A stretch of DNA of 64,000 nt from Microthyrium microscopicum (taxonomy: Eukaryota): contig MU004243.1 of the NCBI GenBank assembly GCA_010405405.1, forward strand, positions 491,340-555,339, read 5' to 3'. The notes under the pieces are model-generated. The model was not told the origin of the DNA. It saw nothing but the letters and a program-made list of their open reading frames with translations, and made no database searches. How positions within the stretch are numbered: the first letter of the stretch is position 1; each line of letters begins with the position of its first letter. The translations under genes were made by a program, and so were the position numbers. Shown piece by piece: positions 1-64,000 of the stretch.

Positions 1-414
1 CAGCGCCTCGAGGCTATCACCGCTTTCGAAACAGATCCTTCTATTACCTTCTTTATTGCCAGCATTGGAGCGGGTGGTGTTGGTTTGAACCTGACCGCAG
101 CCAATTTCGTATTCATTATGGAGCCACAATGGAATCCTCAAGCTGAGCAGCAGGCTGTCGACCGGGTTCATCGTATCGGTCAAACTCGTCCTGTACAGGT
201 GATCCGCATGATTGCTCCTGGCTCGATCGAGGCGAGAGTCAAGAAGCTTGGTCAGAAGAAGCTTGATTTGGCGAAAATCACTCTACAGAAAAGTATGGGC
301 AAGCGCGAAGAACGCGAAAACAAGCTGAAAGGCATCCAGAGCTTGTTTTCGAAGCGTCATGCTAAAGATGAGGAGGGAGATGATGAGGAAGTAAATCTAG
401 CTTTCGAGGCTTGA
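1..414 (+). CDS. SNF2-family (Rad5/Rad16-like) helicase, C-terminal fragment; gene starts upstream of the window
   Basis: Frame is open from base 1: ...SIGAGGVGLNLTAANFVFIMEPQWNPQAEQQAVDRVHRIGQTRPVQVIRMI, which contains helicase motifs V and VI of SNF2 HELICc domains. Confidence 0.9.
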   Translation, partial: QRLEAITAFETDPSITFFIASIGAGGVGLNLTAANFVFIMEPQWNPQAEQQAVDRVHRIGQTRPVQVIRMIAPGSIEARVKKLGQKKLDLAKITLQKSMGKREERENKLKGIQSLFSKRHAKDEEGDDEEVNLAFEA

Positions 415-605
415 GTTGAATGATCAGGGATATGAAAAAGGGGTTTCAGCCAAAACTGATCGATCTTGAGAGGGCAGGTGTAGGTACTGATAATTGAAAA
501 TACAAGAACATGTATCATAAAACCTCTCAGGTATTTCTAACGATGCAAGATCACAACTGCTCACTAGGCTTTAGGAAATCCTCCACAATTGGACACTAAT
601 GTTTC

Positions 606-1381
606 TTAGATACTCGCCGCGATCCCTGGCACAAATGCACTCGCTGTACTCGGGATCTTTGCCGCAATGAGCTGCGCAACCAACTTGCCAAAGACTTCAG
701 TCCCTTCAGCCGTTAAATGAGTTGTATCGACACCATTCGCCGGGTTGAACTTCTTCGCAGCCTCCGGTCCAATCGTATTCAAATACTTCATACTTTTACC
801 ATTCAACTCAATCAACACTGCAGCACTGGCACTCGCCGCCTCCCTCGTCCTCGCACTCATCGCCGCCAACGTATCCCTCACCTTGTCTCCATCGAAATAC
901 CGCTGCGACAGCGGCGTCAACAGTAACTACACCATTTAGCCTACCAAGCTTCTACCACAGATCAAAAACATACCGGCGTCGCACCCGCACTCTTCACCTC
1001 CCCGGCCAAGGCCTCCAGATTCGTCCTAAACTGCGCCTCACTGACCCCACTGCGTTCCGTATTCTTGTCATTATGTCCAAACTGGATCGTCACATATACA
1101 CTGGCTTTTGCAGTATGATTCTTGATCTCGGCGATCACATTATCCCAGTCTGGATGCCTGAAAGATGCGGTAGTGCGGCCATTGTGGCCCAGGTTGATAC
1201 CAGCGGCAGGCGGGGCGAGGAGCGCGAGAAAGCCATCACCCCAGCCGCCGGTTTGGCCGTTGGATTTGGCGGTCGTGGAGTCGCCGGCGAGGATGAAGTA
1301 GGGTGGGAGAGGTTGCCGTGGGAGGAGGAAGGCGGTTGTTAGCAGCGGGAGGAGGGCTAGGATGGTGAGTGGGAGGTGCAT
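606..1381 (-). CDS. Secreted SGNH/GDSL esterase, rhamnogalacturonan acetylesterase-like (CE12)
   Basis: Signal peptide, GDST block I, GGWG, GRTT, QFGHND and DTTH motifs. One intron at 927..973 (GTATGT...GCTAAATGGTGTAG) joins ORFs 962..1381 and 606..920 in frame. Confidence 0.9.
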
Positions 1382-2051
1382 TTTGGCGGAACGGGAGAGT
1401 TAAGGGGGGAAAGAAGAATGGGATTAGATTCTGATATTGGAGATTGTGGTTGATGGTCGTTTTTGAGTACTTGGTGGTGATATAAATTATATTGATAGGG
1501 TTGATGATTGGTTGGATATTTGACATTCTACGCTATGATATATAGTTGTTAGGTCTTGATTTGATACGCAACCTTATACTGACGCCTACTGGAAACCAAC
1601 AAATCGGACGAAGATGGCAGTACATGAAGTCTTGAGAATGGACCTGATATAACATGAAGTACTAGAGTTCGTTTCAGTATTCCAGATCAATTAGACACCA
1701 GAACGCCACTTCAGGATATACCAGATCAAGTTGGAGAGGCTGTTTCTATTCAGGATATCTTCAATTATATAGAACGTTACTATAAGGTATGTTGAAGCTG
1801 GCAAGGCCGGCAAGGCTGGGTGAAATCGTATGAGGCGGGGAAGATTGTGGCGAAGCAACCTGCAACCATCCATCCATCGCACTCTTTGATATCAGCTTGT
1901 TCCTCCTCACATCACTACTACTAATGCCCAAGCTGTATATCGAAACTAGCAGCTTCGTCCCGCATTACAGTCATATCGAGAGCCTTAAGGCACAATTGAC
2001 CAGGGCATTATTCCCCTGTCAGAATCGAGACCTCTTCAACACAACATCATC

Positions 2052-2594
2052 ATGTCCTTTAATCAACTGGATCCAAAGCCCATTCAAGATGACGATTCCA
2101 CCATCTACACTGCGATGACACCGCCAGAGACCATTGCAGTAGATCATTTAGACGATCTCGACCCCCTAGGCCCAATCAAGATATCACCCTCCTCAGTCCC
2201 TTGGCCAGGCTCCAGCTTCATCATACGTTCAGCTTCCTCTGGCAATGTCATCACTCTTCTGGATGGCCAGATTGTCTTGGACCGGCCAGGCAGTCGAGGC
2301 AGCTTTCACTGGGCATGTGTAGAGACGAAAGGCTGGATTGGCTTTCGCAACGCAGTCTCTGGTCGCTTCCTTGGTCACGATCCGAGCGGAAAGCTGCACT
2401 GTTCAGCGCAGCGACAGCAGGGATGGGAGAATTTCTGCGTCAGACTGAGACCTGATGGAGGCTATCTTCTGCTGATGACGCATTTTGAGCGATTATGGCA
2501 TGTAGGAATCAAGATGGAAAGAGGTATCGAGAGGTTGGCAAAGATTGGTCATGGTGAAGACGATGGTATGGTTTTTGAGTTCATCAAGGTCTAA
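2052..2594 (+). CDS. Conserved fungal hypothetical protein, probable fascin-like/beta-trefoil domain
   Basis: Intronless 180-aa ORF with repeated beta-hairpin patterns (FIIRSASSGNVITL, GWIGFRNAVSGRFLGHD, QGWENFCV). No signal peptide. Fold is inferred. Confidence 0.6.
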   Translation: MSFNQLDPKPIQDDDSTIYTAMTPPETIAVDHLDDLDPLGPIKISPSSVPWPGSSFIIRSASSGNVITLLDGQIVLDRPGSRGSFHWACVETKGWIGFRNAVSGRFLGHDPSGKLHCSAQRQQGWENFCVRLRPDGGYLLLMTHFERLWHVGIKMERGIERLAKIGHGEDDGMVFEFIKV

Positions 2595-2827
2595 ACAGTG
2601 ATTCGGTCTGTCATTTTGACGTTCTACGGCGACGGCTACTTTTGAGTTCATTGATACCTCATGCACTATGTCAGGCGTAGTATAAGGTACTTTCAGAAGC
2701 GCTGTTCTGATGGTGAATCCATACTGTGATGTTAGTTCTTACTTCATTCGCTAAGATGGAAGCCCGTGAGAAAAGAGGATTCAAAAGACCGTGACCTCAT
2801 TAGAATACCTTTTGCAAGATCGCAAGC

Positions 2828-3769
2828 TCAATCAGGTTTGGAAGCCTTTTCAGTCGCTTCTAGTTCTCTTTCTATCCTTTCGGCTTCATCAGCTTGTCTC
2901 ATCAAATCTTCCTCCTCCATTATTCGCTCCATTTCCGCAAAGGCTCGTTCGTTTGTCTTCTCGGCCGCTTTTTCCTCCTCCTGCTGAGCAGCGATCTCAA
3001 AAGCCGCATCAAGTTCATCTTCCTCTCTTTGCTTTTGCTCAACACGATCTAACTCCTTCAATATAAACGCTACCGTGGCATCACGAGCCTTATCCAAAGC
3101 CAATAATCTAGCAACTTCCATGCCGCGATAATCCACGACCTTAGCAGGACTTTGACTGCTACCGACGGCGTCACCAGCCAGCTTCGCTTTCTTCTCAGCT
3201 AGCAATCCTCGCAGCGCGACAATATTGTCATCACGCTCTTTCAACTCAAGCACTAACACTTCCTTACTCCGAGTATCTTGTACCGGCGCCGTCTTCTTCG
3301 CGCTCCCCGGTTCTCGATTCTCAACCTCGCCTCTCTCGCCCCTCCGCCAGCGTATCAGCGACTCCCGCGCACATTGCTCAATCCACTGAAATCGCGCAGG
3401 ACCCAGCATCTCTCCGCCATACCAGCGAGCAACGATGATTGAACCTGCCATACGTTCCTCAGCTAGAACCTTCTCCAGCTTGCCGCCCGCCCACTTCTCG
3501 CCATCATCATCATGACCTGTCTCATACAGGGACGTTGAGGCTGGCTTCTTGCTGAACGTGATTGTAGCTTGTTTGGAGGGCAGACGCCAGGCGGCGACAC
3601 GATGTGATGCGGGAGCAAACTCTGGTATGGCAGCTAGAGTTGAGGCAGGAATGGTGGGAGAGTAGATGGCGATGAATGTGGACTTGCGGTCGAGGATGGG
3701 GTGTGATTTTGCATAAGCGTGTGGATCGAGGGGAGCCGGTGGGGAGCGAGCGCGCTTTTTAGACATCAT
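2828..3769 (-). CDS. IMPACT/UPF0029-family protein with a C-terminal acidic coiled coil
   Basis: DRKSTFIA, ASHRVAAWR, DDDGEKWAGGKL and VARWYGGEMLGPARF motifs of the IMPACT ancient domain. Confidence 0.85.
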   Translation of the reverse strand: MMSKKRARSPPAPLDPHAYAKSHPILDRKSTFIAIYSPTIPASTLAAIPEFAPASHRVAAWRLPSKQATITFSKKPASTSLYETGHDDDGEKWAGGKLEKVLAEERMAGSIIVARWYGGEMLGPARFQWIEQCARESLIRWRRGERGEVENREPGSAKKTAPVQDTRSKEVLVLELKERDDNIVALRGLLAEKKAKLAGDAVGSSQSPAKVVDYRGMEVARLLALDKARDATVAFILKELDRVEQKQREEDELDAAFEIAAQQEEEKAAEKTNERAFAEMERIMEEEDLMRQADEAERIERELEATEKASKPD

Positions 3770-4311
3770 GAGAGATGGCAGTCAGATCGGCTCATGATAA
3801 AAACTTCGACAATGTGAGCAAGTTGACGAGTGGTTCCGCTGCTGAAATTAAGGAGATGAGGTAGAGTTGGGATGAAGTTGGAGTTGGAGTTGGAGGGCTT
3901 TGTGGAAACCACGCGAGCTGGAAACCACGAGATGGACATGCGCGCCACGAGGAAACATATTTTGACTACACCCCAAGATTCCAGAGTTCGTTACAGGTTT
4001 TAGCCTTCTGATAGATTCACAGAAATCAGTACTTCGCAATGGACTTATGAGATTTTGACAGTAGACGAATGATAATGACAACATATAGTTCTTTAAGTAA
4101 GTTCCCATCCATATAAGTCAAAGTCGCTTAATTTTCAATTTTGAGCAGGTCGAGTTCGATATGAAATTTGTTTAGTCTAACTATTAGGTATCAATACGTT
4201 TACAAAACTGGCGCCGTCCCAATGCTATCATTAAAGTCGTTTTTAGTCTCCCTTCCACCTAATCAGACATGGAATTATATACATGTGTCTCCTTGCTCCA
4301 CTCGAAAATGC

Positions 4312-6073
4312 CTAAGCACCACCTGTGATCTCCATGAATAGTCTCTCTCGCTTCATGAAGAATGCAGCTATCAAGTTCACAGCACCAGCGACAATCAAAA
4401 GAATATACCCATCACTGATGGCCTTAACAATACCCTCAATAACCTTCTCGCGCACCTCTGGCGAGACAGTCTCGAAAATCGCGCTCTTCGCACCAGTCAA
4501 GGCGCCGTGAATCTCCTCAGGCGAGAAGCCGAGGCCATCAACGGCCTCAGCGATATGAGCATAGCCGATGTTCTGGAATACTGCAGAGGTGATAGTCAGA
4601 GCGATAACGATTCCGCCGATTTGGGCAGAGTTGACAAAGCCAACGGCATCAGCAATTCGGTCGGTTGGAGCTTTGCCTTGAGCGACGCTGTAGGCTGCTT
4701 GTTGACTCAGACCGGCGCCAATAGCAGCGAGAATGCTGAAGCCATAGACATTGGCGTTTGGCGTTGATGGTTTGACCAGAGCATACATTAGGGACCCGCC
4801 AATGGTAAGGAAGAGGCCAGATGCCAAATACCATGGCTGGTAGTATCCGAACTTTGGCATAAAGGTTCCATTAAGCATGATGCAGAAGATAGTGACGCAG
4901 ATGAATGGCAGTAGACGGACTGCTGAGTCGATGTTGGTATCTCCGCGAGTGAAATCGAAGAAGAGCGGAATGTAGTAAACGGGAATGAATAGTCCTGTGA
5001 CACCAGCTGACATGGCGATGTACTGGAGAAGCAGAGATTTTTTCCTCAGGAAGTCAACGGGGAAGAGACGACGTTCTGGTGTAGTGAAGATGGAGAAGGT
5101 TTGCTGAACTGCGAAGGTGATAACCAATAGACCAAAAACCACAGTTAATGCAATGGTGCTGCCACTAGACCAGGCAAATTGTCCACCACCAAAGGTAAAG
5201 GCCATGACGAAGGTGGTATAGAGAGCAGCGTTGAGGACGACTCCGACCCAGTCGATGTTCTTCATCTTCTCGCCGAATGGGACATCTGGCTGTGGGTTGA
5301 ATGGCTTGAGAACGAAGAAGTAAACTGGTGTACCAACACCAAAGAGGACCAGGTTAAGGTAGAAGGCCCATCGCCATGTAGCTCCAGAATCAGCGAAAGA
5401 TCCACCAATGATAGGGCCCAAGATACAGCCGATACCCCAGATGAGACCACAGAGACTGAAGTAAAAGGGTCTTTGTGCCAGGGTGGTGTTAAGACTGAGG
5501 ATGTTGAGGATGCCCAAGTACATGCCAGCACCACCAGCTCCAGCCCAGACTCGTCCAATGATCAAGGCGTTCATAGTTGGAGCGGCTCCACATAGAGCTG
5601 AGCCGCCAACGAACATCAGTAGACTGGATACGAAGAGAGTTTTGATGTTGAATATGCCGAATGCCTTGCCAATGGGTAAGATGACGGCAATGGATCCTAA
5701 TGGGAAGCCTGAAATGCAGGTTAGCTGTATGACTCCAGTTGATATATGCTTCAAGCGACTTACCAATTCCTATCCACCCAAGCTTTTCAACGCTACCAAA
5801 TTGTGCGATGGCCGGTGCTTGAATCGCGGCTGATATGGTGTTGTCTAAACCATAGAGGAAGGCAGCGCTGTATAGCGCGACACACACAAGAATCCATTGG
5901 ACTTTTGAATAGCTTTGTCGAGTTTCTGTTTGCTCAAGCGGATGCGTGCTCTTTGTCGACAGTGCTGGCATCAAATTATGAGGAGGTAGATGAGCTTCCA
6001 CATCATGCTCTGGGACTCCATAATCCTTTTCGGCTCCCTTCTCGAATTGGGGGGATTCTGATCGAGAAGTCAT
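4312..6073 (-). CDS. MFS drug/metabolite efflux transporter (DHA2-like, about 14 TM segments)
   Basis: LYGLDNTI, LCGAAPTMNALIIGRVWAGAGGAG and GPIIGGSFADSGATWRWAFYLN motifs. Intron 5709..5763 (GTAAGT...GCTAAC...CAG) joins WIGIG|FPLG in frame. Confidence 0.92.
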
Positions 6074-7624
6074 TTTGTCGACGGGATATGTATTTCAAGA
6101 AAGCCACGTGCGTGCGTGGTGTGATGGCTGTAAATACTGCAGGATGAGTTGAGTTGATTCTGGAGGTAGAGGATTAGATGTGAGGTTGTTGTATTGCTAG
6201 AACGGGAAAACACGATAGCCGAACTTTGGACGAGGAGTTGGTTTGAGGTTGTAGATTCGATGACACATGTTGAGGAGAAAGAGAACCTCAATTATATACA
6301 CGTTTGTTTGAAGGTCAAGTATTTCCAATCCAACTCAAAATTTCTTTACTAATGCAAGTGCATTTAGTAACAATCGGAGTAGAAACGAAGTGCGATATCT
6401 TAAAACCGGCCTGTGCGCAAACTACAATTGCCCAAATAGGATAGAGAGAGTTTGACTTTCCTTGTTGACATGACGAGCCTGTGATTTGAGAGTGTTCACT
6501 AATCGACTCCAAGCAGCAGGAACAGCCTCGAAAAAAGGGGGCATCTGCAAGCAAACCAGATCTGTAATTACTGATACGATTGGTGGACATTGCTTCCATA
6601 TCAATGTTTAAGCAAGTCAAGTACTTCATCAATGGAAAAGTAGCGAAGTCGGTGGATTGAAGTGGACTGAAAGTGAGTCAAAATGAAGAGCAAAATCTCT
6701 GAATCCTTCAACGACTCCTTGAAATTCCTAAGCAGCTCCTTGGCACGGAGTTTAGTGAGCCACAGAGTCCAGCCAATCAAATTTTACAGCCTGATGCCAA
6801 GAGTTCTTTCAGCCTTGTACAAGCTTTTATCAACATCTCATCTCCCCAACGATACAAAATAAGAGAAGTGTAGGTTGTTGTTAACGTGCCTTTTACCACA
6901 ATTATTTGGCACAAAAGAATAGATCAAAATTGCAAAAAGTTCACCACACATCTGAGCGATGCTCTAAGATGTGTGGTTATGAAAATCAGTCGAACTGATT
7001 TTTCGATGCAAACGGGGCTCGAACCTGGAGGTTGTCATTGCCACTTCTTCGTTAGACTTGAGCAGGAGTTGTCTCTTAATTACGCATCGGGTTAGACTAT
7101 CTGACTCGTTCGAGATTAGACATCAGATAATAACCGTCAATTGCCACCCTTATATTGTACCTAATTGTGTTAGTAGATATTGCAAAATTGCAATGTTTTG
7201 GAATATATACTGCAAATGCTACCCACCGATGGTAACTATGAGCCTTAAAAAACATTTCTAGAAAACCTTATTACTCCTGTCATAGAGATACATAACAGTC
7301 AATGGCAGATATGATGCAAATAGCAAGGGGAAATCCACCACAAGTGACCTTGCAATATTTGGAAATTTTTATGAAGTTTATAAGTGTTTTGCAAAGGTAA
7401 ACAACACTTTCTTATGACTGCTATATCTTCAAAGCTCTGACGATTCGAGTTTTTCTATTGTAATAAGCCCTTACTGAGCAGGATTTAGTCTTCATGATTT
7501 GCATTTTACATGTTTTCTAAACGTTGAAAATTGGTATGAAGAAAATCAAAAGAATATGTGATGCAACAAACAAAGCTGCCAGCCTAGCCTCAAGGCCACA
7601 CTAACCCATCGCAAGTATGCGAAG

Positions 7625-8599
7625 TCATTCTAATGCTTCTACTAGCTCGTACAAACCATCTTCCTGCTTCTCGGGCTTTCCAACTTTCTGTTCTTCATCA
7701 ACCAAGTCCTCTTCCGCCTCTTCTCCTTCGGTATGAACGTCTTCCCGACCAGCACCAGCAAAACTTTCATCAGAGTCCCAGCGCAACAAAGCAGTATTCT
7801 GTTTCTTTGGTGCGGGTGAAGATTTTGGAAATGAATACTTGATCTCGTCCAGCACTTTTGTATCTCCAGGAATGGGAACATGTCCCACAATCAACGCGTT
7901 GCGAGCATCCTGTTTCAGCGTATGGCTCTCAATGCCATCCAGCATACGCCGAATATCATCAGGAACGTGGGATAGATTGCGCAACGGCGGTAGTTGCCAG
8001 GGTTGAATGAGCACACCAGGCCATTTGGCAGACTTGAAACAGTTGTTGGCTTTGATAGCATCTCGAATGGCAGCCCAGTCAAATGCTGCTGCTCGAGGGT
8101 TGCAGACGGTGTTGCTGTCTTGACACGGGGCACAAGGAGTTCGGCTGTCGCATCGACGGCTGTTGTTGCTATGGCATGTTTCGCAGGATAGTAGACGGAA
8201 GACCTTGAAAGGTCCAGAGTAGTGAATGTGCAATGTATCACGCTTGGGACAGGGAGAGCGATCGATAGTCAACTTCTTTCCGTGGTTGGCGGCTGCAAGT
8301 GTGCATCGATCATCCAATGCTAATATGGCGTTGAGGGATTGCAGATTTTCATATCCCGCCTCGTACTTCCACTTCAGTACCACAATGAAGGTAACATTGT
8401 CTTCGCGGCGCTTGGGATTTGGGTCGTCGTCTTTTGGTGTTCCAATATTGAGGGCTCGCTGAAAAGAGCTTGGTGATCTTGAGCTCAGTGCTTTTGCCTG
8501 AGATGCAGAAGGCTTTTCCGAAGCTCTTAAGCAAGAGGTTCGTCCATGATTTGTGCTGTTTTTGAGTACATGGTCGGATGGGTCAATGTTGTAAGACAT
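7625..8599 (-). CDS. Hypothetical protein with an internal Zn(II)2Cys6-like cluster and acidic C-terminus
   Basis: 324-aa ORF with good start context (CAAAATG). CETCHSNNSRRCDSRTPCAPCQDSNTVC is encoded at 8102..8185. Confidence 0.55.
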   Translation of the reverse strand: MSYNIDPSDHVLKNSTNHGRTSCLRASEKPSASQAKALSSRSPSSFQRALNIGTPKDDDPNPKRREDNVTFIVVLKWKYEAGYENLQSLNAILALDDRCTLAAANHGKKLTIDRSPCPKRDTLHIHYSGPFKVFRLLSCETCHSNNSRRCDSRTPCAPCQDSNTVCNPRAAAFDWAAIRDAIKANNCFKSAKWPGVLIQPWQLPPLRNLSHVPDDIRRMLDGIESHTLKQDARNALIVGHVPIPGDTKVLDEIKYSFPKSSPAPKKQNTALLRWDSDESFAGAGREDVHTEGEEAEEDLVDEEQKVGKPEKQEDGLYELVEALE

Positions 8600-8768
8600 T
8601 TTGGTCAGTGACTGGAAGACGATGATCCAGGATTGAAGGTGGGTGGGCGTAGGTGAGATATATTCTTTATTTTGAAATCAGAAGAAGAGTTCTTTGCTTT
8701 AGTCGTGTGGCGCGTGACTCAAAGAGAACAAATCGTAGGGACCTTGTGATGTTCTTCTAGACAGGCTT

Positions 8769-9749
8769 TCAAGAAGAGGTATGATCAGCTGCTGTAGTCG
8801 AAGGCGCAGGCTGGTCGGAGCGAGAGTCAAGGATATGTTCGATTGCTTGTATGTCGAAGGAGGTAAAATCGATGGTGGTCGGAAGAGTTCGTGGGAATTG
8901 AGGAAAGATTATATGCCGGGCTTGCTCAGAGGAATGCTCCACATTAGAATGCCCTTGTTGTACACGTTGAGGTGACGCTGGAGTTATCATAATCTCTGGA
9001 GTTTGTGGATCAAAGGCTCTATTCGGCTGGTGAGAGGTATGGGTGTCTTGGACTTGAGCTGACGCGGTCGAAACAGCGGCTTCAGCTCGAGATGAAAAGT
9101 CTGGATATTGAACAGTGTCGCTGTGTCTCAAGCCAAGGTCTGAAGAGCTGGCTGCTACACCATAGGAGGCTGCTATATGCTGGTATTCGCGCTCTGAGGA
9201 CATAGAAGGGTTGTTGTGCATACTCTGAGATGAGGCAACAGCAGCATCATTTTGCTCCGGGACAAACGAAGACGCAGATTGATGATTATCATGGCGACTT
9301 AGCATAGACGAGCCAGCGTGCGAGGACCAGTTCGTTGAATTATGACCATTCCCTGCCCCATAAACGCCATTGCCTTGTAAAGAACTATAATGCGTAAGAT
9401 AGGCTTCTTCGTACTGCCGTCTTAGCGCAGATAGCTCTTGCAACGTCCAGTCAACAATATGAGGGATTTGTACTCGAAAGTACGCTGCACTAGCCAGAGC
9501 ATATTCTACACCGTTAAGAATATTGACAACCTCTTGAGAAGAGTATAGTGGAACAATCCACTGCAAATCGAAATTTGATGCCCATGTGTCGAAAGCTAGC
9601 TTTTCTATCCCATGCATCTTTTCAATCCCAGGCTTGTTCCGAGGAAGAATACCACAAACGATCCACCAGATATAGCGGACCATGGCATTGGCGGCGGTTC
9701 GTGTGGGATGTGTGACCCCCCATTGATGAGTTAGAGTAGGATCCGACAT
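8769..9749 (-). CDS. Hypothetical protein (predicted helical N-terminal domain, S/H/Q-rich disordered tail)
   Basis: 326-aa uninterrupted ORF with protein-like composition. No recognised motif. Confidence 0.5.
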   Translation of the reverse strand: MSDPTLTHQWGVTHPTRTAANAMVRYIWWIVCGILPRNKPGIEKMHGIEKLAFDTWASNFDLQWIVPLYSSQEVVNILNGVEYALASAAYFRVQIPHIVDWTLQELSALRRQYEEAYLTHYSSLQGNGVYGAGNGHNSTNWSSHAGSSMLSRHDNHQSASSFVPEQNDAAVASSQSMHNNPSMSSEREYQHIAASYGVAASSSDLGLRHSDTVQYPDFSSRAEAAVSTASAQVQDTHTSHQPNRAFDPQTPEIMITPASPQRVQQGHSNVEHSSEQARHIIFPQFPRTLPTTIDFTSFDIQAIEHILDSRSDQPAPSTTAADHTSS

Positions 9750-10522
9750 CTCTGCGACACACAGGAGTGTTGTAGGACGATGGGTGATACGCCCGTTGGT
9801 AGGTTAGTCAACACACAGTCAACACTTTTGTTGGCAGATGTCCATTCGAACCAGGAACTTGCTTTGGTGTTGGAGATGACAGGTTTTGGATCGTAAAGAG
9901 GTAATGGAATGAACCCGCAATACGTAAGTACGGGAGAAAACCCTGTTGTGCGCCCGATATTTCGTAGTTGAAATATTTCAATGGTTAGGTGTGTGGGATA
10001 AAAGCTTCTGTGGGTGTTATTGACATAAAAGCAGGTTTTTATAGAACTCAAATGTTTTTGCAGTTGGTGGATGGGGCAATCGCGAACCAGAAAACTTACT
10101 AGATTGAAGAAAGAGGAAAGCTCTAGGCTCCAGAAAAGCAGGAGGTGATGACTACCTAGGTAGCTCCTGCTCTTCTGGAGGTGATAGATAACATCTCGAA
10201 GAAAACAAGGCAGTTCAGTGAGATTTGATCTACGACTCACATACGACTTACATCTAAGGATTTCAAGACATCCACCAACCTCAAAACTATTCAATAACAC
10301 CAGCACATAGCCAACGAAGGTCCCAAGCTAACCGAATCAAAATCCAACAAAGTCAAAACGATAGTCTTCATTCTGGCATCGACTACTATAAACGACCCCA
10401 ATCATCAAACCAACATCCTCTTCTCTTTATCCAGAAAACCTCCTATATCATAACACGAACATGTCCAACTCATCACAAAATCCAAAACCCAACAACATTC
10501 CAACGCCGTCCCGCTAGACATC

Positions 10523-10960
10523 TCAACACACATTGAAATACTGCGCCTGAACCTCCTCCTCCACCGTCTTTGCTGGCACTGACAGCCCAACCGCTTTCAG
10601 AAGAACGCCGAAGCCTTGCTTGAGAATCCGATTTTTGCGTGCTTGTGTGGCGATGACGCGCTCATCTGCTTCTAGGACTGTTTCTCGGTGATGAGAGTCG
10701 GGTGGGATGGTGTTGTTTAGTCGGCTGGAGGCTGGTTTGGCGGGTTTGAGGTTTTGGTGATGGGCTGTGTGGGAGTCCGGGTGGACTTTATGCTTGAGTT
10801 CGGATTGATTGGCGTTTGGGGGAGATTCTTCATCCAGAGGCTGGTTAGGCTTTATTGAGTCCGCAGACCGGGCGCTGGTCAATTGCGGGTTGGACGATGG
10901 CATGACGGCTTTAAGGATTTGCTGAGGAGTGGTTTGGGATTCCAGGTATTCGTGATTCAT
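10523..10960 (-). CDS. Small hypothetical hydrophilic protein
   Basis: 145-aa ORF with no recognised family. Confidence 0.35.
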   Translation of the reverse strand: MNHEYLESQTTPQQILKAVMPSSNPQLTSARSADSIKPNQPLDEESPPNANQSELKHKVHPDSHTAHHQNLKPAKPASSRLNNTIPPDSHHRETVLEADERVIATQARKNRILKQGFGVLLKAVGLSVPAKTVEEEVQAQYFNVC

Positions 10961-11582
10961 ATTTCTTGGAATGGAGCGTGCTTCGAACGAGGACGCCGGG
11001 AGGTTTGAGTGTGGACCTTGATATTTCTTGAGGACAGCGGTTTATGGGTCGCAGTTGGTAGAGTGCTGAAGGAAAAATGCGATGGTATGTAGCTAGATGG
11101 TGGTGAAGCTATCAATTGACTGAGCGAGTTGTTGTGAATAAGAAGGTCATCAGAAACCAAACCAACAAAGCTATATAACGAAGGTAAATAGCCGCCATTT
11201 CAATTGTCACTGCAAGCAGTAGATGATTGTTTGGTGACGTCCAGGTCTAGTGACTAGACAAGCTCTCTACAGAAGCTTGAGGTGAAGTACAGAGAAGACA
11301 TATATATTGGAAGTGAGGTGAAGCATAACAAGTTTAGATCACCACAAGCACCAAAGAGAAAGGATTTGAAAGATCAACAACCCATTATTTCATTCGAAGA
11401 ATTACGAATTAAAAGCTATCAAAAAGAACGGATGATTTTGCCTCTCACATGTACACCATTCCACGCAAATATGCATTCCCAAAGTTCCCAGGTTGATATC
11501 GCCAAAAATGTTTATCCACAAGAAAAATGAACGACGCCTAGAGTGTCGAAATGACCACATGAACTCCATACTTTTGAAACCT

Positions 11583-14500
11583 CTACTCTGGCATGCGCTC
11601 CAACTCGGCGTCAATCGCCTGGTACAAGAAATTCTTGCGCTCTCCAGTTAGTTGGCACTGTAACTTCAGTTCTGCGAGCGCAACAACGTGTTTCTTCGTC
11701 ACGCGCTCAAGCTCGACTTCAGACAGGCACTCTCGGACCGCCATGAGGATATCTTGATCAGAGGGACCGGCACGGGGTCCATCCATGAAGTTGATGGTTG
11801 AGCCGGGCCGTTCAGCGCCTAGGAGGTTGACAGAAGAGACTGGGCGCGAGCCGGGCGACATGGCTGGGTACATTGTAGATTGTGGCCGTAGACTGAGATT
11901 TGAGCGTTGAGGATTCATGAGATTATCGGTTGAGTTGGCCATGACGGGATACACTGTAGACGTTGGCCGCAGTGCTGGGTTAGAGATACCACCCAGTGAC
12001 GAGTTACGTCCATGACCGCCCAGTGGAGAACCAAAGCTGGCGCCGCCGAGCGAGTATGTGCTTCCGCGGGCATTAGGACCTGCCATGTAGGGCGGTGCAG
12101 CGAGGCCGCCGCCAAAGTTATGCATGGAGCCGCCGTGCTTGACGCTGGAGACAACGGAGCGGATTTCATCCATTTCCATGGATGGGTCTTCGTAACCGAG
12201 ACCACCGTCGTACTTCTCGGCGTAAGTGACACCTCGGCGGCCGGGAAGATTGTTTTCGGTGGCGTAGTCGTCCCAGCGCATGAGTGGGACAGAGCGAGGA
12301 TCAAAGCCGTCGTCGTGGTCCATGGCAACGACTTTGAGGGCGCCCTTTTCTTCGAGAACCATACGAGTGTTACCCCAGGAGAAGTCGTCTTGTTTCCAGA
12401 AACTGTAGACTGGAAGAACGAAGCTGTAAATGGGGAAAGCAATGATATAGATGATCATCCACCCGATATGTTGCCATTGACGCTTAATGATGAAAATTAT
12501 GGCTTGAAGACCATAAACCGCAGCGAGAATAATGAGCGAGATAAGAGGAAATTGGCCCTTGTGTGATCCAACTTGGTAGAAGAGGTAGCCGAGATAAGCG
12601 CAGGTTGCAGGAAGAATGAGAGTACCGGTAAGATCAATGAAAACGACAAATCTCATACTGAAGCAGCAGAATCCGCACATGTCCTTGATGAAGACCAACT
12701 CTGCAAGATTATGAATGGTGGAGTTGATCCAGCGACGACGCTGCGAAAGTAGAACAGACCAGGTCTCAGGAGCGGCGGTGTGAGCCAGTGCTTGAGGTAC
12801 GAATTTGTAGGACATGTGAGGGAAATGCTTGGTCATCAGAGTTGTAAGGTATCGATCTTCTCCTAGAGATAGAAGATTCTTTTTGTGGAGTGTGTCGACA
12901 TCACCATCACTGTACTCTTCGATAACCTTGTCAGAGATGAGTAGAGGGCGTCCCTTGTCAGCTGTTCGTAGACGGTACATGCAGAAACTAGAAATAGGTT
13001 AGTCTTTGTCAACATGAATTGGAATAGAGATACATACCATCCAGGCAAACAAGTGACACTACCGAAAAGAGATTCGAAAGCTTTGGACAGATGATGAGAG
13101 ATGAAATACTCATAAACTTGAATCATAGTCCACCAACTTCGTTCCTCGTTCTGTAGACTTGTCTCTCCGCAGATACCGGCAATCTTTGCGTCGTTTGCAC
13201 AAGCAGCAACTAGTCGGTTTAAAGAGTCTTCAGCAACCATTGTATCGGCGTCGACCATAAGCGTGTATTCATAAAGTTCAGGGTCTACTCCAATCACGTT
13301 GTTGATCTGATGGAAGATTTCAAGTTCAAGGGGTGACATGGGAGATCTATGGTGAACGCGGTTGAGGAAACTCATGAGCAGAATTTGAGAATCACGCTTT
13401 CCACGATTGCCAGGTTTTGGTTTGGTTTGTTCGGATTCCTTGCCAACCTTGACAACGACGAGATATGGCACGACATTGCCTTCAAATTCGTAGAGACCAG
13501 AGTAAACTTTGCCGTAGTTAAGTTGTTCGCTGCCTTGTCCAACTGACTTGAAGGGTAGTGCCGGTGGGTCAACTTTAGGATCAACACCTAGGATGTCGAG
13601 AACAATCTTTGGGGTTGGACGATCGTTTCCAGCGCCAACAATAACACCATCACAGATAACGCAGATGAGCTTTCGCTTATTGTCGTAAGCCAGACCAGTG
13701 AGAGAATCAAGACCCTTTCTGAGTTGGTCTTCACCTTCAGTGTACGCAGGAACCTGGCAGATGACAAATTTGTCTTGTGGTGATGGACGCTTTTTTGAGC
13801 CTAGCTGGAGGGCCGAAAGGAATTTAATACCAATAACCGAGCAAAGAATGATAGTAAAAGTCAATAGAATGTAGTTGTTGACTTGGCATCGGGCGGTTTG
13901 TCTGAAGTCGGTGGTACCAATATAGAAGTAGTTGTCTAGACACTGTTTGGTATCCACGCGCGATGTTTGATTTCCTCCTGTATTGAATTGTTGTGTGATG
14001 TCGGCTCCGTTGTTAGCGCTTGCAAGATCCGTCATCCATCCCGGAAAGAAAGAGTACGCTGCATTGCCCTTTTGAACCGTGTTGTATGTGTAGAGATAGT
14101 TGGTTATATCATAGACGCTGTTATCGATGATGAACCAGGTTCTGAAGCCAGCCTCTCCTTGTGCACTGATATTGGATTTGGCCCAGACTAGATCACCTTT
14201 GTAAAAAGTTTTCATCTTGGGCAGGAAAGTACTGGTATACCAGTCAATATTATGAAGTTTGCTCCTGGGGTCCGGGGTATTGGGGCCAGAAAGATGTATA
14301 GCCGATGGATTCTGAATAGCACTCGTGTCATTCTGAGACAAAGCTACGTTGACATCAGTGACCAGTTTGGGGCAAGCCAAGGTAAGTGGAGGGTTGATGT
14401 AAGCATCCATATTTAGACCGGCAAATGGCAACATTTGGTCACTCGTGGTCTGAGTATCGGTGTCACTATGCTGAGTTTTCCAGAACTTCGACAGATCGTA

Positions 14501-16957
14501 GACCTTGCCGCGATGACTGACCCAAAAGTCCGTATCTCCTTGATGATAAGAAACTTCTTGTTGGTTCCAAGCTTTGTCCCAGCCAGGACATAATAGTTTG
14601 CCAAAGGCAATGATGTAAAATACGATGATAGCGTTGATGAGGAAGATGAGCATGACAAGGGTGACCTTTTCTCTCCATGCTAGTCGAACGTCTGGTCGCT
14701 TCATACGGCCAACGTAGCGGAGGAGAGGGGAAGGTATCCAAAAAGTTACAGCCCATACAAGGGCAACCCATAGTCGGCGAGTGAAGGGAACGGGACGCTG
14801 TTCAACAACTTTGGCGTCACCCATCTCTGCATCATCAAGGCCTTCGTACGTGACTTCGCCTTTGTATTGATCTCCCTTGTATCCAAGACCATAATCACCT
14901 CCTATGGTTGATCGGCCGGCAGCAGTGGGCGCAAGTGATCCTGGACGAGATTTTCCTCGTGGAACAGTAAGGCCATCTTGGCTGCCTGGAGTTAGCTGAC
15001 CAAAGTAGCCGCCCTCTGTTGGCGGTGCAGTAGAAAAGCCAGTATGCATTGGATCGTTGTTGATAGACGCGTCGAGAGGCAATGCGTCCTTTTGGCACTC
15101 TGCTTCCCACCAGGCAGACTCTCGTAGCCAGATGCGTGACTCTCCTACCACAACTTCACCATTGCTCCAGCCCCTTTCAAGCAGCCAAGTTTCAATGCCC
15201 TCTTTGCCATCTTGACACCCGAGGCGTGAGAATCGCTCGACGAATTCTTGAGGGTCAAAATCGGCGGTAAAATCGAGGTTCTTGTTTCGGCGATTGGCCC
15301 ATTCTGGGAGTCTCCAAGCACGAAGTTGACTTGAAACCGCAGCGGCAGACCAGTGATTGGCAGAGTTTACAAGTCCGGCAGGTGATTCATCGGTGGGGTG
15401 AATATTTAAATGGAACCAGATTCTGCTCGAGTTGAGGGTATTTGAAAGATGGAAACGGCCATGAGCACCAAGTACCACTCCCTGCTTTGTTGGATGAAGA
15501 ATGTCCTTGATATAGGGTCCAGTTTCTGCTCGCTGTGCAACTCGTTCGAGAATTCCTTCGCGTCGGTCTCGCTGGATATCACGCTCTCGACAAGCGGCAC
15601 TGTCAGCATCGTCGAGTTCTGCCGCACACGCAGCGACGGCAGTTCTCATCTCATTGAGGACAGAAGCGCCAGCAGGAACGACAACAACACCATCTTGCTT
15701 CATTTCGGCATTAATGCCTTGAGTGTCGTCAAACACAGTTCGCAGAGCAACAGCCTTTCCAAGATTTGGATCTGGAATATCAACAACGGAAATGGTAACG
15801 GTATCCTCCTGGAGGGCATCCGGTTGAGAGGTCGGGGTGACAGTGCCTGAGCCAGCACTTGAGGTGAATTGATGGCCTGTTTTGATCTCTTTCTTCATTG
15901 CTGCATTCGCGTGTTGGATAACCCAATCCACGATTGCCTCATAAAGTCCGGAAAGGAACACCTCGCGCTCTGATGCGTCGAAGCGGTGGCGCAAAGCATT
16001 TGGATCCAAATCAAGGAGTATGCAAGCATCATCGCAAACGGCTTGAACGGTATCTGCGCTGACGTTGTAATCGACCGTGTCTCCGAGTTTAAGTATTCCA
16101 GCAAGCGCGGATATTAAGTTTTGCAGAGCCGGCCCTTTGATACCAATGGATCGCAAGTTGTGTCTAAAGTCTTCTGCCGCGCCAGCATCATCAGCAGTAG
16201 GCACATATCTGGGAGGGCTGAAGGTTCCAGATCGTCGAAGAATGGAATAAGAGGAGTATGGCTTCAAGTTGAGGACTTCTCGCTCGGCTTTGGATGCTGA
16301 AGGAACATTCAAATAATAGAATACGTCAAATGCCCGGTAGCCTTGTTCAGCCGGAATATGAAAAAGGCCTTTGCCCGTGTCCAGACCAAGTGTTGATAGA
16401 GCGAAACCAGTGTTGAGTAGTTCTCCCTCGGAATTCAAGGTGAATTGTGCAGCTAGAGATGAATACCGCGCATAGGAAGGATTGAATGGCGTGACGGTGT
16501 GTGTAAAGGCACGTATGACTTCGAGTGAAGTAAAGAATGATGATGGGAGGTGTAATGGAAGAGCAGCAGAAAATGCACCAAGCATTGATGGACTCGATTC
16601 GTGAAGAGAACTTTGCCAATTAGTACTCAGAAATCATCTTGTATACTTCCAAACTCACCCAAGAACAACTGTTCCATCTTCTGCTCGCCGCCTGGCGTGT
16701 TGCCAGACTCTTTCGGCCAACTCAGGGTCAACGGTACCGCCGATTCTTCCATCCTCTCCATTCTGAGCTGTGAGCCACGAGTTCACAGCCAAACTGGTGC
16801 TGAACTCAAGAGGATGTGGTAGCGTATTCTGGAAGCTGGTATGTAGAGCATTGAGAAGAGTCTGCGTCGAGACTTGTGCGGATTGTGCATTTTGGCCCTG
16901 GCGTGGGATGTTTGCGTTTGATACACTCGACATTGTCGAGAGTCGGTTGAACGCCAT
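11583..16957 (-). CDS. csmB: Class VII chitin synthase with degenerate myosin motor-like domain, cytochrome b5-like region and DEK_C tail (CsmB/ChsVb type)
   Basis: Starts MAFNRLST...QVSTQTLLNALH...WQHARRRAEDG, a CsmB-type N-terminus. Introns 16611..16658 and 12988..13037. Catalytic GEDRYLT and QRRRW, also [10 protein letters not shown] and a C-terminal DEK_C-like domain. Confidence 0.92.
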
Positions 16958-19247
16958 TGTTATGGATTGTTGGCCTGAGCCAGTGGGCACTGAGCTGTAA
17001 ACCAAAGCTGTAGATATTTTTATGATATATGTGGTTACGAATCACGATGTTGGAAGATGTGATTGTTGTGGCAGGTACAACGGAACCACCTTCCAGTCGG
17101 GTTGGCGGATTTCGAGAAAGGGGAGGAACGAAGGGAGGCGTGACAGCTTGGTACAGCCTCAACGTACAGCGAACGACGAGAGACACGGAATGTATGAGGA
17201 GTAGAGGGATGAGAGCGAGTGAGAATTACGATTAGGTGGAGCACTGGAAATGGCAGCAAAGCGAAAGTCGAGTCTGGAATTACTAGAATCACCGCTGGAA
17301 AGAATTCTCGTGGAGATCACTGAGAAAGCACAGAACGGTATTGGAATCGTTGCACGGCCAGCCTTGAGCGTTGAGCGTAGCGAATGGAGCCGTGCATCAA
17401 AAAAGTGGAAGAGAGATCATCACCACATTACATTAGCGTGTTTCTGGGGCTGCTTTCACGCGCATTCCGTTGCCGGGCAATTGCAGCTGGCATCAGGTAA
17501 GCAAGATCTTGTATAAATTACACTTGGCAGATCCTTTTGGGGAACGCAGAGTCAGATCAAAGGCCAAAGGAGGCGCCAGCCTTCCATCCCAATGTGACGC
17601 CTTCAAGGGTGAAAGAAGCTGGTCCGAAAGCCTTTTGGAAGAAACATGCAACTTGGTGGCCAACCACAACGGATGGTGGTGGCCATGGCGATCGGGAACC
17701 AATAGTGAACCTAGAGCTGCATCAAAGAGGCTGAGTGTACGACAGGGAACGCTGCATATTCAGTGCAGATTTCAGATCCAAAGGGGAAAGGTGAAGGATA
17801 TTAAGGGAGTTTTATCAGGCACAATTACGGGGATAGCTATGCACAGTCTGGCTCTCCCTGTCAATGGTATTTATATTTGGCATGCGGCCCGCATTGTTTA
17901 TTGTTTGCTTGCATAGGGTCCGGTCTATCATTCGTAGAGCATCGCCACTCAATCATGACTCCATGATCCCGACTGGCCCTCGCTAGCAGGGCATCAGATG
18001 GCAATATGTACCAAATTATTGAAAGATACGAAGCTAGTAAAAGTAGCAAAGTCTTATTTTGGACTGGTTGCTGTGGGACGGTTGTGCGGTAGCAGTGGTG
18101 CAGCGCTTTGCGGAGAAACAAGCAGCCCAGATCGTGGATCGTGAATGGCTGCAGCTCTTCAGCAAGCCTCGTACCCGCTTCGGGCGTCTGTGGTGCCGCG
18201 TCGACTGGCATGAAAGCAAAGTGGAACCTCCTTTTCTCTGCGAAAAAGAGTAAAGAGGCTGGGCACGAGCGTGTAATTTTTGCCTTCTTCCAGCCTGTCC
18301 CAAGTCAGATCATTGAGATCAATGCACGGCAAAGGCATTTCAAAAGTCAAATTGGGTCAAACCAACGGCGGGTTGCAGAAACTGCAGGTGGAAAGTGGAT
18401 TTTGGCAATTGTCCGAGTCGTCGTTAAATGCAGGTGGCCTTGGATCGAGACTTGCAAAGAGTTTACGGAATCACGGAATCACGGTGAACTGATTTGCAGA
18501 GGTTGGACAAGCTGGAATTGTGCAGCTCGAGCTCGATATTATCCCGAGTCCCATAAAAGTGTACTCTAGAGTAGTTTGAAGACACAAGCAAAATTGGTGG
18601 TCGAGAAGTTATCCTGGCCTTCTGATCCACTTGTCTGTTGTGCAGGGAAAGACCACCGCCCGCCACTCCCTTACCAGGAAAGAGCGCTGCAGCAGTTGTT
18701 GGTGGTTACCATACAGGGGAGCCGCTTCCCTTTTCGAAGATCGCTCCTGCTACTGCAAGCTTTGGCCTGGCCTGTCGTCCCTTCCTTTCCAAGAATCTCA
18801 CGACTGTTGAATTACATCCCATTTTCACCACCAGATCCACCTCTCTTCTTCGCCTTCGAAGTGCTTCCATTCGCTATCACTATACCACTTCGTGTCTCTC
18901 CTCGCTCCAATTGAGTTCCGTCCCATATTCCCTTCCTCTCGCTTCATTCCACCACTCGCTCATCCCTATACATTCCTCGTCCACAAAGACAATCACGCAA
19001 ACTTTTGGGCCAATTTCAGCGGTACGTGCCATTGGATTTTTCGCGTCATACAAGCTTGCCGACATTATTCTTGTTCGCAACAAGTTTCATATTTGCAACT
19101 TCATGCAGCCTTTCTATACTATATACGGCTGCAAGGCATGGACAAGAACTCTGTCTAACCTGTAAACAGAAGGCCTACAGGGCCAAATTCGATCCCAACT
19201 GATATCGTCCTTACATTCGTTCCCTCCGAGGGGAACCACCAACAACC
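16958..19247. promoter_or_regulatory. Divergent shared upstream region of the two chitin synthases, with a probable 5'-UTR intron at 19022..19169
   Basis: Head-to-head gene orientation and a pyrimidine-rich leader at about 18650-19000. GTACGT donor at 19022, CTAAC branch point and CAG acceptor at 19169. Confidence 0.6.
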
Positions 19248-22200
19248 ATGGCCTCACATCACGGCGATGATTCTCGAAGGCACTCGACTATGCCTTCTTC
19301 TCCCGCCCTCTCCGCACAGCATGACCGTAATGGGCAGCAATCACCGAATTACCAGGACTCAAAACTGCATTTAATACCTAATGTCTCTCCATATCGTGAG
19401 GATGCCGGCTCGCCTTCTGAATTGGGTCTTAACGAGAAATCACTCTCCGATGGCCATGGCGGATCTATTATCGATGGAAAGAAAATGGAAGTTGTCGAAC
19501 GAGTAAAAGTGTCAGGAAGCAGAAAGAGATGGGTATTCTTCGTCTGGCTTGTGACATTCTGGATGCCGACTTTTGTCATTGGATGGATTGTAAAGACTCC
19601 TCGAAAGGATGTGCGCCAGGCCTGGAGAGAAAAACTTGCCATCAACATTCTCATCTGGCTGAGTTGTTCTGGTGTTATATTTTTCATGAGTAAGACATGT
19701 CCTTTTGCCTCTTTGATCTTTAACTAATTCTTGGTAGTTGGATTTCCTGCGTTGATCTGTCCTCGGCAAGATGTCTATTCCTATCAAGAGCTGTCAGCCT
19801 TTGATGGGAAAGGCAACGACAAAGCTTATGTGGCTATGCGTGGTGTCATATACGATCTTAAGGCATTTGTGCCTCACCATTACCCAAACATTGTTCCATC
19901 AACTGCTCTATTGAAATATGCTGGCAAAGATGCGACCAACCTCTTTCCAGTCCAAGTATCAGCCTTATGCAATGGTGTAGATGGTACAGTCGATCCTGCG
20001 GTCCAGCTAAGCTACCAAAACACCAACTATACTGGTCAAAGCGTCCTTGTGAGCACAACGGATCTCAATGCTCAATATCACGACTTCCGAGCCTTCCAAA
20101 ACGACTCCCGTCCTGATTGGTGGTGGGAACAACAGACCACGCTGAAAGGATCTTACCAAAAAGGAAATATTGGCTACACACCACAATATATCAGTACTCT
20201 GGCCAGCAAGTCAAATGTCATCGCGATCCTTTATGGTAAAGTGTACGACTTGACAGCATACGTCGCTGGCGGTCGAGTGCCCAAGTATCCAGTTGGCACC
20301 GACCCACCATCACAGGCACCAAACTCGAACTTTATGGAACCCCTAGTCGTTCAACTTTTCCAGCAAACATCCGGTGGAGATGCGACAAAGTACTGGGAAT
20401 CATTGAGCATAGACTCGGCCTTGAAAGCGCGCATGAAAGTTTGCCTCGACAACCTCTTCTACGTGGGTAATGTTGATACTCGTTCATCAACTCAGTGTTT
20501 GTTCGCCAAGTACATTCTTCTTGCCATCTCAATCTTACTGGTCAGTGTCATCTGCTTCAAGTTTTTGGCTGCTCTTCAGTTTGGCAAGAAGAATGTCCCA
20601 GAAAACCTGGACAAGTTTGTGATATGCCAGGTGCCAGCCTACACCGAGGATGAGGATTCATTGCGTCGTGCTATAGACTCCGCTGCCCGAATGAAGTATG
20701 ATGACAAGCGAAAACTATTGGTTATCATATGCGATGGTGTCATTACAGGTCAAGGCAACGATAGAACGACACCTCGCATCGTTCTGGACATCTTGGGCGT
20801 CAACGAGACTGTTGATCCCGAAGCTCTAAGCTTTGAAAGTTTAGGTGATGGTATGAAACAGCACAACATGGGCAAAGTCTTCTCGGGTCTCTATGAAGTA
20901 CAAGGTCATATTGTTCCCTTCTTAGTGGTCGTCAAATGTGGCAAGCCAACAGAAACCAACAAGTAAGTGCCATTGAGCAGCTATGTCTGATTCGAGACTA
21001 ATACATATTTTTAGGCCTGGTAATCGTGGTAAGCGCGATTCGCAAATGATTCTAATGCGTTTCCTTAACCGAATTCACTACAACTTGCCAATGACCCCCA
21101 TGGAACTTGAGATGCATCACCAAATTCGCAATATCATCGGCGTCAACCCAACTTTTTACGAATTCTGTTTCCAAATTGATGCCGACACTGTTGTCGCGGA
21201 TGATTCAGCCACTCGAATGATCGCGGCTTTTATGCAAGACACTCGACTGATAGGAGTTTGCGGCGAAACTGCTCTTGACAACGCCAAAGCCTCCATGACC
21301 ACTATGATTCAGGTGTACGAATACTACATCTCGCACAACCTTACAAAGGCCTTTGAGTCTCTCTTTGGCTCAGTCACTTGCTTACCAGGTTGTTTCTCAA
21401 TGTACCGGATTCGCGCCGCTGAAACTGGCAAGCCATTGTTCGTAAGCAAGGAAGTCGTCGAAGCTTATTCCGAAAACCGTGTTGATACTCTGCACATGAA
21501 GAACTTGCTTCATCTTGGTGAAGATCGGTACTTGACAACTTTACTTCTCAAGTTCCATCCGAAATACAAGACCAAGTACATTTTCCGCGCTCACGCCTGG
21601 ACTGTGGCGCCAGACAGCTGGTCCATTTTCCTCTCTCAACGTCGTCGATGGATCAACTCAACTGTTCACAACCTTATCGAACTCATTCCTCTACAACAAC
21701 TGTGCGGCTTCTGCTGTTTCTCTATGCGCTTCATCGTCTTCGTCGACTTGCTCTCAACAATTGTTCAGCCTGTGTTGATGGCCTACATTATCTATTTGGT
21801 TTACCTACTCGTTTCGCAAAGCTCTGTCATCCCCATCACTGCCTTCATTCTTCTCGGAGCTATCTATGGTCTACAGGCAATCATCTTCATTGTGCGTCGC
21901 AAATGGGAAATGGTCGGCTGGATGATTGTGTATATTATTGCCACTCCCGTCTTCTCATTTGCACTGCCATTATACTCCTTCTGGCACATGGACGATTTCT
22001 CTTGGGGAAATACCCGAATTGTTACAGGAGAGGCGGGCCAGAAACTCGTCATCTCAGACGAAGGCAAATTCGACCCAGATTCCATTCCAAAGAAGCGATG
22101 GGAAGAGTACCAGGCCGAGCTATGGGAAATGCATTCACAATATCAACAAGATGCTATCAGCCAAGCTGGTTGGCGAGACGACCGTTCCGAAGTGTCAGGT

Positions 22201-22632
22201 ATTTCTTATGGCGCCAAATCGTACGGCGGAGCCATGCCAGGGGCTCCAAGATCAGAAGGGGGTCTTTCATATTCCCGTCCAGCATCTCAACTCGACCTGA
22301 TGCGGTCTGTCAACAACAGCAGGATGTCCCTCGCACCAACAGCATATGGTGCTCTTACTGGTGGCGAGGATCCGAACGCACCAATGCAAAACGTGGAGAT
22401 GTCAGATCTGGGTGCCACAGCGCTTCCAGGCGCTGGCATGCAGTCAGGCGACCAGCCAACAGACGATATGATTCTCCGCGAGATCCGGGACATCTTGGCC
22501 AGTGCGGACCTTATGCGCGTTTCAAAGAAGAGCATTCGCGCCGAACTGGAGAGACGATTCAACTGCGAGCTCACTTCTAGAAAGGAGTACATTGGTAGCT
22601 CAACTGAAGCTGTTTTGAGTGGACAACTATGA
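19248..22632 (+). CDS. csmA: Class V chitin synthase (CsmA/ChsV orthologue) lacking the N-terminal myosin motor domain, about 1094 aa
   Basis: Introns 19690..19737 and 20963..21014. Class V signatures [46 protein letters not shown] and terminal TEAVLSGQL. Only about 94 aa precede the first TM segment. Confidence 0.9.
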
Positions 22633-23630
22633 GTGCTAGTTTTCACGACCAAATCTGCATAGCCTGTCAGCAAACTTTTTGCATTCTTCGTATCTATTTA
22701 CACAAAAATCGGCTAATTGAAGGGGAGTTTGTTGCTTTGGCGCGGTGGATGCTTTTTTATTGGAATGGCTGCATCTTGACGCTCCTTTTGAGATATCGGC
22801 GATACTTTTGCATTTTGACGTATTGTACAGGGAAAAATGTTTCGTAACAATGCATTGTGCTGTATAGAGAAGAACATTTAGTACTACTAGTAGTTAATGG
22901 ACATTGTATAATCTTTCTATTCTTTATTCGTCATAGCTCTGACAGTCAATTTTCCGTATATGGCCAAGTCCTTATCATTCCAGGTATCTGGACGCGCACC
23001 ATGAGGGAGTATTTGCCCCTGACAGCCTTGACAGCCAACCATATTTCCATCATATGCAAAGCTATGGGCATAGGAAATGTTTATTTATATTAACTGGTAC
23101 CTGACAATGGCTATACTTGTAAAGAGGACTTCGTCACCGTCCTGATTTGTGGCTCCAACTTCAGGGCCAGCCCTCCACAAGTCCCACGTTTCGAGTAATA
23201 TATTTCAAACCTGCTCGCAGACCCGCCACAGACCAGCACTTTCTTACGGGAAATATATACCCTAGGCTCTGGAAAGACGGTACTGCCGCCATGACATGTC
23301 TTACGCAGTCCTGCTGGCTGATCTTCATTGAGCGGTCGACTACAACTGAACAATACATATTACGATCGCGATAAGAATCACAGACGTACTGAACTGGTCC
23401 AAGCAGCTCTATATTTTCAAATCCAGAAGGACAGAGCGCGACAGGTCATAATCTTCCTCCCAACAACTCCACTTCTCTAGCTGCTAGACACAGCTCTGGT
23501 TCTCAGGATAGATACATTCGGATGCTATATCGATCTTTGTCACTTCACCATCAGAGAGTGGCCAACGACTCTAGACCGAGACGGATCATCTGAAGTACAC
23601 ACATACAACGTCTCCGGAAGCCACATCAAG

Positions 23631-24593
23631 ATGCCGTTACGAAGTCCCAAACTCTCGCCTCTACCCGCCTCTCCTTCCACCATCACACCGGACAAATACC
23701 GCTACGATGACTCTCGCTCGCTACGATCTCTCGATCTGGAAGAAGCGAAAGCCATGCTTCACGATTCACCCGAGCTTGACGCCTTCACTGAACCATCACA
23801 TCGAAATCGAGTGCGCCGCTGGATGGGCCCGTGTAGCTTGATACTGAACGCGATACTATTCTGCGTGCTCCTATTCACATTAGCGAATCCATGCTATTTC
23901 AGCGAAAGAAGATGCGAATACCGACGGGACGGCGGACTAAAACTAATGAGTGAAGAGCATGGCTTCGTGCCAGAATGTACGCGTTCTCATACCACACAGC
24001 GGTCGTATATATCACTAACAGACCATACAGTCAAGACAGAAAAAGTAACATTCATGAACGACTCAAACTACGGCCACAACGAAATGTTCTCCACCCCCGA
24101 AGAACTCCACAAGATCCTCGACAACTGGGAGAAAGAAATGCCCGGTACCCCTTCCCTCCCCTTCCCTTTTCCCAACTCACAAACCCATAACTAACACGCT
24201 CCCACAGTCGGTCGCGGTTTCGTCTCCATTCCCAACGCTGCCACATCCCAACTCCCACGGCCCTACCATCTGCGCTCCAATCCCAAAGCCAACGGCTACA
24301 GTATCGCTAATTTCCACCAATATCACTGTCTCTGGATGATCATGCGCGGCTACGGGAATGCCGTGTTCAATGTTACGGATGCGAATCCAGATCACTTGCG
24401 ACATGTGACGCACTGCTTTGACTATTTGAGGCAGAGTGTGCTGTGTGCGGGCGATAGTGCGTTGGAGGGGAAAAGTGCGTCGATGGGAGGTATGACGGAT
24501 GGGTGGGGGAATGTACATGTTTGTAAGAAGTTGGATGAGCAGGTTGGGTGGATTGTTGAGAATAGGTTGAGTGATTTTACGGGAATTCATTAG
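23631..24593 (+). CDS. DUF3328/UstYa-like oxidase (type II membrane protein, two HxxHC motifs)
   Basis: Introns 23977..24030 and 24145..24207 give a 281-aa protein with one TM helix, GRGFV, FHQYHCL and HVTHCFDYLRQSVLCAGDSALEG. Confidence 0.88.
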
Positions 24594-24753
24594 ATTCGTT
24601 AGATTTATAGATGTGATGGTGTTGTAATGTTAGTGATTGTTGGCATATATGTTGCGTGGGTGTCGCTATGTTGCTCCCGAACTTGTGTTCTCGTATCGTC
24701 TCAAAACACTTCAAATGTTGCCTCGCGTTTCTGGTCATTATCTCGTCCTTGCT

Positions 24754-25873
24754 TCAGTGATTCTTCTCCACAATCTCCCTCGCAAACGCCGCAAAATCAC
24801 GCTCCTCATCTACCATCTCCCATAAATTCGGCTGCGTAAACACAGCCAGTGTATTCCGCGCAATCTGGCCACCCAGACCCATGGTCGCCCCACGCACAAA
24901 GTGAGGCACCGCGCGAAACCGGCCCTTCGTGATAACTTCCAACGCCTCTCCAGTCTGGAAAGCGAGACAATCGCGAGGAATCGCGACTTTGACCGTCTCT
25001 CCTGTCCGACTGTGTATGTATAGCCCCGCCCGTGGGTCCGGCGGGCCATCCAGTTCTGCCAATGGCGTGAAATGCGCAGTCTCCAAGCGCGGTACATTCT
25101 CCGCCTCGTCAATGAATGCCGCCGACGTCAAGCCAGTCAGACATCCATGATCCACATGTGTTGCACACCAGTCATCTTCATCAGAGGGCGCTTTGCTGAA
25201 TGCTTTAGACGGAGGGGGGAAGTAGTGGAGTAGCCGAGCTTTGCTGGCGCTGCTGGAGCGCACGACGTGTTCGAAGGAACCCGCCCGGTACTCCGGGACA
25301 TTCACGGACGCATATCGATCGCATGCGCGAGCGACGAGAGCAGCGACGTCGATTATGAGGCTACATAGCGCCTTAAAGGCCTGCTCAAAGCCCGGAAGCG
25401 CGTCTTCAGGCGGCCAGACGTTGGCGGCAGTGTATTCGGGGAAGGAGGGATATCGGTCGGCGAGATTAGCTTGGGAAAGGGTTTCGGCGAAGCTGGGATT
25501 GCAGTTGACGTAGTAGGAGCCTTTGAGGGTGTCGTATTGGCCAGACTTTAGCTTCTCTTTGCCACAGGACCAGCCGACGAGCCATTTGGCGTGTGGATTC
25601 TCGAGACTCTCTGGTGCTTGTTAGCAACCTAATTGTACTGCCGAGATTCTGCTGACCGAGGGTTTCTTGGGGCAGATTGGCGAGGTAGGAGGAGTAGGAG
25701 AGGAGGTTGTGGCGCATGTTGGGGAAGGTTGCGGGCAGGTCTTTCACGACGAGGATTCCGAGGGACTGTGGGCCAAAGGCTGTCTCGAGGGCTTCGAATG
25801 GTATGGAGTCATTTTCTAGATCTTTGAGACTGACAGTCACAGGACTGGCATGTTTGATGTCTTGAGAAGCCAT
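24754..25873 (-). CDS. 2-oxoglutarate/Fe(II) oxygenase (clavaminate synthase/IPNS-like fold)
   Basis: Intron 25611..25656 gives 357 aa. HVD...H facial triad (WCATHVDHGCLT, AVPHFVR) and RNTLAVF. Confidence 0.88.
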
Positions 25874-26190
25874 GGTCGTGATAAGTTGATGATCGTGGTG
25901 GCGTTAGCAGGAGATGGAGTTTGGCCTGTCCCTAGAGGATGATATGAGTAGACGGAATAGGAGCAATATACTAATTTAGAAGCATCTACATTGTATTTAG
26001 AAAAGAGCTGTAGAGTATTATGGACTTGCATCAAGTTCGCTGTTCAGGTGGTCGCGAAGGAGGTCGCGAACGCGAGTCTGGCCCGCCAACCAGAATCAAA
26101 GCTCTCTCACGCTTCTTCCAACCTCCCACCATACACAATCTGCCCAAAATATACTCCTTCTCTCGACCTTCCCTTGATTCTAGACACAGC

Positions 26191-26988
26191 ATGGTCAAGC
26201 CACTAGCTTTCAAGGGCGACAAGAAGACTGCGAAAAAGCGAAAGCGACCAGCTGGCGATTCCGATGCCCCAACCACGTCAGAGTCGAAAGCTCTCGTGCA
26301 GCAACCAACCGATCAAGACGACGACTCCTGGGTGACCGCCGAAGCCATCGTAGACATCACTGGCCCTATAGTCTTTGTCCTACCCACCGAGGTCCCAAGT
26401 GCACTTGCCTGCGACGCCACTGGCAAAGTCTTTGCGCTGCCAATCGAGAATATGGTCGAAAACGACCCACTCACAGCTGAACCCCACGACGTACGCCAGG
26501 TATGGGTCTCAAACCGAGTCGCTGGAAGTGAGAAGTTCAGCTTCAAGGGTCATCATGGACGATACTTGGGATGCAATAAGTTTGGAGTGTACGCAGCCAC
26601 ACGCGAGGCAATCTCCCCAGAAGAGTCGTTTACGTGTATACCGGTAGCAGATACACCAGGGACATTTGCTGTTCAGTCTGAGTGGCAGAAATTCTTAACT
26701 GTCAACGAAGATGCGCCGGCCGACAAGCTTGTGCGTGGAGATGCAGAAGAAATTGATTTCAATAGCTCCATACGTGTTCGTTTGCAGGCCCGGTTCAAAC
26801 CACGTCTCAAGGTCGCAAAGGAGGAGAGAGCAAGAGAAAGAATCACTCGGAAAGAACTCGAGGACATGGTTGGCAGACGCCTCGAGGAGGAGGACGTGAA
26901 AACACTCAAGCGCGCCAGAAGAGAAGGAAACTTTCACGAAAAGCTGCTGGATGTCAAAGTAAAAGGCAAGCACGACAAGTTTGCATGA
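26191..26988 (+). CDS. frg1: FRG1-like protein (fascin-like domain, spliceosome-associated)
   Basis: MVKPLAFKGDKKTAKKRKR start with NLS, AEPHDVRQVWV, and a C-terminal GNFHEKLLDVKVKGKHDKFA typical of FRG1. Confidence 0.88.
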   Translation: MVKPLAFKGDKKTAKKRKRPAGDSDAPTTSESKALVQQPTDQDDDSWVTAEAIVDITGPIVFVLPTEVPSALACDATGKVFALPIENMVENDPLTAEPHDVRQVWVSNRVAGSEKFSFKGHHGRYLGCNKFGVYAATREAISPEESFTCIPVADTPGTFAVQSEWQKFLTVNEDAPADKLVRGDAEEIDFNSSIRVRLQARFKPRLKVAKEERARERITRKELEDMVGRRLEEEDVKTLKRARREGNFHEKLLDVKVKGKHDKFA

Positions 26989-27111
26989 TACCCAGTTTAT
27001 ACTATTATCATGGACAAAGTTTGTCAAGGATTTGCTACTTTTTAAGTCGCATCATATTATGGCCTTCCAGACCTATGTTTATCAGGAGGTCATAAGGCTA
27101 ACTTGCTATAC

Positions 27112-28274
<1,163 letters not shown>

Positions 28275-28452
28275 TATGTCAAAAGAATGCGCGGTTCGGA
28301 TCGAAGTGACTTGGAAACAGGACAAACAAGAATACTATGACGGGAATGAGCGAGATCTAAAGGTCTATCGGAAGAGTGAGCCGGCGCGGAGAAGATCAGA
28401 ATTAAGTATGAGCTGTGATACACAGCTGTTAGCTTCTAATACACGGGCATTA

Positions 28453-28642
28453 ACATATCAAACTAGCATAACCAAAGATCTTCCTGCCAATGAGATGCGG
28501 TAATAATGACCCAGTGATATAAACTTGAGGCATGATCTATGCTAATAGACGACAGCATGCATAAAATGACATATACTTATCGAACTCTCCTGTGTAAAGA
28601 TTTTCCTGCCAATGATCTACGGATTAAGGAGCAAGTGATATA
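28453..28642. repeat. Imperfect direct duplication (period about 122 bp) in the xylanase upstream region
   Basis: AAAGATCTTCCTGCCAATGAGATGCGG...AGTGATATA (28474-28521) versus AAAGATTTTCCTGCCAATGATCTACGG...AGTGATATA (28596-28642). Confidence 0.7.
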
Positions 28643-29403
28643 GGTGCCTGTTTATGTGGAGGGCTTCATGCCGCTGGCGACAAGTCAGGCGCAAACACGA
28701 TCTGGGTAATGAGCATATTGTCCGGTAGGGTATCCCTTACAGTGCCATCGGACATTTATAGGCATTACAGTTCGAGTGATCAGTCAAGAAGTATATAATC
28801 AGTTATGAATAAGTCACCAGTTGGCAGCGCCACACTGAAACTATGCTAGCGTTACTTTGCATTGACCCAGATGGGCTTCAACAGCTGCGGATTTGATAGA
28901 TGTTTCCCAGCTAGTGTTAGACTATAAGAGCTGATGTAAGGCTGTATTGTATGGTTTCCGGGTTTAGAGCTGCGCATTGTCTTTTTTCAATCGTTGTACG
29001 ACGGATCAACACCAGTCCAGTGATCGCCTGTGGTAGGGTTTGGAAAAGCGGACCTAGGAATCGAATAGACGAGGCGGACAATCTTCCTTGCTGGCATGCA
29101 AATGGATCAGTAGTAACAGTCTTGGAGAAATTTGATCCCGTTGCTTCCTAAGAACTGAATCGAGTTCTTATAGTTCGTAATCTACCATCATCTTAGACTG
29201 ACATCTTGCAAAGATGCTACGCAGCGCCAATATCGAAGACAACCGAAATGTCTTTTCGCAGACATATTCAACTCATTCTTGCCACAGCGTTGACGGGTTC
29301 GCATCATGACCAGCAATTGTATTATCTTTCTGTATAGCTGAAGGCTGTTGGACCAGAGCATTACTACGTGCATGTCCCCATATTCGTCTTTGCATACTTT
29401 TTG

Positions 29404-31050
29404 TTACGACTTCTCGTCGAACAATCCACCTTGGGCACCACCATGAGCAGGTTGAGGATTATAGCCTGGCCGAGGCCCATCCAACGGTCTGATATTTTCA
29501 GCCATCGCGTCCTCGTAACTTGGAGGTGCATCCAGATACGGGTCCTCAGGATGCTGTCCGGAGCCCGGCGGTAGGTTTGAAGGACCAGCAGAGTACGCTG
29601 GCAAACCTCCCGGGGGTGCAGTAGCAGCCTGTGTTGGAGGCTGTGGACGTACTCGCTGCTCGGCAACCCGTTTGAGGAGCTCATCCGGTGGACGAATTCC
29701 TGAAAACACTTCTACTCTATGACGAAGTGGAAGTACGACGAATTGATCCTACGAGCTGTTAACTGTAAGCACTTCATGAGGCAAGAAACCCTACCTGGCC
29801 AGGAATTGTGGAACCATAGCTCAGACCGACGCTCACAACAAGTTCATAGTAGCGCTCGATATTGCACGTCACGAAAGAAGGACAGACGGCGTCTGGAAGG
29901 GTATGCCCAGCCCAAAGCTCTCGTGTCAGTTCCGTCTCTGCACCTTCGGCGTCTGTTTCAATGCCTATCGTGTAGTGAAGGTTACTTGCGCTATTTAGTA
30001 CCCAGCTAGTGCCAACCGTCTGTGACATTGCTTGCGCGCGCAGCTTAGTGTGACCCACCAGTTCAATCTGGAACGTTTTGAGGTAAAGTGGTCCTGAGCG
30101 CGGACTTTGCTGCTTTATCAGAACTCGTAATGGTATGTCCTTGCCGCATGTGAGAACCGATGGATTGGGCATCCGCACATCAATACTAAATCTCGCCAGC
30201 TGGGCATTTGTGACAGGCGGTGGAGTAGGCGCCGCTCCAAGCTTCAAGCTGAATTTACGCTTTGGCTGTTCGGGGTTATCGTTGAATTGGTGTTGTCTTC
30301 TCGCGTATGCTTCACCATCGCTTTTAGGTCGTGGTGGTTCAATGGGATCAAAGCTGAAGTATGTGATCTTCAACACGGTCATCAACTGCTTCAAATCTTA
30401 TCGTCAGAAACTTACTGCTCGAGGATTTTCTTTGAACAAGGAAGGGACATTGACAGTCGCTTTCACGAAATACCTAATTCCGGCTTCTTGACTTTGATGC
30501 ATTGTTGGCGGTAGTGTCGTTTTAACGTGATGAGGAGCTGATTTGGATACTTCTATATTGAAACCGGCCATATTGAATGGTGTACTGGGCCCATGAGCTT
30601 GAATGTTCGCCAAACAAGAATTGTTGAAAGGTATCTGGCGAAAGTTAATAGGGGTCACTTGATGTGTTTGCCTTCAATTGACTGACCTTGAACTCAAACG
30701 GGTATTCATATGATCCTGGAGCTAGTTGAAAGCTCATCTTCTCTCGAGGATTTACTTGAACATTTGGAGGAGGAAACACTCTTTGCATCTTGTAAAGAAG
30801 CTATGGCTGTTAGTGCAACGCATATTTAACTGATCTATATCGATAGTCTTACCTTGTGTATCTCCAAGAAGTTTTCGGGTCGATTCGAATCTGGGTTCAC
30901 ACCTTGAAGCCTCGTTCTTGCCTCTCCTTCAAGTTTAACAATGACATAAGATATTTTGCTGGGCTGAAACAGCCGCAGTATTACTCGACCTTTGATTACA
31001 TCTAGGTTGGTATATTTTCCACTCTGGTCCAGGAGAATCTTCACGCTCAT
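29404..31050 (-). CDS. Alpha-arrestin-like protein with PY motifs
   Basis: Multi-exon gene with first intron 30801..30852. YTNLDVIKGRV, VKLEGEARTRL, PGSYEYPFEFK, TLPPT, IRYFVKATV and PSFVTCNIERYYEL, plus C-terminal LPAY and PPSY. Confidence 0.88.
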
Positions 31051-32194
31051 GATGATACGGCTTCCCCGGATAGCTTCGTAAACGCTTCAGTTAGCTGTTA
31101 TCACCGCTGGTGGAAATATTCTGACGCAAGTATTGTGAGGAGCACTCGCAGGCTCTAACGTAGGGGTGTCGGTATTCGAACGTCCGTGACACAGATATCA
31201 AGGAGGAAAAAGGCTCTGGGAGGCTCACCTAATGAATCTGGCGATAATTGCAATAGAATAAAGTCAAAGTCGGATAATGAGGTATATATATGTAGTGGAT
31301 AAAGGATGCAAAGGTTGTGATTGAGAGTTGAAGGTGGGGCGATGATGGATGTTGGGTTTCAAGGACTGCCAGACTCCAGTCAAGAGGGCCCCTCAATCGC
31401 TCTTTCTTAAACATTCAAGGCCAGAAGTTGAAGCTGGATAGCTTTCTCAATGTAGAGGCGGGATGCATGATTGCTTTCGGAAACACGATTTTGGAGTTGC
31501 AAAAAGCCTTCTGAATCCAAAAGAACTGAAGGCATAAACCTGCACAGCCCCAAGAGTACGCAACACCCCTTCTTGTCATAGAACTTTGTCGTGGATGCCT
31601 AGATCGGTGTCCTACAATTTGGAAGTGTCTAAGACGTCTCGTGCTCTCCGATGGGCTGGCAGTTGGTTATAGAAATCACTCTGAGTTCAAAGCCTTGCTC
31701 TCTTAAAAAGAGACAACGATCAAACTTCGGTAGCCATGAGTCTTCAAAGAAATCCGAACAATCCCAGTGACACTGAGCTCCATCGGCCGAGATTTAGTGT
31801 CAAGTGAGTAGTGAATTGTTCGCGCTACAAGATAATTGATTACTATCAATTTCTAGCTCATAGTTACCTCAAGTAAGTAGGTGCTCTCATGGAACCCAGG
31901 TACTACTCAGTGTTTACAGATAGGTAGTTAGTTTGCTCCGTAGCATTTCGCACTGTATAGTGCATTCCCTATGAAGGATTCGACCCCCTACAAGAACGAT
32001 AAATTAAATCCTCAGCTATCCAGGGATTGATTGGCACAAACGCAGGCACTCTGACCCTAAGAGGAGCTTGAGTATTTGCTTAATATATATGTCGACATAG
32101 ATGCACACAGCGAAGGAGCAGACACTTCCTGTACTATATGGTGATAGACTGATAGTCGATGGAAGTCTCATCACACCCATGATGCTATCATGAC

Positions 32195-34983
32195 ATGAAG
32201 ATGTATATCATTTACCGATACATCAGTCTCTGGGCTACTTATCAAATGCTTGGAGCGGGTTTGCATGGTAAGATCAAATCCATCAACGATCTTCTGTACT
32301 TTACTAATGTCTTCTGAAGCCCAAGCGAGCACTATCACTTCGCTTTTAGGATCGAACCGTACCAGCACATCTTCAGCGATACCTGAGAGTATCACCGCCT
32401 CGCCTTCGATCCTCGCCTTGTCGAATAATGAGCCATCTAATGTCACGGTGTGGCAAATTTACCCAGACCATAACACTATTGCACTAGACTTTACTAGTGT
32501 CTGGCCAGGAAATTGCAGTTTTCCGCTAACGACGGGAAGTGGTAGGCCAACTACAGACTGCTCTATTACGGTAGCTTCTGACAGATTCTAGGCAAGGAAT
32601 ACGCTTCGTGCTGTAATGCAATTCGAACCAAGTTTGACGACGCGTTTGGAAAGTGGAAAAACGTAGACGACAGAAACTTGCCCTTGACAGACCCGGCGAT
32701 TATATACTCTACAGTTACTACTGCTTGTAGTGGCAGATATACGTATCTAGAATCTCTGAGCCATAACCCGGCTTTTCCCTCGCTATATGACCCCGAGGCG
32801 CTGACTCCGCGACCTGAACGGCTATCAAGTCTAGGACTAACAGGTCCACTTACAGACATCAACTGTGTGTATCCGCATAGCGATTGCAAAGGCTTGTGGG
32901 AGGATTATGGCCAGACCTTTAGGAGTTTAGAGAGCAAATACGCGGTCAGCAAGACTTTAGACCAAGACGACGAACAAGTATCCCAGTTCTGGAGGCAGCC
33001 GACCTGTGCTCGCAATCACGACCCAGAAAATGATAATTATTGGCGTTGGGAATATTTGGACCATGATGCTCCTTGCATAATTGATGCACAAGTATGTATT
33101 GAGTCGAAGGAAGATAGGTGTTCAAATCAATAACAGAATATAGGAAGTCGAATTCTACTATTATGCGGTGCCTCCGGTTGAGGATTTATGCGCACCGTTG
33201 TCAACGAGAGTTCATTCCGTTGAGCGAGATATTGGTAAGCGTCAATGATATGTTTCTGCGCCATTTTACAATTTCCTTGGCTTTTGTCTGGGTGGGCTCT
33301 GGAAGTTGTTCTGATAAAGCCATTCTAACATCGATCTGCACAGCCCAGGAGAATAAAGCCTATTTCTATATCCCTTGGATTCATGTTGATTGGGACGAGA
33401 CAAAGTGGCAATCTTACAATGCTGGGGAAAACTACACACGTCTACAGCGTTTGCCATGTCTTGAAGATATGATTCCAAAGAGTAACGACACGAAGACGAA
33501 GGATTCTGACTTTATTCGATTTGATAATGGTACAAAGCAGATCAGGCCAGGTATCAACCAAAACCCATATTGTGTGGAGAACCTTTGGCTAGAGATGAAG
33601 AGCGAAGACATCTCAGTTGTAAAAGATAACGGAGTAAGTCAAATTCGATGCGACTCTTTCCAACAAGAGTACGGTCCACAGTTGCGTCGCGGTTGAGAGC
33701 AAGTCTAAGTTTAGCTGACGGCAGTGCACGACGACTGCTCCCTTCTTCAACCTGTTGGAGTACAATCGCAATACGCAGACATCACTGATGCTGACTCCGT
33801 TTCAGGGGTTCTTCACTACATCCCCATTGAACTTTGCGGCGCTAAATTGGCCCTATCCTGGTGAGCTTCCCAACCTTTTCTACAGGATGTACTCCTTTGC
33901 CTGTAATTTGGATGTTTTGTATGACGGTTGCAGTGTGTTCTTTGACTGGATATCTTTAGCAGCAACCCAAAGCCCCACTGTATATACCTGGTGGAATCGA
34001 CTAACAATCAGTCGCAGCGGACGCCTACTCTTCACAATGGTGCGGATTCGGAGCTTCTTATGCAACATCTTGTCAACATATTGTAAAGGACAGCCTATCA
34101 ATGCAACTCAATTTCCCTGAAACATTACGAGAGATGTTCCCTTCCTGGTCTAGATGTAAATTCAAGAACTCTGGTGAGTTTCTGCCCCAAAACACAAAAT
34201 ATGCAAGTGTCTCACTTTATCATAGGGGTAGTCGATCCACCCAAAACTTTGCCAGCGGATGGCATTGATGGCATCGACGATCTGCCTGGTCCTCTTTATA
34301 AGCCTAAAGCTCTTTCAGCTAGCAAACCTGCTTCAGCATCCGCTATGTTTCAGTCTATTGCCGGACCTGTGAGTAACAGCTTATACACTGAACCTGCAGT
34401 ACCAGCGCAAGGTATCAATGACGGCCCGCTATCCTTGCCACGACCAACTCCCGTGCCGAAGCCACAGTCATCACACCACTCAGCAACTCCAGGTCAAGGT
34501 CGGAGCGATGAGGCGCCCGCGCAGCAGGAAATCGGTAACTCTCAAGTCCTGGCCCCAGGAAGTATAGGAGTTATCATACACGACCAAGATAGCACTACAG
34601 TCGTAGCGATCCTGAGAAAGGACGGAAGCTACGATATTATGGGGACGAATTTGAGACCCAGCAATAACGGACAGATTATCCTATCAAGTGGAACTGTCGT
34701 GTCTGTTAGAGGAGACGGTCAATTGCTCATTGACGGGCAGGTAGCAAAGCCTTCTGTATTACCAGCTACTGGTGGTCTTTTTACTGATTTGGTAGCGAGC
34801 AGTGCTAGACTCAGTAGAACTGCTAATGTTCATGAGAGTCCGACGACGCCGCATGTCATAGCTCATGATTCTCAGAATGTAAAGACCAGCGAAGCAGGAA
34901 TGGCTTTTACATTATCATCAGACGCAATGATTGCATGTATACTACCCTTGCTTAGTCGATGGGCAATACTACATTGGATCTGA
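32195..34983 (+). CDS. Multi-exon putative secreted/GPI-anchored Cys-containing surface protein (internal exon boundaries partly uncertain)
   Basis: Introns 32268..32319, 32542..32591, 33092..33143 and 33235..33343 join ORF pieces in frame. CIIDAQEVEFYYYAVP, PLNFAALNWPYP and DPPKTL segments, S/T/P-rich stalk and hydrophobic C-terminus. Confidence 0.6.
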
Positions 34984-35685
34984 TCAGAGCAGAGCTATAG
35001 AGATCTCTATTTTTGACTTCCTGAAAAGATTCCTCCGAACGCACGTGCGATAGTTTGTACTCTTGACAAATAATAAAATCACATTGAGCAATTCGTAACG
35101 TAATGGTTAAACAATTGTGAGAGCATCCAGTGTCCATCGAATCCGAGGAAGTTCTCCTACTCAAAAAATGTACTCTACATACTTCACCATGTATGCAGTA
35201 CTTCCAGCTGGGTAAGATTGATATGGATATAAGGAAATACTTCCACAATGTGCGCAATGTAGCATATTTGATGTGTACCCACAGCGGGTTCTATAGAATT
35301 TGTGACTTAAAAGCGGCAAACGCCGTCGGGCACGGGGAAATAACAACACCTTGCTAACGGCGGAGACGGTGTAAAGGTGATCCATGCTTGAGCAATGAAC
35401 TACAGATATACCATGTCGGATTTTAGCAAAACACTTAGGAACCAAAAGCCAGTTCCCTCTTTGTCATTTTAGTCAGCCTGTCAGCCTGTCAGCTTGTCAC
35501 TCTATGCTCAACGAATATATATATCTAAGGTAGCATTTCCTTTCTGTCGATGGGTTTCTCTTTGATGCACACATCAAAATTTGATCACGCCGTCTTCGCA
35601 TAATTGTCATACAGTCCAGTAATCAAGAAGCTCTGCTACTCCATCATAAAGCTATTCAGCTTCCAACGTTCCAACACAACACAAC

Positions 35686-36534
35686 ATGGTGGCTTACAAG
35701 AAAACCGTCTTGATAACTGGCTGCTCTGATGGAGGTCTTGGAGCAGGACTTGCAATCGCTTTCCACAAAGCTGGTCTACATGTCTACGCCACAGCTCGAA
35801 ATCCCAACAAAATGACAGAACTAGCAGCAATGGGCATTGAAACGCGAACGCTCGATGTGCTTAACGACGAATCCATCGCCGCATGCGTCAAAGACATTCC
35901 CAGTCTTGACATTCTTGTCAACAACGCCGGAGGAGGATACTTCATGCCTGCCTCAGATCTGTCCATCCCCGAAGCAAAGAAGTTGTTTGATCTCAACGTC
36001 TGGTCCTATCTGGCCGTCACTCAGGCCTTTCTACCTCTTCTCATCAAATCCAAGGGATTACTCGTCAACCAGACATCCATCTCATCAGTATCGACAGTCC
36101 CTTTCACTTCCGCTTACAGCGCTTCGAAAGCGGCAATGGCAACGTTCTCCGATGGACTACGGCTGGAATTGGCTCCTTTTGGAATAAGAGTTGTCGAGTT
36201 GAAGACCGGGGCTGTACAGTCAAACTTCATGCCTAATCTCCCCGAGGCATCGGTCAAGTTACCACAAGGATCGATATATGAGCCCGCTAGAGATAACGTC
36301 GAGACTATTATGAGTGGCCAGCAATTTTTGGAAGACGCAACGCCGCTGGATAAGTGGTCATCGCAAGTCGTGCATGAGCTGCTAAAGCCAACGCCGCCAA
36401 AGTCCGTGTGGAAAGGAAAGGATGCATGGCTCGTGTGGCTTGTAGGTTGTATTCCATTCGGCCCAGCACTCGCGGAAGGGTTAGTGAAGAAAAGATTTGG
36501 AATGGATGTTATTGAACAAAAAGTACGGAAGTAG
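35686..36534 (+). CDS. Short-chain dehydrogenase/reductase (Ayr1-like)
   Basis: TGCSDGGLG Rossmann motif, NNAG and YSASK catalytic motif. Confidence 0.92.
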   Translation: MVAYKKTVLITGCSDGGLGAGLAIAFHKAGLHVYATARNPNKMTELAAMGIETRTLDVLNDESIAACVKDIPSLDILVNNAGGGYFMPASDLSIPEAKKLFDLNVWSYLAVTQAFLPLLIKSKGLLVNQTSISSVSTVPFTSAYSASKAAMATFSDGLRLELAPFGIRVVELKTGAVQSNFMPNLPEASVKLPQGSIYEPARDNVETIMSGQQFLEDATPLDKWSSQVVHELLKPTPPKSVWKGKDAWLVWLVGCIPFGPALAEGLVKKRFGMDVIEQKVRK

Positions 36535-36561
36535 GCAATGTTGGAACCAGTACCAGGAGAA

Positions 36562-36599
36562 GATGATTTTTAATTTTGTCGATGATTTTTAATTTTGTC
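36562..36599. repeat. 19-bp perfect tandem duplication downstream of the SDR gene
   Basis: GATGATTTTTAATTTTGTC occurs twice in tandem. Confidence 0.8.
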
Positions 36600-37841
36600 G
36601 CGGAGGTTGCGTAGCATGCTGTACTTTATGCCCTGTATTTTAATAGTTTTGGTGGCAGTCCGATCTAAATCTATGCAGCTCATTACGAATGAAGCGGTTC
36701 TTGAGGAAGTGGCATATGTTGTGAGGATGTCTCTACTGAAACCTTTCAGGTTTGACAGCGTCAAGTGTTTCTTGTGGGGTGTATGCATAAGAAGTACTAT
36801 ACCTCATTATGACCAAAACATGTCGTACTCTATCGTACCAGAATTATACTCTTAGTAGGCAGTATTCCGAGTTCCCACTTACGAAGCCTGTAAATTTTCA
36901 AAGCTATTATCTTAAATAAAGATTCTGCTGAATAAAATGAGCTGTCACTCGGGTAGTGCAACAAGGACGTGACACAAGGTCGAGGCGTCCATCTTGTGCT
37001 CATGTCGTTGACAGATTTTTCTGAAGTCCATCCTGTGGTGGGAGCACCTGGATGGACTCTAAACCGTCCCTTGTAGCGACTTCTCCGAAAATTTGCATTC
37101 CTAAGGGAAATGAAAAAGCCTAAGTTTTGATGCAATATGGTTCAACATTGAAAGGCGCGATGATACTGCGCACACCATTGAGGACACGAGCAGTTTAAAA
37201 AAGAGGGCTAATCCATCATAGAGGTTGCTAGAAGATCCAGGACATGCTGATACATGATCATGAGGGTTGAGCCAAGGCAGCCGACGGCATATTCAATGCT
37301 GATGATTGAAGGCTTCGGCGGACCTGCTAGAAACCTAAAGAAGGCGGAAGAAAGACAATACACAGTCGTTGTGTCATTAAATCAGGCAGACGGCATTCGT
37401 TGACTTGATAGACGTATATTAGAACAGTGGAGAGAGTTGATGGTGATGTGTCGGGTCAGATGAGGTTGGAAACAGGCACCACAAGATCGATGAGAGCCAT
37501 AGCGTCGTGACATGTCGCAGCTCCACCAAACCTCCAAACCACCCCATTCCAAAACCTCTCCCTCAACATCTCCACCGAAGCCACTGTTCCAGATTCTTCC
37601 CCTCCTGCGCCTCATCGCATCCGTCCTATTTGGGCCATAACATCAACACTGCTCACTCTCCGATACAACCATGCAGCCTGCCGTGGCCCCTTGACCGCCC
37701 ACTTCTGCCTTCGTCGGGTCCTATTCAACCTCCACCCCCAGGGGTTTCAATACCTGATATACAATTAAATACTACTTCCTTCACGTCCCATATGCGCATT
37801 CTCGATATAACGTCCGGTCGTCCTGTTCTCCGATAATTACA

Positions 37842-40800
37842 ATGGCCTCTACTCCCTTCTCTCGCTCTTCGGCGATCCCACATGCAGCAGCTGCCTACCA
37901 ACCAGCCGCAGGTTCCCTCGGAGTTACTGCCCACCCAGGCACCTTTGTTTCTGGCACAAAGGTGCAAGTTGGACAACATCGAGTCGTAATTGATCGATAT
38001 CTATCAGAAGGTGGATTCGCTCACGTTTACGTTGTCCGGGTGCCACGGGACAACAGTAAACATGAACTGGCTGTGCTGAAACGAGTTGCTGTACCTGATA
38101 AGGATGCTCTCGCCAATATGCGGACCGAAGTCGAGACGATGAAGAAACTCAAGGGTCATCGGAAAATAGTCACTTATATTGACTCTCACGCGAGTCAGCT
38201 CAAGGGCGGAGGATACGAAGTCTTTCTTCTCATGGAATTCTGCTCCGGTGGGGGCTTGATAGATTTCATGAATACACGGCTACAACACCGATTGACAGAG
38301 CCTGAGATTCTACACATATTTTCAGATGTCGCAGAAGGCACGGCCTGTATGCACTACCTGAAGCCTCCTCTATTGCATCGCGATCTGAAGGTTGAGAATG
38401 TGTTGATATCAGGATCAAACTCTTCGAAAATATACAAGCTTTGCGATTTTGGATCATCAGCATTGCCCACACCTGCAGCTAAAAATGCATCGGAAGGACG
38501 GTTGATTGAAGACGACATTCAACGGCACACGACCATGCAGTACCGAAGTCCGGAAATGGTCGATGTCTATCGCAAGCAACCGATTGATGAAAAGGCTGAT
38601 ATCTGGGCCCTCGGAGTGCTTTTGTATAAGCTCTGCTACTATACAACGCCATTCGAAGAACAAGGGACTGCTGCCATATTGAACGCAAGCTACAAATTTC
38701 CGCCCTATCCCGCGTTTTCGACAAAATTAAAACAGTTGATCTGTGAGCTCACTCTTGTCGTCTTTTCTACTTAAGACTAACCCGTATCTAGCGTGGATGC
38801 TGAAAGAAGATCCCAAACAGCGACCAAACATCTATCAAGTGGTGAAAGAATCATGCGCCATGAGAGGAATCGAGTGCCCAATCAAGGATGTGTGTTGGCC
38901 ATCCCCTTGAATGTACAAAATACTAATCGTGCTAGATTTATACCGGCAGAACTCAATCAGAGAGTAGAAAATACGACCAACTACCACAGCCCCCATCGGA
39001 CATGTCTCCTCCGCCTGTAGTAGGCCTTCAAAAGGTCGCACCGGTGCAGGTTCAGCAGCCATCTGTTCCAGACATCACTCCAATGCGGAGAGGTCGCCCG
39101 AAGGTATCTAGCCACACCGAACAGCAAGCTCAGGCTATCAAGTCGTCATCAAATGACCCTTTTGCTGCTCTCGATTCCAAGAATTACGATGTTCGATCGG
39201 CCGCTGTCGACGAATTGGCTTCCAAATTCCCTTCCTTGGATGAGTTTTCCATCCTGCACGAAAAAGGAAGTGACTTCAAGTTTACATCAACAGGCCCTGG
39301 TGCAGCTCCAACCCAGGCAAACAATGCAAACCTACATAAGAGAGTCACGGAGGCACTTGCCGATCAAGCTTTTGCAATGCCCACGACTACTAAGACAGGC
39401 CCCGCGGCCGCAAGGACCCAGTCGCCTGCGGCAATGAGTCAACGGATAGACAGAATTACACAACAGCCCGCAAGTAGATCTCAGCCCACGCTTCAAGAAC
39501 CGGTACCTTCAAAGAGTTCGATGGTTTCTGTTGGAACTATGACCACCCCAGGAGCATCACCAAAGCTTAAAGCAGCAGAGCCTCATCGACCTATTTGGCG
39601 AGTCCCACTACATAAACCAACCTCGAGAGAATTGACCCCATCCAAATCTCTACCAAACTCGATTCCTTCAGACCTCGAATTACCTCCGAGGCCGGAAACC
39701 AAACCGTCAAAGCCAACACTTCTGGAAAGAGCTCGAACCAAATCACAGACCGCACTCTCCATTCCTAAATCTTCATCCTCATCGCGCCCATCCCTTGAGG
39801 GCCAGAGACCTTCAATGGATTACCTGGATTCGAGTGATAGATCGAGGTCAGCCAATGCTAGGCCTCGTCCAGCAAGTGTGTATATGGAATCAAACCTTGA
39901 TTACTTGAAAGATCGAGAAAGCTCGAGAACACGCACTACATCCATTCCTTCCTCGAAGGCTGACACTCCAAAACAAGTGGCCTCCGCAGTAGATTCCTCG
40001 GACGACGATGAAGGACCAGACGAGCATATCGCCTCTGATGTAGACTTTTTACGTTCCATTGAATCTACAGATGATTCTTCGAAGAAAAAGTCTCGGAGAA
40101 GCAGCAGCGGTGGAAAATCGAAACGAAGCAGTATACCATCAATTTCGCTTTCAGGCACCAAGAACATTCTCGCAGGAAGATTTGGCGATGCATTCCGAAG
40201 ATTTGAAGGTGGTAACTCATCAGATGCCCACACTAATGAGCAGGATGCCCTGCAACCAAATGCTCCATTATCTCCCATAATTGGCTCCGAAAAAACTGGT
40301 ACAAGCGGCCGCAGTGACGACGAAGTCCTAGAGGATTCCGAAGCGCTATCTCCTGAAGTACGTCGCGAAATCGAACGCAGACGATTGAGCCAAGAAGAAA
40401 AGCGCGTGGCGGCGGCTGCCGCAGAATACAAGCAACGTCTCCAGCAAGGTAATAAACCAGCTCCAGGACCAAGCAAAGCATCCTCCATTCAAAGCCGCGT
40501 CAAAAACCTCCTCAGCGACACCAAAACTACCCCCGCCACACGCACTGCTGAAGGCTACGGCAAATACACCAACATCAGCAAACCACCAGCAGACCAACCA
40601 AAAATCTCGCGAAAACCTATTGGCTCATCTGATCGCACCACGTTTGACCGAGCAGGCTTTGGCTCCATCGACGCAGTTCAGCAACGTCCACTATCCTCTC
40701 CGCGAACCGCGTACCAACCTTCCGTCACACCCGCAGCGCAACTCGCGAATCGTACTGGGCCACGGGTAGCACCCAAACCCGTCGCACTACGGACAGGCGG

Positions 40801-40954
40801 CCAGTTACCTGAGCGGACGACAACTCCGAATTCAAGACAGGCGGAGGATGAGGACTGGGAAACGAATTTTACAAAGAAATATCCTAGTTTGTCGGGCATT
40901 GAGATGGTGGAGACGGAAATTGGGCCTAGGATAGGTGGACATGGGCGCGATTGA
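37842..40954 (+). CDS. Ark1/Prk1 (NAK family) Ser/Thr kinase with a long disordered C-terminus
   Basis: LSEGGFAHVY, VLKRV, HRDLKVEN, LCDFGS and HTTMQYRSPEM motifs. Introns 38743..38791 and 38890..38935. Confidence 0.92.
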
Positions 40955-43865
40955 TTGAAGTATGTTGTTGGGTAAAGAATTCATGAATGGAGTGTAGTTA
41001 GGAAGTCGGAGTGATCATCTCTGGATGAACATGTTAGAGCTAGACTTGGATTTTCTGGAGAAGATCTTCCAAGCGCTTGAAATACAGTATAGCTTCCAGA
41101 ACAAGCGGAACGATTCCTGTTGTTGTTTTGATATGCACTTGCTCATGTGATTGTAATTACCTGCCTTGTTCGTTTACCCGTTTCAAGTCCCTCGTGGATT
41201 TGTTTTGTTGGCTGTTCGAAACATATCAACCACACCTTCGCGGATGTCCAAAGTGTTGATGTTCGCCATGTATGGAAGTGGTGGTCTGCTGTAGTTGGAT
41301 ATAACCCCTGGAATCAACATCGAAATTTCCTGATACCTAGAGAAGACCCTGGTTCTTGGACATGGCTAGGCGCGCGCTGGTATGATATAGAACCAGCCCT
41401 ATGTCTATCAGTTCTCACTGCTGCTACTTCCATAAGAGAGATCTGGACATCAGTAATACGGGAGATCTACTGGAATGTCGATCACTGAATACTGCTGCCT
41501 ACAAGGCGATGAAGCAGAGAGGTAGAAGAGGGTCATATTAAACCCAGATCCTCGGGTTGAAAGTCAATGAGGATGTCAAGATAAAAAATATGCCCTGTCT
41601 CTAGTTGATATGCGAGATTGTTAAGGAGGCTCTGCTTGCTATACAAAGGGCTGGACGAGTAAATGAAGTGGGGTTGAATATTCGTTTGGACGGAGTATTG
41701 AAGATCTTTGTGAAGTTGAGATTCACTTCCTTGTAGACATATTGTATATCCTAGAAGTACTCAAACATTCAATGCAGCAGTTTGAATATCATGGATGTAA
41801 ATAGACTGCCAGACTATATGCTCTTTCAGTAGAATCAGGACGCGATAAATTAGCACGCTCAAATGACCAGCCGATATAGGTACTATCAAAGCAGGCAAAA
41901 ATAGCTTGATATGAATACGGGCATATATCATATAGGGGTTCAGTATGAACAATGAGGCTCCTTTAAATAGACTTCACTAACCACAAGCATCCACTTTAAC
42001 GATGGTAGTGGATATCAAAGCAACAGCCAAGCCATCGGTACGCTACGCAGAACAGTTTTCGAACATTGACATCACTTCTTCAACAACGCAAAAAATGAAA
42101 TTATGGAGGAGGTACAAAGGAGTGAATGATGAAGTCATACTTCAGCTGATTTGGGCGACGTCTTGAAACACAGGTCCGAGCGAGTTAGTATTCCTGAGGA
42201 GCAAGCGGAGAAAGGCGTTCGCGCAAAGAGCAAGGCAAGAGTGAAGATCGCAATATGTTTCAGCCCCTAAGTGAACCGTTGGAAAAGGTGTTGGTGGCAC
42301 AGAAAATGTGGTTGAGGAAAATGGGTTTGGCCGACTGCCGAATATAGCGAGAGATCGACAATGGCTTGATTTGCAATAGGGGTGTGCCTTTTAAGCCCCT
42401 GACAGCGAAACGTTTTGATAGTGAGGGGGAGATTTCTGTTCGTTTGACACTGCTTTTATCTCATTGTCCACTGAGAGGTTGGTAGCATGGCATGTATCCA
42501 GACTGGGAAGTTGTGATGTAGATTTATCTGTTGGTGCAGTATTTGGAACCCGAGTCTGCCGATGTTTGCGTGGCTCGGAGCTAAGTTGGACCCTTAAAAG
42601 ACGACGGCGCTATTTTGGAGCAGGCACTACGGTAACTAAATTATGCACATGTGGCTACCGGTACAGGTAAGAGGGGAAATTTGACAGATAGAGTGGAGTA
42701 TCTACGTTCTAACTGCGCGTCGCGGGCGCCCGACTGGCGACTACTTATGACGATATAATCCGTCAGAGTTTCTAGCGTGTCGATGATGTTCAGTTCCACT
42801 ACAAAATACATCTACCTTACTTTTGCTCCCTCTGTTGCTGATGGGGCACGCAATACAATGGGCTACACCGTCTTACCAAGAATCCCTGGCTAGCCTTAAG
42901 TTATAGATGAGTTGTTGGCAGTTTGATAGCGAGATGGGTCGATTTGCAGGCTGCAGTGTCTGGTTCAAGCATAGACTGAGACCTTAATCAGGTTAAGGTT
43001 GGTGAGAAAAGCTGATTAGATAGGATGAAAGTTGCAAAGACCCATGCTGTATGGGCCCGTGGAAAGGATCGACAGCAACGTGATCATATGCTTTGTAGCT
43101 GGCTGCTGGTGTGGTAGGTTGGGGATGGATATCAAATCAGATTTGGCCTGTGATGTATGTTACGAGCTCCAGAGGTCGCGAGGATTGCTTGAGCAGTTGA
43201 AAGAGTATACTGGAGATTATCTTGTAGTATATGAACAACGCTCTCATCTTTATTGAGGAAAGATGTTCAATATCTTAGTTAACTTTCAAATTCATGGATA
43301 TTATACATTGTAGATGGTGGGAGGGGAGGTCTCAAGGATTGATGACAAGGAAAGAGCGACCAGACACGACAGGGATCTTCCATTGCTCCTGCACTTGTTG
43401 TCCACCCCTTCAGCAACCTCCACCAATCCGCCGCCTCGCTCGCTCCCAAGACTCCATAGCACTTGCCAAGCCCTCCAATGTCGCCGCCTCACACCTTCCA
43501 TACCTCCATTCGGCTCGTTGCTTCTCCCATTCATCCAACCCTCTAACCAAAAGGCACGTTTACCATACACTTGAATCCATTTTCCTCCTCTCCGCTAGCA
43601 TTCAAACATCTATCACTGCTACCGCTTCTCTACAACCTTTCATTCTCTTACTGTTCTTTCACTCCTCTCCATCACCCTCCCTGTTTACATCCTGTCCTGT
43701 CCGCCTGTGTGCTCGCGTTAAACACGACCAATATCTACCATCGCCTCATCCCTATCTTCCTCCGCTGCAACGACTGCTCGCTCATCCCTCGATCGTTATT
43801 CGAATCCCCTCTCCATCACTCATGACGCTCAAAGGCATTTGATACTTGTGCCACGATCAGAGGCC

Positions 43866-46800
43866 ATGACGCCCCTTTCTAGTGACACGGCCGATGCCGT
43901 TGCTGCTATCCTTTCCAACATTGCCAAAAACTACGACCCCCACAATGATGTCTCCTTTTCCGGCCAGGTTGTTGCTAATGGCAGCGCTCGCTCGAAAACC
44001 AGTCTGCCAGGCCCCAAATCTAAATCCAGTCTTGCCCTCGAAACCGAGATTAATGCTCTCGTTAACCGGGTACACTACCTCGAGGCGCGCGCTGCCAACA
44101 CGCCAAACTTTCCCATGACCCCTGGCGAGGCTGCACCCGCTCCAGCTTTTTCAAATGACGACGAGGACGAACCACCCAAAATCGTTACCAGCTCTGCAAG
44201 GGAACGATCCTCTTCTCTTACCCATCGAGAGAATGGCTTGACCTTTATAAATCATTGGCTTGCTTCCTCTGAGGATATACTCGATGGCACATCGCAGCCC
44301 ACTGCGCAGCTAACCGCTACTCAACTTGGATATATCCGAGAGCATCTTGGCAAGCAAGCTGATCAAATCAATAACCAACGTCATCAAATCGAGACACTCA
44401 GTGCTGCTGTTACGGAACAAAAGCGCGTGCAGAATACCGCTCTTGACCATGGCATCGAAGACATTGATGCTCTCAAGAGAGAGCTTCAGAAACACCAACA
44501 AGCCAATCTTGCTTTCCAAAAAGCACTACGAGAGATTGGAACCATCATCACTGCTGTCGCCAATGGTGATCTTGGAAAGAAAGTTCTCATCCACGCTAAG
44601 GAGCTCGACCCCGAAATCGCAACCTTCAAGAAAACAACCAATAAGATGATTGACCAACTTCAAGAGTTTGCATCGCAAGTGACACGTTTGGCACGCGAGG
44701 TCGGGACTGACGGAGTTCTTGGCGGGCAAGCTATCATTCCTGATGTTCGTGGTATCTGGGCTGAATTGACGAACAATGTCAATCTCATGGCTGACAATCT
44801 CACCAACCAAGTGCGAGAAATTGCAGAGGTTACTACAGCTGTCGCGCATGGTGATCTTAGAAAGACAATCAAGCGACCAGCCAAGGGTGAGATTCTTGAG
44901 CTTCAACAAACTATCAACACTATGGTGGAACAACTACGATCGTTCGCTACAGAAGTTACCCGCGTCGCCAAAGAAGTAGGAACCGAAGGCGTTCTTGGAG
45001 GTCAAGCTACCATTCCAGGAGTTCAAGGCATGTGGAACGACTTGACTATCAGTGTCAATGCTATGGCCATGAACCTTACCACACAAGTCCGAGATATCGC
45101 GGAGGTTACTACTGCAGTTGCCAAGGGAAATCTTGATCGAAAAGTCGAAGCCAATTGTCGAGGAGAGATTCTCGAGCTCAAAACTACCATCAACTCCATG
45201 GTAGACCAATTACGGCAATTCGCTCATGAGGTTACCAAAATTGCTCGAGAAGTAGGCACAGAAGGCAAGCTCGGAGGCCAAGCAACTGTTCATGGTGTTG
45301 AAGGCACCTGGGCTGACCTCACCGAATCTGTCAACTCCCTATCCATGAACTTGACGACTCAAGTGCGCGAGATCGCGGAAGTCACGACAGCAGTGGCGAA
45401 CGGCGATCTGACCAAGAAGGTACAGGCCAACGTTCAAGGCGAAATTCTCACTCTCAAGAATACCATCAATACCATGGTGGATCGATTGAATGCTTTTGCG
45501 TTTGAAGTGAGCAAAGTAGCTCGAGAAGTCGGAACTGAAGGAATATTGGGTGGACAAGCCGTAGTAGAAAAGGTCGATGGAAAATGGAAAGACCTTACTG
45601 GTGAGAAAAAATCTTGCCTCGCAATTTCTGACAACTAATACCCGATAGACAATGTCAATACTATGGCAAGGAACTTGACCACTCAAGTGCGCAGTATATC
45701 CAACGTCACACAAGCCATCGCTCAAGGAGACATGGGCCGACGAGTCGAGGTTCATGCCCAGGGAGAAATTGCTCTCTTGAAGGATACAATAAATGACATG
45801 GTTGCTCGTCTTGACGCTTGGTCACTTGCCGTTAAGCAGGTGGCGCGAGAAGTCGGTGTGGAGGGTATCATGGGCGGCCAAGCTAATATCGAAGGCATTG
45901 AAGGACGTTGGCGCGAAATCACCGTTTCCGTCAACACCATGGCCCAGAACCTTACATCTCAAGTTCGAGCATTTGGCGAAATTACGACTATGGCAATGGA
46001 GGGCAAGTTCATGCCAATCAATGTCGAAGCCTCTGGAGAAATGGGCGAACTGAAAGGCAAGATCAATAAGATGATATCAAATCTTCGCGACAGTATCGAA
46101 AAGAACACCGTAGCCAGAGAAGCCGCAGAACTGGCGAGTCGCACCAAGTCTGAATTTCTCGCGAACATGAGTCACGAGATCAGAACTCCCATGAATGGTA
46201 TCATAGGCATGACCGCCTTGTCTCTCGATACCGAGCTATCAGCATACCAACGAGAGATGATGACAATTGTTCATAATTTGGCCAATCAACTTTTGACCAT
46301 CATTGACGACATCCTGGACATATCGAAGATCGAAGCTAGACGTATGACGATGGAACAGATCCCGTTCTCTCTCCGGGGAACAGTCTTCAATGCCTTGAAA
46401 AGTCTGACTACACGAGCCAACGATAGATCGTTAAACCTTGTGTATCAGGTGAATGAGAATGTTCCAGACTGGGTTGTTGGAGACTCTTTCCGACTACGCC
46501 AAATTATACTCAATCTCGTCGGCAACGCTATCAAATTCACCGAACATGGCGAAGTTAAAGTCAACATCGCTGAGATTGTAGACGTAGGCTGTGATCCAGG
46601 CGAACACATGATTAAGTTTGCAGTCATCGATACTGGGATTGGCATTCACAAGGACAAGCTTGATCTTATCTTCGATACTTTCCAACAAGCTGATGGATCC
46701 ACCACACGACGATTCGGCGGTACTGGACTCGGTCTTTCTATTTCACGACGCCTGGTCACTCTGATGGGCGGCCACATGTGGGTTGAATCAGAACATGGCC

Positions 46801-47887
46801 ATGGAAGTACATTCTTTTTTACTTGCAAAGTCCGTCAAGGCGACCCCGGTGTCAACGGCATTGCTATTCAACTCGCCCCATACAAGAAACGACCCGTACT
46901 TTTCATTGATCGAGGACGAACAGGCTGCGGAGAGGTCATTGAGAAGCATCTCTCCGCACTGGAGTTCATCCCTCATATCATCAAACCAACAGAAGCAATA
47001 CCTATCCCGGATGCAAACTCCTCCATAACATACGACTGTATCATTGTCGACTGTAATGAAACTGCCCAACGACTTCGTGACTTTGAGAAGTTCAAGTACA
47101 TTCCGCTAGTCATGTTGTCCCCTGCCATATCAGTCAGTTTCCGATCAGCTCTCGAGGACGGAATATCGAGCTACATGTCTACTCCATGTCTAGCAATTGA
47201 TCTAGGCAATGCTTTGATTCCCGCGCTTGAAGGCAGATCTGCTCCTCCGGTCTCGAACAACTCAAAATCTTTCGATATCCTCCTTGCAGAAGACAATGCG
47301 GTCAACCAGAAGCTGGCTGTCCGTATACTAGAGAAATATCACCACAAAGTCACTGTTGCAAACAACGGTCTGGAGGCTTTTGAACATATCAAGAAGCGAC
47401 GCTTTGATGCTATCCTCATGGACGTTCAGATGCCCATCATGGGAGGCTTCGAAGCCACGGCCAAGATCCGCGAATGGGAACTAGAAAACGGCCTCTCGAG
47501 ATCTCCAATCATTGCCCTCACAGCTCACGCAATGGTGGGAGATAAAGAAAAATGCATCGAAGCCAATATGGATGAATATTTGTCCAAACCACTCAAGCAA
47601 AACCAACTCATACAAACCATCCTCAAGTGCGCCACACTAGGAGGTGCGCTCCAACAAGCGCACGAATCTCCTCTGGACTCTGGGTTGCAAAAGCACCCAA
47701 CGCACCCTTCGAGGCCTTCACTGGAAATCCGTGCTTACACTCAACAAGCAGCAGAGAGCCCGGCAATAATTTCCGATGCTACGGAAAATCCAATGGAAAA
47801 GGTTAGGAATCACAGCTCATATATGTAAGGCGGAGAGACTGATGCACATTTTCACAGCTTGTTTTCAGATCACATTCCACTGGTTGA
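43866..47887 (+). CDS. nik1: Group III hybrid histidine kinase with poly-HAMP repeats (Nik1/Os-1 type)
   Basis: Five EVGxxGxxGGQA repeats plus a partial sixth, H-box [17 protein letters not shown] boxes (NAIKFT, DTGIGI, GGTGLGL) and receiver ILMDVQMP. Introns 45601..45648 and 47802..47857, the latter giving the C-terminus LVFRSHSTG. Confidence 0.95.
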
Positions 47888-49655
47888 GCTTGCAACCTTG
47901 GAACTTTTTACAGATCACGCATTTTATGATACCCTCTTTGATACACTTCTTCTTTTCATCTTCTACCTCGTCTTGTGTACATCATGACCATTCTGACTAC
48001 GTTCCGGCTTTGCTGTTGCCAGACAGTTCCAAGCACAACGTTCCCAGGCTGAAGCCGAACATGACTGTACCACCATCTAGATACTCAGCATGATACGAAC
48101 ATCACTGTCCATCGCTTCACCTCTATTGCTTTTTTTTCTACTATTCGGCTATCCTCATGAGCTGGGTGTTTGGAGTACGAACCTGTTTAGCTACACGTGT
48201 AAGGAAGTGTGCGACTTGCTCCTTCGCTTATAACTTTATTTTCTTTTTTTTGTATGGCGGTGGTAGAAGTGGATTTATGTGGGATTTTTTTTCGGGACAT
48301 GACACATCGACTGTGCTTGATGCGGGATGCCTATGCAGTTTTATGAGCAAAAGGCTGGAGAAATCTTAGAATTTTTTACTTCTTGATATCATTGCTGATC
48401 GTCATGCCGTGAGTGAGTGTCAAAGGATGTTGGTGTTGGTGTCTATTTATAGCGGTGATGATGCCCAGCTATTTGCTACTCTCTACAGGCTCCAAGGCAT
48501 ACTCGCTGCTCATACATACATAGAGCATACTACATAGAATGATGGAAGAGAACACTTTTTCTCAGTCAGCCTCGAGGAAGGACCCACTATTGGTCAATAA
48601 TGGCATGTGTGCCAACAGTAACGAGGCAAGTAATTTGTCCGTATGGCCAAATGAGCTTACGGTAATGCCGAGAAGATTGCTGGGGATCTAGGGAAGCGAT
48701 GGAGATCTTTTTAGTGGTAGAGGAGGATCAAAGTTGAGAATACATGCATACTCTACATCTACCTAACACTCTGTTATGCTGGATTTGGTATCATATAAGA
48801 TTATCAGCAATGGGGCTGGAAAGCGGAAACACTCGAGGGCTTTTGGCAGCGAATAGTGGACTTGATGGATGTTTGAAAGGCTCGTACATAGTAAAGGTAG
48901 TAGTATGGAGTAGTACCCTAGAATAGTTGACAGTTAAGGGTGCCTTCCATGTCTTGCATGCATAAGTAGGGTGGTAGGTTAGAAGCAGGTGCAAGCCAGG
49001 ATAATAGAAGCCACAACTTGAAGATGAGGCCGCCTATCGCCTATCGCCATCTCTCCTATCCCAGTATCTACCTTATGTACAATCAGGTAACTACCTTTGT
49101 ATTACGCGAATAGGAATTTTATGCCCATCGTGCCTCCTAAAAGCAGGCGCAGTTTGTGTCCTCAGCAGAGTTGCCTTGTCTACAGTGTTGCTGCTGCACA
49201 GGCATGTCGGTGTGAGTCTGTGAGGCCTTTCGTACATGTTGCTTTCAGCCGTAAATCCCTCCCCTCTCTCCACCAAACACCTCCAAAGTTACAACCATTC
49301 CCATCTACAGCCCATCGCTCAATCTCCCCCTCCATGTACATACACCTCGTCAGCCTGTCCGCATGAAGTTGACCGGATTATTGCCTCGCCTAGACGCTCC
49401 ACGACTGCCACCTCCACACCGTCTAGCCAGTCACTGGCTGGCTGGCTAAACTCAGACTTCACCTGCTTGCCAGTCACTGCGCCGCCAACTCCTTCAAGAG
49501 TTCCTGACTTCGCCTGACCTCGATTCTTCTTCATTCTGCAAAACCTGCAAGCGGCTACAAATTCCATCCCTGTCAACTACACCTTTTCCTAACACGCGGC
49601 CCAAACTCGAGTTTGCCACCTCCTACCACACTGCGAACCTTACTCCACCTACATC

Positions 49656-52600
49656 ATGGCCTCAATTGAGGCGCTCGAGGAAGAGCTTCTCTTCGAGAAC
49701 ACTTTGCTGGAGAGTCTCGACGGACTCTCTGAGAGCGATCTAGAGCAGACATTCGAGATTCAGGAGAGAATCGACAACCTCCAAGCGCGAATCAACATGC
49801 TTCGGCCGTCGGAACACATCACTGTGTCGTCTCTACAGCAAAGCGCAAAACGTAATCGAGAAGCCAGCGATGACCACCTCATGGTCCCTTCGCATCGAGG
49901 CAACAAATCTCAGCGTACCTCTCCTTCTCCAGTCGACGAAGACTACGATGACGACTCTGACGTCGAGAGCCTCCCATCCGACCTGGGCTTCCTTAGAAAG
50001 GGCGTTGAGGGCGACAAAAAGCGCGAATTGATGGAGAGACAACGTCGACGAGAAGAAGAGCTCAAAGCAAAGCGTGACCAGGACTTGCAAGACGCTGCAC
50101 TTGCACGATCGCTAGAGAATGAGAGTCCTCCTCTGAGCACCTTCAGCCAGCGAGTTGGGCAATCAAGTAGGCCTGTTAATAACGCCAACTTGGTTCAGCG
50201 CAATCTCTCTTACAATGGAACTCTGCCACCTGTTCGACAATCGCAACGTCCTTTGCAATCGACCAATCTGCCAATAATTGGAGGCTCGAGATCATCGTCA
50301 AATCCTCATCGCGTTCAGTCCTCTGGCTTTCTTCCAAGCCAAGGCTTCCAGAATGACAATTCTTCGCGCTCAAACCTCTCACATAGCACCTATGCGGATC
50401 CATCGCCTTTTGCAGCTGTGCAACAGGAGCAATTACTTGGTGACCTGGGACAACCTATACATGGGCAAGGACAGCAGTACAATGGACAAAGCCATCAATA
50501 CCCGGGACAAGGGCTTCAGTACGGACAACACCAGACTTTCAGTACTATGGACCGGCAATTCAGTGGCTTTGGGCAGCAGCAGCAGTACGGTGGTCAAGGA
50601 CCGCATTTCAGTTTGCAGAACCAAGGGTTTGATGATCGATCTCACTCGCCTAGTATGAATCTTAATACTGGCTTTGGAGGATATCCCAACTCTGCAGCAG
50701 CGAGCACAAATCAGATGCGCATTAAGTCTGAACATCCCGCGCAAGAGTACACTTTTGGTACGAATAACCAACAAAACAGCCAGAATGCATTCGCCGGTCA
50801 AGGTCACTCGCAAGGTCTAATGCCAGCATACTACACACTTGACAATAGCAGTAGTTCTTCTCTTGAGGAAATCCGACCAGATCAATTCCGACCAAGCAGC
50901 CGTACCCAACATATGGCACCGCCTCAGCAGACTTATGGAACACCCGCTAGCCAATCATTGATGCGTGGCCATAATCAAATGAATAGATCCAGTAGACCAC
51001 TTCCTTGGGCCCCTAATAATGTTAATGCGGTTCCTGCAGGCGCTCCAATGGGCCTCTTGGGCCAGGCTGGTTCCGCGTTGGCGTCTCTTGCTAACGGATT
51101 TGCGGGTGTAGTCAACAATGCTCTCGCATCCCAAGCTCCGCAGATTCCCGACCCTTGGGCTAATGCCTCAATGGATCGCTTAGGATTCTTGTATGCGGAC
51201 AATTCGCGAACTGAAGAGGACATCAAGAAGCTTATGGATAATATTCGACCAGACGAAGATTTACCTCCGGAACTACGCAAAGGAACTCCGGATTCGATGT
51301 CTACAGCTTTGATGGAGCATCAAAAATTGGGACTGACTTGGCTGTCAGAGCGCGAGGAGAAAGTTGGTGCTAGCATTCTTGCTGATGATATGGGCCTTGG
51401 AAAGACTATTCAAACTCTTGCCCTCATGGTTTCGAGAAAATCTGACGATCCGGCTCGCAAGACCAACCTCATCGTAGCACCTGTCGCTCTCCTTCGCCAA
51501 TGGGAATCTGAAATTGAGGAGAAGCTCAACAAGCGTCATGCCCTTTCAGTATACCGGATGCACGGAGTGTCAAACAAGCGAGTCACGTTCAACACCCTTC
51601 GAGGTTATGATGTTGTCATGACCACATACGGTGTTCTCACGAGCGAATATAAGCGTATGCTTGAGTATATGCTTTGGAAGAAGAACAATCCAGGTGGAAC
51701 AACTCCTCGCCCCTCGAAGTTCCACTTTGCTCTTCTGGGTGATGAATGCAAGTGGTACCGAGTCGTTCTTGATGAAGGTCAAAACATCAAAAACAAGTCG
51801 ACAAAGGCTGCAAAAGCTGCATTTCAATTGCAGTCCACTTATCGTCTCGTTTTAACAGGTACACCGATGCAAAACAACATTGAGGAGCTCTGGCCACTTC
51901 TACATTTCTGTAGACTTCGACCCTATAGTGATGAAGCGCAGTTCAAAAAGGACATTTCATATCATCTCAAGGCCACCAACCGATATGGCAGCAAGCAAGC
52001 AATGGAGCGACTTCAGGTTCTTCTTCGCTCGGTTATGCTGCGACGAACCAAGACTTCCACTCTGGACGGCAAGCTACTCATTACTCTTCCAGAGCTTTCT
52101 TCGGATGATACTGAAGTTACTTTTGGAGAAGAGGAAGATAAGTTCTATCGAGAGCTTGAAGAGAAAGCCCAGGTTACGGTCAAGAACATGATAGCGCGAG
52201 GAACATTGGGCAAGAAATACAGCAATGCATTGACACTTCTGCTGCGTTTACGTCAAGCTTGCTGTCACGAGAGCCTGGTCTACTTTTCGGAGTCCGCCCT
52301 GACAATGGCGCGTATTGATGCCGAGCCTGAGATGATGCTCGAATTGGCGAAGGAGCTTACTGCGGACGTGGTTGGTCGGGTAAAGAATGAGCAGGGTGCT
52401 TTCGAGTGCCCAATATGTATGGACGCTTGCGCAAATCCGGCCATTCTTCTGCCGTGTGGTCACTGGACTTGCGGTGATTGCTTTGTCAATTTGCGAGATA
52501 CTTCTCAACAAAACGAGACTGCTGAGGTCAAATGTCCAGTTTGTCGTGGACTGGTGAATCCCATGCGAATCACCGACTTCCAGGCTTTCAAGCAAGTCCA

Positions 52601-53820
52601 TCAACCAGACTTACTTGATGAGGCTGAACGAGCACAACTTCAAATTGATGAGAACTTAGAAGACTCTGGCTCTGACTCTGATGAAGACTCTGACACGGAC
52701 TCGGATGAAGATCCCACCCTGAATGGGTTCATTGTTGCAGATGATCAAGTTGAGTTTGAGGACGATGATGGCGAAGAACGCTCGGAACTCAACGACTTGC
52801 AAATGGGTGGTACCATTGACAACTTTGTCAACGGTCTAAACAAAAAATCCAAGCCCAAAAAGAGCAAGAAGAGCAAAAGCAAGGGTAAGAAGAAGAATTC
52901 TGCTCCTCTGGGGAAGAAGAGTCTTGCGGCGTTGAAGCATGAGGGTATGCGTAATGCTAAAGCACGTAAGAAGTACTTTAAGACTTTACGCAAGATCTAC
53001 AAACCTAGTGCCAAAATCACCAAGACCATTGAGATTGTCCAAGATTTGAAGGCGAACAAACCTCAAGAGAAGATTCTCATCTTCAGTCAGTTCACTTCTT
53101 TATTGGATCTCTTGGAAGTTGGTCTTGATCTAGAAGGCTTCAAGTTGGAACGCTATGATGGAACAATGTCGACTGAGCAACGTGCTGTCGCTGTTGAGAA
53201 GTTTCGCAAGGATCCAGCAATTCCGCTCATGCTTATTTCGCTAAAGGCTGGAAATGCTGGTTTGAATTTGAACTTTGCTTCTCAAATCGTCATGCTAGAG
53301 TAAGTCCCAAAGACCCATTCGATTCATGAGATCTTTGCTAACCACCAATAGTCCCTTCTGGAATCCTTATGTCGAACTTCAAGCTCACGGTCGTGCTCAT
53401 CGTATTGGCCAGCGTCTTCCTGTACAGGTCCACCGTGTCGTCGTTCCGGGAACGGTAGAGGATCGAATTCTCGCCCTTCAGGCGCAAAAGAAGCAGACTA
53501 TCGACCAAGCGCTTGACGAAGGCGCAGGAAAGAGCATCGGACGACTTGGCACTCGAGAACTTGCGTACCTCTTCGGTCTTGATCAACAGGGTCGCGTAAT
53601 GCCTCAAAACTCTTCTTCTCGCGCTTTGCCTTCAACTACGGTAGCTGGACCTTCCAACTCTCGAGCTCTTCCACCGACTGCACAACCAGCTCGCGCTGCA
53701 GCGCCAAATGGAAATCCATTCGGATCCAGCGCGTCAGGCAGTATTGTCCCACGAGCATATGGAAACATTCGAGACTCAAATTCTCGCGCTTCCTCTTCCT
53801 CCACTATGAGCTTTGAATAG
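49656..53820 (+). CDS. SNF2-family ATPase with RING finger (Uls1/Ris1/Rrp-like)
   Basis: [39 protein letters not shown]...CGHWTCGDC...CPVC, and FSQFT. Intron 53300..53351 gives MLDPFWNP. Confidence 0.92.
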
Positions 53821-56800
53821 GCTCCATGCGCACTAAACCACGACCTTGAAACATACCTATCACGAGGTCTTTATATGGCCTCCACCGGGGTATACACGGT
53901 CGATCTTGCACAATACACCACATACCTATTCCTCTTCACCAAAAACTTTATTTCCTTTAACGGCCTATAGATGATTTTTACAACAGGAGTAAGCGCTCAG
54001 GCGCGATCAGGGGCGGTTATGCGGTTCTTAACGACACACAATATTCCCTTTGTCAACTTTTTATACCCTGGTGCTATGGATTCATTGGGTGGGAGGCAGC
54101 AATTGTGTATTATCAATCACTCGGGCGTTTCCTTACCAGAGGGCGCATGGCATGTCTGTCTAGAGGGCGTGTTTGTTCAGAGGGAGCATGACGGAGGTTG
54201 GCATACCATTACAATACCTTGTAGTTTTCGAGTTTTCTTCATCTGCATTCTGAGATCAAATGTTTGTTCTTTTGACAGATAGAGATGCTGTTTGAGGGTG
54301 CATGGTATGCTGTGTAGATTGAGGGCGGGTTAAAATATACTTACGCAATATATGTTTATTTGTAATTTTGTTGAAGATTGTTGATTCTGGGTGCTGCTGT
54401 GAACGGGTTTTCTGGGCACAACTGGTTATCTTGGGTCGAATGGTCTCAGATAGGCCGATAATTAGGCTGGGCGAATATGGGCTGTTTCCTCCATAAGGCT
54501 GAAGATGAAGCAGAGACTAATGCGCCGTCATAGAAATAGACTCGCGCGCATGCAAAAGGTGCGAGTATTCTAGTCCTTCAAAGTGTTTCTCGACCAGAGT
54601 TATGAAGTCATCAGAAATGCGATCACATATGAAATATTGCCTGCCACAGATCAACGAAACATTCTGTATCCGGTTGTTTCTGAACGGTTTGAACTTGCTG
54701 GCATCTGTGACATCAAACAGGACAAAAATACAAAAGCGCCGGACAGAATAGTTTTTTTTCCTGTTTCTCAGAGGCCGCGGTATATGTTGTTGTCGCATCC
54801 AGAAGGGAACTGGGAGGCGCATTGAACTGTGAGATTCGCAGCAATATTTACGAACAGGAAGTATTTTGATGGTTCAGGCCCAAAGGGCGAAGTACATGAA
54901 GGAGAGATAAAAAAAGACGACGGAGATACGGGACCCCAAAAAGACCGACGTTGTTTAAGGCAGGCCTAGAACCCTTGTTCCTGAATTTGTCGGATGTCCG
55001 TGCAGGAGACGTTTCCCATCTTTTCTCCATCCCTCCCGTAGTTTTTTTCTCAGCCTCCAGCGTTCGCGAAAATGCGATGTCGATGCGCCAGATTCTCAAA
55101 GAGACGTCATAGATAATGTTTCTACAAAACTGAGCCGTGTTTTGTGCAGTTGTTGAACGGCGGTGGTTGAGAAGATGCTGAAGATCTCAATACTCCGTAA
55201 CGGTTAGCGTATTTTATGCTCATCTTTCTACGAAAATAGCCTTGCAATGGTCAATCTTGCGCTCAGCCATGCGCGATCTTCATCTTGCATCGGCTGCTCT
55301 TGACTGACAGTTAGTTAGCACCGGCTTTGGCTGCGTTCCGTTGCTTCAATGCTTGAATTCGCATCGAGCCATTTTAGATTATCGGACCTTGGACGCACCA
55401 AAACATCGTTCATCTTGGCATCGTAAGATCATTCATCATCGTGTACTGGAATGGCTGTGAAGTAAATGTCCGTGGATCCCACGATGCCCAGTGGGCTAGT
55501 ATGCCGTGAAGCATAGGATAATTGGCTGGCGGGTCTATACATCACCTGTTGAAGTACATGGGTTACGCAAGCTGTGTAGCCGTGAGATGGGAATTATAGG
55601 ATGTATTCCATCCACCTAGCTGTGTCACCATCGCAGCAGACTTGAACGTGGAGAAAATGGTGTCTTGTAAGTTCACCGCTGGCAATTGGCAAATATCAAA
55701 GTAAGACTCTGTTGGTTGACAATTCAACAACCCAAGAACAATCAAGCTTTTTCCTATCATCATACAAAACCACACATGGTATAACATTCACACTTTCGAG
55801 AGACAACTTGACTTTGGCCAAGTAAAGAACCGCATATGATGTTCCCGAACATGTCATAAAGTTTGCATGGCCAAGAAGTCGACGCGCGTACCCTCTTGTG
55901 TCTCTTCTTGCCTCGAATACGTCCCCTGAAGTTGCTCGCAGCTCAAACATGTTGCGTTTCCCCCACATCAGAACATCTCGATAAGGTTTAGAGACTACAT
56001 CAAGCATCCAATTGTGTGAAGTTTTATCATCTGTGAGTTAACAGTCGACGAATCAACCTTGGCCAAAATATGCGAATCCGTCATAGTTGTATGAGTGAAT
56101 ACTTTACTAACACTCCAAATCCTCATGATCCTATCACGGATTCTTCAATAATGCTGCTCCACAAAGCCGAGACAGCTCTCAGTTGCTAGCGATCTTCGGG
56201 AGTCCTGAAAACCACAAGCGGTAGAAGCGGTGGATAAGTGAAGGTGAGCATCAGCTTACTGGTACACAACTGTAACAAGATTCGGCACCTTGTACAAGTA
56301 CATGTCAACCCCAACAAGTCCAGAACCGAGTGCTGGGTAAGAGCGATAACAACGCAGAAGTGCTGACGACTACGAAAAGTATTGTGAAAAGGCCAAGAAT
56401 GAATCTGGGGAGTTGATAGGCTTTATTTTATGCTTCCTGCAAGACCCTTGATGCCAGAGGTGTTGAGGAATGAGTGGGACTTGTAGAACATGGAACTGAA
56501 GCATGCACGATATGCAAGGTGGAGACGGTAAAGTTTAAGTTGAACACAAGTTTTGGAACACAATCTCCATGGTCTGAAGGACAACGCTTGGATCATCCTT
56601 ACAGCCATTCTCCGTTCTTTACTGGTGCTTTGCAAGTTAGTAGTTCCATTAGGTAGGCGTCCAGCAAACAATTGGTGTTCCGGACGGAGGGAGGACGAGG
56701 AGACCCGCAAGACCCCGTCGTTGTGTGAAAATCCCCGTAATGATGGTCAAAATTGGCCCTGCTTCAGCCTCCCACAGCAGATCCACTCAAGGTCAAGGCG

Positions 56801-56975
56801 TTGATAATGTCAGCACCAGCCCTCGTCCTTGCTTCTTAGGCCATTTTGGTATTTACCGGCGCATACATACCTTATATTCCGCTTGTGTATCCCATTACTC
56901 TTACTACTTTTTTCACGTTGTGGTTTTTGTATGAGTATTGTTTTCCCATAGTTGTTCAAACATAACATCACGACT

Positions 56976-58600
56976 ATGAGAAGTTCAATCATTGGTAGCC
57001 TGCTTGGGCTAGGTATGTTTACAATAGTTTTGTGTAATGATATTGAATTGCTGTATACTTACGATCGGTTATAGGCTCGACAGCATATGCTGCTTCAGCA
57101 ATCAATCAACAATGTCAAGGAGACATTTGTTATAGTATGAACATTCCGGACTCAAGCACATCAAGTACTGGAACAATATATTTCCAAATATCTGGACCAA
57201 CATCGTACTCATGGATTGGAATGGGAGTCAACAACAATCAAATGGCTGGAGCAAACATATTCACAGTATATCAAGCAGCGAATGGACAAAATGTTACTCT
57301 TTCTCCTCGTAAGGGATCTGGTCATGTCATGCCCAGCCCAGACAACAGCCTTCAAGCAACACTAATGGACGGCTCTGGTGTATCAAATGGTAAAATGATT
57401 GCAAACATCAAGTGTAAGCTCCCGATCCTACTAACGAGTACTTTCAAAGACGATCGAACTAATTCTTCTAGGCGGTTCATGCACGATAGCAAATACAAAG
57501 TTCATCTTTGCTGCAAATTCCGGCTCTGCCATCAAATCCGACAGTGCCTCCGCGACCATCTCCCAGCATCAAAACACCTATGGCACTCTCAGCTTCGACA
57601 CAGCTGCTGCAAAGGGTGGCAGTGACACCAACCCATTCTCCTCGACCACCAGCGGCTCTGGCTCATCAGGTACTGGCACTTCCGCCGGCGCTGGTTCTAC
57701 TGCTACTGCTTGCGTTGGTAACTCCGGCAGCGGCAGCGGTAGTGGCAGTGGCAGTGGCACTGGATCACCTAGTTCTACCTCTTCTGGTAATCCCTTCTTC
57801 GGAGGCTCTCGACCAACAGGCTTTCCCTTTGGATCTGGCAACAAACACCGCCGAGCAACTACCAGTGACTGCAACAATTCTGGCCCTGCTCTCAGCCAAA
57901 ACGGCTATGCAGAGAAGTTACAAATGAAGACCATGGCCCACGGCATCATGGCCGGCCTCTGCTTCGCCATCCTCTTCCCATTCGGCGCAATCTCCATCCG
58001 CCTCTTCAGTTTCCCCGGCCTAGTCTGGTTCCACGCCGGCATCCAAATCATCACCCAGATAATCTTCATCGCCGCCTTCGCTCTCGGCGTCTCCCTCGCA
58101 AAAGAACTCCAACTCGTAAGAAACCCCCACAAACCTCCTTTCTCCCAATACAAAACTGACATTAGCAGACGAGCTCCTACCACCCCATAATCGGCATAGT
58201 AGTCTTCGTCCTCCTCCTAATCCAGCCCATGCTAGGCATGGCCCACCACCGCGCCTTCAAGCGCGTCGGCAGCCGCACCGCCGTTTCCCACGGCCACATC
58301 TGGCTCGGACGCATCATCATCGTGCTCGGCATCATCAACGGCGGTCTCGGCTTCCTTCTCGCCAACAATGCGCCCAACGGCCAAATCGCCTATGCTGTCG
58401 TCGCCGCAATCTTCTTTGCTGGCTATGTTGGCGCTACGATTATCGGTGAGAGACGTCGGGCTCGCAGTTTGCCGCCAAAGTATGAGGAGAGCCCGAGGGG
58501 TAGTGGGACTGCGAGTCCTAGGGATGTGTATGCGCATCAGACGCAGCATCCTATTCCACCGCTGCCGCAAAACTATGAGATGACGAGGCGGGAGTCTTAA
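56976..58600 (+). CDS. Membrane protein with a secreted DOMON/CDH-type cytochrome domain and a cytochrome b561 TM domain
   Basis: Signal peptide. Introns 57013..57074, 57414..57471 and 58116..58168. TLSPRKGSGHVMP (Met ligand) and SQH (His ligand), G/S linker, and b561 histidines AHG, FHAG, YHP and GHIWLGR. Confidence 0.88.
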
Positions 58601-59224
58601 GTGGTAAGGTGTGTAAGACATATAAGGGTAATTTAGATTGTTGACATTGCGGTTTGCTTTGGAGTCTAATGAATTTGGCTTTAATAGGAATGATTCGCAA
58701 ATATACCATAGCACATTTTACAGGAACTTATGAACGAATCAGACTCACGTTCGCTTTTTGGGACGAGTTGTACTAGCATCGCATTGGAGCTTTGAGTTTT
58801 GGTTGTAGATAGACAATGGGCTTGGTCCCGTATTAGTATTGCTTAAATCAACACATGAACTGCATACCTATGATTTAGTCTACGTCGACCTTTTGGGAGA
58901 GAATGGACAACTGCATACAAAGAGAGTCAAAGTTGATAGTCACCAATATGATGACTTGTAAGGCTAGCACCAGAGGGACGAGCTTCATACACATAACAGT
59001 TCATTAGTATACAGATATCTACACATACTTTGAGGCTGGCATTCTCAACATGTATAATTACAAGTCTCTTGCAACCGACGGCCAAGTCTAGATCAATACT
59101 CTCATCGATAAATAACCACGTACCATCGAATCAAGTCCATTTCATCGTCTATGAGATGTAAGTTAGTTCATAGCTACATCAAAGTACTCATACGTATTGA
59201 CTTACCTGCTGGAGAAGGCAATAC

Positions 59225-60522
59225 CTAGCGTCTGAACCACAATTCTGACGATGCTTTGGGCTTTTCCTGTGAGGGCAGTCGGTCCATTATCTTTCGAGTA
59301 CCCTCCACGGAAGAGTCGTCACCATCAGAATCAAAGACCTCCCCAGACTCAGATCCTGGCTCACGTTTGACTTTGACTCCTCGCTCAGGCTGGGCTTGGA
59401 TGCTCTCCACGTGTTGGACTTGGATACTTTCCTCACGTTGAACTTGGATGTGTTCTTCACATTGGACTTGTACATCTTCCTCACGCTGAACTTGGACATC
59501 TTCTTCACGCTGAACTTGGACATCTTCCTCAACGTTGATCTCAGCTAGTTTCTGGCGCTTGCTGAGTGGCTCGACGCCAATGGGCGCGGGAGTTGTAGAG
59601 GTATTGGTCGGAGTAGAGGTGATCAAACGCTGTCGAGTGAGCTCTGCTTCTGCAGCGTCGGCTGCTGCTAATGCCACGCTGGCCTTTGCCTGCGCCAGGT
59701 TCTGTTTTTCTCGTGCTTCTGCTGCTGCATTACGGAGGGTTGGAGCTGACAGCATTGCAGTTGCCATCGCAGAAGCTTCCTGTATGGCATTTTTTACTTC
59801 AGACTCTGCCATACAAGCTAATTGTCGATATCTCGCTGCGATCTGTTCAGCTGGTGTTTGAGCGGCTGCATCTACTTGAGGAGTAGGAGGAGTCGAGGCT
59901 GATTGGGACGCTTCCAGTGATCGCTTCTGCCCGAACTGTATTGAACGCGCTGTTGGGGCTTTTCTGCTCGGCGGATTCGCTGCAACTCGTTCTGGCGGCG
60001 CTACTCTCGTGGCGTACACATAAATTGCTTTCGCCAGGGAAGCTGATGTGTATCTATTGTGCAGTTCTCGGCCCTGCAAACCTCCTTCTTGTAAGCCAGC
60101 TTGAAGTCTGGTCTGCGAGCGGTTCCCAATTCCATTGGCGAGGGCTACATTTCTAGCGACCTTTTCCCAAAGATTCGGCTTTGTTGGATCCATTAGTTCA
60201 ATTGGATGAATGCAAGGTAACATATGCTTACTTTACTTTTGCAAGGTCTGATATCAGCACATAGTTTCAGGCCTTTGTAAGAGCAGTTATTGAGAGCATG
60301 ATGGGCAACGCTTGCCGCACTGGCGTGCGCAAAATGGACTTCGCAATATTGACGTATGTTGGCCCAGTAAAGTCGTATAGGCGCCAAGTTTTTGCTTCTC
60401 AGAAATGATATCAGTTCAGCATCGGAACAAGGGACATTGATGTTGGCAAGCCAGACAACTCTTCTGGCCTTTCTTTCTCTCTTGTGGAATTCTTCCCTGG
60501 CTTGATCGACTGTGACAGGCAT
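59225..60522 (-). CDS. Hypothetical protein with RRM-like N-terminus, Ala-rich coiled coil and acidic octapeptide repeats
   Basis: Intron 60179..60231 (GTAAGC...ACTAAT...AAG) joins the RRM-like exon (VVWLANINV, YCEVHF) in frame to ORF 59225..60223. Confidence 0.6.
59395..59535 (-). repeat. Coding 24-bp minisatellite (EEDVQVQR-type units, about six copies, degenerating 3')
   Basis: EEDVQVQR EEDVQVQR EEDVQVQC EEHIQVQR EESIQVQH VESIQAQP. Confidence 0.85.
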
Positions 60523-61162
60523 TGTTGACTGTACTGTCGCCTGCTGAGGAGATGAATGTCTTTTGAGAAACTGATCCTTGTAGTCGCGAATTAGAGCAAT
60601 GGAGGAGTAGACAGTTGTCCAGGAGTTGGGAAAACATAACATGATAGATCTGAAGGTAAGGCGCCTTCAGTACCTTTGCTGGAAGGAGCATTCATGACTT
60701 TCTGCCCATTTGAGCAGGAGCCCACCGCGGCGGACATGGGAAGGAACGTTCATACAAGACTGTGGAGGACCCCTCAAGTTCGACTAAATTGAGGTGGACT
60801 CTGTATACGAAGTGAGCTCGTAGCGTACTATAAATGAGTGTCTTCAATTTACCCGCACGCTGACCTTCGTCGTCAGTCCATCTCTCTCGCCAAGTACCCA
60901 CCAGGTAGATCCAGACCTATCTTTGCTCAACATTGAAGGTGAAGATGAAGCAACCTCAGCCTAGAGTGTCCACTTATGATGTCAAGTTAGTCCTGCTATC
61001 CTGCTACCTGGAGTAGGTAGCCGTAGCCATCAATCCTCAAGACAGTTCAAGTAAAGCAACTTTTCATTCAAGGGTATCAAAAACAACCCAGCGCCCAATG
61101 CACATGCAAAAAACACAAGAACATTCCAACAACATTACTGCGTCCCTTTCTCCCAACTTCAT

Positions 61163-62979
61163 TTATGGTTCTCCAGCAGACAACATCAACCGCTCCAATT
61201 CGTCAGGCGTCAACGTGCTCTTCCTTCTCCGCGGCCGCCCCTTCACACCTGTCTTCCGCACTTTCTTTGCAGCAATTGAGTCTTCCGCTTTCACCCTGGC
61301 TCCTGCCTCTGTGTTCTCCCGACTTGCGTTCTCACGGCTCGACGGCCTAGTCTCACGACTTGATGGCCGTGATAGATCCTCTGCCCGCAGCACTCCACGC
61401 GCTACTGCCGCTGCTTCTGCTTCCGCGGCAGCGACGTTTAGTTTCTCTTGGACGGTGAGTTTTGGTGCACGCTCGTCGGGGTGTGGTTCTGGTGAGGATG
61501 ATCGTTTGCGTGGTGAGGGCGATATGTAGAGATATACGTCTGATGCGGATGGTAATCTGGCGGACGGTGGGAGAGCTGTAGTGGAGAGTTGTGATTTTGA
61601 GGAGCGAGTGGAGACTGTGCGTTCAGAACTCGAATTTGAGTCTGGGATTGCTTCGTGCTGCTGGAAGGCGACTTTCTTTGGTGATCGAGCGGTTGCGTAT
61701 TTGCGTTCAGCTTTTGGTGCTGGTGAAGGGCTAGGTGGCGCAACGAGCGAGGTGTCTAGGTCGTCGAGTTGACTGGGCTCCGAGTCTGAATCGCCGGTGT
61801 CTGTGAGTGCCACGATGCTGTCTTCTAGGATGCCGTGCTGCATGTTCATTTCTTTGCCGAGACCGAGTACGCGCTTGATCTCGTCGAGGTTGATGGTTTG
61901 GTCGCCGTTTAGGACGCGGTCACGCCAGGTGTCCATCATGAGAATTGTTTCGCGCCATTTGAGCTCCATGTGGTCCCAACCGGTACGCAGCTTGTGAATC
62001 TCTTCTTCACGGATAGCGACTTCTTCAATTGGAACGAAGTTGGGGTTGGTGAGGATGTTGCGGAGGTTGTTAAGGACCATGTCCATGTCTTTGCCAAGGA
62101 CATCGAAGGAGATGACGGGCGGATTTATAGAGTTGCCCATTTGGCTATCTTCTTCTGTTATGGCATCGGGGACTGATTGAAGGCGTTCGGCGTTTTCAGG
62201 GAGACCTTGGAGCTCTTTGAGAGTAAGAAGTGTGCTTTGAACAAGGCTGATGAGATTGTCGTTTTCGTCGCTTAAGCTTTGGCTGAGCTGGGTTAAGAAC
62301 TCTGTGGTCTCTTGATTCAGACTATATGCCGGATCGTGAACAGCCATAGCATCTTGGCTTTTGGAGTTCTCGCTCTTGACACCTGTAACACCTGGCTGAA
62401 TCACGATAGCCATCCCCTGCGCTGAGCGGTTGCCACGCTGTTGTGTTGTCAAATGTGATTTGAGCTTCTGAATTTGCAAATCGCGTTTCCTTACATCGTT
62501 TGCGCATGCTGCACGTATCTGACCCACAGTAGTTTTCAGTTTCGCCAGCTCATCCCGAAGAGCGCGAGCCGAAGCTTCGGCAGTCTTTGCAGCACGGGCG
62601 GCGGCCCGTTCTTGTGTTTGACATTGAACGAGTTGACGGTTCAAATCGTCAACTTTGATCTGGAGGCGGTCGATAGAGGTAATGTTCGAGGTCGATTCGG
62701 TACGAAGGGTTCGGATGGTCTGCGCGAGGGTTTCTCGCTGTTCCTGTTCTCGCTACAACTTGTCAGCCACGCCCGACCTGATGATCATATGAAACTGACA
62801 TCTCGCCTTAGTATCATGTCATGAACGAGGTTGATGATTTCAGCCAGTGTTTGTTCTGTCCCCCCTTCCGCCTTATGAGGTCGAGCAAATTGGATTTGTT
62901 TCCCATTTCGAAGCAAGCCGCGTGCAAGTAAAAGGTTGTTGAGGTAGGTTGACGCGGTTTTCAAATTGACTGTGTCCAT
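61163..62979 (-). CDS. tinA: Afadin/alpha-actinin-binding (ADIP/Msd1/TinA-like) spindle pole body coiled-coil protein
   Basis: MDTVNLKTASTYLNNLLLARGLLRNG start. Intron 62753..62799 gives 589 aa. CANDVRKRD, LSQSLSDENDNL, LTNPNFVPIEEV and terminal RRRKSTLTPDELE. Confidence 0.8.
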
Positions 62980-64000
62980 AGTAATAGCGATGGCACTCTT
63001 ATAGGAAGTGCTTGTCGTCAGCCGAAGATGGATCCTTAATAGGTGGGGTTGATGCTGGAGTACAATGCAGTCAACTGGTTGCTTGGACGTGAGCGTGATT
63101 TTTGATTTGTTTACAAAAAGCGTTGCTGGGGAGTGGTACAGTTTGAGGACTAGCGCCGCGATTGATAAGATTTGATGGAGAACGCGTTTCGCGCGTGGCC
63201 TTAGCGTGGCATGAAGAGCGCCACAACGCTAAGAAACGCCAACGATCTAGCGCTTCCTCGATTTCACATCTTCATCCAACTTCAACTCATAATACGTTTT
63301 GATGCTGCCAACCCCGAAAGCAATTGGACTCTTACTGACAGATTGAGTACGATGTCATCTAGAGGCGTCAATAAAAGGATTCAGGATGAAAGATTTGACA
63401 CCACCCTTCAACTTCAGTTGTCGAACCATCGCGAAACTACGCTCACCACTCTGATGGCAAAGATACCTAGTTGAGACTGACTTAGCCTTCGTTACTCATT
63501 TGCAAACAACTTTAACCACTTTATCCCGTAGCATGAACATCTAGGAGGCTACAATTATCCATATCGCTGTCCTATACTCCGACATCCATCATCTACATAC
63601 ACATACACCTACTATCTTTGGCAGCGAACGCGAGAAATGTTGCCAAGTATGCAGGTCAATTTGCAACCTATTCCACTTATTAGACACCAGGCAAGCCAGG
63701 CCTAGAAGCTCATCGCCACGGACAAATGAAACCCCGCATATAGCCCATTCACCGCATGCCCGGTCGAGGTCATACTCGTTAGCGCCACTCTATTCCAAAC
63801 AACGCCCGCCTACCCAGATTCTGGTCAGAAAACGTGCCAGCCATGGCCTACCCGGTTCGGAACATAGTCTTAAAGTTCCCTTGTCCCTTCCTTAAACCAA
63901 GTTCCTATCCAATATAGTTTGCTTGGCACACACCCGCGTATTGTCGAATTGTCGCACATTCAATGCAATATGATGAGAAGACATCGGAGCCAGGTTCAAA

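Follow-up and report, generated by a model that had tools for sequence, protein, structure and literature searches.

Microthyrium microscopicum has a single class V (CsmA-type) chitin synthase gene, which is transcribed and which encodes a protein without the myosin-17 domain. The gene lies on the forward strand of the 64,000-nucleotide stretch of contig MU004243.1 that we analysed (the window; coordinates are counted from its first letter), head-to-head with a class VII gene. We regard it as practically certain that this is a class V enzyme and that its motor has truly been lost. As an explanation of the whole, we lean, with restrained confidence, towards an internal deletion that would have removed the motor and left an enzyme delivered as passive cargo, for which the class VII neighbor would provide the tether.

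The gene and its class

The coding sequence starts at the ATG at 19248, within ACAACCATGG, and is joined from three exons (19248-19689, 19738-20962, and 21015-22632) that give a protein of 1094 aa, identical to database protein P0001 (Microthyrium microscopicum BT63DRAFT_418327). The first exon encodes a short N-terminus and the first membrane segments, the second a Cyt-b5-like domain (~19782-19958) and the start of the catalytic domain (~20544), and the third the motifs DADT, GEDRYL and QRRRW (the last at 21637), a DEK-C domain (~22456-22602) and the stop codon, beyond which RNA contig coverage marks a 3′ untranslated part at 22633-22902. When the spliced protein was searched with Pfam, Cyt-b5 (residues 163-221), Chitin_synth_2 (417-924) and DEK_C (1037-1085) were detected, and Myosin_head was absent at E<=1. 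A sequence-only reading of this DNA had described a protein of ~1094 aa with ~94 residues before TM1, and both figures hold, with the SRKRW anchor that precedes TM1 ending at W95. The membrane segments and the Cyt-b5-like, catalytic and DEK-C domains are all retained, and the entire myosin-17 domain is gone. The catalytic motifs of class V (the D,D,D,QXXRW set) were found intact, as had been claimed, and the motorless enzyme is predicted, with high confidence, to be active.

To place the protein among chitin synthases, its catalytic core was compared with those of relatives. In a 22-row tree it fell within the class V clade, together with motor-bearing class V proteins, with support of 100/100, and a tree forcing it together with class VII was rejected (AU test, p-AU 0.002, with a bootstrap that had not fully settled). 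Larger trees placed it with proteins of Tothia, Venturia and Trichodelitschia, nested among motor-bearing Dothideomycete class V enzymes. Its terminal branch is ordinary (0.059 vs. a median of 0.055), its core is 85-91% identical to those of six relatives, slightly less than the 87-92% between the Tothia core and four of those, and the core shows no sign of relaxation. The neighboring gene matches both of the class VII motifs taken from PMC4141765 and our protein matches neither, which, together with the AU test, led us to reject assignment to class VII. Class IV was rejected as well, on the failed class IV motif and the presence of DEK-C; the genome's own class IV gene sits on C1.

The class VII (CsmB-type) gene occupies 11583-16957 on the reverse strand and is spliced (intron 16611-16658). 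Its N-terminal domain, of ~710 aa before TM1, is 47-56% identical to those of relatives and gives a weak Myosin_head match, and it has no P-loop. The same head-to-head class V/VII layout was found in metagenome loci of relatives, and PMC5353729 gives the arrangement for 95 species. With a neighbor that carries class VII motifs and a layout shared with relatives, this is the conserved csmA/csmB locus that the sequence-only reading had named, and its class V assignment is upheld by the trees. In clade, locus and domain set the protein agrees with class V, and by descent it counts as an orthologue of that class; since the N-terminal myosin-17 domain with its P-loop is missing, it is by architecture neither a myosin-17 protein nor a canonical class V enzyme. 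Further along the window, a HAMP-repeat hybrid histidine kinase (43722-47828) and a SNF2/RING helicase (49593-53303), both identified by Pfam, are ordinary-looking neighbors.

The motor in locus, genome and transcript

Across all reading frames of the window, no P-loop of the GESGxGKT type was present. A tblastn comparison of the window with N-terminal regions from 51 full-length relatives gave 79 matches in 16900-19700, of which the sole one with E <0.1 was the class V gene's own TM1-adjacent part, so that no motor remnant above chance lies between the class V and class VII starts. The earlier statement that the intergenic region holds no myosin-like ORF is consistent with both searches. The two genes diverge from start codons 2.29 kb apart (16958-19247), an ordinary spacing given start-to-start distances of ~1.6-2.9 kb in relatives' loci, which argues that the motor DNA is gone and has not decayed in place.

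In the genome, PF00063 gave six matches in four places: a weak one in the class VII neighbor and one conventional myosin each on C1, C2 and C6, which by their motifs we take to be types I, II and V. Of the full-length class V protein P0007, nothing before residue 887 matched the class V gene, and the motor part matched the conventional myosins alone, at 25-26%. Three division-2 chitin synthases were found, namely the class V gene, its class VII neighbor and the class IV gene on C1. A split gene or a full-length class V paralogue elsewhere, for which the sequence-only reading had proposed a whole-genome search, was not found by these searches of the 58-contig assembly, and neither was a class V motor. 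A full-length class V gene might be missing from the assembled contigs, on which the motor search was run, and this would make the present gene a secondary copy; however, the gene occupies the ancestral head-to-head position, only three division-2 genes were found and the search of the assembly gave not even a fragment of a class V motor, and we consider a missing copy highly improbable.

An RNA contig of 4726 nt (X5 record 11) corresponds to 17929-22902; apart from three GT..AG introns it has neither a differing letter nor a gap, and it contains no motor exon. Run X5 was presumed to be RNA, and the spliced joints show that it is. Upstream motor exons, which might have been spliced in, are therefore not found in this contig. 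A DNA contig (X4 record 7) runs unbroken through 17221-19503, with a depth of 968 compared with 1007 and 961 in the flanks, which speaks against a collapse of the assembly at the junction, and the deletion point is crossed with zero mismatches by both the spliced RNA contig and the DNA contig. Runs X6 and X7 gave only small or diverged pieces of the region. The assembly may itself derive from X4, and X5, without a mismatch to the window, may be from the same strain; thus, the two exclude misassembly and hidden splicing, and not a strain-specific deletion.

By RNA contig coverage, the 5′ leader consists of an exon at 17929-19021, a 148-nt GT..AG intron (19022-19169) that takes out two ATGs and whose joint is seen in the RNA contig, and a last part (19170-19247) with the start context and an in-frame TGA at 19200-19202. 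This stop codon, already pointed out from the sequence, is not removed by the intron and is present in the spliced leader. The contig makes the leader 1171 nt long, with eight upstream ATGs in 17929-18430 and none after; its last 669 nt when spliced contain 0 ATG, where a mean of 7.25 is expected, and 0 of 1000 shuffles were without one. The stretch at 17929-18430, in which one upstream ATG opens a 119-aa frame, reflects either a long isoform with uORFs or transcription of the promoter region. The leader-intron pattern was recovered from the window but from none of the 12 relatives' loci whose start had been located, several of which seem to be transcripts, so that an ancestral start gets no support from it. 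A separate RNA contig (X5 record 12, 2819 nt) starts at 23006, ~100 nt past the 3′ end of the class V transcript.

An assembly collapse, a deletion acquired in culture or a wrong gene model would also produce a motorless entry, and split gene models do yield false ones in the databases: the short models of a cork-oak entry, of Metarhizium acridum and of Dothideomycetes sp. NU459 are such cases, with motor fragments under the same source names present. Here, however, the junction is spanned by DNA and spliced RNA contigs from two studies, the leader is purged of ATGs, and the same start is seen in two further organisms (P0175 and P0180, described below), so that an artefact is scarcely credible.

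Form and age of the deletion

Residues 28-52 resemble the post-motor linker of class V enzymes (60% over 25 aa to P0002), and in a profile test 4 of 1000 shuffles scored as high; the linker remnant was placed at residues 29-52 (19332-19403). The DSKLHLIP stretch had been read as this linker, which holds, and the protein had been said to begin just after the motor, of which the linker part stands and the simple start probably does not. The first 28 residues of three motorless proteins were pooled, and in a comparison with N-termini of 41 native class V proteins none of 300 shuffles reached their score, as against 31 of 300 when the same residues were set against 32 post-motor segments. Taken by itself, the M. 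microscopicum protein gave no significant match to a native N-terminus (89 of 1000 shuffles as high by profile, and between 125 and 469 of 500 across five pairwise comparisons), and its distance of 36 aa from Met1 to the DSKL motif, beside a median of 35 from motor end to DSKL in relatives, fits a new start right behind the motor equally well. Residues 1-25 (19248-19322), which carry the SSPALS motif also seen in P0175 and P0180, are probably a retained native class V N-terminus, and this likeness suggests an internal deletion rather than a start directly after the motor. We judge an in-frame loss of ~770 codons of the myosin-17 motor to be the likely event, with an approximate junction at 19323-19334, which the DNA and RNA contigs span. 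One such deletion in the ancestor of the clade would have fused the ~25 native residues at the start to the post-motor linker. An unrelated protein, P0084, whose contig is 15.7 kb long, shows a fusion of this kind plainly: it begins like a native class V enzyme (31 bits to the N-terminal profile) and passes directly into the TM1 region. It would represent a separate internal deletion outside Dothideomycetes, or else an artefact of gene calling.

The age of the loss was approached through relatives. A search restricted to proteins of 422-1344 aa returned P0175 (561 aa) and P0180 (560 aa, on an 18.7-kb contig), which are JGI metagenome gene calls, made by machine and compared as proteins, that end at the position of our gene's second intron. 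Both can be aligned with the M. microscopicum protein from Met1 (70-71% identity over 556 aa), have no myosin domain and share with it MAS...SSPALS and the SKF/L linker motif. In the tree, the three form a 98/94 clade with P0003, which carries no N-terminal information, and P0011 and P0002, both of which have the motor, join immediately outside it, inside a 100/97 clade. Because two relatives with the same motorless start are grouped with our protein in this way, the loss appears to be old and to belong to the lineage rather than to be a strain defect, and its simplest reading would be a single event in the ancestor of this clade; the clean evolutionary deletion proposed from the sequence holds, and the loss is shared with at least P0175 and P0180. 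P0415, considered as a motor exon of P0003 because their contigs are similar in length, was not shown to be one, and a 50%-cluster search returned no closer relative.

Of the 119 relatives listed, 111 have PF00063, among them every one of the 45 named NCBI/nr models, and the remaining eight are unnamed or metagenome gene calls. A scan of metagenome DNA found motor sequence upstream in 23 of 24 loci, the 24th being a C-terminal fragment, and no motorless relative among the 24. In Table S2 of PMC5353729, of whose 368 DEK-C rows 258 were covered (203 from Pezizomycotina), 6 of the 203 are without PF00063, and the sole CsmA-type entry among these is from Ophiocordyceps (1014 aa, on a 3.6-kb contig). 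The Pezizomycotina rows of that table label the ~1850-aa CsmA-type as class 7 and the CsmB-type as class 5, opposite to usual practice. Short entries of Ophiocordyceps and Pseudogymnoascus were set aside, as their contigs are only 3.6-4.6 kb. Four further short class V models, P0121, P0123, P0125, and P0133, from Aulographum hederae (KAF1992534.1), Meristemomyces frigidus (KAK5135643.1), Peltula (KAI9789398.1), and Phylliscum (KAI9828241.1), occupy separate branches and come from contigs that range from 128 kb to 1.3 Mb, with the Peltula and Phylliscum models sharing a start at an internal linker Met and being sisters (100/100). Among the 120 of 421 matches listed, none was a motor fragment under the name of any of these four. 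Since three short models were exposed as split genes, the four are candidates only, and offer a hint of repeated motor losses.

The remodelled short N-terminus might also be a new targeting signal, binding an adaptor or the membrane, with sorting like that of the motorless class IV synthase. The SSPALS and DSK-L motifs are conserved between relatives ~70% identical, and P0175, P0180 and the unrelated short P0121 have a lysine-rich run before TM1; our protein, however, lacks the run, and the N-terminus is mostly poorly conserved (35-37% over the aligned part), which makes such a signal improbable. The run lies directly before TM1 on two separate branches and is possibly a convergent membrane-binding patch.

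Delivery of the enzyme and comparison with known systems

According to PMC4425547, kinesin-1 still transports CsmA from which the motor has been removed, but such CsmA does not accumulate at the tip membrane, and according to PMC3252574 the Mcs1 motor is a vesicle tether, not a transporter, whose loss drops membrane insertion from 14.8% to 8.5%. In these accounts long-range transport is motor-independent and the motor tethers at exocytosis sites, so that the step lost here would be tethering or cortical capture; the former source still calls the role of the motor domain after transport unsettled. The sequence-only reading had proposed a different delivery route, which was overstated, because its transport part is at odds with both papers, and the missing tethering step is what remains of it.

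The genome contains many kinesin matches (kinesins as a whole) and one type V-like myosin. We propose that the motorless enzyme would reach the growth zone as passive cargo of kinesin-1/myosin-5 vesicles, that the step lost would be capture on cortical actin ahead of exocytosis, and that the class VII neighbor, on the same vesicles, could supply this capture in trans via its motor-like domain. On the last point we are evenly divided. According to the review PMC7389182, glucan synthase travels together with the class V and class VII enzymes in Ustilago, and according to the review PMC9865612 a chimera of the CsmB motor and the CsmA catalytic part restored the wild-type growth rate, but hyphal abnormalities and lower conidiation remained. 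A title cited in PMC4425547 states that the CsmA and CsmB motors are not equivalent, CsmA and ChsB are reported in separate vesicles (PMC9865612), and motorless CsmA is not at the tip membrane despite the presence of CsmB in A. nidulans (PMC4425547), which argues against rescue in trans by class VII in that species.

The same deletion may instead have gone without a substitute tether, a less efficient and less polar secretion being tolerated or even used, for example for the thickening of lateral or septal walls in slow growers. Pfam detected no compensating domain, and the other candidate short models come from one rock-inhabiting fungus and two lichens, lifestyles that we presume from their names. 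Motorless Mcs1, moreover, is still inserted at about half the rate (PMC3252574, values above). However, motor deletion is harmful in the species examined (PMC4425547, PMC7389182), the catalytic core shows no relaxation and the other short models are candidates, so that we rate this alternative as possible but unlikely, and retain passive delivery with a class VII tether as the preferred reading. As a more speculative extension, which we hold to be doubtful, myosin-17 might have been deleted several times independently in Pezizomycotina (in the present clade, Aulographum, Meristemomyces, Lichinomycetes and the fungus behind P0084), mostly among slow growers of surfaces, rock or lichens, where the P-loop-less class VII domain would be the sole actin tether and would carry class V, the reverse of Ustilago.

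A literature search, with most subscription journals outside its coverage, found no description of a naturally motorless CsmA-type enzyme from Pezizomycotina. PMC5122149 describes superclass V enzymes as "often" having a motor and as variable in length, so that motorless division-2 enzymes as such are already known, and our protein was already in public databases, its motor loss uncommented. What is new here is the apparent lineage-level loss common to two metagenome relatives and, probably, the native-like N-terminus that points to an internal deletion. The motor domain is regarded as class V-defining and as needed for placement and function, and class V enzymes are discussed as antifungal targets (PMC12653383). 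A natural lineage that has kept the conserved enzyme minus the motor indicates that the requirement is not universal, and provides a natural test of the motor's purpose, including whether class VII tethers in trans and whether fast growth at the tip comes at the price of a motor. Classification based on domains would misfile such genes.

Compared with the class V (Va) enzymes CsmA of A. nidulans, CHS5 of Zymoseptoria, Chs5 of Exophiala and Mcs1 of Ustilago, the M. microscopicum enzyme has the same clade, Cyt-b5-like and DEK-C domains and head-to-head class VII gene, and is 64% identical to Zymoseptoria CHS5 over the shared length, but it has 1094 aa and no myosin domain, whereas CsmA-type proteins have ~1850 aa and the 45 named relatives all carry PF00063. 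Class IV enzymes (Chs3/ChsD type) likewise combine Cyt-b5-like and catalytic domains without myosin, but differ in that our protein fails the class IV motif and has DEK-C. In Ustilago, Chs6 is itself presumably without a motor. This class VII enzyme depends for delivery on its partner's motor in shared vesicles (PMC7389182), and there class VII rides on class V, whereas the M. microscopicum enzyme would ride on a class VII protein whose motor-like domain lacks ATP-binding motifs. The closest likeness in architecture, a linker remnant followed by the membrane and catalytic part, is to the laboratory alleles CsmA deltaMA and Mcs1 deltaMM; these are engineered mutants described as defective (PMC4425547, PMC3252574), whereas the same form is here the sole class V enzyme, fixed in a natural lineage.
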